64,000 nt of DNA from Torpedo marmorata. Taxonomy: Eukaryota. A program made the position numbers and the translations under genes. The notes below the pieces were generated by a model. That model did no database searches, was not told the origin of the DNA, and saw only the letters and a program-made list of their open reading frames with translations. The DNA lies in contig OZ360241.1 of the NCBI GenBank assembly GCA_977017645.1, forward strand, positions 20,336,001 through 20,400,000, given 5' to 3'. Shown in pieces: positions 1 through 64,000 of this stretch; position 1 is the stretch's first letter, and the number at the start of each line of letters is the position of its first letter.

Positions 1-798
1 GAGGAGATTTGGCATGATGTTGGATGCTCTATCAAACCTCTGCAGGTGCACTGTGGAAAGTATACTGACTATTTGCATCACAGCCTGGTTTGGTCATTTG
101 AATGCCCAGGAATGCAGAAGTCTGCAGAAGGTAACAAACATAGCTAGGACCATCACAGCCTCTGACCTCCCATCCATCGTCCACATCTATGTGAGGCAGT
201 GCCTCAAGAAGGAAGTCAACATCATAAAGGACCCCCATCACCCTGGTCACAACCTCTTCTCACTAATTCCTTCGGGCAGAAGGTACAGAAGCCTGAAGAT
301 CAGCACCTCCAGGTTCAAGAACAGTTTCTTTCCAACAGCGATCAGACTCTTGAACCTCCCCTTGTTACATTAATAAGGGACTGCTCCGACACCACAAAAG
401 GACTCTCTGCATTATTGCAAGTAACTTCTATTTTGCATATAACCATATAACAATTACAGCACAGAAACAGGCCAGTTCGGCCCTTCTTGTCCATGCCGAA
501 CACATTCTCCCACCTAGTCCCACTGACCCGCACCCGGCCCATAACCCTCCACACCTCTCTCGTCCATATACCTATCCAACTTTTCCTTAAACATTAAACA
601 TTATGCACTAGGATAACTGTGAAGATTTATTATCCATCTGTCTTCTGTATTTATTGTCTTCTTTAATTCAATTTAGTTTAGTATTATATATCTTTTCTAA
701 AAATACCTGTTTGGCTGCAGCAAATAATAGTTCAGTGCAGATGTATATTTTTCAATGTGTATGACAATAAAAAACATTATTATTATTATTATTATTAT
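1..798 (+). mobile_element. Rex1-type LINE 3' end with (ATT)n tail, interrupted by a CR1 3' fragment (about 438-602, minus)
   Basis: ORF 14..373 (ESILT.CIT.WF, DPHHPGH..F..PSGRRYR). The insert matches 32643-32800. Confidence 0.85.
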
Positions 799-804
799 TT
801 CATA

Positions 805-2210
805 ATTATTGAACCACACAGTAATGTTTACAGGAAGTGTTCACTATAAAACACAGTGATGTTTACTGTATGAGTAACATTTTGAGATTTACTGGGATTC
901 TCCTGTAGAAAGTGCCAATGTTTACAGCATTCTCTATAAATCACATGGTGAAGTTTACAAGGCTGCTTCTGCATAAATCACATGTTTATACAGGCTCTCC
1001 TGTCTAAATCTTCTTCCCTGTATAAAGCAATATCCAGTGTTAGCAGAGACTCTCCTACACAAAGTAATTGTCATTATTTACAGTGACTCCTCTCCACATA
1101 GTGTGTGCCAATGATTAGAGATCTCCCCGCACATGTATCATATCACTATCACATATCTTGTGTAAATCACGTATGTGATTTCAAGACTCCACTGTGTAAC
1201 ATACATGGTGTTTTTAGTGTAATTGCATTGCACTGTTACAGTGACACCCTGGATAAATCACATGCTAATGTTGACAGGATTCTGAGATATTAGTGCAATA
1301 TCAGATTTCTACCCTTTTGGGACTGTTTACACACACTCCTCTCTTTTAAACACTTGGCAGGTATTCATAGAGGCTCCTCTGCATAAATTACAAGGGACTG
1401 TTTACAGGCACTTCCCTGGAGAAGTAATTCCTTATTTTTTAAAGCCATTTCTCTGCATAAATCACATAGTGATGTTTCCTGTGACTCCCATGTATAAATC
1501 ATATGGTGTTGTTGACATAGACTCTACTGCATAAATTACACGCCAGTGTTCACAGACTGCGCTGTGTAAATTACACACCTATGTTCACAGAAACTACACG
1601 GTGTAAATTACACGCCAGTGTTCACAGACTGCACTGTGTAAATTAAACACCTATGTTCACAGAGACTACACGGTGTAAATTACACGCCAGTGTTCACAGA
1701 CTGCGCTGTGTAAATTACACACCTATGTTCACAGAAACTACACGGTGTAAATTACACGCCAGTGTTCACAGACTGCGCTGTGTAAATTACACACCTATGT
1801 TCACAGAGACTACACGGTGTAAATTACACGCCAGTGTTCACAGACTGCGCTGTGTAAATTACACACCTATGTTCACAGAGACTACACGGTGTAAATTACA
1901 CGCCAGTGTTCACAGACTGCGCTGTGTAAATTACACACCTATGTTCACAGAGACTACATGGTGTAAATTACACGCCAGTGTTCACAGACTGCGCTGTGTA
2001 AATTACACACCTATGTTCACAGAGACTACACGGTGTAAATTACACGCCAGTGTTCACAGACTGCGCTGTGTAAATTACACACCTATGTTCACAGAGACTA
2101 CACGGTGTAAATTACACGCCAGTGTTCACAGAGACTAAACTAAAGTTAGAGTTTACAAGAGCTTCTCTGTATGAATCCCGTTAATGTTTATAGGGACTCT
2201 TGTATAAATA
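805..2210. repeat. Old degenerate ~36-37-bp minisatellite surrounding the 72-bp array
   Basis: Recurring TAAATCACA..GTGATGTTTACAG..ACTCT..TG motif at about 36-nt spacing (e.g. near 845, 935, 972, 1383, 1457, 1494, 2170). Confidence 0.7.
1532..2137. repeat. 72-bp tandem repeat (about 8.4 copies), each unit a dimer of 35- and 37-bp subunits
   Basis: Unit GTAAATTACACGCCAGTGTTCACAGACTGCGCTGT+GTAAATTACACACCTATGTTCACAGAGACTACACGGT; copies are nearly identical. Confidence 0.95.
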
Positions 2211-2899
2211 ATTGCCCATAACATGAGCAACATTAGCTGTATTTGCCAGTTGTGCCCAGCTCTGGAAAACCTTTTGCACAACATTTTGTAAGATTTGTAG
2301 TTTCCCCTGTGTCTCAGAATTATGCCACCTTTACCATCTAAATGATTTGATGTGCCATGTTATCCCAAATTATCCTCTACCAGCCATATTTATCCACACT
2401 CACTTAACCAATTTATATCCCTCTGTCACCTTCTTATTACAATCTACTTTTCCACTGATCATTGAGTCATGTGTAAAGTTTGCAACTGTCCCTTCTCTGC
2501 CTTTCTCCAAGTGATTCACGTTAATGATGAAAGTTGAGTCCCCAGCCCCAATCTCTGCAGCACACCACTTGTCTCATCTTGCCAACCCGAAAAACACCTA
2601 TTTATGCCGTGTTTCCGGATAGCAGCCAAACTCTATCCACATCAATACGTTACCTTCTACACTGTGAAATTTTATTTTCTGTAATAACCTTTGATGCGGC
2701 GGGTTATCAAATATCTGCTGGAAATCTTAGTACGTCCACTGCACAAGTTCTTGCCTTCAAAGGATTTGAATCAATTGAAAAGCATGATTTTACTTTCACA
2801 AAACCATGTTGGCTCAGCCTGATTACCTTGAATTTGTCCAAGTACCCCTACAATAATGTCTTTACTTCTAGCTTTGCAGATTCTCCATATGACGTGCTT

Positions 2900-3503
2900 T
2901 TGGCATGTTGGCCTTCATAAATCAAAGTAGGATTTGGGATGTTATGGTAAAGTTGTATAAGACATTAGTAAGGCCAAATTTGGAGTATTGTGTGCCGTTT
3001 TGGTTACCTAACTGTGGGAAAGATATCAATAAGATTTAAAAAGTGCAGAGAAGATTTACAAGGATGTTGCTGGGACTTGAGGAACTGAGTTACAAGGGAA
3101 GGTTAAACAGGTTAGGACTTATTCCCTGGATCGACAGAGAATGAGGGGAGATTTGATAAAGGTATATAAAATTATGAGCAGTGTAGATAGAGTAAATGCA
3201 GGCAGACTTTTTCCACTGAGTTTAGAACTAAATGGCATGGGTTAAGGGTGAAAGGTGAAATGTTTAAATGTTTAAAGATAACATTAGGGGGAACTTCTTC
3301 ACGCAGAGAGCAGTGAGAGTGTGGAACTAGTTGCTAACTTAAGTGGTGAATACGGGCTCGATTTTGACATTTAAGAAAAACTTGGATAGGGAGGTCTAAG
3401 CTCTGGGTGCAGGTCAATGGGACGAGGCAGAATAAAAGTTCGGCACAGACTAGATAGGCCAAAGGGCCTGTTTCTATGCTGTAGTGTTCTATGGTTCTAT
3501 GGA
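2900..3503 (+). mobile_element. CR1 3' fragment nested in an older minus-strand CR1 (about 2280-3900)
   Basis: [13 protein letters not shown]-like sequence and a (TTCTATGG)n tail. Similar CR1 pieces lie at about 11207-11910, 14535-15130, 17310-17785, 26100-26440, 26690-27450, 42535-42730, 48190-48450 and 56340-57085. Confidence 0.8.
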
Positions 3504-5987
3504 CAGAGGATAATGTAACTGACTAGTAGTGCCTTGCTTCCTGTCTCTCATTTTTTTTGAATAAAGGGAGTAAAAGGGAATATTTGCAGTTTTCCTACCT
3601 TATAAAACCACTCGAAATCCAGGAAGTTTTGGAAAATTCAAACCAATGCATTGATAACCTCACAAGTCAATAAGGGTCAACATGAAATCCTTCAGAACAC
3701 AAAGATATTCTCCAACACTTTTCCTCAGTATAGTGTCCATGGTGATTGTAATTTTGCCAAGTTCCTCCCTCCTATCCAGTCCCTGATGAACAGCTATTTC
3801 TAGAATGTTACTTATTACGTATCCTCTGTTGTGAAAATTGTGCAAAGTACGTAACATACCAGTTTAATTCACCTGCCCGTTCCCTGATTTCTGTTATTAA
3901 TTTCCCACATACACTTTCCATAAGTATAATGCTTTTTAAAATAAAAATGAAAAATACTGGAAACATTCAGCAGGTCAAATAACATATTTGAAAGAGAGAA
4001 AGAGAGAAGTTTTTTTTTAACTCTTTCCCAGTTCTAATGAAGGGTCTTGGACCTGGAATGTGAATTGTTTCCCTCTTCACAGATGCTGCCTGACCTGCTG
4101 AGTTTTTCCAACATTTTTTGTTTTATATCTTAGAATTCCAGCATCTGAAGATTTTTAATTTTCACTCATGCTTTTAACATTCTTCTGTTTTTATTTAAAT
4201 ATCTGTACAAACATTTACTGTCTGGAAACCTTTTGCTCTGTTTTATTCCCCATTAATCTTTTAGTCCTTTTTTTTGCTGTGTTTTATAGCTTCTAACCCT
4301 CTGACTTGTTTAATCATCTTTGTTTAATCATATAATTTTCTGTAAGTTTGATACTCTTAATTAATTACTTTTTAACTATTAATTAACAGTGGGTCTTTGG
4401 ATTTTTAACTTTATCATCGGAAAATATTTATGGTATTCTATGTTTTCTGAAAGGTTCCCTTAAGTGCCTGGCACTGCTTTTCAAATCACCCATCTTGTTA
4501 ATATTAAATAATATTTAAATATTATTAAATGTGAAAATGAATGGAATTTTCTTTATTATGCTCTTTGAATGTTTGAATGAAGTATAATTTGAAATAAAAC
4601 AAAACTAATTGGAATACACTGTTCCTGTCCCTCATCCACGCTTCCTTTGCCTGCCTGATTCTTACCTGTTATCGCTGGACATTTCTGACAAGCTCCCCTT
4701 CATTGCTTAGACCACTATATTTGCAGCGGCTCCCTTGCTTAGAGAGTGAATGATGTTTGCAAATACACCTTTGTATAAGGCACATGGCATGATGATATGA
4801 TGATATTTACAGGATCTCACGTGTATGCCGATGTTTGCAAATCCTTCCGCTGCCCCTCCCCCACCCGAATAAATGGGGGTAAACATGAGAGAGTGCAGAT
4901 GCTGTAAAACTGGAGCAACATGCAAAACGCTGGAGGAACTCAACAGGTCAGGCAGCATCCATGGAAGGCAAAAGATAGTCGAGGTTTGGGCCATAACGTT
5001 GACTGTCTATTACTTTCTACGGATGGTGCCTGACCCGTTGAGTTCCTCCAGCATTTTGTGTGGTGTTCCCCCAAAATAAACCATATGATTGCAGGGACCC
5101 CTGTGCATGAATTGAATAATGTTTATAAGGACCCCAGACCCCTCCTCCTTGCATGTCACAGGATTATATTTACCCCCACTTCATATATCACATAAAGGAC
5201 CACCTGCTCTAACCTCTATAATTGCCTGGCAACATAACTGTTTAACATCTAGAGAGCAATGCCTCATACGCCAGGTTGTTGTTCATTAACTTCAGCTCAG
5301 CATGCAACACGATCATACCTCAGAGGCTGGTGGATAAACTGTCCTCGCTAGGACTAAACTCCACTCTCTGCAACTGGATTCCGGACTTCTTGACCGAAAG
5401 ACCCCAGTCAGTCTGGGTTGGCAGCAAAACCTCAAGCCCAATCACGCTGAGCACTGGTGCACCTCCCCCCACCCGAATCTCGCTCAGCACGCTACTATTC
5501 ACGCTGCTGACTCACAACTGCACTGCCAGATTCAGTTCAAACTGAATCATCAAGTTTGTGGATGATACAACAGTAGTTGGCCTCATCGGCAACAATAATA
5601 AGTTGGCTTGCAGAGATGAGGTTGGGAGGCTGGTAAAATGGTGCGAGAACAACAACCTGATTCTCAACGTGGACAAGACAAAGGAGATGATTGTGGACTT
5701 CAGAAAGATGAAGGTTGACCATTCTCCATTCCACATCAATGGTTCCCATTGTGGAGAGAGTGGAGAGCTCAAAGTTCCTTGGTAGGCATATAATGGACGA
5801 CCCACAACACCTCCTCATTAGTCAGGAAGTTTAAGATCAAGTTTATTATTATCATACGATTGTATCAGTACAACTGGACAAAACAGCATTTGGTGTAAAA
5901 ACATGCCAACAGTATATAGATATAGCACATATATTACAAACAGTTCATGTGCAGTACATATATACATATATAAAAATAAATAAATAT

Positions 5988-6680
5988 TGCTATGGACCAT
6001 GACTGACCATTTGGACTGCGGACGGTCAGCAGGAAGGATAAAGTCTTCTGAGTACTCACTGGGACCAGGTACTGAAAGAGTTAACTTGCCCAGGGCTGGC
6101 TGTGCTCAGAAAGAGAGACAGAGAGAGAGAGAGACCGGCTGTGGAAAGATACTTTGTTGCACTTTTGCAAAAGCAGGTGCAAACCTCTGCAAAAAGCATT
6201 CAATTTGGAGTTGCAAAAGGCTGAAGCAACAACATCAGAAACAGGCTTGTGCATTCCACTAGAAAGACTGGGAAAATAGCACAGGGCCTCTTGTATCAGC
6301 AAAATCCTGATATAAAGCAACTTTCGTGGAGAACAGGCGTGAGATCAGCGAGACAGGCTGTGAGATCCAAGTACACGCCTCAATCAGTGGTATACTGATT
6401 TGGAACCGCAACCCTCATGCACCTACCAAAAGGGAAAGCCATCGGAAGAAAAGCAGGCCAAGCATTCGTAAGGTTAAACAGTCATTGTCTCTCTCTCCAA
6501 CGTTCATTAAGAGGTCCTTCGTGCCGGCGCACAGAGCTGAATTTGGACCCTGAACATAGAGAGTGATTTTTGTGGACTGTATTTTTGGGACTGACTTATT
6601 TTTACGACTGACCTGGGGTTTTGGGGAAGGTTTTCTATTTTTTTTCTTGAGGGTTGGGCACAGACTGTAATGGTCTGGGC

Positions 6681-6754
<74 letters not shown>

Positions 6755-6897
6755 TTAGATAAGAATAGTGTTTATAGACGTTTATAGTGGAGTTAATTGT
6801 TAAGAAATTATATATTTAATTGTCTTAATAAATATAAATTTCCATTTTACCCCTTTTGCATTGCGTCTTCTGTCATTGCTGGTTTGAATTTGTAACA
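5988..6897 (+). mobile_element. Solo LTR of the same Gypsy family
   Basis: TG(C)TA...TAACA ends with a 4-bp TSD ATAT (5984-5987 and 6898-6901). Homologous along its length to 49705-50621. Inserted in a LINE 3' UTR. Confidence 0.9.
6683..6750. repeat. (CA)34 microsatellite inside the solo LTR
   Basis: Read directly from the sequence. Confidence 0.97.
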
Positions 6898-8969
6898 ATA
6901 TTGTTAAATAAATAGTAGAGTCTCGGAGGGATTTTATGAGCAGTTCATCAGTCATTCAGCAGTCTCACTGCCCGTGGGAAGAAGCTGTTTCTCAGCCTGG
7001 TGGTTCTGGCTCTGATACTTCTGTATCTCTTTGCCGACGGAACTAGCTGGAAGGTGCTGTGTGCGGGGCTGTAGGGGTCCTTCACAATTTTGTGAGCCCT
7101 CTTAGTCAACAATCCCGGTATGTCACATCGATAGGGGAGGAGGGAGACCCCAGTGATTCTCTCGGCTACTCTTATGGTTCTGAGGATTGACCTCTGATCC
7201 AATGCTCTGCAGCAACCATACCAGATTGTGATGCAGCCGGCCAGGACGCTCTCGATAAAGCTCCTGTAGAAAGTTGACAGGATGGTGGCTGCTAGCCTTG
7301 CCCGCCTCAGTCTTCTCAGGAAGTGCAGTCACTGTTGTGCCTTCCTGACAAGTGAGGAGATGTTGTGTATCCAGGATAGGTCACTAGTTAAGTGGACTCA
7401 GAGGAATGATGTTCTCTACTCTCTCCACTACCGATCTATTAATATGTAGTGGAGGGTGGATGACCCTGGTCCTCCTGAAGTCCACAATCATCTCCTTGTC
7501 TTGTCCACCTACATGTTCTACACTACACCACATAGCGCCTACACTTCAGAAGGAGGTCGAGGAGGGCAAGGCTACCGGCCCCCATCTTGACAACTTTCTA
7601 AGGAGCACAATTGAGAGTGTCCTGTCTGGCTGCTTCATTGTGTGGGACGGTAGCTGCAAAGCATCGGACCAGAAGTTAATACAGAGGATCATTAAAATAG
7701 CTGAGATGATCTCTGGGGTCTCCCTTTCCTCTATTGATGACATTTACCGGGAACATTGCTTAAATAGGGCCCTTTCCATCCAGCACACAGTATCTTTGAC
7801 CCACTACCATCAGGAAGGAGGTACAGGAGCATCAAAATCAGGACAGCCTTCTTACCGCAGGCTGTGAGATTGATAAATAGTATCCTGTAACTAAGTAAAT
7901 CAATCCAAGAGATTTATATCTATTTATTTTAAATTATATCTTTATGTATCTATGTGATTATTATGGGCTGTTTATTGTGTGTGTCTGTGTGTGCACCGTG
8001 GTCCGGAGAAATGCTGTTTCTTCTGGTTGTATATGTATAGTCAGATGATAATAAACTTGAACTTGAACTTATAGGGACCCCATCTTCCTCCAGCTGTATC
8101 TGTCACATGGTAGTGCTAACAGTGACACTCCCCCCTCCCCCACTTGACATGTAGAAGCAACATGGAGGCAGGAGCTGTGGGGTGTTGCCAAGAGATGGTG
8201 ACTTCTTTTGCTGTGGGTTCACCTCCCACACAGCGACTTGTGACTGTATTGTTCACCCTGATCACAGTGGAGTTGACCACACTTGTTTGAAGGGAGTTGA
8301 AGGGAGCTTTTGTCAGACAGTGACTGCAGTATATTGCATGGAACAATCAGGTTCAATAGGAATCCCTAGAATTCCTTCCAGTGACCCTGCAGTCACTTGG
8401 ATTGGGGCGGTGATAAGTCAGAACAGACTGTTTGGTTTGGCTTCCCGCAGAACAGCTGGAGAAAGGGTTTCACTGGGACCGATTGAGCAAACCGTGAAAA
8501 TATAGTTTGTTTTCATAGGATAGCGTAGCGCTTTGTGCAGTCAAGACTGGAGCTCGTCACAGAGGGGGCCTTGAATCCTTGGCCAGTCAGCAATGAGAGA
8601 GATACCTGACCCAGCCAGAAGTGACGAGCATGCTAGGATCCAGAGCCATGTGTGGCCCGGTGACCTTCTGAGGCTGAGCTTGCTCGCTGGTTGTTTTGGA
8701 TGGTCTGCGCTGGCAAGTGGAGGAGCAGAGTCAGGATCTGCTGACTCGTCCACCAACAAGACTGTCTGGGATCACAACTGAGCAATAAGAGAAAGAGACA
8801 CCAGTTAATTAGCTCTGGCAACGAGCTGATGGTGTCCCAAAGCACTTTGCAGTCGTTGAGGTACTTCTGTCGGATATGAATGCGGTAGGCAACCTGCACA
8901 CAAAAACTCCCACACTGTGAATAGACAGGTGATCGAGCTTAGTGATGGTGGCTGAGAGGTAGATATTGA

Positions 8970-9200
8970 GGGCCGCACGGTTAGCGTAGTGGTTAGCACA
9001 ACACTATCACAATGCCATCGACCCGGGTTCGAATCCAGCACTGTCTGTAAGAGGTTTGTACGATCTTTCCTTTGAGTTCTCCGGTTTCCTTCCGTCCTCC
9101 AAAGACATACGGAGTTTGTAGGTTAATTGATGTATTTGGGCAGTGCTGGCTCATGGGCCGGAAAGGCCTGTTACCATGCTGTATGCCTAAATTTTAAAAA
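8970..9200 (+). mobile_element. HE1-like tRNA/V-SINE
   Basis: A/B boxes (TAGCGTAGTGGTTAG, GGTTCGAATCC), V-domain and CR1-like tail GGCCTGTTACCATGCTGTA. Confidence 0.85.
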
Positions 9201-9917
9201 ATAATAAATTAAAAAATTAAAAATATCGGCAAAACGGGATTTTTCTCCATCAATTAATGGTTTATATCTGGGATACGACCTACATCCACATTCAAGACAC
9301 TGCCACTCAGCTAAGACCACCATTGCTAATGCCACGAATTGCCAGGGTGGAGCTAGTGTCCGTGGAAACCATCCGTTAACAAGAAGCCGATATCTTCAGA
9401 AAGGCAGCAGAAGGGAGAGTGGGATGTGGAGAAACGTTATAGGAGGTCAGAAGGCTGTCGTTGAGCTATCCTGGAGTCCGCAGGGTATATCTGTAACTGT
9501 GGTGGTCTGAATTAGTGAGCGGAGTGGCCTCGATGTGTCTAGAAGCCCAAGGATAAGCCATCTGCAACCTGTTGCGCAGACCAGACCAGAGTATCCAGTG
9601 TCAGAGGAAGTCCTTTGATTTCCAGACTCAGCTGCATCCCATTAGAGCCTCCACACGGGGAGAGGCGATTTTTCTCATTCCAGACCCACCAGCAGCAGAC
9701 TGCTGTTGATGACCCTGTCGGGACAGACGCAGGCCTGGAGCTTTCCCAGGATCTGGTCGTGCTCTAAGCGTGGACCACCACATCAACTGGGCAGCAAGCC
9801 AAGACATCTTCCACTTCTAAGTTCAGAAATAAGCTCCATCCTGATAATTTAGCTGGTACACTGTGTCACACAAGACGTATCATTCCAACTGCTTACATTA
9901 CCTTCGGTTCTTTTCAG

Positions 9918-10288
9918 TCCCTGCGAGGCACTGGACAATTTGGAGAAATTATATCACTTCATGCCTTCTGAACCACTCGTGAGGACGTCCAGTCATGCTC
10001 TGTCAGCAAGAGCTGCCCATTAATCTTGCTACCTTGTGAACCTTTCCCTGCAGGTCAAGACAAAGGCTTCAGTGGAGTTCCCGTGCAAGGACCACAGGAG
10101 TTGTTTTTCATTGGTGCAGCCCTCTGCTTCCACAATGTCTTGGCACTGTGACCATGGAGCTGAACATCCTCAAGGATCTGTGACCCTTCCTTCGCTGCCT
10201 CGCCTCACACCTGCTCTGCCACCTATTGAGTCTGATCTTGCCCCTAATGCCTCAGAGGTTGCTCCCTCCTGTTGCCCTGCACGAGCAG
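9918..10288 (+). CDS. Candidate exon pair of an unidentified gene (9918-9978 and 10054-10288)
   Basis: Polypyrimidine+CAG acceptors, GTGAGG and GTGGGC donors, open and phase-compatible: PCEALDNLEKLYHFMPSEPL|VKTKASVEFPCKDHRSC... No homology recognised. Confidence 0.3.
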
Positions 10289-10724
10289 GTGGGCGATGAA
10301 TCGTGACGAAGATCAGAACTAAAAGTTGGAGTCGGCCATTGGGCGCCTCGTACCTACTCCACCAGCCAATAAAATCACAGCTGGTCTTTTACCGCAGCAC
10401 GCACCAGCGCCATATACCTTGATCTCCTCAGGAAGTATCCATCTGTCTCAAATATATTGAACAATTCAATCTCCATTGGCCTCCTGGGTAGAGAATTCAC
10501 AACTCACTAGTCCACATGCGAATAAATTTCCTCTTGTTTCAGTCCCAATCAGTCATCTCCTTGTTTTGGGATTGTGATGCCAGGGAATACAGCATCTCTG
10601 CAGCTAAGGATGACAGTATGATAATGAAATTATTGCCAAATATACAAGTACAGCATACAAATTCACTGAAATTCTTACTTGCTGCAGCCACACAGGTACG
10701 TAAAATACACCAACTGCAATAGTA

Positions 10725-11205
10725 CACGGTTGGCGTAGCGATTAGTGCAACGCCGTTACAGCGCCAGTGATCGGGACCGGGGTTTGAATCCCGTGCCGTC
10801 CGTAAGGAGTTTGTACGTTCTCCCCGTGTCTGCGTGGGTTTCCTCCTGAGGCTCCGGTTTCCTCCCACCGTTTGAAACATACCAGAAAGTGTAGGTTAAT
10901 TGAGTGTAATTGGGCAGCATGTGTTCGTGGGCTGAAAGGGCCTGTTACCATGCTGTATGTCTAAATAAATTTATAAATTAAAGGGCAGCACATTTAGTGT
11001 AGCGGATAGCACACACTATCACAGCGCCAGCAACCGGGGTTCGAATTCGCTGCTGTCTGCAAGGGCTTTGTACTTTCTCCCCTTGACATGTGTGGATTTC
11101 CTCTGGGTACTCCATTTTCCTCCCACCCTCCAAAACGTAAGGTGTTTATAGGTTAATTGGTGTATTTGAGTGGCATGGGCTCATGGGCTGGAAGGGCCTG
11201 TTACT
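10725..11205 (+). mobile_element. Two tandem HE1-like SINE copies (about 10725-10970 and 10983-11205)
   Basis: Each copy has a tRNA head, V-domain and tail; they differ as subfamily variants. Confidence 0.85.
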
Positions 11206-11911
11206 GGTATGATCACATTAATGGGGCTGTATTATAGACCACCCAATGGTCAGCAAGAATTGGAGGAGTAAATCTGCAGGGAGCTAGCAGACAGCTGCAG
11301 GAAACATAAAGTTGTGATAGTAGGTGATTTTAACTTTCCACATATTGACTGGGACTCCCATACTGTAAAAGGGCTTGATGGGTTAGAGCTTGTCAAATGT
11401 GTTCAAGAAAGTTTTATAAATCAATATATTGAGGTACCAACTAGAGAGAGTGCAATACTAGATCCTCTATTAGGGAACGAGACAGGACAGGTGACAGGGG
11501 AACATTTTTGGTGATCATAATGCAATTAGTTTCAAGATAATTATGGATAAGGATAGATCTGATCCTTGGATTAAGATTCTAAAGTGGAGAAAGGCCAATT
11601 TTGATGAAATGCGAAAGGATCTAGGAAGCTTGGATTGGGCTAGGTTGTTTTCGGGCAAGGATGTGCTCGGTAAGTGAAAGGCCTTCAAATGTGAAATTCT
11701 GAGAGAACAGAGTTTGTATGTTTCTGTTAAGGATTAAAGGCAAAATTAACAGGCAACCTTGGTTTTCGAGGGATATTGGGGATCTGGTTAAGAAGAAGAG
11801 AGATGTGTGTAGCAGGTATGGGCAACAAGAAGCAAATGAGGTACTCAAGGAGTATAAAAAATGCAGGAATAAAATTAAGAGGGAAATAAAGAAGGTGAGA
11901 AGAAGACATTT

Positions 11912-12105
11912 TAAAAAAAAATTAGACATACAGCATGGTAACAGGCCATTTCGGCCCACGAGTCCGTGCCTCCCAATTTACACCCAATTAACCTACACCC
12001 CCGGTACGTTTTGTACGGTGGGAGGAAAATGGAGCCCCGGGGAAAACCCACGCAGACACGGGGAGAATGTACCAACTCCTTACAGACAGTGCGGGATTCG
12101 ACCCC
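11912..12105 (-). mobile_element. HE1-like SINE, 5'-truncated
   Basis: V-domain and tail on the minus strand. Confidence 0.8.
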
Positions 12106-12527
12106 ACCCTTTTTGGCCCAAAAATCGCATATTTTCCGTATGACCCGTGTAAAAGTTGACCCTCCTATTTTTGGCCCCGACCGCTTGCCCATCCGAGCTC
12201 CCGATGCCCCAACCGCGGATCCTCGGCCACCCGACCACCGGAGCCCCCGATGCCCTGACCACGGACCCTCGCCCCGGCCGCCCGCCCACCAGAGCTCCCG
12301 GCGCCCTGGCCATAGACTCTCTCCTAGGCCCCGGCCGCTCGCCCATCCAAGCTCCCGACACCCTGAACACGGACTTACCACCTGGTCCCGGCCATCCGAG
12401 CTCCCGATGCCTTGAATGACCAAGGTACTTACCGCGGTCAAAAGTATGACCAGTGTAAAAGCGACCCCCTCAAATTTGACCCACAAAATTGGTCCAGAAA
12501 ACTCAACTATTACACTAGTATATATGG
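12100..12527. mobile_element. Left-truncated mariner/pogo-type MITE with GC-rich internal repeats
   Basis: Right end ..TTACACTAGTATATATGG|TA resembles TA|CCGTATATACTCG-type TIRs. Subterminal GTGTAAAAG..GACCC repeats; internal CCCGGCCG..CCGAGCTCCC units. Confidence 0.55.
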
Positions 12528-13226
12528 TACTCCAAATGGGGCTTCACCAACGTTTTATACAACTGCAACATGACCACCCATCCTCCTCTTTCTCCATCTC
12601 TTTTCTGTGCTGAAGATCAGGGGGCAGGGGCTGTGTCCCCATCCCTGCCACAGCATGGAGAACAACATAAACGGAGTGTGAGTCTCTCACTGGATTGCAA
12701 CATAGGGCATTTTGAATGCTAACTGAAGTGAAAGATTTAAATATTTTCATGGTATTTTCCAGTGATCTGCAAGCATTCCCCCTCATAAATTCGATAGATG
12801 ATGCTATAGCTTTATCCCTTCACTCCACCCTGACCAACCTGGAGAATGACGCCTCATATGCTATGCCGCTGTTCATTGACTTCAACTCGCTCCTGTTCAC
12901 GCTACTGACCCATGACTGCATCGCCAGATCCAGCTCCAACATCAAGTTTGCAGATGACACAACAGTAGTTGGCCTCATCAGCAACATCAATGAGTCGCAC
13001 TACAGAGGTGGAAAATCTCGTGAAATGGTGTGAGAGTAACAACCTGAGTATCAACGTGGACAAGGCAAAGGAGATGCTCGTGGACTTCAGGAGGACCAGG
13101 AATGATCACCCTCCACTACACATCAACAGCTTTGTAGTAGAGAAAGTAGAGAGCACCAAGTTCCTTGGAGTTTACTTAACTAGTGACCTATCGGGGACAC
13201 TCAACATCTCCTCACTTGTCATGAAA

Positions 13227-13426
13227 TGCTGCCCAATTTACACCCAATTAACCTACACCCCCGGTACATTTTGAACGGTGGGAGGAAACCGGAGCCCCGG
13301 GGAAAACCCACACAGACACGGGGAGAACATACAAACTCCTTACAGACAGCGCGGGATTCGAACCCCGGTCCCGATCGCTGGCGCTGTAAAGGCGTTGCGC
13401 TAACCGCTATGACAACCATGCGCCCT
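13227..13426 (-). mobile_element. tRNA-derived V-domain SINE (HE1-like), abutting the 5S copy, 3' tail missing
   Basis: A-box-like TAGCGGTTAG, B-box GGTTCGAATCC and V-domain GTTTGTATGTTCTCCCCGTGTCTG..GGTTTCCTCCCAC. Confidence 0.85.
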
Positions 13427-13430
13427 AAAT

Positions 13431-13549
13431 AGCCTATGGCACCTGGCATTCCCAGTCGGTCTCCCATCCAAGTACTGACCAGGCCTGAGCCTGCTTAGCT
13501 TCCGAGATCAGACGAGATCGGGCGTTTTCAGGCTAATATGGTCGTAGGC
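13431..13549 (-). rRNA. Dispersed full-length 5S rRNA copy (probable pseudogene or head of a composite SINE)
   Basis: Reverse complement is GCCTACGACCATATTAGCCTGAAAACGCCCGATCTCGTCTGATCTCGGAAGCTAAGCAGGCTCAGGCCTGGTCAGTACTTGGATGGGAGACCGACTGGGAATGCCAGGTGCCATAGGCT (119 nt). Box A and box C are intact. Single copy, no T4 terminator. Confidence 0.93.
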
Positions 13550-16500
13550 AATCTCCCTCCCCCCCCCCCCCCCACATCGACGTGATCTACCGGGATCGTT
13601 GTCTGAAGAGGGCGTGTAAAATCATTGAGGGCCCCTTCCACCCTGCACACAGCATCTTTCAGCTGCTCCCATTGGGGAAGAGATACAGGAGTATCAAAGC
13701 CAGCACCACCAGGCTGAGGAACAGCTTCTTCCCACGGGCAGTGAGAATGCTAAACGACCAAAGGAACTGCTCACACTAACCATCCGAGACTCTCATATTC
13801 AGGGAATATTTATTTATTTATGTACTATAGATGAAATACTTGTCCTGCATATGTATTGTTTGTCTGTATGTGTGTTATGTCTGGTTGTGTGTCTGCATGT
13901 TTTGCACTGAGGATCGGAGAATGCTGTTTCGTCGGATTGTACGTACAATCAGATGACAATAAACTTGGCTTGACTTGACTTAAATACATCAGTGCAAAGT
14001 TAGGTACACAATCTGGAGAATATGCCCACTATTACAGTGCCAGTTTGAATCCGCCACTGTTTGTTAGGAGTTTGTATGTTCTCCCCGTGACCTGGCGTAT
14101 GGGGTTAGTTGGTTAATTGGTCATATGGGTATATTTAGGTGGCGTGGGCTTGTGGGCCGGGAGGGCTGTTACCATGCTGCATCTCTAAAATTAAAATTAA
14201 AATTACTTGCAATTCAATAATATCTATTTGATATACAATTAGCTTTGGGCTAACTATGGTGCTAGAACACCGTGCCTCATTTTATGTACAGTTGGCAGAG
14301 TTTCCGGAGCTTGCTTTGGAGAGATTCAGGGAATGTTCTGCACTGTCGTGGGGCTCTACTTTAACTGCACCATCCTTCTCCTACCTGCAAATATACCGTT
14401 TATGAACCATTTCCACTTTAAAGGCCTCTCGTGATTCAATACACTTTTGTTTGTGAAGCTTTGATTTAATTTACCAAAACCAGATCTCCTTTTATCCCAT
14501 TGAAATTATCCCTTCTCCAATTGATTGCACTTGCTTCATTGGTCAGGGCATCGAGTAGTGGAGCAGGGATGGCATGATACAATTGTACAAGATGTTGGTG
14601 AGGCCACATTTAGAGTACTGTGCACTCATCTAGTCATCAAGCGATAGGAGAGATATAATTAAGCTGGAAAGGGTACAGAAAAGATTCACAAGAACGTTAC
14701 GGGGACTGGTGGGATTCAGTTATGAGATTAGGCTGGGACATTTCTCTCTGGAGTGTAGGAGGCTGAGGGAAGACCTTATGGGTGCGTGAGGAGCATGGAT
14801 AAATAGTTATGGTCTGTTTCCCAGGGCAAGGAAATCTAAAACTAGAGGGCAAAGATTTAAGATGAGAGGGGTAAGATTTAAAGGGGATGTGAGGGGCACT
14901 TTGTTCACACAGAAGTTGGTGGGTTTATGGAACAAGCTGTCAGAGGAAGTGGCAGAGGCAGATAAAATTGTAACATTTAAAATACATTTGGACAGGAACA
15001 TGGATTGGAAAGTTTAGAAGGATATGGACAGATGCAGGCAAATGGGACTAGCCTGGGTACGTAACTTGGTCGGCATGAACAAGTTGGGCTGAAATGGCCT
15101 GTTTCTGTGCTGTAAAACTCCATGGCTCTACGATTGACTCCAAAACAATCTATACATTTGCTGATGACACCATTGTTGTTGGCTGAATAATGGGAAATAA
15201 TGAGTCAAAAATCTGGTTCTGATGTCAGAACAACAATCTTGTTCTCAACATCAGCAAGTCCAAAGAGCTTATTGTGGAAATTCTGCCTGGCCTGCAGGAA
15301 AAAGAATCTCGGGGTTGTATGTGATGTCATGTATGTCCTCTGACAATAAACCTGAACTTTGAACGTTAATCTTTCAACTTTAGGAAGGGGAGGCCGAGAC
15401 ACCTGTCCTCATTGACAGGATGGTGATGGAGAGGGTTAGTACTTTCCAACTTCCTTGGACCTCATATATCGGAGGACAACACATTGAAATAATCGTGAAA
15501 AATGCATTCCAATGCTTCAATTTTCTAAGATGTTCTGAGGAGATTTGGTATGTTGTTGAATATTCTATCCAACCTCTACAGATGCCCTGTGGAAAGTATA
15601 CTGACTGGTTGCATCATAGCCTGGTTTAGAAACTCAAGTGCCCAGGAATACAGAAGGGTGCAAAAAATGGCAAACCTAGCTAAGTCCATCATGGGCACTG
15701 AATTCTTGACTATTGAACACATCTATGTGAGGCAGCCAACTTCATAAAGAATCCACATCACCCTGGTCACAGCCTCTTCTCACTACTACCTTCAGTTATT
15801 TATTTATAGGTTGCATTGAAGCCCAACTTGGCATTTAATATTTATTATCTCTTTTTCTGTCTTGCATTTGTGGGAATTTAATGTTTTACTATTGTAATTG
15901 GTGTATCTTATGTACCCGTTTGGCTGCAGCAAGAAAGAATTTTGGTGTATTTGTACATTGTACTTACATGTATGACAATAACCTCACATTAAACATTGAA
16001 ATAGATATCAGAGAATTACGTTTATTTGCAGATGGAGATTTTCTCAAGATTGTACCAATGCTGAAAACCTGTCATTAAATGTTTTTCTTCAGATGGTATG
16101 AGCTTGCAAACACAGATTACCTCAGCTACACTAAGTTTTTGGAACAAGGTACAGGTGCATTCTGTTTGTATTTATTCTCTCTTTTTAATTCAATTAAGTC
16201 TATACTTGAAGTTTTTTTTTTACAAGGTTTTGTGTTTTTTTTTACAAAGTACCTGTTTTGCTGCAACAAGTAAGAATTTTGGTGCATATGTACAATGTAT
16301 ATGACAGTAAACTCATTATCATTGCACAATCATGGACTGATACTCTGTGAGCAATCCCTCAGCTGGTCAGCAGTGATTCCTTGGCTGAGGACCATAAAGG
16401 ATCAATTATTATCCTGATCTTGCTGTCGTGTGTCACCCAGATCTATTTGACCTTGAGAACATCCGTGATATTGTTTTAATATGGTGGCACCAGTTTGAAG

Positions 16501-18417
16501 GAAGGCTGAAACAATGAGGGAATCTGGAGAATTTGAGATTTGAAAGCACAGCCAATCATAGGCTGGGTGTCAGGAATCCTGTCCAATTGCTGAGGACTTC
16601 CTGGCCAGCTGGTATGAGAGGAATTTCAGTGGAAGTAAATCAAAACCATTGGAACAATTGCCAAGGAATATCAGGCCATCTTCACTTTACAGTTTGGGGA
16701 TGTTGCTTTATGAAAATTGGCTGCAGTGCTTCCTCCATAACAAAGGAGAGAGCATTTGCCAAAGGCTTGTTTTGGGTAATCTTGGGATATGAAAGGCCTG
16801 TATCAGTATGTATTCTTCCCAGAAGATGCCAGTTGGAAGCGTATGGGCAGGGAGATGATAGAGGGTCACAAGAAGGAATTATAAAGGTGAACACTAATGT
16901 AAGGTGATTGGGATCTGAGCGCACGATGAAGGCCACTGTCAGAAAGAAGGGGTTGAAGAACTGGTAAGCTCCCCCTAGGGGCAGAATGATTCACAGAGTG
17001 AATATACAAATGCATGTAGCAGTGGGGTTAGTCTGGGCTGAGATTATGGACAAATTTATTCCAGGTTAAAATCCATTTTGAAAAATGAAAAATTTAGTGT
17101 GAAAAATTATTTAGATTTTTTTCAATCTTCCCAATTTTTGGAGGATCTGATCCTAGATTGAAAGAAATGAATGACACCAACAAATCATATCTGAACTATC
17201 TTCAGAAAAATCCTAAATACTTTGTGGTTTCTTTGAAGGTTAGTCGATGTTATTTTGGGACCACAATTAGGTAGGTATTTACACATGGCAGAATGAAAGA
17301 AATGATGTCAAGCTAGAGAGGGTGCGGAGATGATTCACGAGGACGTTGCCAGGACTCAGGGCCCTGAGCTATAGGGAGAGGTTGAGCAGCCTGGGGGTTT
17401 ATTCTTTGGAGTGCAGGATGATGAAGTGTGATCTCATTGAGGTGTACAAAATTATGAGAGGAATAGATCAGGTGAATGCAGAGAGCCCTTTGCCCAGAGT
17501 AGTGGAAATCGATAACTATAGATTTAAAGTTGGGGGGTGAGAGATTCAACAGGAACCTGAGGGATAACTTTTTAATAGAGGGTGGTGGGTGTATGGAACA
17601 GGTTGCTGGTGGAGGTGGTTGAGGCAGGTCCTATTGCAATGTTTAAGAAAAAATTGGACGGATACATGGATAGGAAGGGTTCAGAAGGATATGGGCCAAA
17701 CGCAGGCAGGTGGGAGTAGTTTGACTGGGTCATTTTGGTCAGCATTGGCAAGTTGGGCTGAAGGGCCTGTTTCCCATGCTCTGTGACATGGGAAGATGGC
17801 GCTAATCAGAGTTGGTAATATTGGTTGAAATATTGGTTGAAAAATAAACAATGTCTTTATCCATGTGCAAAGGCTGAAGAACATGGACTGTTAAGATAAG
17901 GTTAAGAACTTCGATAAATCCTGGATTTCTATGAATTTCTATGACTTGGATTAGCTGAAATGTTGGCATCTTGAGTTGAAGGTTGCTGATGGAAGCATAA
18001 GGAAGATTTTTTTTTTTTTTGCAGAGCTGATATAATTTGGAATTTACTGCCAGAGATGGGAGTGAAAGCAGATTCAAAAGTTGTCATCAGAAGGGAGTTA
18101 AAGGGACGTGAAGAGAATTGGTTACAGCATTACAGGTGGCTTCATTCTCTCAAAGAACAGTCCAAAGGACCACTGGCAGAATCGCGGGTGCATTGAAGAA
18201 CCACACTTCCAAAAATGTAATTGTTTATTAAGTTTCTGACATCTTTACTGGAAAGCTCCCCCCCACCCCCGTGTTTTTTTTTATACACTGAAACTGTGCT
18301 ATTTACCCTGAGCTGATGAGATCGTTATCTTGCGATCTAATCTTTTAACTCTTTCGAGCCCCACCCCTGAGGCAGGAGGCAGTATTTGTCTCAGACTTGC
18401 GTGAGCTCTCTCCACAG

Positions 18418-18580
18418 GTCCCAGCAACCTCAAGCCGAGTCTACGACAAATACAGACTGCTCCACTGCGAGATTGAAGAGTTCGTAGAAAGTGAAAGATA
18501 AAATAAACTCACAGCTGTAATAAGTCATCTCATTAAAATTCATGACCCTTGAAAAATAAAAATAATTATTCCACTAAAAG
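18418..18580 (+). CDS. Candidate terminal exon of the same unidentified gene
   Basis: Acceptor ctctctccacag|; phase-1 frame (G)PSNLKPSLRQIQTAPLRD-TGA ending 18476. AATAAA at 18502 and 18555, then a U/GU-rich tract. Confidence 0.3.
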
Positions 18581-19759
18581 GGCAAGTGTCATAATTAATG
18601 AAATTGCTTATATTTTGCGTTTTCTTTTTACATTTGTTTTGTAAATTACTCCGACTTCTTTTCTAGGACACTTGGGTTGGCTATGGTTTTATTACCCCAA
18701 TGGAATGAGGGCGTGGAGGTCCGTTCAACAGCAGCTGTTGAGAGATCCTTGAAAGGAGGGGAAAGTGGCTGGCACTCTCAAAGAAGCCATCACATGCACT
18801 GTGAGGAGAATGGCCTCTTCGCCAGTTGAACAATTTCACACAGGTGATTAATCTTGGTTTGCCCTCGGAAAGGTGGGGTGTGCTTTCCAGCAGGCAGTAA
18901 GTAAGTAGCTCTGCCATCGCCCACACCTGGGGATTGAGAATGGGGAAGTGAAAGCTTCAGAATAAGATCTACGCACTTTCACCCCCATGGGATCAACAAC
19001 AAATCAAAGAGATAAAAGTGTATCTGGACTGCAGTGCTGTCGATAAGAGAAATGGGGTTGTAAGTTTTCAAGAAGTTAGTGAGTCTCCTCGCAGCCTAAT
19101 GTTTAAAACCATTCCGGGGGCGCCTGTCATCATGGTTTCCTTTTGTAGACGAAAGACATTAGATATGATTTTGTACTCGTTCGGTTGCTTCTGAACTCCA
19201 ACCCACAGCCTATTTCATAGAAAGCTATCACCTACCTTTATAGATAGTGCGATTTGGATTTTTTTAAACCATGATTATGAATCGTTATTTGTAGTCCATT
19301 GGATAGTCCATAAGCGTTTAGGTTATGGGATGGTCAGTTCAAACAGCAGATGCCAACCGCTTGGAAGTATTTTTTTTTTAACGAGAAAGTGGTGTTGAAC
19401 TGGTGCCTGGGCGAGGTGACCCGGGGATGGGCACCCTCCGCAGACCCCGCCCGCACTTTATTGTCCAGCTACGTTTTATCGGTAAAAATCAAACGGCGGA
19501 CCCGCTGACCAGAAATGCCACCGTGGGATTCCACAGAAGGAATACATACAGAGCAGGCTCCTATTCTTTGACGGAGCTGTCCAAATGGATGCTGTCTCCT
19601 CATTGCCCTGCGGATCTAATGATTGACCTGATATCAGTAAAGACATTGAAAATCCTCCGAAGTAGATAATGTGTTATGGCGGTGAGCCGAAAACTTTATG
19701 TGAAATGCATTGGTTGTTGTTTTTAAAAAAATGTAGGCGGGTTGAAATTAACTCACTCT

Positions 19760-19840
19760 TTATATTTATATAATATTATAATTTTAATACAAAATAATAT
19801 ATTTATAGAAACATGAAAAATACAATTCTCAATTACAAGA
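19760..19840 (-). terminator. Probable 3' end (polyadenylation region) of the KLF transcript
   Basis: Very AU-rich block about 700 nt after the stop codon, with ATTAAA at 19783-19788 on the minus strand and several TGTA motifs. Confidence 0.4.
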
Positions 19841-20511
19841 CATCTAGCCCTGTATAGTGTAAATCGGTGGTGGGCAGATGTGCACCACACAGATCCTCGC
19901 TGCTCTTTGCTGGGTTCAACCCCAGTGGTCGTCAGACAAACGCAACATTCGCTCAGACCCGAGGGTCACCTCAAGACTCAAAACAAAAGAACACTCATTA
20001 AAGATTAGAAAAAAATCGTTTCGAAGCGTATTACGCGGCTACCAACTGAGGCAGTGAGATGAGCCGAGTTCCATAAATGAACCGAATTACCTCAGTTACT
20101 AGAAAGTGACGAATATCGGAAACTTTCTTTGTGTAACCTCGTCAAAGCCCTTCACATAATTGGCAAGATCTGCTTCGGGAATACAAGCACGTCGCCCAGT
20201 CTGCATGTCTAACCATTCATTAATTTACCGAGCGAGTTCGGAGACACGCGTCTCCTCTGACCGGCTCCCGCTGATCCTCTCTGGATTGTGGCGAGTTCCA
20301 GGTATCGACACCTCCATCCGTCCGTCCGTCCCGACGCCTCCAATCGCAGCCCATCTCTAGGGCGGTAGTACCAGCTACAGATCCCCAAAATGAAATGTTC
20401 GCCTCGCTTTCGTCGTTCGTGAGTTCTTAAATAATGTCTTTTTGCTTGTGAGGAAACACATTTGGTAAATGTCTTTCATGTTCTCAAGTTAAACAGAGAG
20501 TCTCTGTTCCC

Positions 20512-20721
<210 letters not shown>

Positions 20722-21123
20722 TCATCAGCTCTGGACAATTGAGACGAAAAATCGGAGGCGGCGGGTGCTGGGATTTGGAGAGAGAGGAGCAAAAGCGAGG
20801 CGTTGGAGGAACTTAGCGGGTCAGGTAGCATCCGTGGAGGGAAGCAGACGGGTTGGCGTTTCGGGTGGGGGAGCCTTACTTCCCTCACGGACACTGCCTA
20901 CATTCCTCCAGCACTTCGATTTTTTAAAAAAATCAAAAAAAATCGTTTCGCCTTAAAAATAAATCTCTGCAGAAAATCTCACTGCAGATCTGCACGAAAT
21001 GCAAGTGGGCTGTAGCACACCTGTATCTCCAGAGGCGCCTGGTTAAAGGGGCGAGGAGTTCTCCCTTTACTCAATGGGCACCGATCCCCTCCCGCTCCCC
21101 ACGTTAGTCAGGGGACAGCCTAC

Positions 21124-21979
21124 CTGTGTGTGTCCTGAGGTGGGCTTTGAGGTGCGAGCTCTTGGTGTAGGTCTTGCCGCAGCCGCCGTAGGTACAGGTG
21201 TGCGCCGCTGTCCGCTTCCTGGGCCAGGAGCGCCGGCCTCGCTTGGGTTTACTGTCCAGAAGTTCAAGGGGGGAGGACGGAGGAGTCAGCATGGTCCGCG
21301 GAGCCGGGTTAGGCTGAAGGTGGACCGTGTCGTCAAAGAGGCCGTACTGGTTGGGGTAGCCCACCTGGTGGTGGGGGAAGGAGTAGGCGGTCTGGTAAGG
21401 CAGGTTGGCAGCGCACATCAGCTGCGACTGCAGCCCTTCGGAGTTCATCAGGTCGCCCGGGCTGAGAGGAGGGGTGACGCTGCCGCCGCCGTGCGCTGGG
21501 CTGCTCAGCCGCTGCTGCTGCTCGTTGTACGCCACCATGCACGACATGGGATCCTCCTGTTTGATCCTGAGGCAAGCGGGACTTGACATCATGCCCAGTG
21601 GCTCCCCGTAGCTCCCCATCGCCGGCTGCTCGGCTTTGGGAACTTTGGCCAAGGCTTCAGCCGGGAAGGAGTGGGTGAGCACGAAGCGCCCTTGGATGGT
21701 GTTGGGTTGGCAGTATTCCGGGGAGGTGTTCAGCAGCTCGTCCATCATGCTGCCTCCTTGGGGCACGCCGGCCGTGTGGAACTGGTCTTGGGACGCGTAG
21801 GCATCGCACTCGTTCTTATAGTACTGGACATTCTCTTCGGTGAACACGAGGTAGTCGGCGGAGTTCGTCCCGCCGGAGTGGGATAAAATAAAATCCATAT
21901 CCAGGAGGCCAAAGTCATCATCACCATTGATGTCTCGGATGAAACACCCCGAATTCCCGGCTCCAGGGTCGCTTTTCCA
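21124..21979 (-). CDS. klf2: Kruppel-like factor (KLF2-like), coding exon 2: activation region, NLS and zinc finger 1
   Basis: Acceptor ttttattttcaccgaag|TGG is in frame with ORF 21104..21898. Encodes [45 protein letters not shown] and C2H2 finger [24 protein letters not shown]. Donor ACAG|GTAGG, phase 1. Family call is very secure; KLF2 versus KLF1 is about 0.65. Confidence 0.93.
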
Positions 21980-22141
21980 CTTCGGTGAAAATAAAAGAAC
22001 ATAGCGTTAAACATCCTTCTACTTACTTTTCGTTAAAAAAACCATTTAAGCTTGCTTGAGTATATGTCAAAAAAAATCACTGCAACCAATCGTAATACAT
22101 GTGTTTTCATTACTTCCAAGTTTGTCAAAAGTTTTACTTAC

Positions 22142-22222
22142 ATCGAAGTAGTCTTGCTTGTCATAGACTTTAGGGGTTGCAAATGTAGAGATGGACGGCA
22201 AAATTGTGCCGCTCAAAGCCAT
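22142..22222 (-). CDS. klf2: Kruppel-like factor (KLF2-like; KLF1/2/4/17 group), coding exon 1
   Basis: ATG at 22222 reads MALSGTILPSISTFATPKVYDKQDYFD (27 codons), then a GT donor (GAT|GTAAGT), phase 0. MAL..ILPS.STF is the conserved N-terminus of KLF1/2/4/17. The exon is too short for the ORF track. Confidence 0.9.
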
Positions 22223-22339
22223 CCCTGCCTCTGGCGAAAAGGGTTTGTCTTTTTTTTTAAAACGAAGTTTGCATGTATGTTGAAGTCGGTATGACCTTGT
22301 CTGGGAGTGTCGGCACGGTTTTAGCAGAGCACGGTGCGC

Positions 22340-22860
22340 CCTCCGATTAAGTACTGGTTTTGAGTTGTGCTACGGGGACGTCCGATTGGTAGGATGGAGC
22401 TGCGAGTTTGAGCCAATTGCAGCTGCCTCAGGAAACACGTCCAGGATGAGAATCGTTCGCGAGTAAATGTCCTAAATATAGCAGTAGTATATAAAGCACT
22501 GGTCGGCAGAGCGAGAAGCTGACCGAGGCGCCTTCTCCTCTTCTTTAAAGCTGTCAGGATTTGCTTCGTCTCCATAGGGACGCAGCAAAACAACACACAC
22601 ACACATACACACTGCTGGACCGACGCCAAGGTGACGCAAGACATGCTGACACACACCACATCACCCGGTGTTAGGAGGATTTATAAATAAACCTCGGGTT
22701 CTCCCAGCCTGGTGTTTGTAAATAACACGGTGCCGGCGCCTGCAGTCCGCACAGGACGGCCCAGGTTAAAAATAACAGCGGTGAGCACACCGAGATAGGG
22801 GGTTGTAGACGACGGCCAGGGCCCGGGCTCGGGCCGAGCACACAGAGATAGGGGGTTGAG
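22340..22860 (-). promoter_or_regulatory. CpG-rich proximal promoter of the KLF gene
   Basis: CpG-rich and repeat-free. CCAAT boxes at 22385-22389 (minus) and 22413-22417 (plus), CRE-like TGACGCAA at about 22632, FOX-like GTAAATAACA at about 22717, second MEF2-like TTAAAAATAA at 22766-22775, short (CA)n at about 22592-22612. Confidence 0.6.
22471..22497 (-). promoter_or_regulatory. Conserved KLF2-type proximal promoter element with a MEF2 site
   Basis: Minus strand reads GCTTTATATAC-TACTG-CTATATTTAGG. CTAAATATAG (22472-22481) fits the MEF2 consensus CTA(A/T)4TAG. Layout matches the mammalian KLF2 element GGCTTATATAC-CGCGG-CTAAATTTAGG as recalled. Confidence 0.75.
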
Positions 22861-23504
22861 ATTCGGGGCTCAGGCAGGGGTTGTGGTGAGGGGAAACGCG
22901 ATCCCCACCTTGCCAATTCTACAACCCCAACAGATGAAGTTTAGTGCTTTCTGCCTTGGACCGACTAAATACACTGTAGTTGTGCTTTTTGTTTCAAACT
23001 AAGGCGATAAGCCGTGGTTGCCTGGTGTAGTTCAGACAATATTGGCCATTTGTTGATGTGAGCGTCATTTATTCAACGAGAAAATAAAATCCAGAGGGAA
23101 AAGTTAATGCCGAACACATTCGGCAGAGGGGGCTCCCGTCTTCTCACTCTCACCGATTCCACTCTTGAAGGGTCACCCCAAGGTACAGGGACATACACAA
23201 TCTCGGTTCCACTCAACACTCCCCGTACTGGCCCGTCCCCCTGCATCGAGTCATCTGCTCAGGAAAATCTCTGACAGCCTCTCGCCTACGTGCAGGACAG
23301 GAGGGTGGACACCTGCCTGGTCAGTTTAGACAAGGAGAAGGTCCTCGACCCCATATGGCACACGTACACGCTCTCCAAAGTGGGCTTTGGGGAGGGAATC
23401 CGAAATTGGCTTAAACTGCTCTACACGGACATCCATAGTGCAGTTCAAATCAATGGGGTGGAAACAGATAGCTTCCCCATCAAGTCTGGAGTCAGGCAGG
23501 GTTG

Positions 23505-23584
23505 AGCTGTCTGACCTGTTGAGTTTCTCCAGCATTTGTGTTTTTTACTTCAACCACGGTGTCTACAGATTTTCATGATTTACT
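23505..23584 (+). mobile_element. 80-bp Penelope-tail insertion with a perfect 15-bp TSD
   Basis: AGTCAGGCAGGGTTG at 23490-23504 and at 23585-23599 flanks TGACCTGTTGAGTTTCTCCAGC.., which matches the tails at about 32555, 48725 and 57757. Confidence 0.85.
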
Positions 23585-25215
23585 AGTCAGGCAGGGTTGC
23601 CTGCTCTCTCCTGCCTTGTATGTGTTCTGCACAGAGCCCTTTGCTGAATCCATAGGAATGATGAGGGCATAAGAGGAATGACGTTGCCAGGTTGTGGAGA
23701 CACTCACGTCAAAGCCTCCCTGTACATGCACGACATTGCAGTCTTATGTTCACAGATCGGTCCACAGACTGATCAGCATCTGCCGCCAGTGTGAGTCCGC
23801 ATCGTGCGCCAGTGTAAACCGGAAAAAGAGCGAGGCAGTGTTCTTCGGTAAGTGGTCCGACCGGTCCACCATCCCCTTCACAGTCAGATCTGACTACCTG
23901 AAGGTGTTGGGCATCTGGTTTGGAGGGGCCAAAGCATGCAACAAAAATTGATCAGAGCGGATCACAAAGGACCACCAGAAATGGGGTCTGTGGGTACGGT
24001 GCTCCCTCTCAATAACACAGAAGAACCTGGTCATCAAGTGCAAGGTGCTCTCGGTACTGCTGTACGTGGCACAGGTGTGGCCCATCCTCTGTACCTTTGC
24101 CGTGGCGGTCACCAGATCAGTCTTCCGGTTCATATGGGGATCCAAGATGGAAAGAGTCCGAAGGGTCGCCATGTACAAGTCGCCAGACAACGGGGCCCCT
24201 AATCCTGATGATCACCTTTGTGTATGGTTGCATCAGGCTGTGCGTGGAACCAACGTACGAGGGAACCAAGTGCCACTATGTGCTGAGGTTCTATCTGTCC
24301 CCGGTGTTGCGAAGGATGGGCCTGGTCCCATTGCTGTGCAGTGTCCCAGTCAGCTGGACATTGCCACACTACCTATCTTTCGTGGAAACGTTTTTCCAGA
24401 TAAACACCTTTGACCACAAGGCCATCAGGCAGTGGTCAGTATGGAACATCCTGCAGATACTGAGGGACAAAGTCTCGATGGATACTGTGGAATGGTTCCT
24501 TGAGCAGATTGTCCAGGTCATCTGGCGGAATGCCTCATCACCAGTGCTCACTAATAAGCACCAATACTTGGCCTGGGTGGCAGTGAGAGGAGTCATTCTG
24601 GTCAGATCCTTCCTGTATGACAGAAATATCACCTATAATGCACGTTGTCCCCGAGACAACTGCAGTGGAGTAAGACAGTTACCCCCCTCTTTGCAGAATG
24701 TGGATTTGCTAAGAGTGTGTGGAGAAGGATGCAGGGGTCCTTGTCACGGTTCATCCCCAGCAGCAGCGTGACAGAGGACTCTATAATTTACGGGCTGTTC
24801 CCAGGATGTATGCAGAAACAGACATCCGGAACTGCTGGAAGATTATCGATTCGGTGAAAGATGCCCTTTGACCTGCCCGAATCTTGTTGACCTTTCAGCA
24901 CACCGAGATATCGGTGAGGTAATAATGCCGACTGGCACATTCCAGGCTGCAGGAGTACGTACTGAGGGACACACACAGGCTTGGCACAGCCAATGCGAGG
25001 GCTTTGTGGAGAAGGCCCACAGTCTAAAGTCCTCTCGCTTCCGGGCTTTGAGGGGCTGAGACTGAGAGGAAGTCCATCAAACAGAGGGGGCAGTAACTAC
25101 AAGCTGCCACAATGGTGGCAATGGTAAATAGAGAATGAATGTAACAATGTACATTGATGGAAACATTTGAATAAGACACCAAGGATGTGAATGAACGATT
25201 TTACCTTTGTAAGTA

Positions 25216-25765
25216 CAGTACAACTCCGATTATCCGAAATCGGATTATCCGAAATCCTCAGTTATCCGAAATTTGTTTGGACCTGGAAGTGACGTCTGTT
25301 TGGCTCTGAATTTTTTTTCGGATAATCGAGGATTTCAGAAAAATCAGAAATCCTCATTTATCTGAAAAATTTCGAAGCCGTAATGACGTCATTTCACCTC
25401 CGAAAAATTTCGGATAAATGAGGATATCTGAAACAATCAGAAATCCTCCGTTATCTGAAATTTTTTCAGAGCCGAACTGACATCACAGGTTGAAAAAATT
25501 TGGAATTTTGGAAAAACCTCTGAGTAGAATTTCGAGCTTTTGGTGTTAGATTTATCTTATTTTGTTCAGGTTGTTTTTTGGTGAGAATTAAACATTATTT
25601 CATGCTTAAAAAGCCTTCCCTTGTTGTTTGTTGTTGTTTAAACACTGTTACAAGTGATTTGCTGTTGCTACTGGGCTGTTTTTAAAAAATGACCAGTTAT
25701 CCGAAAATATAGTTTATCTGAAATACGCCCGGTCCCGACCATTTTGGATAATCGGAATTGTACTG
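25216..25765. mobile_element. pogo/Tigger-like MITE (Tc1/mariner superfamily), 550 bp
   Basis: TA TSDs at 25214-15 and 25766-67. 25-bp TIR CAGTACAACTCCGATTATCCGAAAT with 2 mismatches between the ends. Many internal TTATCCGAAA motifs in both orientations; no ORF. Confidence 0.9.
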
Positions 25766-27589
25766 TAATTTATTTTAAATAAAGTTGATTTTTGGGAAAA
25801 AAACTTCCACGAAATGCGAGGTCAGACTCTGCGTGGGTGAATCGTTTGTGAGGTGCTTGGTTCCATCTGCTGTTTACACAGGGCTTCCCATGTGTTCCTG
25901 GGCTAGAGCCCTGTGCCATCCTGAAGACTCCTGCTCTATTCTGAGCACTCACAGGCCAGGGATTCCTGGGATGTTACGCTTTTCAAGGAGACTTTTCCTC
26001 TCTCCACCTGGTGAATTCCTGAGGTGACAGAGCCTGGAACAGAACGGCTGATTTGGAAGTCTGGTGTGCTGTGAAGGACCATGAGACCAAAGGTGGTTGG
26101 AACATTATTAGGCCATTCGGCCCTTTGAATCTGCTCTGCCATTCAAATCATGGCTGATGTATTTTTCCTTTCAATTCCATTTTCCTTCTATTTCTCCATA
26201 ATCTTTGACACCCTTAAAAATCAAGAATCTATCAACCTCTGCTTTAAATCTACCCAATGACTTTGCCTCCATAACCATCTGTGGGAACGAATTCCACAGA
26301 TTCACCACCTTCTGGTGAAGAATCTTCTCATCTCTGTTCTAAAGGCATGTTTTTTTTATTCTGAGGCTGTGCCCTCTGGTCCTAGGCTCTCCCACGACTA
26401 GAAACATCTACTCCACATCTACTCTATCCAGCCCTTTCAACCCAGGACATGGCCAATCCAATGGAGCTGACAAAGTGTAACCAGGACCTTAGTGTGGGGA
26501 TGTTGGCCTGGGACAGAACAGAGAGGTTGCTTATCCAGCAAACATTTACACAGGTTCACTCTCACACATCCCCGCAGATATGTGCACTCTCACAAGCATT
26601 CACACATGCACAAGTACACATATACAGTACACAGGCACACACACACACTCACACATACACCTACTCCTTCTCAATCTATCCCTTCCGTTCCTCACAGCCC
26701 ATAATCTTCTAGTTTTATTACATCCATGTGCCTATCTAAGAGTCTTTTGAATGTGCCTATTGTAGTAGCTTCCACCACCACCCCCAGCAATGCATTCCAG
26801 GCGCCCACCACTCTCTGTGTAACAAAACCTTTCTCTGACCTCTCTCCTAAACTTTCCTCCACTCACCTTAAATGGATGTCCTCTGGTATTGGCCACTGCT
26901 GCCTTGGGAAAAAGATGTCAGGTTACATTTGTACAAAGCATTGGCTAGGCCACACTTGCAGCACTGTGTGCAGTTCTGACACCACTCTATAGGAAGGTGT
27001 GACTGAGATAGAGAGGGTGCAGATTCACAAGAACGTTGGTGTGACTGGAGACTTTGAGTTTTATCAGGAGAGATTGGATAGGCTGGGGCTGTTTTCCTTG
27101 GAGTAGAAGAGGCTGAGGGCTGACATGATAGGGTTATGTAAAATTATGAGGGGCATAGACAAGATAGATAGCTGGAGTTTACTTTCTATGGTAGGAGTGT
27201 CCATAACTATAGGGCATAGGTTTAAGAGGGGCACAGTTTTCACAGAAAGAGTAGTTGGCATCTGGAATGAGCTGCCAGAGATGGTGGTGGAGGAAGGAAC
27301 AGGAACAACATTTAAGAGGCACCTTGTCAGGTACTTGAATGAGCAGGGCACAGAGGGAGATAGAGCTAATGCATGCGTGGGATTAGTGGAGATTGACATG
27401 ATGGTCAGCACAGATGTGGTGGGTAAAGGGCCTGTTTTCATGCTGTACAAACACTCCCTCAGATGTGTATATCCTCACAAAACACACGGACCTCCTCACA
27501 CTTACCGACACATGTTCAAGCTCTTTCTCTCACTCTTTCAGTCTCTCTCTATTTTTCCCTCTCTCTGTTTTTCTCTCTCTATGTTTCTC

Positions 27590-27594
<5 letters not shown>

Positions 27595-27667
<73 letters not shown>
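27595..27667. repeat. (CA)~36 microsatellite preceded by a CT-rich tract
   Basis: Read directly from the sequence. Confidence 0.95.
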
Positions 27668-27670
<3 letters not shown>

Positions 27671-28399
27671 TGTGGTCTTGGGCACATCCTTGCACCTTCA
27701 CAAACTCATATTCACTGTCTCATGCCATCTCACTTTGAAACACTTTCCCTCTCACATGTACACACTCTCACACCAGTTGACGACATGATGATCTGTGTTT
27801 TTGATTCCCCTTCTGACAATGCTCAGAAGATACATAATTATCCACCAGTACAGTCAGGATCCTGTTAATACTTCAACCCCACATGCACAGGATTGAGCTG
27901 AGATTGTTTAATATAGTTGAACAATTCACTATTTCCCCTAGCTGGGGATACATGTGCACAACTAATTACATGCACATGTGAACACATTTCTATCTACATG
28001 TACTGTGGACACGTATCTACATTAACATGTGGGCACGTATCTACATGCATATGTAGACATGTATACATGCATATGTGGACATTAAACTCCATGCACATCT
28101 TTGTCATTACCAACACCATTTATTTTCACCATAATTAACATGATCTAACCACAGTTCATTTCTCGGAAGGCCTCAGATATTAGGGAAATCAAGAAATATG
28201 GAGTTATTGCAGGAATATAGAGCTGAGGAAAAAGATCAACTGTGAAATATTGAATGGTGCAGCAAGTATAAGGTGATGAATTTTGTGCCTTTGATATGTC
28301 AATGTATGAATATTCATACAGGTGGAGCTGGCCTCCTTACTTCTGGATTTCAAACATTTGCTCAGGGTATGACCACCTTTCAGCTCCACTTTGACCCTC

Positions 28400-31190
28400 A
28401 GAATCAGAATTTATTGTCATCTACAAGTCAGGAAATTCGGTGTTTTGTGGCAGCATCATAGTGCAATTAACATTCATATCATAACCATCTTACCACATCA
28501 CTATAAAAAATTATAAATAATAGTGCACGAAAAGTAAGGCAGTGTCTTTGGTTCATTGATTATTCAGGAATCTGATGGCAGCGGGGAAGCTGTCATTGTG
28601 CCATTGAGTGCTCGTCTTTAGGCTCCTGTACCTTTTTAACGATGGTAGCAGAGTGAAGAGGGCATGGCCTGGGTGGTGGGGGTCTTTGAGGATAGAGGCT
28701 GCTTTTTTAAGACACCGCCTCATGTAGATGTCCTCGATGGAGTGAAGTTTGGTGCCTGTGATGTCACAGGCTGAGTTAACAACACTCTGGAGTTTACTCT
28801 TGTCCTGAGAGTTGGCGCCTCCATACCAGGCAGTGATGCAACCAGCTAGAATGCTCTCCACGGTACACCTGTAGAGGTTTACGAGAGTCTTTGGTGACAT
28901 ACCGAATCTCCGCAGACACCTCACAAAGTATAGCCGCTGGCGAGCCTTCTTTGTGATTGCATCAACGTGGAGGCTCCAGGACAGATCCTCAGAGATGTTG
29001 ACACCCAGGAATTTGAAGTTCTTGACCCTCTCCATGACTGAGCCCTCGATGAGGACTGGGTCGTGTTCCCCTGACTTCCTCCTGAAGTCCACAATCATCT
29101 CGTTGGTTTTGCTGACGTTGAGCTCAAGGTTGTTGTCGTTACACCATTCAACGAGCTGATCTATCTCCCTCCTGTACGCTTTCTCATTGCCATTTGTGAT
29201 TCTGCCGACAACTGTGGTGTCATCGGCAAACTTGTAGATGGCATTGGAATTGTGCCTGGCCACATAGTCATGGGTGTATGACGAGTAGAGCAGTGGACTA
29301 AGCACGCATCCTTGGGGTGCACCTGTGTTGATAATCAGTGAGGAGGAGACGTTGTTTCCAATTCGTACTGACTGTGGTCTTCCGATGAGAAAGTCAAGGA
29401 TCCAGTTGCAGAGTGGGATATAGAGGTCTAGAGTTTGTAGCTTCTTGACCAGCACTGAGGGAATAATGGTATTGAAGGCCGAGCTGTAGTCGATGAAGAG
29501 CAGCCGTATGTATGAATTGCTGTTTTCGAGGTGATCCATAGCTGAGTGGAGAGCCAGCGATATTGCATCTGCTGTGGAGCGATTGTGACGATAGGCGAAT
29601 TGCAGTGGGTCCAGATCTTTGTTTAGGTACGTGTTAATTCTGGCCATGACCAGCCTCTCAAAGCATTTCATCACAGTAGAAGTTAGTGCTACTGGGCGGT
29701 AGTCGTTGAGGCAGCCCACACTACTCTTCTTGGGTACCGGGATGATTGATGCCCTTTTGAAGCAGGTGGGAACCTCTGACTGCCGCAATGAGAGGTTGAA
29801 AATGTTCGTGAACACTCTGGCTAGTTGGTTGGTGCAGATTTTCAGTACCCTGCCGGGTACGCCGTCAGGGCCTGACGCCTTGCGAGGGTTCACCCTCTTG
29901 AATGATGTTCTGACGTCGCCCTCAGAGACAGATGTCACAGGGTACTCAGCCTTTTCAGGGATTCTAGTAGGCACTGTTTGGTTCTTCTTCTCAAAGCGGG
30001 CATAGAAGGTGTTCAGCTCATCGGGTAGTGAAGCATCACAGCCGTCTATAGTGTTCGCCCTCGCTTTGTAGGCTGTAATGGCCTGCACTCCCTGCCATAG
30101 CTAGCGTGTATCTGTCTCTGTCTCTAGCTTCCTCCGGAATTGCCACTTTGCTTCAGAGATGGCCTTCCGCAGGTTGTGCCTGGACTTCTTGTAAAGATCC
30201 CGGTCCCCGGCCTTAAACGCCCTTGATCTCGCCCTCAGCAGGTTGCGAATTCTCTGATTCATCCAGGGCTTCTGGTTGGGGAACACCCGGTATTTGCGCG
30301 TGGGCACACACTCATCCACGCAGGTCTTGATGAAGTCGGTGACACCTGTTGCATATTCATTCAGGTCTATGGATGAGTTCTTGAATATGTTCCAGTCCAC
30401 CGATTCAAAGCAGTCCTGCAGACGCTCCTCCGCCCCCCTCGACCATACTTTCGCCGTCCTCGCCACTGGTGCTGTGGTCTTCAGTCTCTGCTTGTACGAC
30501 GGGAGTAGAAGTACAGCCAGGTGATCAGACTTGCCGAAGTGCGGTCGTGGTATGGCTCGGTATGCGTTCTTCACAGTGGTGTAGCAGTGGTCGAGTGTGT
30601 TGGTTCCCCTGGTCTCGCATGTGATGTGTTGGTGGTAGTTTGTCAGTGACTTCTTCAGATTGACCTGATTGAATTCTCCCACAATGATCGGGAAGGCATT
30701 AGGATGTGCTGTCTCATGGCTGTTTATCACAGTGCTCAGTCTCTCCAGTGCCAGCCTGACGTTAGCCTGGGGCGGAATGTACACTGCGACCAGGATGATG
30801 GTGGTGAACTCCCTCGGCAGGTAGAATGGGCGACAGTTGATCGCCAGATGTTCTAGGTCGGGGAGCAGGTCTGGGACATGACTGTCACATCTGTGCACCA
30901 CGATGAATTGATGATGGCACAAACGCCGCCTCCCCTGGTTTTTCCAGACGCCGGTGTTCGGTCAGCGCGATGGAGGGTGTAGCCCTTGGGATGCATTGCC
31001 GTGTCCGGAATGTCCGCGTTTAGCCACGTTTCTGTAAAGCACATCACGCAGCACTCCCTGATGACTCTCTGATGTTGAAGTCTGGCTTGGAGTTCATCAA
31101 GTTTGTTCTCCAAGGATTGTACATTGGCCAGGAGGATGGTAGGGAGTGGAAGCTTCAGGTCCCCGCGTCTCAGCTTGACCAGTAGCCCCC
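28400..31190 (-). mobile_element. Near-complete Rex1/Babar-type non-LTR retrotransposon (APE endonuclease + RT)
   Basis: ORFs 30853..31113 (CFTETWL), 30101..30922 (VYIPP, TLDHCY, SDH) and 28553..30088 (YRPVALTS, GAPQGCVLSP, KFADD). One in-frame stop at 30101-30103 and one frameshift near 30870. (ATTCTG)n tail at about 28400. Confidence 0.92.
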
Positions 31191-31639
31191 TTGGATTTCC
31201 AATTCCTCCATGGCCTTAGCTCTCCCTGTATCTCTAATCCTGTCCAGCCCTACAATGCCTGCATCTCTGGCCTCTGGTGTATTCAACCCTCCCTTTGTCT
31301 ATCTGCTCAAGTTCAGCATTGCCACTTCACTTCCTGCATCTTCTTTAAGCAGAGAATCTATCTCTGTGTTTTAATGTCTCTCTCTCTCACACACACACAC
31401 TGAAAACCACATAATGCGTAACACAAGAGACTGCAGATGCTGGAATCTGGAGCAAAAAAACCTCAAACTGCTGAAGGATCAGCAGGTCAGACAGCATCTG
31501 TGGAGGCAAAGGGATGATCGACATTTCAGGTTGAGACCCTGCGTCAGGGAATTTTGGACCCTGTATAATGTGTGCTTGAGTGTGATGGGAGATGGAAACC
31601 TGATCTCCCTTTGGAATAGGACTGGAAGCAGGCTCATCA

Positions 31640-31855
31640 GTCAACTGAGGCATCTGAGCAAGTTTTATGAGTTCCAGTCCCACCCCAGAGATAGCAGTCG
31701 AAAAATCAGGGCTGGCCCTCTGGTACAGCACTGAGAGTGTTGTTACATAGGTAGTGAGATCCTTCGCAGGCTGCCTGACCTCTCTGGAGAATGTAAAAGG
31801 TCCCAATTGTTTGAGAGGGGGAGTTATGTTCATAGCCCAGCTGCCAGTGATCCTG
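31640..31855 (+). mobile_element. Ancient Deu-domain SINE fragment (SacSINE1/LF-SINE-like)
   Basis: GTTCCAGTCCCACCCCAGAGA..GGCTG..CAGCACTGAGAGTG..GTAAAAGGTCCCA resembles the recalled consensus. A 3' part of the same family lies on the minus strand at about 8830-8968. Confidence 0.55.
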
Positions 31856-32639
31856 AAAGGTCAATAACAAATTAAGTTTTAAGTTTATTTGTCACATTAT
31901 GCCTTGTACAATGAGAAGTGTTCTCAAACAGACTGACAGATTATCTCCAACATTCACTCAGCTGTGTAAAGAGCACAATTTACAGAGTATAAGATTACAA
32001 TAAAAATAAAGATCAATTAGCATCAAGCAAGGGCTAAATGATAGTGACGTTGTGGGATTCATTCAGGAGCCTGATGGCTGTGGGGAAGAAACTTTCTTTA
32101 AGCCTGATAATCGGGTCACTATTAAAGAAAATATGAGCAAACTGCAAATATTGAAAAATGAAATTAAAGTGAAAGTGTTGGAAACACTCAGCAAGTTAGG
32201 CAGCATCTGTGGATGTTGAAAGAGGCCAACATCCCTTCCTCAGAACTATGACTATTTCTCTCTGGAAGCAGTGCAGAGGAGGTTCACTAGGTTGATTCTG
32301 GAAAAGAGGGGCTTAGCCTCTGAGGAGAGATCGAGTAACCTTGGACTGTAGTCACTGGAATTTAGAAGAATGAGAGGTGGTCTTCTCGAAGAATTATGAA
32401 AGGGATAGATATCATAGTGGCAGGAAAGTAGCAGGCGAGACTAGAACTAGGGAACAGAACCTTCAGATTCAGAGGTAAAATACCTTGATGAAGGGCTCAA
32501 GCTCAAAATGTTGGTTATGTATCTTTATCTTTGTTATATAAAGTACACTATTTGACCTGCTGAGTTTCTCCAGCATTGTGTTTTTACTTCAACCATTGTG
32601 TCTGCAGACTTTCGTGTTTTACCTCAAGATTGAGAGGAT

Positions 32640-35430
32640 TATAACCATATAACATTTACAGCACAGAAACAGGCCAGTTCGGCCCTTCGAGTCCATGCCG
32701 AACACATTCTCCCACCTAGTCCCACTGACCCGCACCCGGCCCATAACCCTCCACACCTCTCTCGTTCATATACCTATCCAACTTTTCCTTAAACATTAAA
32801 ATTGAACCTGCATCTACCACTTTGGCCGGAAGCTCGTTCCACCCTCCTACCACCCTCTGAGTGAAGAAATTCCCCCTCATGTTTCCTCTAAACCTTTCCC
32901 CCTTCAATCTCAATCCATGCCCTCTTGTTTGAATCTTCCCCTCTCTCAATGGAAAAAGCCTGTCCCCATTGACTCTATCTTTCCCCTTCATAATTTTAAA
33001 TACCTCTATCAAATCACCCCTCAACCTTCTACGCTCCAGGGAATAAAGTCCCAGCCTGTTCAACCTTTCCCTATAACTCAAACCCAGAAACCCTGGCAAC
33101 ATTCTTGTAAATCTCCTCTGCACTCTCTCTATTCTGTTTATATCCTTCCTATAATTCGGTGACCAAAACTGCGCACAATATTCCAAATTTGGCCTCACCA
33201 ATGCCTTATACAACTTCAACATGACATCCCAACTCCTATATTCAATACTCTGATTTATGAAGGCCAACATACCAAATGCCTTCTTCACCACCCTATCTAC
33301 GTGTGACTCAACTTTCAGGGAATTATGTACCAGAATTCCTAAATCCCTCTGTTCTACTGCACTTCTCAATTGTCTTCCATTTAACATGTATGACCTTTGC
33401 TGATTAATCCTACCAAAATGTAGCACCTCACATTTATCAGTATTAAATTCCATCTGCCATGTTTCCGCCCACTCTTCTAACTGTCCAATATCCCCCTGCA
33501 AGCTTTGATATCCTTCTTCACCGGCCACAACACCACCAATCTTCGTATCATCTGCATACTTACTAATCCAATTTACCACCCTATCATCTAGATCATTAAT
33601 ATATATGACAAACAACAATGGACCCAGTACCGATCCCTGAGGCACTCCACTAGTCACCGGCCTCCAATTTGACAAACAATTTTCCACCACTACTCTCTGG
33701 CATCTCCTATCCAACCATTGTTGAATCCATTTCACTACTTCGTCGTTAACACCTAATGCTTGAACCATCCTAACGAGCCTCTTATGCGGAACCTTGTCAA
33801 ATGCCTTACTAAAGTCCATATAGACAACATCCACAGCCTTCCCCTCGTCAACCCTCTTAGTAACCTTATCGAAAAACTCTATGACATTTGTCAAACATGA
33901 TCTACCACGAACAAAACCGTGTTGACTACTCCTAATCAATGCTTGTCTTTCCAAATAACTGTATACACCATCTCTAAGAACACTCTCCATTAATTTACCC
34001 ACTACCGATGTCAGACTCTATAATTTTCAGGTTTACTTTTGGAGCCCTTCTTAAACAGCGGGACAACATGAGCTACCCTCCAATCCTCCGGCACCTCCCC
34101 TGTGGCCAGTGACATTTTAAATATTTCTGTCAGAGCCCCCACTATTTGTACACTAACCTCCCTCAGGGTCCTCGGGAATATCCTGTCAGGACCTGGAGAT
34201 TTATCCACCTTTATACTCTTTAAAATAGCCAATACTACCTCCTCATTAATCTTTATATTATCCATGACCTCCCTGCCAGATTGCCTTACTTCACCTGGCT
34301 CAATATTCCTTTCCTTTGTCAATACTGAAGAAAAAAATTCATTTAAAATCTCCCCCATCTCCTCTGACTTCTCACATAGCCTACCAGTCTGATCCTCAAT
34401 GGGCCCAATTTTATCCCTCACTATTCTTTTGCTTTTAATGTACATGTAAACCCTTTGGATTTATTTTTACCTTGCCTGCCAAAGCAGCCTCATATCTCCT
34501 TTTAGCCTTTCTAATTTCTTTCTTAAGATTTTTTTTACACTCCTTATATTCCTCAAGGACCTCATCTATTCCCTGCTGTCTATACCTGTTGTACACATCC
34601 CTCTTCCTCCGAACCAAATTCCCAATATCCTTTGAAAACCAAGGCTCCCTATATTTTCTAACTCTTCCTTTAATCCTCACAGGGACGAACCGACTCTGTA
34701 CTCTCAAAATTTCCCCTTTGAATATCCTCCATTTATCTGTGACATCCTTTCCTAAAAATAAATGATCCCAATCCACACCCTCTAAATCCTTCCTCATTTC
34801 CTCAAAATTTGCCTTATTCCAATCAAGAATCTCAACCTTAGGCCCAGCCCTATCCTTCTCCATTATCAACCTAAAACTAATGGTATTATGATCACTAGAC
34901 CCAAAGTGTTCCCCAACACAAACCTCTGTCACCTGACCTATCTCGTTCCCAAATAGGAGATCCAATACTGCCCCCTCTCTCGTCGGTTCTTTTATGTATT
35001 GATTTAGAAAACTTTCCTGAACACATTTGACAAACTCCAACCCATCCTTGCCCTATTACAGTATGGGCGTCCCAGTCAATATGTGGAAAGTTAAAATCAC
35101 CTATAATCACCACCTTATGCTTATTATACATATATTCTATCTCCTTACAAATTTCCTCCTCTAATTCCCTCTGCCCATTCGGTGGTCTATAATGCACTCC
35201 CATTAGTGTTTTCATGCCTTTCCCATTCCTCAATTCCACCCAAATAGCCTCACTGGACGAGCCCTCCAATCTATCCTGCCATAGCACCGCTGTAATGGTT
35301 TCTCTAACAAGCACTGCGACCCCTCCACCTTTTATCCCCCCTGTTCTATCACGCCTAAAACAACGGAATCCAGGAATATTTAGCTGCCAATCACGCCCCT
35401 CCTGCAACCAAGTTTCACTGATGGCTAGGA
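32640..35430 (-). mobile_element. Young CR1 LINE, most of ORF2 (EN + RT) with frameshifts
   Basis: ORFs 34895..35578 (ISETW, GDFNFP), 34435..35040 (SDH), 34011..34445 (KSPGPD) and 32716..34002 (DFSKAFDKVPH, GVPQGSVLGP, KYADD). (ATATGGTT)n tail. Confidence 0.93.
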
Positions 35431-35439
35431 TAGTGGGGA

Positions 35440-35680
35440 GCAAGGTTGGCGTAGCGGTTAGCACAACGCCAGCGATCGGGACCGGACCGGGGTTCGAATC
35501 CCGCGCTGTCTGTAAGGAGTTTGTATGTTCTCCCCGTGTCTTAGTGGGTTTTCTCTGGGGGCTCCAGTTCCCTCCCACCGTTCAAAACGTACCGGGGGTT
35601 GTAGGTTAATTGGGCAGCACGGGCCCGTGGGCCAAAGTGGCCTGTTACCATGCTGTATGTCTAAATTTTAAAAAAATTAA
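35440..35680 (+). mobile_element. HE1-like SINE
   Basis: A/B boxes, V-domain and tail. Confidence 0.85.
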
Positions 35681-35984
35681 AAGAGGAAGAACTGCTTCTC
35701 CCAGAGAGTGGTGGATCTATGGAATTCTCTGCCCAAAGAAGCAGTAGAGGCTGCCTCATTAAATATGTTTAAAAGACAGTCAAATAGATTTTTACGCAAC
35801 AGGGGAATTAAGGGTGATGGGGAAAAGGTCCAGATCAGTCCTGATCTTCTTGGGAGGCCTGACGAACTGAATGGCCGACTCCTGCTCCTATTTCTTATAT
35901 TTGTTTTTTTTTAAATGCTATTCCTACTGTTGGAATGTACTGAGGCCAGTGCTTTGAACAATTTCATACCAAACAGCTTTCCTT

Positions 35985-36760
35985 GGTTTGGGTGTCGCCC
36001 GGGCGCTACAGAAATGCAATTCTTTCTGTTTTGGACCGTCTGGAAGTACAGACGTGCAGCCTCTGGCTCGCAGTTTCCTCGACGTCAGCTCGGCAAACAA
36101 GGACGGGCAGTGTGTGTTACTGGCGAAGTCTGGGTAGGGGGGTTGTTCAGCGATCGCTCACAGACTCCTTTGGCAAGTGCTGCAGCCCGGGCTCACGTTG
36201 CCGAAGCGCTCCTGATGAATGCAAGGCTGGCAGACTGCCTGCGCTGAGACAACGCTCCTGGCAGGGTCGGGATGGCGAGTTTCTCCGCCCGACAACATTT
36301 TTCAGTTTCGATTTCACACGAGTACGCGGCCTGGGGCCGGGACCTGCGGGTTAACGCTCAGGGAGTGGGGCGGGTGCATCTTGGTGTGGGAAAGCCCTCC
36401 TTGTCCCCACTCTCCCGGTGCCAGTCCCTGCAACGCGCCCGCGCCGCTGCTCCATTCACACCGGCCTCCCGGGTCACACTCCGTCCGCATTCCAGGCATG
36501 CCTGGCCGAGACCTTGCGTGGTTTCAGCGAGCGGCTGATGCGTGGAAAAGTCTGCACATGATTCGGCGCCTCGCACAGATCCCCCTTTCTCCTTCTCCCG
36601 GAGGATCCCGAGAGGACCCGACAACCCAGTGTTCAAGCGAACCCCGTGTTTTGAGAATTGTCATCAAGACAGATCGCGCAGAAGGAAACCCTTCGGCCCA
36701 TCACGCGCCTGCTGGCCATCCACCTCCTCAACGTTAATACCATTTGCCAGCGCCTGGTCT
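35985..36760. promoter_or_regulatory. Orphan CpG island (possible promoter or enhancer)
   Basis: Non-repetitive, GC- and CpG-rich in a CpG-depleted neighbourhood. GC box GGGGCGGG at about 36367, GACGTCA at about 36081. Confidence 0.55.
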
Positions 36761-36859
36761 TTCACCCTTCATTTCTCAGCAATACCTGGATAACTGGTAA
36801 CTGGCACTTCCCACCAAACTCTCAGCAACAGTGTACAGATTCCAGAACTGAAAATAATG

Positions 36860-37690
36860 ATAATGAGTTTATTGTCGGACACATAAGTACAAAGTACTGA
36901 TGCACTGACATTCTTACTTGCTGCAGCCACACAGGCACTTTGTAAAAATAACAACTCCAACGGTACACATTAAATTATATAGATAGATATATAAATAAAT
37001 AGACACAGTTACAGTTAGTGCAATAAAAAGTGGTGTTTCAATAGTGCAGAAAGGTCTTTTGGGGTTAGTGTTAAGGGGAGGTTCAAGAGCCTAATTGCCA
37101 TTGGATAAATACTGGTGTTGAACTGTGAGGTGCTGGTCTTCTGCCTGAAGGTAGCAGTGAGAAGAGGTTGTGACCAGGGTGATGGGGGTCTGTTATGATG
37201 TTGGCTGCCTTCTTGAGGCAGTGCCCCACATAGATGTCTTCAATAGATGGGAGGTCAGAGCCTGTGAAGGACCTGGCTGTGTTTCCAACCTTCGGCTGCC
37301 TTTTGTGTTCCTGGGCACTCGAATGACCAAACCAGGCGATGATGCAACCAATCAGTATACTTTCCACAGTGCACCTGCAGAGGTTTAATCAAGTATCAGA
37401 TGACATGGCAAATCTCCTTAAGATTCCCGAGGAAGTAGAGGTTTTGGTGTGCCTTCTTCACGGTTGTGTTGATGGCTTCAGGAAAGGTCTTTATATGAGG
37501 ACTCCCAGGAACAAACCCTCTCCACCTCCGTCCCATCAATGCGGACAAGTGTGCCTTGCCTCTCCTTCCTAAAGTCCACAATAAGCACTTTGGTCTGGTT
37601 GACACTGAGAGCAATTGTTGATCTGACACCACCCAACCAGATTCTTGATCTCCATTCTATATTCTGACTCATTGTTTTCTGTTATTCTGC
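36860..37690 (-). mobile_element. Rex1-type LINE 3' fragment
   Basis: ORF 37083..37367 (ESILIGCIIAWF, DPHHPGH). Confidence 0.8.
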
Positions 37691-37904
37691 ACAGAATAAT
37701 TCTTCCACAAATCCTCTCTATCCACTCCAAACCTGTGCCCTCAAGTATTAGACACCTTTGTCATAGGGAAAAACTTCCAACAATAACCTGATTTATACCT
37801 CTCATCATTTTGATTTCAAGTGTATACATGGGGGATAGTTCCTGACTGAAAACATTGACTCGTTTTTCTCTCCATTGTTGCTGCTTGACTAGCTGAGTTT
37901 AAAA

Positions 37905-38148
37905 AAAATTTAATTCATACATACAGCACGGTAACAGGCCCTACCGTCCCACGAGCCATTGCTGCTTAACACCCCAATTAACCGACAAATCCTGTATGTT
38001 TTTGGAGGGTGGGAGGAAACTGGAGCACCTAGAGGAAACACATGCAGATACAGGGAGAATGTACAAACTTCTTACAGACAGCGCCGAATTTGACCCTGGG
38101 TCGCTGGCACTGTAATAGCATTTGGCTAACTGCTACGCTAAGCATGGC
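37905..38148 (-). mobile_element. HE1-like SINE, diverged
   Basis: V-domain and tail on the minus strand. Confidence 0.75.
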
Positions 38149-38521
38149 AATTTTTCCACCATTTATTTTTTTGTTTAATTTTCAATTGTATTTGTTTTCC
38201 ATAAATGAGAAAAATATTGGCTTATGTATTTGTACTGAAGATAGGTTTGCATTTACACAGCAGGAGAACTACTCTAAACAAAACCATAACCTACTCCAGG
38301 ATCACCAAAAAATCTGTCTGCACTATTCTTTCTCTTTTTACTTGCACTAACTGCAACTGTGAATATTTATTAATCCATTCTTTTAAATTTATTATCGCTT
38401 TTTATTTTCTTAACTTTGTGGTAATTTAGATTTTTACTGTTGTAGTTGGTGTCTTGCGTACCTGTGTGGCTGCAACCAGTAAGAATTCCAGTGCATCTGT
38501 ACATTGTACAAACGTATATGA

Positions 38522-41500
38522 GAATAAGACCATAAGACCATACGGCCATGATATAGGAGCAGAAATAGGCCATTTGGCCCATTGAGTCCGCTCCGCCATT
38601 CCATCATGAGCTGATCCATTCTCCCACTCAGCCCCACTCCCCTGCCTTCTCCCCATAACGTTTGATTCCCTGACTATTCAGATAGCTATCAATCTCTGCC
38701 TTAAACACACCCAATGACTTAGCCTACAAGGCTGCCCATAGCAGAAAATTCCAGAGGTTAACTCTCTGGCTAAAGAAATTCCTCCTCATCTCTGTTTTAA
38801 ATGGGATCCCTTCAATCCTGAAGTTGTGCCCTCATGTTCTTGACTCCCCCACCATGGGAAACAACTTTGCCACATCTACTCTGTCCAGGCCTTTCAACAT
38901 TCGAAATGCTTCTATGAGGTCCCCCCCGCCCTCATCCTTCTGAACTCCATGGAGTACAGTCCAAGAGCCGTCAAATGTTCCTCATATGATAATCCCTTCA
39001 TTCCAGGAATCATTCTTGTTAATTTTCTCTGAACCCTCTCCATTGCCAGCACATCCTTTTTTAAATAACGAGCCCAAAACTGTACCCTGTACTCCAAGTG
39101 AGGCCTCACCAGTGCCTTATAAAGCCTTAACATCACATACCTCCTCATATCATATTCCTCTAGAAATGAATGCCAACATTGTATTCGCCTTCTTCACCAC
39201 CGACTCAACCCGGAGGTTATCCTTTAGGGTATCCTGCACGAGGACTCCCAAGTACCTTTGCACCTCCGAATTTTGAATTTTATTCCCATCCAAATAATAG
39301 TCTGCCCCTTTATTCCTTCTACCAAAGTTCATGACCGTACATTTTCCAACATTGCATTTCATTTGCCACTTCTTTGCCCATTCTCCTAATCTATCTAAGT
39401 CTGCAACCTGTCCATTTCCTCCTCACTACCTGCCCCTCCACATATCTTTGTATCATCTGCAAACTTAGCCACAAAGCCATTTATTCTGCAATCCACATCA
39501 TTAATATACAACATAAAAAGATGTGGCCCCAACACCGACCCCTGCGGTACACCACTGGTAACCGGTAGGCAACCAGAATAGGATCCCTTTATTCCCACTC
39601 TCTGTTTCCTGCTGATCAGCCAATGCTCTACCCATGCTAGTATCTTTCCTGTAATTGCATGGGCTATCATTTTGTGAAGCAGCCTCATGTGCGGCACCTT
39701 GTCAAAGGCCTTTTGAAAGTCCCAATGTACAACATCCTCTGCATCTCCTTTGTCTGCCTACTTGTGGTTTCCTCAAAAAAATTGCAGTAGGTTTGTCAGG
39801 CAAGATTTCCCCTTAAGGAAACTATGCTGATTTTGGCCTATCTTGTCATGCACCTCCAGGTACTCTGTAACCTCATCCTTGACAATCGACTCCAACAACT
39901 GATATTAGGCTAACAGGTCTATACTTTCCTTTCTGCTGCCTCCCTCCCTTTTTAAATAGCGGAGTGACCTTTGTAATTTTCCAGTCCTCTGGAACCATAC
40001 CAGAATCTTGATTCTTGGAAGATCACTACTAGTGCCTCCACAATCTCTAGCTACTTCTTTCAGAACCCGAGGGTGCATTCCATCTGGTCCGGGAGACTTA
40101 TTTATCTTTAGACCTTTCAGTTTCCCAAGCACTTTCTCTCTGGTGATCGTGACTGCACTCACCTCTCTTCCCTGACACCCTTGAAAGTCAGGTACACTGC
40201 TAATGTCTTCCACAGTGAAGACCGGTGCAAAATACTCATTCAGTTCCTCTGCCATCTCCTTGTCTCCCATTATAATTTATCCAGCGTCATTTTCTATTGG
40301 TCCTATATCTTCTCTTGTCTCTTTTTTACTTTTTATATGCTTAAAGAAGCTTTTAGTATCCTTCTTTGATATTATTTGCTCCTTTCAAAGTTCATCTTTC
40401 CCTTCCTAATGACCTTTTTAGTTGCCTTCTGTAAACTTTTAAAAGCTTAACAGTCCTCTCCCCACTAGTTTTTGCTTCTTTGTATGCCCTTTCTTTTGCC
40501 TTTATGTTGGCTTTGACTTCTCTTGTAAGCCACGGTTGTCATTTTTCCATTCAAATATTTCTTCTTTTTTGGAATGTACCTGTCCTGCACTTTCTTTATT
40601 TCTCACAGAAACTCCAGCCATTGCTGCTCTGCCGTTCTCCCTGCTCATGTGCCTTTCCAATCAACTTGCCAGTTCCTCTCTCATACCTCTCTGGTCCCCT
40701 TTATTCCACTGGCAGTCTGACACCTCTGATTTTAGTTTCTCCCTCTCAAACTGCAGGGCGAATTCTATCATATTATGATCACTGCCTCCTAAGGGTTCCC
40801 TTACCTTCATCTCTCTTATCTTTCTTTCTTTTCCAATCTTTTTATTGAATTAAGCACACACAAAAAAACATAGTATATAGAATACGAAGTTACAGATTAT
40901 AAATCAAACGGATATACATCCTAAACAAACAGAGATTGATACCCCACAGCTCTATAGTTCGGTTAATAAAAACAGTAGAAAAGATATATATCCTAAACTA
41001 TCTAACTAATACTAAACTAAGTTAGGTTATCTAACCCCCTAACCTAATAGAGAAAAAAGAAAATTAAAAATTAGTTGGGATGCCTTAGAACAATAAAATT
41101 CAGTAATAAACAACAAAATGTTCTGTTACATAAATGAAAATAGTTAACATGAAAGGAAAACAATAATAAAACATATCGTATTAAAGCAGGTTTAAGAATC
41201 ATGAAAAAAATTCATGAACAGGCACCACATTCTATTAAACTTAATATCGGTATCAGTTATAGCACATCTAATCTTCTCTAAATTTAAAAAAGATAAAGTT
41301 TTGCACATCCACTGGACATAGGTAGGCAGAATGGAATCTTTCCACCTAAGCAAAATAGATCTTCTAGCCATAAGTGTCGTGAATGCTATAACATGGTGAT
41401 CAGATGGTGACCAATGTATATCTTCCATCAACACTCCAAATAGGGCCGTAATTGGATTCGGCTGTAAGTTAACAGCTAAAATTGTAGATAAAGTATTGAA

Positions 41501-42530
41501 AATTTCTTTCCAATAAGATTCCAACGCCGGGCAACCCCAAAATAAATGGGCTAATGATGCCACCCCGTTACTACACCTGTCGCAACGAGGGTTGACATCT
41601 GGAAATATACGTGCCAGTTTATCTTTAGACATGTGTGCCCTGTGTACAACCTTAAATTGGATGAGTGAGTGACGGGCGCAGATTGAGGATGTGTTAACAA
41701 GTTTAAAAATCCTTTCCCACAAATCGTCAGGAATAGTTAATTGTAAATCCTGTTCCCATGCTCTTTTGATCTTATCAATTGGAACCAGACGTAATTTCGA
41801 TATAATATCATAAATGTGAGCAATTAAGCCCTTCTGGGAGGGAAGCAAAAGAAAAATTACATCCATAACATCTACCTCCTGAGCATGTGGAAAAGTTATT
41901 AATTGGGTATTCAAAAAATTCATAATCTGCAAATACCTAAAAATTTGTGAATTTGGAAGATTAAATTTAGTAGATAGTTGCTCAAAAGACATGACACAAC
42001 CATCAACAAATAGATCTCGAAAGCAAGCTCCCTTTATCAACTCTGGTTCATTTCACAGTCCCCAATCCAGAATTGCCATTTCCCTGGTTGGCTCAGCCAC
42101 AAGCTGTTCTAAGAAGCCATCTCATAGGCATTCTACAAATTCTCTCTCTTGAGATCCAGTCCCAACCTGGTTTTCCCAATCTACTTGCATGTTAAAATGT
42201 GCAAATTCTATTTGCTGTTGTAATTTGTTGTCCACATCCTGGGTACTGTTTGGAGGTTTGTATATAACTGCCAACAGTGTCTTTTTACCCTTCCCATTTC
42301 TTAACTCAACCCACAATGATTCTAGATCTTCTGATTCTATGTCACCTCTTTCTAATGATTTAATGTTATTCCTTACTTACAGAGCCACGCCACCCCCTCT
42401 GCGTACCTGCCTATCCTTTCGATACACTGTGTATTCTTGGACATTCAGCTCCCAATGACATCCATTCTTTAGCCACGACTCCGTGATGGCCACAACATCA
42501 TACCTGCCTATCTGGAGCTGTACCACAAGG
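38522..42530 (-). mobile_element. Older CR1 LINE ORF2, split by an L1 insertion
   Basis: ORFs 38912..40270 and 42122..42628 with CR1 motifs (KFADD, KSPGPDG, ITESWL). (TATGGTCT)n tail at about 38525. Confidence 0.88.
40818..42030 (-). mobile_element. L1-clade LINE 3' end (ORF2 C-terminal zinc knuckle region + 3' UTR)
   Basis: ORF 41192..42040 (FRYLQI, IQFKVVHR, CDRC..HLFWGC). AATAAA and an A-rich tail at about 40820-40846. Confidence 0.88.
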
Positions 42531-43219
42531 TCCATATAACCATATAACCATATAACATTTACAGCACAGAAACAGGCCAGTTCGGCCCTTCGAGTCCATG
42601 CCGAACACATTCTCCCACCTAGTCCCACTGACCCGCACCCGGCCCATAACCCTCCACACCTCTCTCGTCCATATACCTATCCAACTTTTCCTTAAGCATT
42701 AAAATTGAACCTGCATCTACCACTTCGGCCATTTTATTTCTTAAGCTGCATGCATAAGATGACCTATCAGCTGTCCCTACTTGTGTGCAAACTGTCTCTT
42801 CCCGCAGCGTTAAGACCCATAAAGTGTTTCGGCTTGAGACATCCACCATTCTTTTTCTCCCACAGATTTTGCCTAGCTTCAAATTCCAGCATCTTCAGCC
42901 TTTACATTGATAGCTTGATCTTCACTGCATTTGTTCCCACTGTCGGAGCTAGCCTGTTTTGTGTAACAGAGAGTCACTGGCTGTCAATTGTGTGGATGAC
43001 CTGCCCGACAGGCCTCATCTGTTCAGGTGCTAATCTTTAGACTCTTACAGGTTTCTCTCATCACTACTGACTCAGCTAATCCTTGCTCTGTGTTACATGA
43101 GCTCAGCACAAGGTTTCTTGGAGCTGAGATGAGATTGCTTTTTAATTGCATTGAGTGGAGCATTGTCTTTCAATTCCTGGATGCAGACAACCAATTCCAA
43201 AGAAAACGAATGATTGAAT

Positions 43220-45560
43220 GGTTTATTGTCATAAAAGTGCAATGTGCAGATGCAATGAAAGACTTACTTGCTGCAGCTTCCCAAGTTCATGCAGCACATA
43301 AGAATAGAAAAAAGATCGTGGTATAAAAGGAAGAAAAAATAAATAGTAATAGTTACAGGTGGTCGAAGTGCAGAAAAATGTGCTGAATCAGTCGTGCAGA
43401 CTGACCTTTGATAATCCTGAAATAGTCTTATGGCTGGGGTAGTGCAGGAAGATTCAAGAGCCTAATACTGTAGCTATTGGAAAGAAACTGTTCTGGAACC
43501 TAGAGGTGCTGGTCTTCAGGTTTCCGTACCTTCTGCCTGAAGGTAGCAGTGAGAAGAGGTTGTGACCAGGGTGATGAGGGTCCTTTATGATGTTGGCTGC
43601 CTTCTTGAGGCAACGCCTCGATGGATGGGAGGTAGGTGCCCGTGATGGACTTGGTGAGGTTTGCCACTTTCTGCAGCCTTCTGCGTTCCGGGGCACTCAT
43701 GTTTCCAAACCAGTCCGTGATGCAACCAGTCAGTGTACTTTTCACAGTGCACTGAAGTTTGGTAGCATATTCAATGACATGCCAAATCTCTTCAAACTCC
43801 TGAGAAAGTAGAGGCATTGGTGTACCTTCTTCACAGTTGTCTTGATATGCTGGTCCCAGGAGAGGTCTTCTGATATGTGGAAACCCAGGAACGTGAAGCC
43901 ATGAATCCTCTCCACTCTCATCCCAACAATGAAGACGGGTGCATGGTCCCTTGCCCTCCCCTTCCGAAGGTTCACAATTATCTCCTTGCTCTTACTGACA
44001 TCGAGGGCAAGATTGTTGTTCTGGCATCACACAACCAGATTCCCAATCTCCATCCTATATTCTGACTCATCATTACCTGTTACTCGGCCAACAATGGTGG
44101 TGGTGTCAGCGAATATACATATTGCCTTAGAGCCAATTTTGCCCTAACAGTCATAAGTGTAGAGGAAATAGAGCAGGGAACTAAACACACATCCTTGAGG
44201 TGCCCCTGTGTTGATGGTCAGTTGGGAGGAAGTGAATGAACATAGAACAAAGAGCATTATAGCACAGAAAATGCCTTATATGCCTTCAGCCCAAATGTTG
44301 TGCCGACCTATATAAACTTACTCCACAAGAATGTAACTCTTCCCTACCTCACACCCATAATCCTCTATTTTTCTTACATCCATTTGCCTATCTAAGTCTT
44401 TTAAATGTCCCTATTGCACAAGCCTCCACCACCACCCCCGGCAATGCATTCCAGGCACCCACCACTCTTTGTGTACAAAACTTACCTCTGATGCCTCCAC
44501 TAAACTTTCCTCCACTCACGCTAACACAGGTCCTCTGGTATTTGTTATTGTCACCTCGGGAAAAAGATAAAGATATATAAAGGTGCTGGCTGATCATCCG
44601 ATTCAAGCCCCTCATAATCTTATATGCCTCTTATTATGTCACCTCTCATCCTTTGTCGCTTCAATGAAAAAAGCCCTTGCTTGGTCAACCTTGATGTTGC
44701 CGTTCTGCACTGATTGGGGTCTGCTGATGAGGGTGTTCAGGATCCAGTTTCAACGTAAGGATCCCTGATCCCTGAGTTTGGTTATCAGTTTCTATGGTGT
44801 TAAATGTCAAGCTATAGTCAATGAACAACAGCCTGGTGTAGGTGTTCTTCTGGTCCAACGTAGAGTGGAGGGCTAGCGAGATGGCATCTGCTGTTGACCT
44901 GTTGTGATGGTAGGTGAATTGAAGAGGGCCTGGGACCTTCCTGAGGCAGGAGTTGATTTGGACCATAAACAACCTCTGAAGGTACCTCATCATGATGGAA
45001 GCAAGTACCACCGGCCAGTAGTCACTGAGGTATATCACCTTGCCCTTCTTGGGCACTGTTATCATGAATGTCTTTTTGAAGCAGGTGGGGACCTCAGACC
45101 AGAGCAATTTCCATGGCGTGAGAACTCCAGCCAGTGGTCCCGCACTGGTTTTAAGGACACGACCAGGTATGCTGTCTAGGTCTGGCGCTTTCCTGAAGGT
45201 TCTTCTCACGTTGGCCTCAGTGACTGGGAGCACAGAGACGACGGGGCTGCAAGGGCTTGGGAGAGCGCATCATTACATTCATTTCATGAACCAAGCGTGG
45301 AGCATGTTTAGCTTGCCAAATGTGCGTTTGCAGTCAGTGATGCCACCCAGTTTTGCCTTGGAGGGAATGATGGCGTGCAACCCCACCACTGGTGCTGAGC
45401 GTCTGCCTGAGACACCAGCTTCATCCGGAATTTTCTGCCTTGGTAATGGCTTTCTGCAGGACGTACCTGGACTACCCACCCACCTCCGAATCCCGTGATT
45501 GAACCGCCATGAATCTGCTCCTCAGTAGGTTGAGGGTCTCCTGATCTTCTGGCCACCATT
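43220..45560 (-). mobile_element. Rex1-type LINE fragments with a nested CR1 3' end (about 44240-44690)
   Basis: ORFs 43454..43975 and 44685..45233 carry RT motifs. Confidence 0.8.
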
Positions 45561-46374
45561 TAAAAGCTACCATGTTACATTTCACACCCGAACCTCCTAC
45601 TTTCTGCACACTGACCTCTCACAATCAGCTGGGGAATCAGGTCAGACTCTGAGCTCCTGGAGTGAGGTGATGTGATGTAGGAGACGTTACCTGTAGGCAT
45701 CTCCCTGGCGTAGAGGTACGTTCCAAGATGTGTGGCAGTACAATTCCTCCTAATGCAAGGCTGCTACAGGGCAGTTGATGGAAATCCGAAACAAGAACAG
45801 AGAAAGATACAGAGAGAGAGAGAGAACAAAACATAAGATAATGAAGGAACTCAGCAGGTCCTAATGCAAGGTCTTGTCCTGAAACAATTAACCATCCCTT
45901 TCCCACCATGGAATGCTGCCTGACCTGCTGAGTTGGTCCAGCAGTTTACCTTTTTGGTCCAGATTCCAAAACCTGCAGTCCCTTGTGTTTCAGAGATTGA
46001 AACGGGGCTAACTGCAGATCCTTCTTCAAGGAAGGCATGGAAATTGGGATTATCCCACAACCTCACGGGGAGGCATCAGGGAATGAGTGAGGATGAGGGG
46101 GTGAGGAGAAGGGTGAGGGAGTGGGGAAGGAGAAGGGATGTAGAGAGAGGAAAGAGGAGTTGGGGAGGGGAGTGTGGTGGGGAGGTGAGGGGGGTGTGGA
46201 GAGAGGAGTGAGAGGGGATGGGTTGAGGTGGCAGGTGAGGCTGGGGAGAGGGTTCAGGGTGCAGAGAGCATGAGGGGTTAGGGATCCTCTGTCAGAGCCT
46301 GATCATAAGAAACTGCTCTCGTTAAGTTTGATCAATGGTGTGTTCGATCAAACGGCTGTTGTGAAACTTAGATT

Positions 46375-46613
46375 GGCACGGTTAGCGTAGCAGTTAGCGC
46401 AACACTATTACTGCGCCAGCGACTCGGGTTCGAATCTGCCGCTGTCTGTAAGGAGTTTGCACGTTCTCCCCGTGTCTGTGTGGGTTTCCTCCAGGTGCTC
46501 CTGTTTCCTCCCACCCTCCAAGATGACTGGGATTGTAGGTTAATTGGGGCATTTGGGTGGCATGGGCTCGTGGGCCAGAAGGGCCTTTTACCGTGCTGTA
46601 TGTCTAAAAAAAA
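46375..46613 (+). mobile_element. HE1-like SINE
   Basis: A/B boxes, V-domain, tail and A-run. Confidence 0.85.
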
Positions 46614-46954
46614 TACATTTCATGTGTATCAGTAACAAATTACAATTTAGGCTCACAAATAAGTGTTTTCATTTTGTAGATTCAACTACCTCTACAAACA
46701 GGGAAGATGTCACAGTACTTGGCAAACGTTTTTCAAGAAATTACAATGATTTCAGTGCCAGCTGAATACAAGTGTTCCTGGATGTGTGGTTACCCGGACA
46801 GTTTAACGGACTCATAGGAGCAAGAACTTGGGCCTATGTTGGCCACTGATCTTGAAGCAGGCTTGCCACACTAAAAGTAATGTCCGTGCTTTGCACTCAG
46901 TGGAATATTTGCCTGGCTGGAGCCCAGTTCCAGGCCAAGGGCTCAGGAAGTGAA

Positions 46955-47675
46955 ACAAGAAAGGCTGCAGACATTGTTATTACACAAAAGAACTGGAGAA
47001 ACTCAGCAGGTCTTGCAGCGTCCATAGGAGGCAAAAGTATATAACCAACATTTCGGGCCTTAGCCCTTCGTCAAGGTATGAGCAAAAAGCAGGCAGGTGC
47101 CTGAATAAAAAGGTGTGGGAAGAGAGAAGAAGGAGCAGGGGGAGGAGCACAGGCCAACATCCAAGAGGTGGACATGGATAGGAGGGCAGGAGAGAAAAGC
47201 TGAGAATTGATCTGGGGAGGGGCTATCTCTGTGAATGCAGAGCTGTAGGAAAGGAGACAGAGGGATAGGGAAACAGATGGGGTGGGGGGCTAACGGAAAA
47301 TGGAGAAGTCAATGTTAGTGCCATCCAGTTGGAGGGTGCCCAGATGGAATATGAGGTGTTGTTCCTCCAATTTGCAGGTGGTCTCAGTCTGGCAGTGCAA
47401 GAGACCACAGACAGACATGTCGGCAAGGGAATGGGGTGGGGAATTGAAACGGGTGGCCACTGGAAGATGCCCACTATTGCGGCGGATAGAGCCAAGGGGC
47501 TCAACAAAGCGATCTCCCAGTCTGCGCCCAGTCTCTCCGATGTAGAGGAGACCACAACGGGAGCACCAGATTCAGTAGATGACCCCTGCAGATTCACAAG
47601 TGAAGTGTTGCTTCACTTGGAAGGGCTGTTTTGGGCTCCGAATGGTGATGAGGGAGGATGTGTGGACGTAAGTGT
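46955..47675 (-). mobile_element. Penelope-like element 3' part (GIY-YIG + tail)
   Basis: Homologous to 57095-57830. Hammerhead-like TTGACGAAGGGCTAAGGCCCGAAA at about 47050-47075. Confidence 0.85.
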
Positions 47676-48456
47676 AGCATTTGAACTCAGCAAGCGGTGT
47701 TGGGTTTTACCGTCACGCAGACTTGTGTGAGAAGATGTTATCTCTTGCCCCAAAGGCATCAGATCAATTTCCCATGCTGTTAGGGAATGGCCCAGCAGAT
47801 TATGATGTTTCTGAGTTCTGGCAAATGGTAGAGCCTCACTCCATGTTCGGGTTAGAATTCGGAACCTCTGAGTCAGCTGTGAATGTCATTCCACGCAGTG
47901 CCTCTTTCCCACATCACAGTTTGAAGGTACTTTATTAGCCAGAGCAGTCTTGTACTGTAAATCTTGGGAGCTAGTCCAGACACCAAATTTCCGGAACCTT
48001 CAGTGGAACAGACTAAGTACAAAGCATCTTCACTACAGCGAGCCATGTAGGTACAAACCAAAACAATGGTGAAATGATATTTCATCAATCTGGCAGCCCC
48101 TGGGGAAACATCAGCAATAATTTTTACAATAAGGTGCCTTGTTGATTCAGGGCTTGTGACAGGGTCCCAGAATAGGCTGTTCACTCTGCGATGAGCCCAC
48201 AGTTGGAGTATTGCCTACTGTTCTGGTCACCACACTGCTGCAAGAACATGACTGTGCTGGAAAGAATGCAGAGAAGATTCACCAGGAAGCTGCCTGGGAT
48301 GGAGTTTTCCACTGATGATGAGAGTGGAGAGGCCGGGATTGTGTTGTTGGGAGTGGGGAAGGATGTGGGAGGGTGGGGCTGATCGAGTGCTCAGGTTAGG
48401 TAGATAGAAGCAAAATTTACCCCAGAACAGGTGTCCAAAGCTAGATAAGGGGTAGG

Positions 48457-48792
48457 AAACAAAAACACAACGCTGGAGAAACTCAGCAGGTCAAACAGTG
48501 TACTTTATATAGCAAAAGATAAAGATACATAACCAACATTTCCGGCTTGAGCCCTTCATCAACGTATGAGCAAAATGTAGGCAGGCACTCGAACAAAATG
48601 GTGCCTCCCATCCCCCCTCCATTTTGTTTGGGCTCCTGCCTACATTTTGCTCATACCTTGAAGGGCTCAAGCCCTAAATTTTGGTTATGTATCTTTATCT
48701 TTGCTATATAAAGTACACTGTTTGACCAGCTGAGTTTCTCCAGAATTGTATTTTTACCAATCACGGTGTCTGTAGACTTTCGTATTTTACTC
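48457..48792. mobile_element. Fold-back element made of two inverted Penelope tails
   Basis: Arms at about 48461-48600 and 48620-48755 are reverse complements around a ~20-nt spacer. TSD AAGGGGTAG at 48448-48456 and 48793-48801. Confidence 0.85.
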
Positions 48793-49704
48793 AAGGGGTA
48801 GAAAGCATAAAGACTGGGGTGATACTGATGAAATTAGGGGCTGTTAATTAATATTTTTAACAGCACTATCAAGTCAGAGTTCTGTGGGGATCTTAGATCT
48901 TACAAAGAATGGGGTGGGGAATTGAAACGGGTGGCCACTGGAAGATGCCCGCTATTGCAGCGGATAGAGCAAAGGGACTCATCAAAGCGATCTCCCAGTC
49001 TGCGCCCAGTCTCTCTGATGTAGAGGAGACCACAACGGGAGCACCGGATTCAGTTGATGACCCCTGCAGATTCACAAGTGAATGCTGCTTCACTTGGAAG
49101 GGCTGTTTGGGGCCCCGAATGGTGTGTTGGGTTTCACTGTCTCGCAGACTTGTGTGAGAAGATGTCATCTCTTGCCCCAAAGGCATCAGATCAATTTCCC
49201 ATGCTGTTAGGGAAAGGCCCAGCAGATTATGATGTTTCTGAGGTGGCGATTTCTCTCTTTACCAATGTTTGAGTGGCTTTGAGCAACTAAGATAATAGAA
49301 ATAATACTGAGACCTTTATACACACAAGGTTTTGAACCAAAACCTCAGTCTTCTTGGTGGTAAATGGCTCACCTCAATATGACACTGAGGTTTTAAAATG
49401 CTGCCTGAAATGTCAGGTTTGTGTGCAGGCTGTATGATGATATACTCCCCTCAGCTAATGTAGTCACAGATTCATGAGGAGAAAGCCTGGGGCTCTGTCC
49501 TGTGGCCTCAAAAAACCCAGTGTTCAAGCAATAGGATTCATTTTTTTAACGATTATCACCCCTTTCCCTCGTTCCATTCCTTGTTCCCGAGGGCCTGTAT
49601 CCCTCCATCACCTTCATATTGCCCGCACGGATGGGTCAGTAGAGAAGCCCCTCATCTAAACCAATCACATTTCCCCTCTCGCTCAGCTGTTCCCAGGTAT
49701 GATA

Positions 49705-50621
49705 TGTTATGGACCATGACTGACAGTTTGGACTGCGGACGGTAAGCAGGAAGGATGAAGTTTTTTTGGAGTATACACTGGGACCTGGTACTGAAAGAGT
49801 TAACTTGCCCAGGACTTCTTGTATTTACCAGAGACATCAGGGGGAGACAAACTGTGGAAAGGACACTTGGTGTAAAACTTTGGACAAAGAGCAGGCGGGA
49901 GAGAGTTTCTCTCTATTGTAAGGCCTAAAGGAAAATTAACTCAGTGGAAGTTTTGGAGTTGAAAAGGCGGGAGAACTCAGTAGGATCCAGGCCTGTGCAT
50001 CCCAAGAAGAAGTGGGGAGAATAGCACAGAGTCTCTTGAATCAGAAAAGTCCAGGCTTGTACATCCCAGAGAGAAAAGGCTGGGAGAAAAACAAGGCAGA
50101 ATCCTGAGTTGTGAAAACAGCTTTTGTGAGGAACCGGTTGTGAAATCCAAGTATACGCCTTAATCCAAAACGGATCTGAAGTCGCAATCCTTATGAAAAC
50201 ACAAGAAGGGAACGTCATCAGAGAAGAAAAGAAAGCCAAGTATTCGTAAGCATAAACAGTCATTGTCTCTCTCCAACGTTCATTCAGAAGTACTTCTACC
50301 AGCACACAGAGCTGAATTTGGAACCTGAATTTAGAGAGTGAATTTTTGTGGACTGTTATTTTTTTTTGACTGACTTGTTTTTATGACTGACCTGGCATTT
50401 TTGGGGAAAGTTTTTCCATTTTTACATGAGGGTTTGGCACAGACTGTAATGGTCTGGGCTTTACACACACACACCTTTTAGATAAGAATAGTGTTTATAG
50501 ACGTTTATAGTGGGGTTAATTGTTGTGAAATTATATGTTTAATTGTATTTAATAAATATAAATTTCAATTTTACCCCTTTTGCATTGCGTCTTCTGTCGT
50601 TGCTGGTTTGAGTTTGTAACA
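49705..50621 (+). mobile_element. 5' LTR of a Gypsy (Gmr1-like) retrotransposon
   Basis: TGTTA...TAACA termini, AATAAA near the 3' end, directly followed by a PBS. Collinear with the solo LTR at 5988-6897. Confidence 0.9.
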
Positions 50622-50625
50622 AAAT

Positions 50626-50638
50626 TGGGGGCTCGTCC
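50626..50638 (+). other. Primer-binding site complementary to the tRNA-Pro 3' end
   Basis: TGGGGGCTCGTCC, 4 nt after the LTR. These are the first 13 nt of the canonical tRNA-Pro PBS TGGGGGCTCGTCCGGGAT. Confidence 0.85.
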
Positions 50639-50754
50639 TTGGATTTGAATTAAAAATCCATCTTGGTAATTGAAGGAATCCCATTCTGGTTTAAGACATT
50701 CCTTTTGTAAAGCTAAGTAAAAGCAAGTGTGTGTGTAACGAAAAACCAGCAACA

Positions 50755-53700
50755 ATGGATGTAGGAGAATTTTTGGAATCACCTGAACCTGATACTTTAA
50801 AAAAGGCGAAAAAGGAACAGTTAGTGGATATAGCAACAAAGTTGGGCATTGCTTCTGTAAAATCATTTATGAAAAAGGCAGAGATTGGGAGAAAAATTGT
50901 CAAATACTATATAAAAGAAAAAAAGTTTGAGGAGAGCATGTTAGAGCAGTTTCCCAAGGGTAAACCTTCTGAAAACATACAGTTGGAAATAAAGAAATTG
51001 GAATTGGAGGCAGCCAGGGAACAAAAGAAATTGGAATTGGAACAAAAGAACAGGGAATTGGAACAAAGGAAATTAGAATTGGAGGTAGCCAGGGAACAAA
51101 AGAGATTAGACTTAGAGAACGAGGAGAAAAATAGGATATATATGCTGGAAAAGATAAAGTTGGAAAATGAGGGGAGACAAGAAGAGCACCAAGATCAAAT
51201 TCGTCATCCAGTTGAGGGGTTTTTGGCTAGTAGAGAAGTTAGGTTGGTTCCTCCATTTGAGGAGGCAGAAATAGATAAGTACTTCCAGCATTTTGAGAAG
51301 GTGGCTGTGAAATTAAAATGGCCACAAGACCAATAGTTTCTTATGTTACAAAGTGTAATTAAAGGAAAAGCTCAGCAAGCTTATTCTACTCTTACCATGG
51401 AGCAAGCTGCTGGTTATGAAACGGTGAAAAAGGCTATACTCCAGGCTTATGAGTTAGTTCCAAATGGCTTATAGACAGAAGTTTAGAAATTTAAAAAGAT
51501 CAGCAACCCAATCTTACACAGAGTTTGCCTATGAAAAGGTTGTGTGTTTTGACCAGTGGTGCACATCTAAGGCGGTAAACAATGATTACAATCAATTGAG
51601 AGAATTGATAATAATCGAGGAGATAAAAAGGTGTGTTCCAGAAGATATTAAGGCATACTTAGATGAAAAGGAGGTGAAAACTTGGCAAAATTCAGCTAAG
51701 TTAGCAGATGAATATGTTTTAACCCACAAGCCTAAGTGGACGTTAGGTAGAATTTTCCAAAAGGTCAAGTGGAAAGTAAATTTGGAAGTGGTGTTAAGGA
51801 AAGGGATGAAGGAAAATGGAAAAGGGAAAACCATTCGGGTCCCATTTGCCACTACTGTAGGAAGGCTGGTCATATGATAGCAAGTTGTCCAGTGTTGAAA
51901 AAGAAGAGAGAAAAGGATGCAACACCTAATGCTTGTATTCAGAGTGAGAAGAGGCATAACATCCAGGAAGGAGATAAATTTACTGACAAAGTTAGGGATG
52001 TATTTAAACCTTTTGTGACTGATGGTTTTGTTTCAGTTAAGGCAGGATCAAAACAAGATCCAGTGAAAATCTTGCGAGATACTGGAGCTGCTCAGTCACG
52101 TGTTAGATAGTGTCTTGGAATTTTGTGAAGCTACTGACACCGGTGACATAAATTTAATTAAAGGAATTGGTGGTAATGTTGAGTCCATTCCTTTGCACAA
52201 AATAGTGTTGGACTCAGACTTGGTGGAAGGACCTTTTATAATAGGAGTGAGATCAGAGTTGCCAGTAGAAGTTGTCACTGTTGCTAGGCAATGACTTGGC
52301 CAAGGGTAAAGTAGTTCCTGCAGTGCGAATGACCACTGAGCCAGTCATTGATAAGTCAGAGAAAGACTGATATTTATCTGGCATGTGCCATAACCAGGGC
52401 CATGTCTAAGAAAAATGTCACTGTAGAGAAGGCAGTGGAAAATAACTTGGTGAAATAAAAAGACAGTGATAATCAAGAAAACCTGGAAAAGGTTGAGCAA
52501 TCTCCTATGTTACACCCATCCACTGATAAGACACCTAAAGGCACAGATTTGTCACTATCCCGACAGGAGCTAATAGCAAGGCAAAAGGACGATTCTGATC
52601 TTGCTGAGGTGGGAGATAAGGTTCTCTCTGAAGAGGAGATTAAAAAGGTGCCAGTGGGTTATTATGAAAAAGATGGGGTGTTGATGAGAAAGTGGAGACC
52701 ATGTGATGTTCCTGCCAATGAAGAATGGGCAGTAGTGCAGCAGGTTGTGATCCCTAAAGTATATAGGGATGCAATAATAACTTTGGCTCATAGCACACCC
52801 TTATGTGGTCATCTTGGGGTGAAGAAAACTATAAGGAAGATAATGAAACAATTTTATTGGCCCAGTTTGAGAAGGGAGGTTGTAAGCTTTTGCCGGGCCT
52901 GTCACACTTGTCATGGATGGGTAAACCTAATCAGGGTCCCCCGGTGGCACCCTTGCAACCTATCCCTGCTTTCAGTGAGCCTTTCTCGAGAGTAATTGTG
53001 GACTGTGTTGGCCCATTGCCCAAAACCAAAGCAGGGAATGAGTATTTGTTAACAATTATGTGTGCAGCCACCAGATTTCCAGAGGCCATTCCTCTGAGAA
53101 ACATAAAAGCAAAGTCAATTGTAAAGGCTATGGTAAAGTTTTTCACCTTGGTACGTTTGCCAAGGGAAATTCAATCAGATCAGGGCAGTAATTTCATGTC
53201 AGGCATTTTCCAACAAGTGGTTGATGGACTGGGAGTTAAACAGATTGTATCCTCTGCGTACCATCGAGAAAGTCAAGGGGCCTTGGAGAGGTTCCATTCG
53301 ACTTTGAAAAACATGATTAGAACTTATTGTTGTGAAAAGGAAAAGGATTGGGATGAGGGGGTTCATTTGTTGTTATTTGCAGCGAGGGAGCCTGTCCAAG
53401 AATCACTTGGTTTTAGTCCATTCGAGTTAGTTTTCGCACATGAGGTGCGAGGTCCTTTAAAATTATTAAGAGAACAGAGGATTAATAGTGATGTGCATTT
53501 AAATCTGTTAGATTATGTTTCAAAATTTAAGGATCGGTTGCATAGGGCTTGTGAGATGGCAAAGGAGAATTTAAAGGCCACTCAACAGAGAATGAAGGTT
53601 TGGTATGATCGAAAGGCGAAGATGAGAACTTTTAAACCTGGTGAGAACGTATTAGTTCTGTGTCCCATCCATTCAAATCCTCTTAGGGCTAGATTTTCAG

Positions 53701-54275
53701 GACCCTATAGAGTTAAGTCAAAAATGAATGATGTCACTTATGTCACAGAAACACCTAATCGCAGACGAGACACACAGGTTTGTCATGTGAATATGATTAA
53801 GCCATATTTTGAACAGGTGCCGCACAAAGAGACTGAACATTTACCAGAGATGCTGGTTATTGACAGGGGTAAGGAGGAGACAAATAAAACCAGTTTCAGA
53901 GAGGGTCATGGGACTGTTAATTCTCTGAGTTATGTAGTAGGACAGGGGCAGTTGGCGCCAGTAGAGGAAAAGGTTGTGACTATTTCCGAGTTCCCTGTTC
54001 CAACTGGTAAGAAAACTCTGAGGAGGTTCCTGGGAATGATTGGCTACTACCGCAAGTTCTGTAAAAACTTTGCTGATCTTGCGCTCCCTCTCACAAATTT
54101 GTTTAGAAAGAAAGAAAAATTTGTATGGTCGACAGGTTGTCAGGAAGCATTTGTCAAATTGAAAGCCATGTTATGCCACCAACCTGTGCTTAAGTCACCT
54201 AATTTAGAACATCCAATTTCTTTAGCCGTGGATGCCAGCGATGAAGCTGTGGGCGCGGTGCTGTTACAGAAGAAC
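50755..54275 (+). mobile_element. Gmr1-like Gypsy gag-pol, disrupted; order gag(SCAN-like, CCHC)-PR-INT-(RT remnant)-RH
   Basis: Coiled-coil gag with a premature TAG at 51334, SCAN-like YRQKFRNL..LRELIIIEE, knuckle CHYCRKAGHMIASC, protease LRDTGA, integrase HHCC (HSTPLCGHLG..CRACHTC) and DDE (VDCVGP/SDQG/ERF). Then RT thumb (LRRFLGMIGYYRKF) and VDASDEAVGAVL. Several frameshifts; RT core and 3' LTR are absent. Confidence 0.9.
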
Positions 54276-54956
54276 GAAAAGTCACATTTATCTATCTTAT
54301 GTATGTATTGTCTCTTAATTTAATTCAATTAGTTTACTAAAAATGTTTTTGCATATACATGTTTGGCTGCAGCAAGTAAGAATTTCGGTGCATATGTACA
54401 TATGTGCTTGACAATAAACTCATTAGCATGATCATTATCGCAAAGCCATGCCTATCCAAATGCAGATAGATCCTGTCTCTCAGAACCCGCTTCAGTAACT
54501 TACCTCATGGACTGATGTCAGGTTCACTGTTCTGCAGTTCTCTTGCTTGTCCTTGTAGCCTTTCTTAGGCAAAGGCGCAGCATTAGCCACCCTCCAGTCT
54601 TCTGCTACCTCACCCATAGCTAATATCCCTCGCATTATTTCCCCCAGGTTCCCACCATGTTCTCGGATGCACTCGGTCAGGCCCCAGGAATTTATCCACT
54701 TCCATGTGTTTTAAGCCCCCTTCCCACCCCTGCACCTGCTCCTCCGGTACAGCCACAGTGTAGACAAAGCCTTGCACAGCTTATAATTCTCTGTGGCCAC
54801 CAGGGTTCTGCTTTCTGGTGCATAGAGAGATCTCGCAGCTGCCAGCATTGAGCTTAAATTATAATGGGCAACCGTAAGGCAAGCATCTGGGGAGTGCTGG
54901 CATTTAAGGAATAGATGGTGGGAGAAGGAAGGGAGAGGAATGGTTCACAGAGACAG

Positions 54957-55020
54957 CGATAGCCTGGTGACCAAACACCGATAGCCTGGTGACCAAACAC
55001 CGATAGCCTGGTGACCAAAC
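54957..55020. repeat. 22-bp tandem repeat, about 3 copies
   Basis: CGATAGCCTGGTGACCAAACAC repeated head to tail. Confidence 0.9.
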
Positions 55021-55379
55021 GTCGTGCCCTCCTGTGATTCTCCTGCAGGGAAGTGCCAGGGAGGTCACTGTAAAGGATAATATTGGATTTGCAGTCTCTA
55101 ACTGGCTGCACTGGGCAAGCCTACAACACACCATTTATCCTCTTTACCTGCTCCATGGGCTGAAGGAAAGGTGGTGATGTCTCCTCTCCTCGAGCAGTGA
55201 GCAGAAAACTGAGAGAGAGCAGTGGTAACCCCTTGGATTAGGCAGGGAAGCTGAGAGGAAAGATGTCTCCTATGGACACTGCTGAGTTCCTCCAGCATTT
55301 ACTGTGTGTTTTTAGGGAAGCTAAGAGACCTAAATCTATGATCACTGTGGGTGAAGAGGCCAGTAGATAATAATATTAA

Positions 55380-56225
55380 TAATGTTTATTGTCCAATATA
55401 TTGATGCACGGAAATTCTTACTTGCTGCAGACACACATTGTAAAAAACCCCAATGCCAATGGTGTGCATTAAATTACCCCCAGTACAGACAGAGATAATA
55501 AATATAAAAGGTAAATGGATAATAAATGTTCACAGTTACTGTTAGTGCAACAGAGAAAAAAAAGTGGTGTTTCAGTTGTGCAGGCAGGTCTTTTGTGGCC
55601 GTGAAGTAGTTTATGGTTAGGCTTAGGGTATTAAGGAGAGGTTCAAGTGCCTGATAGCTGTTAAAAATGTGTTATTGAACCTGGAGGTGCTGGTCTTCAG
55701 GTTTTTGTACCTTCTTGCTGAAGGGAACAGTGAGAAGAGGTTGTGACCAGGGTGATAGGGGTCCTTTATGATGTTGGCTGCCTTCTTGAGGCAGCGCCTC
55801 ACATAGATGTCTTCAATGGATGGGTGGTTGGAGCCTGTGATGGACTTGGCTGTGTTTGTTACCTTCTGCAGCATTCTGTGTTCCTGGGCACTCAAATTTC
55901 CAAACCAGACTGTGATGCAACCAGTCAGTATACTTTCCCCAGTGCACCTGCAGAGGTTTGATAGAATATTTGATGACATGTCAAATCTCCTCAGACTTCT
56001 TTGAAATTAGAGGCTTTGATGTGCTGGCTCCAGGACAAATCCTGTGATATGTGGACTCCTAGGAACTTGGTACTAACCTTCTCCATCTCCGTCCCATCAA
56101 TGCAAACAGCTGTATGGTTTTCCTGCCTCTTCTTCCTAAAATCAACAATCAGCTCCTTGGTCTTGGTGACGATGAGAGCAAGATTGTTGTCCTGGCACCA
56201 CCCAACCAGGTTCTCCATCTCCATC
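55380..56225 (-). mobile_element. Rex1-type LINE 3' fragment
   Basis: ORFs 55623..55979 and 55991..56257. Confidence 0.8.
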
Positions 56226-57094
56226 CTCTGGACGTGTGAGGCTGTGTTGAAAATCATGTTAGGCCACAGATCTGTGAGTAACTGCAGAGATTGGGCAATG
56301 AAAACCTAGATGAGGAGTTCAAAGTATTTCTGGAGAGCCTACTTGACAAGGAGAGATTGGATCGGCTGCGGGTTTTCTCCCTGGGGTGTAGAAGGATGAG
56401 GGGTGACCTTATAGAGGTTCATAAAATCATGAGGGGCATAGCTAAAGTAGTTCAAGTTCAAGTTTATTATAATCTGACTGTACATATACAACCGGACAAA
56501 ACAATGTTTCTCCAGACCACGGTGCACACACGCACACACACAATGCACAGCATATAATAATCACATGTAAACGTAAAGACATAATATAAAATAAATATAC
56601 ATAAATATTTTGGAATAATTTACTCGGTTACAGGATACTGTTCATCAATCTCACAGCCTGCGGGAAGAAGCTATTTCCCAGCCTGGCAGTCCTGATTTTG
56701 ATGCTCTGACACCTCCTTCCTGATGGTTGTGGGTCAATGTAGGACAAACAGTCATAGTAGGACAAAGTAGGTAAACAGTCATAGTCTTTTCCAGGATAGA
56801 GGAATCTAAAAGAGAAGGCATAGATTTAAAGTGAGATGGGAAAGATTTAAAAGAACCTAGGGGCACCTTTTTCACACAGCAGGTAGTGGGTGTGTGAATG
56901 GAGCCACCAGAGTAAGTGGTGGAGGCAGGGATAAGTACAACGTTTAAAAGACATTCAGGTGGGTACCTGGATTTGCAAAGTTTTAGAGGGACATGGGCCG
57001 AACACAGGCAAATGGGTTGAGCTCAGGAAGATGTTAGTTAGCATGGACAAGTTGGACCTTAGGGCCCATTTCCATGCTGTAAACTTCTATCTCA

Positions 57095-57830
57095 CCTCCT
57101 CCCTCACCACCATTCTGGGAACCAAACAGTCCTTCCAAGTGAAGCAACACTTTACTTGTGAATCTGCGGGAGTCATCTACTGCATCCGGTGCTCCTGTTG
57201 TGGCCTTCTCTACATTGGAGAGACTGGACGCAGACTGGGAGTTCGCTTTGATGAGCACCTTCGTTCTGCATCAATGACAGGGATGTCCCAGTGGCCAACT
57301 ATTTCAATTCTGCGCCCTACTCCTGCGCCGGCATGTCTGTCCATGGCTTCATGCACTGCCAATCCAAGGGCACCCGTAAATTGGAAGAGCAATACCTAAT
57401 ATCCCGTCTGGGCACTCTCCAACTGGATGGCACTAACATCGACTTCTCCGGTTTCTGCTGGACCACACCCTGTTCTCCCTCACTTCCCCATCCCTCTATC
57501 TCATTTCCTCCAGCTCTCCCCTTCCCTCTCCATTCACAGAACCATCCCTCCTCCCTGTTTGCTGGTGTGCCCCCCCCTTCCTCATCCACCTATTACCTCC
57601 TGCCTGTGGGACTGTGCTCCTCCCCCCCCCCCGCCACCACCCCCCCCATCATTTTGTTCGAGTTCCTGCCTACATTTTGCTCATACCTTGATAAAGGGCT
57701 CAGGCCTGAAACTTTGGTTATGTATCTTTATCTTTCCTATATAAAGTATGCTGTTTGACCTGCTGAATTTCTCCAGCATTGTGTTTTCACTTCAATCATG
57801 TTGTCTGCAAACTTTTGTGTTTTATTCTCT
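57095..57830 (+). mobile_element. Penelope-like element 3' part (GIY-YIG + tail)
   Basis: FTCESAGVIYCIRCSCCGLLYIGETGRRLG motif; tail CCTTGATAAAGGGCTCAGGCCTGAAAC. Confidence 0.88.
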
Positions 57831-57867
57831 GACCCCCAATCCTGTTGGTCTACACTGACATTTTTAT

Positions 57868-58320
57868 TTTGGAATTTTTTTTTTCATTTTTCACAAAAAG
57901 ATCAACAATATAAACATAATCATACAATTTCCAATTGTATACAACATTATTTTTAAATTTCCCTTCCCTCCCCCCCAACTAAAAAGGAAAAACAAAACCT
58001 AAGAAACAAAACATGCAAATAAAAGAAAACTAAACGTACCGTCAGTGCTTACATTGCTTTTCCCACCTTTTTGGAGATGTCACACCATTAATTTTTTACA
58101 CATTACATTTTACTGTACCTTGGAGTTTGAGTTATAACTGGGCCCCAATATACTCCAGGTATGGTTGCCACACCTTAACAAATGTATCGTATTTATTCCT
58201 TATATTATATGTAATTTTCTCCATGGGAATACAGCTGCACATTTCTGTTGACCATCGAGTGATAAGAAGGGGGGAGTCGGACTTCCAAGTTATTGCTATA
58301 CATTTCTTTGCCACGGACAA
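57868..58320 (-). mobile_element. L1-clade LINE extreme 3' fragment
   Basis: WK..P...W..EM...MEKITY...F.KVWQPYL is the typical fish L1 ORF2 C-terminus. A-rich tail. Confidence 0.7.
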
Positions 58321-58544
58321 AGGTCTACACTGACATTTGACCTCTGGACACCAGTTGGAGGCCAAGGCTTTAGTTTCCATGCTGATGAACTCTCTATGTC
58401 TTCGCTCGATAAATTGAAAGCAATTGGTGGTGTGATAGGTGATGGATTGGTTTTAATTTTCTAAAATTCCCTGGATTTAGGGATGATTCCATGAGATTGA
58501 GGAACAACAAACCTAACTCTTCTATTCAATCAGAAAGAGAGGCA

Positions 58545-60033
58545 CAAGGTGTCAAGCCCTGACGGCGTACCTGGCAGGGTACTGAAAATCTGCGCCAACC
58601 AACTAACCGGAGTGTTCACGGACATTTTCAACCTCTCATTGCGGCAGTCAGAGGTTCCCACCTGCTTCAAAAGGACATAAATCATCCCGGTACCCAAGAA
58701 GAGTAGCCTCAACAACTACCGCCTAGTAGCACTAACTTCTACTGTGATGAAATGCTTTGAGAGGCTGGTCATGCCCAGAATTAACACGTACCTAAGCAAA
58801 GATCTGGACCCACTGCAATTCGCCTATCGCCACAATCGCTCCACAGCAGATGCAATATCGCTGGCTCTCCACTCAGCTATGGATCACCTCGAAAACAGCA
58901 ATTCATACATACGGCTGCTCTTCATCGACATCATCAATACCGTTATTCCCTCAGTGCTGGTCAAGAAGCTACAAACTCTAGGCCTCTGTACCCCACTCTG
59001 CAACTAGATCCTTGACTTTCTCATCGGAAGATCACAGTCAGTACGAATTGGAAACAACGTCTCCTCCTCACTGATTATCAACACAGGCGCACCCCAAGGA
59101 TGTGTGGTTAGCCCACTGCTCTACTCGTTATACACCCGTGACTGTGTGGCCAGGCACAATTCCAATGCCATCTACAAGTTTACCGATGACACCACAGTTG
59201 TGGGCAGAATCACAAATGGCAATGAGAAAGCATACAGGAGGGAGATAGATCAGCTCATTGAATGGCGTAATGACAACAACCTTGCGCTCAACGTCAGCAA
59301 AACCAAGGAGATGATTGTGGACTTCAGGAGGAAGTCAGGGGAACATGACCCAGTCCTCATTGAGGGCTCAGTAGTGGAGAAGGTCAAGAACTTCAAATTC
59401 CTGGGTGTCAACATCTCCGAGGATCTGTCCTGGAGCCTCCACGTTGATGCAATCACAAAGAAGGCTCGCCAGCGGCTATACTTTGTGAGGTGTCTGAGGA
59501 GATTCGGTATGTTACCGAAGACTTTCGTAAACGTCTACAGGTGTACCGTGGAGAGAATTCTGGTTGGTTGCATCACTGCCTGGTATGGAGGCGCCAACTC
59601 TTAGGACAAGAATAAACTCCAGAGGGTTGTTAACTCGGCCTGTGACATCACAGGCACCAGACGTCACTCCATAAGGACATCTACATGAGGCGGTGTCTTA
59701 AAAAAACAGTCTCTATCCTCAAAGACCTCCACCACCCAGGCCATGCCCTCTTCACTCTGCTACCATCAAGAAAAAGGTACAGGAGCCTAAAGTCAAGCAC
59801 TCAATGGCACAAGGACAGCTTCTTCCCCGCTGCCATCATCAGATTCCTGAATAATCAATGAACCAAAGACACTTCCTTACTTTTCGTGCACTATTATTTA
59901 TATATATATATATTTTTTTATAGTAACGTCGTAAGATGGTTATAATATGAATGTTTGCACTATGATGATGCCACAAAACACAGAATTTCATGACTTGTTC
60001 ATGACAATAAATACATTCTGATTCTGATTCTGA
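58545..60033 (+). mobile_element. Second copy of the same Rex1-type subfamily, 5'-truncated
   Basis: ORFs 58744..59007 and 59104..59604 are nearly identical to 28553..30088. Ends in ATTCTGATTCTGATTCTGA. Confidence 0.9.
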
Positions 60034-60119
60034 GACAGTAATTCCTGGTTCAATATGAGGAAACATTGCAGCTATTACTAAAGACATTATAGCATGGGAT
60101 TTATATAGCACACCATCTT

Positions 60120-61742
60120 TGAAAATGGCGGCACATATGGTTGCAGCGGCCACTTGTGCTCCAAACAAAGGTACAATCTCTCGTTCTATTCAGCTTGTCT
60201 ATAATCAGAAAATACTGCTAAATGTAAGGAACAGTAAAACCTGTTGGTCCACCAAGTTCAAGGCCCAGATCATGAAGGTACTGTGCGAATATGACTTAAT
60301 GAAGGCAGTGAGCCCTAACACCAAGCTGAAGCTTGGAGAAGAGGTCATCGGAAATGGTGGGCAAGGAAGCAGAAGTGCGGTAAGCATGCTGTCATTCATG
60401 CAAGACTCCAAGCGAATTCGTCCAGGCCCGTGCTCCCGACGATTATACTTGCAAATGTTCGATCTGAAAAATAAACTGGATTACCTGCAGCTGAATCTGA
60501 GCTGGAGGGAACTGGGGGGCTGCAGACTCTGGTAATTACAGAAACATGGATCCAGGACTCCACTCCGGATTCAGCCATCCAGCTAGCAATGTGTTTGCTT
60601 TGATTGTTTAAGTTCATTCCCCAGAGGCTGGTGGAGAAGCTGTCCTTAATGGGACTCAACACCCCTCTCTGTAACTTGATTCTGGACTTCTGAATGGAAA
60701 GACCTCAGTCTGTCTGGGTTGGTAGCAGAGCGTCGAGCACCGTCACACTGAGCACTGGCGCACCTCAGGGCTGTGTGCTCAGCCCACTCCTGTTCATGCT
60801 ACTGACCCACGACTGCATCGTCAGATCCAGCTCCAACAGTGTCATCAAGTTTGCAGATGACACAACAGTACTTGGCCTCATCAGCAACAACGATGGGTCG
60901 CACTACAGAGAAGAGGTGGACAATCTTGTGAAATGGTGCAAGAGTAATGACCTGAGTCTCAACATGGACAAGACGAAGGAGATGATCATGGACTTCAGGA
61001 GGAATAGGAATGACCACCCTCCACTACGCATCAACAACTCTGCAGTAGAGAGTGGAGAGCACCAAGTTCCTTGGAGTTCACTTTACTAGTGACCTATCGT
61101 GGACACTCAACATCTCCTCACTTGTCAGGAAGGCACAACAGCGATTGCACTTCCTGAGAAGTCTAAAGCGGGAAAGGCTTCCAGCCACCATTATGTCAAC
61201 CTTCTATAGGAACTCTATCGAGAGCGTCCTGGCCGGCTGCATCACAGTGTGGTACGGTTGCTGCAGAGAAATGGGTTGGAGGTCAATCCACAGGACCTTA
61301 GGAGTGGCAGAGAGTCTCCCCCCACCACCCCCCCCCCACCCTGCATCGAAGTGATCTACCGGGATTGTTGTCGGAAGAGGGTGCGCAAAATCATTGAGGT
61401 TCCCTTCCACCCTGCACACAGCATCTTTCAGCTGCTCCCATTGGGGAAAAGATACAGGAGTATCAGAGCCAGCACCACCAGGCTGAGGAACAACTTCTTC
61501 CCACGGGCAGTGAGAATGCTGAACGACCAAAGAAACTGCTCTCACTAACCATCCGAGACTCTCATATTCATGGGACAATATTTATTTATTTATATGAATA
61601 TTTGTCCTGCATATGTATTGCTTGTCTGTATGTGTGTCGTGTCTGATTGTGTGTCTGCAATGTTTTGCACCGAGGATTGGAGAACGCTGTTTCCTCAGGT
61701 TGCACTTGTACAATCAGATGACAATAAACTTGAACTTGATTT
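60120..61742 (+). mobile_element. Rex1-type LINE, internally deleted, with (AACTTG)n tail
   Basis: GAPQGCVLSP, KFADD and HPAHSIFQLLP..RYRSI motifs; 5' part has endonuclease remnants (ITETW). Confidence 0.85.
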
Positions 61743-62592
61743 CGTTTGGGCCCTGTCTCAGTTGTATGAATTTATTTATTTTTTAGTTGTAACAATATGG
61801 CATGGTAGAAGGCCCTTCTGGCCCTAGAAATTCGTGTTGTCCAATTACACCCAATTATCCTACCAAACCCCATACTTTTTGGAGTGTAATGAGAGCAAAA
61901 AAATTACCAAAAGCACAATTTTGAATGTTTCCGGACCAATAAAATTCCATTTGAAACATAATCCTCCGACAGGCAAATAAAAAGATTTTTGGCAGGCTGC
62001 TTGTTGGGATTATTCCTGTTTCCAAGATCGTGCTAAACACACTTTGGTCCTGAGCCGGGTGTTTAACCAAGTCCACAGCGGTTGTCACACAATGTTCTAT
62101 TTTACATTGAGAATCAGTTGGCTGTTTTTTGGGGGAACAGTCTCACTTCCAGAACTTCAAATTCACATAACAAGATGAAGAAGTGTGGGAGGCTGGTGAG
62201 CTGCAGCAGGACAAGATACTCTATGAGGAAGGTTTCTCTTGAGAGAGAAATTCCAATCTTCCCTGGACTTTTATATTCCTGAAGAAGACTTTGTGCAGAT
62301 ATTCCCATGGCCCCCAACTCTCCCCGTCCACTGCCAGTTATTCATTCTACACTGCGCACGTGGTGTCAGGGAGACTGGTGAGAGAATTGCCTCTGGGTCA
62401 GCAAACACTGTGTTCAGGTTCCACTCATTTGAAGCATTGAGTTCCGTTTTGGTCACTGTGCAAAAGGAAAGATGTTGTCAAGCTGGAGAGGATGTTGCCA
62501 GGACTCAGGGGCCTGAGCTAAAGGGAGAGTTTGAGCAGGCTGGGGCTTTATTCCTTGGAGTGCAGGAGGATGAAGGGTGATCTCATTGAAGT

Positions 62593-63401
62593 CAATCACG
62601 AAAATCTGTAGACTCAGCAGGTCAAACAGTGTCCTTTATGTAGCAAAGGTAGAAATACATAACCGACGTTTCGGGCTTGAGGCCTTCATCAAAGTATGAG
62701 AAAATGCCGGAAGGCGTCCGAACAAAAGAGTGAGGGGGGGAAGGAGGGTGGCAAAGGCAGGAGATGATAGGTGGAGAAAGGAGGGAGGGGACAGCAGCAA
62801 AGAGGGGGAGGAGGGATGGCTGGGTGGGTGGAAGAACTGGAAGGACAGGGAAGGGGGGAGGGGAAAGAAAAGGTGAGCAGGTTTAGTGGAAAGCAGAAAA
62901 ATGCCATCTGGCTGGAGAGTGCCCAGACGGAAAATAAGGTGGTGTTCCTCCAATTTGCGGGTGGTCTGGGTGGGATAGTACATAAGGCCATGGACAGACA
63001 TGTGAGTGTGGGAGTGTGACTCGGAATTGAAATGGTTGGCTAGTGGGAGGTCGCTGTTGTTGCGGACAGAGAGGAGGTGCTCAGCGAAACGATCTCCCAA
63101 TCTACGACTGGTCTCTCCGATGAATTGAATTGAATGTAGAGAATGCCACAAAGGGAGCACCGGATGCAGTAAATAAATTCTCTGGATGTACAAGTGAAGT
63201 GTTGCTTCACTTGAAAGGCCTGTTTGGGGCCCCGGACCGTGTTGAGGGAGGAGGTGTGGGCGCAAGTGTTGCACCTCCTGCAGGCACAGGGGAAGGTGCC
63301 GGGGGTGCGATGGGTGGGGAGGGATGAGTGCACGAGGGAATCGCGGAGGGAGCCGTCCCTGCGGAAGGCCGAGAGGGGAGGAGAAGGAAAAATGTGTCTA
63401 C
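62593..63401 (-). mobile_element. Penelope-like element 3' part (GIY-YIG endonuclease + tail with hammerhead motif)
   Basis: PGTFPC..RRCNTC, IYCIRCSLC, IGETSRRLGDRFAEH and RKLEEHHLIFRLGTLQPDG motifs. Flanked by an imperfect ~17-bp TSD GGTGATCTCAT.GA.GT (62576 and 63402) within a CR1 fragment. Confidence 0.88.
62658..62698 (-). ncRNA. Minimal type I hammerhead ribozyme-like motif in a Penelope tail
   Basis: CATACT-TTGATGA-AGGCCT-CA-AGCCC-GAAA-C-GTC-GGTTATG: core (C3U variant), stem II, palindromic ACGT minimal stem III, GUC site and bulged stem I. Confidence 0.6.
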
Positions 63402-63527
63402 GGTGATCTCATAGAGGTGTACAAAAAAATGCAAAAATTGATGATTTTTGTGTCTGTGTTGTGTATAAGTACATGACAATAAAATAATCTATTTTTAAAT
63501 TTAGACATACATCACAGAAACAGGCCC

Positions 63528-64000
63528 TTCCGTCTCCATCTCGGGAGACAAACTCTCGGCAGATGTCTTTTACAAACCCACCAACTCCGACAGTACCTCG
63601 ACTACACCTCTTCACACCCTGTCCATGTAAGGATTCCATTCCTTTCTCTTAATTCCTCTCTCTCCATCACATCTGCTCCCAGAACAAGGTCTTCCATGCC
63701 AGATCATCAGAGATGTCCTCTTTCTTCAAACAACATGGCTTTCTCTCTACCACCATCAACCCGGCCCTCATCCACATATCGTCCATTACCCGCACATCTG
63801 CCCTGCCCTCCTCCGCCCCCATGGACAACAAGGACATGATTCCCCTTGTCCTCACCTACCACCCCACCAGCCTCCGTGTCCAACATATCCTCCTCCGCCA
63901 TTTCTGCCACCTACTACGTGATCCCACCACCAGACACATATTACCCTCTCCTCCCCTCTCCACCTTCCACAGGGACCACTCCCTCCGTGACTCCCTTATC
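63528..64000 (+). mobile_element. Penelope-like RT C-terminal fragment (runs off the window)
   Basis: SISGDKLSADVFYKPT..YLDYTSSHP..KDSIPFS and PLVLTYHP motifs. Confidence 0.8.

Follow-up and report, generated by a model that had tools for sequence, protein, structure and literature searches.

When a complete copy of a small cellular RNA is found joined head-to-tail to a SINE, the arrangement could reflect a composite SINE family, a one-off template-switch chimera, or one insertion nested in another. An earlier note on the DNA studied here proposed one of the first two explanations for a 5S rRNA copy fused to a tRNA-type SINE, and set the third against them. Here, we ask which of these the locus represents.

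Anatomy of the locus

The window, by which we mean the whole 64,000-nt stretch of DNA that was analysed (G000:C54:20336001-20400000, from a 6.2-Gb genome), contains a 5S copy, after which ATTTA and a SINE head starting at 13425 come on the same strand, just as had been described. The parts of this unit and of its surroundings are as follows.

13431..13549, minus strand: 5S rRNA retrocopy, full-length, positions 1-119 (Rfam RF00001, 99.3 bits, E 1.8e-20, whole model)
13426..13430, minus strand: linker ATTTA, 5 nt, without a run of four T (sequence, array gene ends, linker spectrum of the 35 chimeras described below)
13227..13425, minus strand: tRNA-type SINE, presumably HE1-like, positions 1 to ~204 of ~249, 3' tail missing (91% to a full copy; alignment)
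13404..13414, minus strand: box A-like motif in the SINE head, differing at one position from the state usual in the family (sequence, alignment)
13354..13364, minus strand: box B-like motif in the SINE head, GGTTCGAATCC (sequence)
12780..13225, plus strand: host LINE remnant, left part, degenerate reverse-transcriptase region (translation, window copies; RVT_1 E 0.015, below cut-off)
13550..13980, plus strand: right-hand part of the host LINE remnant, with the ORF end and 3' tail (88% identity with another copy, at 61325-61742)

The 5S copy (13549-13431, minus strand) is the sole RNA family match by Rfam within the window. It begins exactly at +1, and the flank upstream is host LINE in place of spacer DNA. 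The copy had been called an exact 119-nt 5S; the length stands, with a match to the whole Rfam model, and the exactness does not, since identity to a unit of the tandem 5S array is 94.1%. Five differences, at positions 8, 14, 94, 103 and 113, separate it from the majority of chimeric copies. Internal boxes A and C, which span positions 50-64 and 80-97 of 5S, had been described as intact. Box A is unchanged, and box C carries one difference (94), in its 3' part. The helix II pair that had been read as a compensatory change is indeed paired in the Rfam alignment, and it is an ordinary older 5S state of this lineage, common to solo dispersed copies.

The SINE is counted as tRNA-type from its box A-like and box B-like motifs only, which were judged against what we take to be the box A and box B consensus; ARAGORN found no tRNA anywhere in the window. 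It belongs to the subfamily with a 6-nt insertion, and nine further BLAST matches of the SINE lie inside the window. The linker is likely a remnant of the 5S 3' oligo-U followed by an untemplated or leader A, possibly with one T mutated. Pol III read-through of this copy is plausible, its longest T run being 3. The two halves have diverged to a similar degree, by 4.2% and 3.3%.

The whole unit lies antisense within a LINE remnant that is presumably Rex/Babar-like. On the SINE side, ~180 bp of host LINE is absent between the left and right parts, an estimate drawn from nine alignments with other copies (three belong to a single locus), in which the interval is 190-236 bases when intact and 23 in the window. 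The SINE itself breaks off around position 200-204 and lacks the last ~45 nt of the family, and we infer that a single later deletion likely removed both the SINE tail and the missing host LINE. With its tail missing, the copy is probably dead as a retroposon, with or without Pol III read-through. Beside the 5S start, the host LINE holds a C-rich run (13553-13574, ~16 C) that is longer than in most other LINE copies and similar to that at 61325.

Fusions of 5S to the SINE recur across the genome

As the earlier note had proposed, we compared the junction with the rest of the genome. Among 40 scored matches to an 81-nt junction query, 17 were dispersed loci in which 5S runs into the SINE, and the remaining 23 fell in the 5S tandem array:

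G000:C25:86.04-86.65 Mb (L018-L030, L175-L201): 5S tandem array, ~106-111 main units

An exact junction pattern was found 10 times (reversed control, 0). Sampling by an internal 5S motif, which does not depend on the downstream side and selects the older 5S state, returned 31 matches. Of these, 23, including the window copy, were same-strand SINE fusions; the others comprised three array-derived copies and five solo copies truncated at the 3' end, two of which have clear TSDs. The expectation by chance is ~7e-4 SINE fusions per 5S copy, or ~0.02 for 31 copies, based on 39 random stretches (390 kb) that held 25 SINE matches, 18 of them with the head. Fusion of 5S to the SINE is far beyond chance.

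In all, at least 35 distinct dispersed 5S-SINE chimeras were recovered genome-wide (36 rows, L060 being counted twice). The overlap between two samples (17 and 22 loci, 5 in common) gives an estimate of about 75, which is biased low, so there are probably more. The idea of a one-off chimera is thus not borne out, as junctions of this type are present at 35 or more loci; what survives of it is template switching, which is supported as a recurrent process.

A 5S 3'-end anchor gave 131 matches, of which 106 continue into array spacer and 10 are known chimeras that carry the anchor. Of three non-array loci fetched in this way, one (L172) joins 5S to a CR1-like LINE truncated at its 5' end, one belongs to another family, and one (L174) is a solo 5S copy with an intact 3' end. 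The stronger proposition, that every 3'-intact dispersed 5S is fused to the SINE, is ruled out by L172 and L174, none of the three fetched loci being a SINE fusion.

A SINE that inserted into the T-rich 3' end of an older 5S pseudogene would also leave 5S and SINE side by side. Such nesting would suit a unit that has no TSD bracketing it as a whole, and L174 provides an example of the 3'-intact solo 5S that it needs as a target. It is nevertheless extremely improbable, given that all fusions examined are head-to-tail on one strand and that their number exceeds the chance expectation so greatly. Nor does a duplicate of the 5S end or linker follow the SINE tail, where the only matches were AT-rich ones of 6-9 nt or distant ones; a TSD inside the 5S tail, the sign of nesting that had been named beforehand, was searched for there and none was convincing. 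The corresponding search on whole chimeras (29 chimera rows and 17 monomers) also gave only short AT-rich or distant matches, and because monomers lack TSDs as well, this test is uninformative. We regard insertion of the chimera in one step as the putative course of events.

Chimeras without a common fused ancestor

Read-through by Pol III of a terminator-less 5S+tRNA master copy, or of a few such copies, followed by amplification, would result in a low-copy composite SINE family. Several observations are in keeping with such a family: the dispersal of at least 35 copies, the lack of four T in 25 of 31 junctions (from which putative Pol III read-through of most chimeras is possible), two 5S states common to the chimeras and unlike most array units, and the fact that another chimera is the nearest neighbour of 17 of 31 chimeric SINE halves. 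Amplification from one master predicts that the SINE halves group as a clade with a uniform junction. We placed 31 of the 35 chimeric SINE halves in a tree with 33 monomeric ones, leaving out matches that span <170 nt and duplicate loci, and treating the 6-nt indel marker as gaps.

The labels chimera and monomer change 21 times on this tree, compared with a shuffled mean of 21.5, and a constraint that places the chimeric halves in a single clade lowers the log-likelihood by 107 units (p-AU 0.00026). Resolution of the tree is poor, with 7 of 61 branches starred. One pair of chimeras, L004 and L035, groups at 98/86, yet their linkers differ. Both indel subfamilies are represented among chimeras (18 with the 6-nt insertion, 10 without) as among monomers (14 and 17). 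The mean distance among chimeric halves is 0.153 and the closest pair stands at 0.068. Linkers are heterogeneous, with 22 different strings among 24 positive linkers, typically a short run of T with A or G after it; by itself this variety is weak evidence, since T runs slip and the copies are 7-8% diverged.

The 5S halves lead in the same direction. All chimeric 5S copies carry two states (positions 35 and 61) that are absent from 24 of 27 array units. The same states occur in solo dispersed 5S copies, so they mark an older cellular gene and no master copy. Further non-CpG changes in 5S are common to at most 5 of the 35 chimeras. No source-copy substitution that would distinguish the 5S head from cellular RNA is found by majority among the 35, and we saw no amplified lineage among the sampled chimeras.

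On these comparisons, the chimeras have neither a single fused ancestor nor the common descent expected of a composite SINE family, the SINE halves being polyphyletic. As a general explanation, the family proposed by the earlier note is largely refuted, and we consider it very unlikely. Several features of a chimeric retrocopy are found: an RNA copy without gene flanks, joined directly to a retroposon on the same strand, independent origins, and a 3' partner that is far commoner as a monomer.

U6 and a 5S-headed SINE as points of comparison

The same SINE head is also attached to the 3' end of U6 in this genome, with 15 exact junction matches (control, 0). All 10 sites that were fetched are true fusions, in which U6 is mostly 5'-truncated:

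L157-L166 and five more sites: U6-SINE fusions

U6 has no internal promoter of the 5S kind, and its presence in the same fusions is a further argument against a composite family. The 30 best-scoring U6 copies (L115-L144) present a different picture: all are solo and A-tailed, 28 of 30 have a TSD-like repeat and none is fused, so that this top-scored sample hid the fusions that were later found by the junction pattern. Near-perfect full-length U6 copies number at least 48, and two of those sampled, L137 and L138, are identical over both compared flanks and likely represent an assembly duplicate. A-tailed U6 retrocopies would point to recent L1-type activity. The occurrence of U6-SINE fusions beside solo A-tailed U6 copies with TSDs indicates that two routes act in the genome.

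What an amplified family looks like in this genome is illustrated by a true 5S-headed SINE (SINE3-type), which we met in the random sample and which has no copy within the window:

L086:6846-6595 (minus strand), L097:4217-4455 (plus strand), L104:2155-1915 (minus strand) and L145-L156: 5S-headed SINE copies

It is young and ~250 nt long, with diagnostic substitutions in the head and an (ACCTTT)n tail. A 32-nt motif of it has 8,484 exact matches, the mean distance among copies is 0.065, and the junction is near-identical in 11 of 12 copies. Both this family and the chimeras place a 5S-derived head on a retroposon body, but the family stands apart by its own head diagnostics, its single junction, another tail and >8,000 exact matches to its motif. 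It is a separate family and no descendant of them, and its uniformity is a measure of how little the chimeras resemble a family. The two together raise the question of why most fusions never spread, because dozens of unamplified intermediates exist beside a successful 5S-headed family.

The 5S-headed SINE also bears on nesting, as an abundant repeat that ends in T. Its T-rich tail precedes the SINE head 6 times, compared with ~17 expected (an expectation that rests on 3 motif matches in 390 kb). T-rich ends thus do not attract the SINE.

How the fusions may form

The SINE has ~400,000 copies, as estimated from 25 matches in 390 kb, and head-bearing monomers number ~290,000 (from 18 in 390 kb). 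We presume it to be HE1-like, the comparison having been made without an HE1 consensus. The SINE tail is 80% identical over 61 nt to the 3' end of a LINE at window 15053-15113, which we take to be CR1-like from protein motifs in its translation; Pfam on three LINE fragments gave one weak RVT_1 match, below cut-off, and nothing else. In sharks and rays, the HE1 V-SINE pairs with the HER1 LINE (PMC3747384), and, as far as that paper was drawn on, the SINE here is like it in its tRNA-type head, its abundance, and a tail common to the 3' end of a LINE.

The junctions have a characteristic geometry. The 5S parts begin at or after +1 and lack array spacer, many of them being 5'-truncated. Chimeric SINE halves align from position 1-3 in 28 of 35 cases, and three more begin at the head by eye. 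Most junctions connect the 5S 3' end to the first SINE base across 0-12 variable bases, and some chimeras have no linker or are joined inside either partner. Three junctions lie inside the SINE, and two of these share 3-4 nt at the joint (L041, L046).

We judge it probable, at about 0.75, that each chimera arose when a CR1-like reverse transcriptase finished the SINE RNA and jumped to the 3' end of cellular 5S rRNA. The partner enzyme would prime at the LINE-derived tail of the SINE, copy to the SINE 5' end and run off there. It may then jump end to end onto 5S or U6, with help from the oligo-U at their 3' ends and from untemplated bases, and the small RNA would be copied in part or whole before integration. 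By this route the SINE would carry 5S along, and we infer that such hitch-hiking is a main way in which the 5S 3' end is retrocopied here, because 5S has no tail of the kind required by a stringent LINE. Against this reading, the ages of the two halves correlate weakly across 28 copies (Spearman 0.36, p 0.056), and divergence is slightly greater in SINE than in 5S halves (8.2% vs 6.9%, Wilcoxon p 0.025).

Alternatively, 5S or U6 RNA may have been ligated to SINE RNA before reverse transcription and the product retroposed via the SINE tail, again recurrently and without a family. Ligation is given as one U6/L1 route in the portions drawn on of a recent preprint (bioRxiv 10.1101/2025.02.02.635956), and it would account for the end-to-end geometry and for the participation of U6. 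It accounts less well for linkers that often hold purines of neither parent, or for the three junctions inside the SINE and the bases shared at two of them. RtcB joins a 3' end that bears a cyclic phosphate to a 5'-OH, whereas the terminus of 5S is a 3'-OH and Pol III SINE RNA begins with a triphosphate. Template jumping and RNA ligation are indistinguishable from sequence; we consider ligation unlikely.

It is also conceivable, if improbable, that routine capture of 5S rRNA onto the tRNA SINE by a CR1-type reverse transcriptase has left the chimeras as a standing pool of terminator-less, double-promoter proto-SINEs, at least one of which has been read through by Pol III and has seeded a small daughter lineage. 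If true, the birth of a 5S+tRNA composite SINE would have been caught in progress. The minimum-energy fold of the fused RNA has 52 cross pairs between 5S and SINE and 13 within 5S, values obtained without a shuffle control or a native 5S fold, and we base no conclusion on them. The 42S particles of oocytes, which store 5S with tRNA in teleosts and Xenopus (PMC4178482, in the part consulted), might bring 5S and SINE RNA together, an idea that we leave as speculation because U6 fuses too.

Relation to known chimeras and composite SINEs

The portions of published work on which we draw describe close counterparts. In platypus, U6 occurs fused to L2 and to Mon-1, and in anole to AnolisSINE2 (Doucet et al. 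2015, PMC4476161). As in the U6-Mon-1 and U6-AnolisSINE2 cases, a small Pol III RNA is joined here head-to-tail with the SINE of a stringent LINE, in many independent copies in which the small RNA is often 5'-truncated and TSDs are short or absent. Unlike them, the loci here have 5S as a donor besides U6 and a CR1-like partner, and most of the SINE halves have a complete 5' end. The same paper, as far as it was drawn on, left template switching by CR1 undecided on the basis of one gapped turkey copy, and our data likely add a CR1-clade case to the LINE clades that switch templates.

In mammals, 5S/LINE-1, U6/LINE-1 and U6/Alu chimeras are known (bioRxiv 10.1101/2025.02.02.635956; PMC4494074), and these share with the present loci the recurrent fusion of small RNAs to retroposons through retrotransposition. 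The preprint weighs ligation vs switching for the 5S/L1 chimeras. In the parts considered, human 5S/L1 copies are frequently antisense and 3'-truncated, whereas here the 5S is in sense orientation, mostly 3'-complete, and set on the first base of the SINE. The truncation of mammalian 5S near position 90 is likewise seen here, in solo copies with TSDs (L066, L068).

Vertebrate SINE promoters made of 5S plus partial tRNA have been proposed to stem from a switch from SINE to 5S (PMC4824008), and composite 5S+tRNA SINE heads are treated in this source and in PMC4494074, both of which cite Nishihara 2006 in the sections used. Composite families of this kind are amplified from a master copy, whereas the loci here are independent and unamplified and resemble the proposed precursor step. 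Criteria that separate families from sums of chimeras are discussed in PMC4494074. SINEBase, in the portion used, counts a family from at least 100 interspersed copies (PMC3531059), compared with the 35 recovered and ~75 estimated here. Our comparison with print also covers parts of PMC5786205, PMC5499810, PMC7245038 and PMC2746220. The literature search found no publication that describes 5S-SINE chimeras from cartilaginous fish; entries in Repbase, Dfam and SINEBase and supplements lay outside its scope. The locus appears to work like published small-RNA/SINE chimeric retrocopies, and as such it is a known kind of accident, neither a new family nor a new mechanism.

Other 5S copies and additional observations

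The array on C25 contains 106 exact units, each ending in five T and followed by spacer. Its main units alternate with a diverged second 5S variant that often lacks a normal 3' end. The main units differ at two positions from all examined dispersed retrocopies, and both later homogenisation of the array and an unassembled second class of genes would fit this difference. A genome search with a 45-nt pattern for a second tandem array with the older 5S states found four dispersed matches only.

In L066 and L068, the 5S is truncated at position 90 and 15-16-nt TSDs overlap the truncation point, as in the tailless retropseudogene type. In L172 (G000:C1:105571622-105574639, minus strand), 5S positions 3-119 are joined directly to a 5'-truncated CR1-like ORF, which begins in the endonuclease region, and the sequence upstream is unrelated. 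We regard this locus as a candidate 5S-CR1 chimera.

Several arrangements of the SINE itself were also noted. Two copies of different subfamilies stand in direct head-to-tail tandem at window 10725-11210. At L035, L077:60-90 and L106, the SINE is preceded by a short duplicate of its own first ~20 bases, which in L035 lies inside the chimera junction. At window 12105-12530, a 5'-truncated SINE adjoins a GC-rich element, which contains a tandem repeat of 57 bp (12224-12393). A second tandem repeat, with a 72-bp period, 8.3 copies and 98% match, occupies window 1532-2132.
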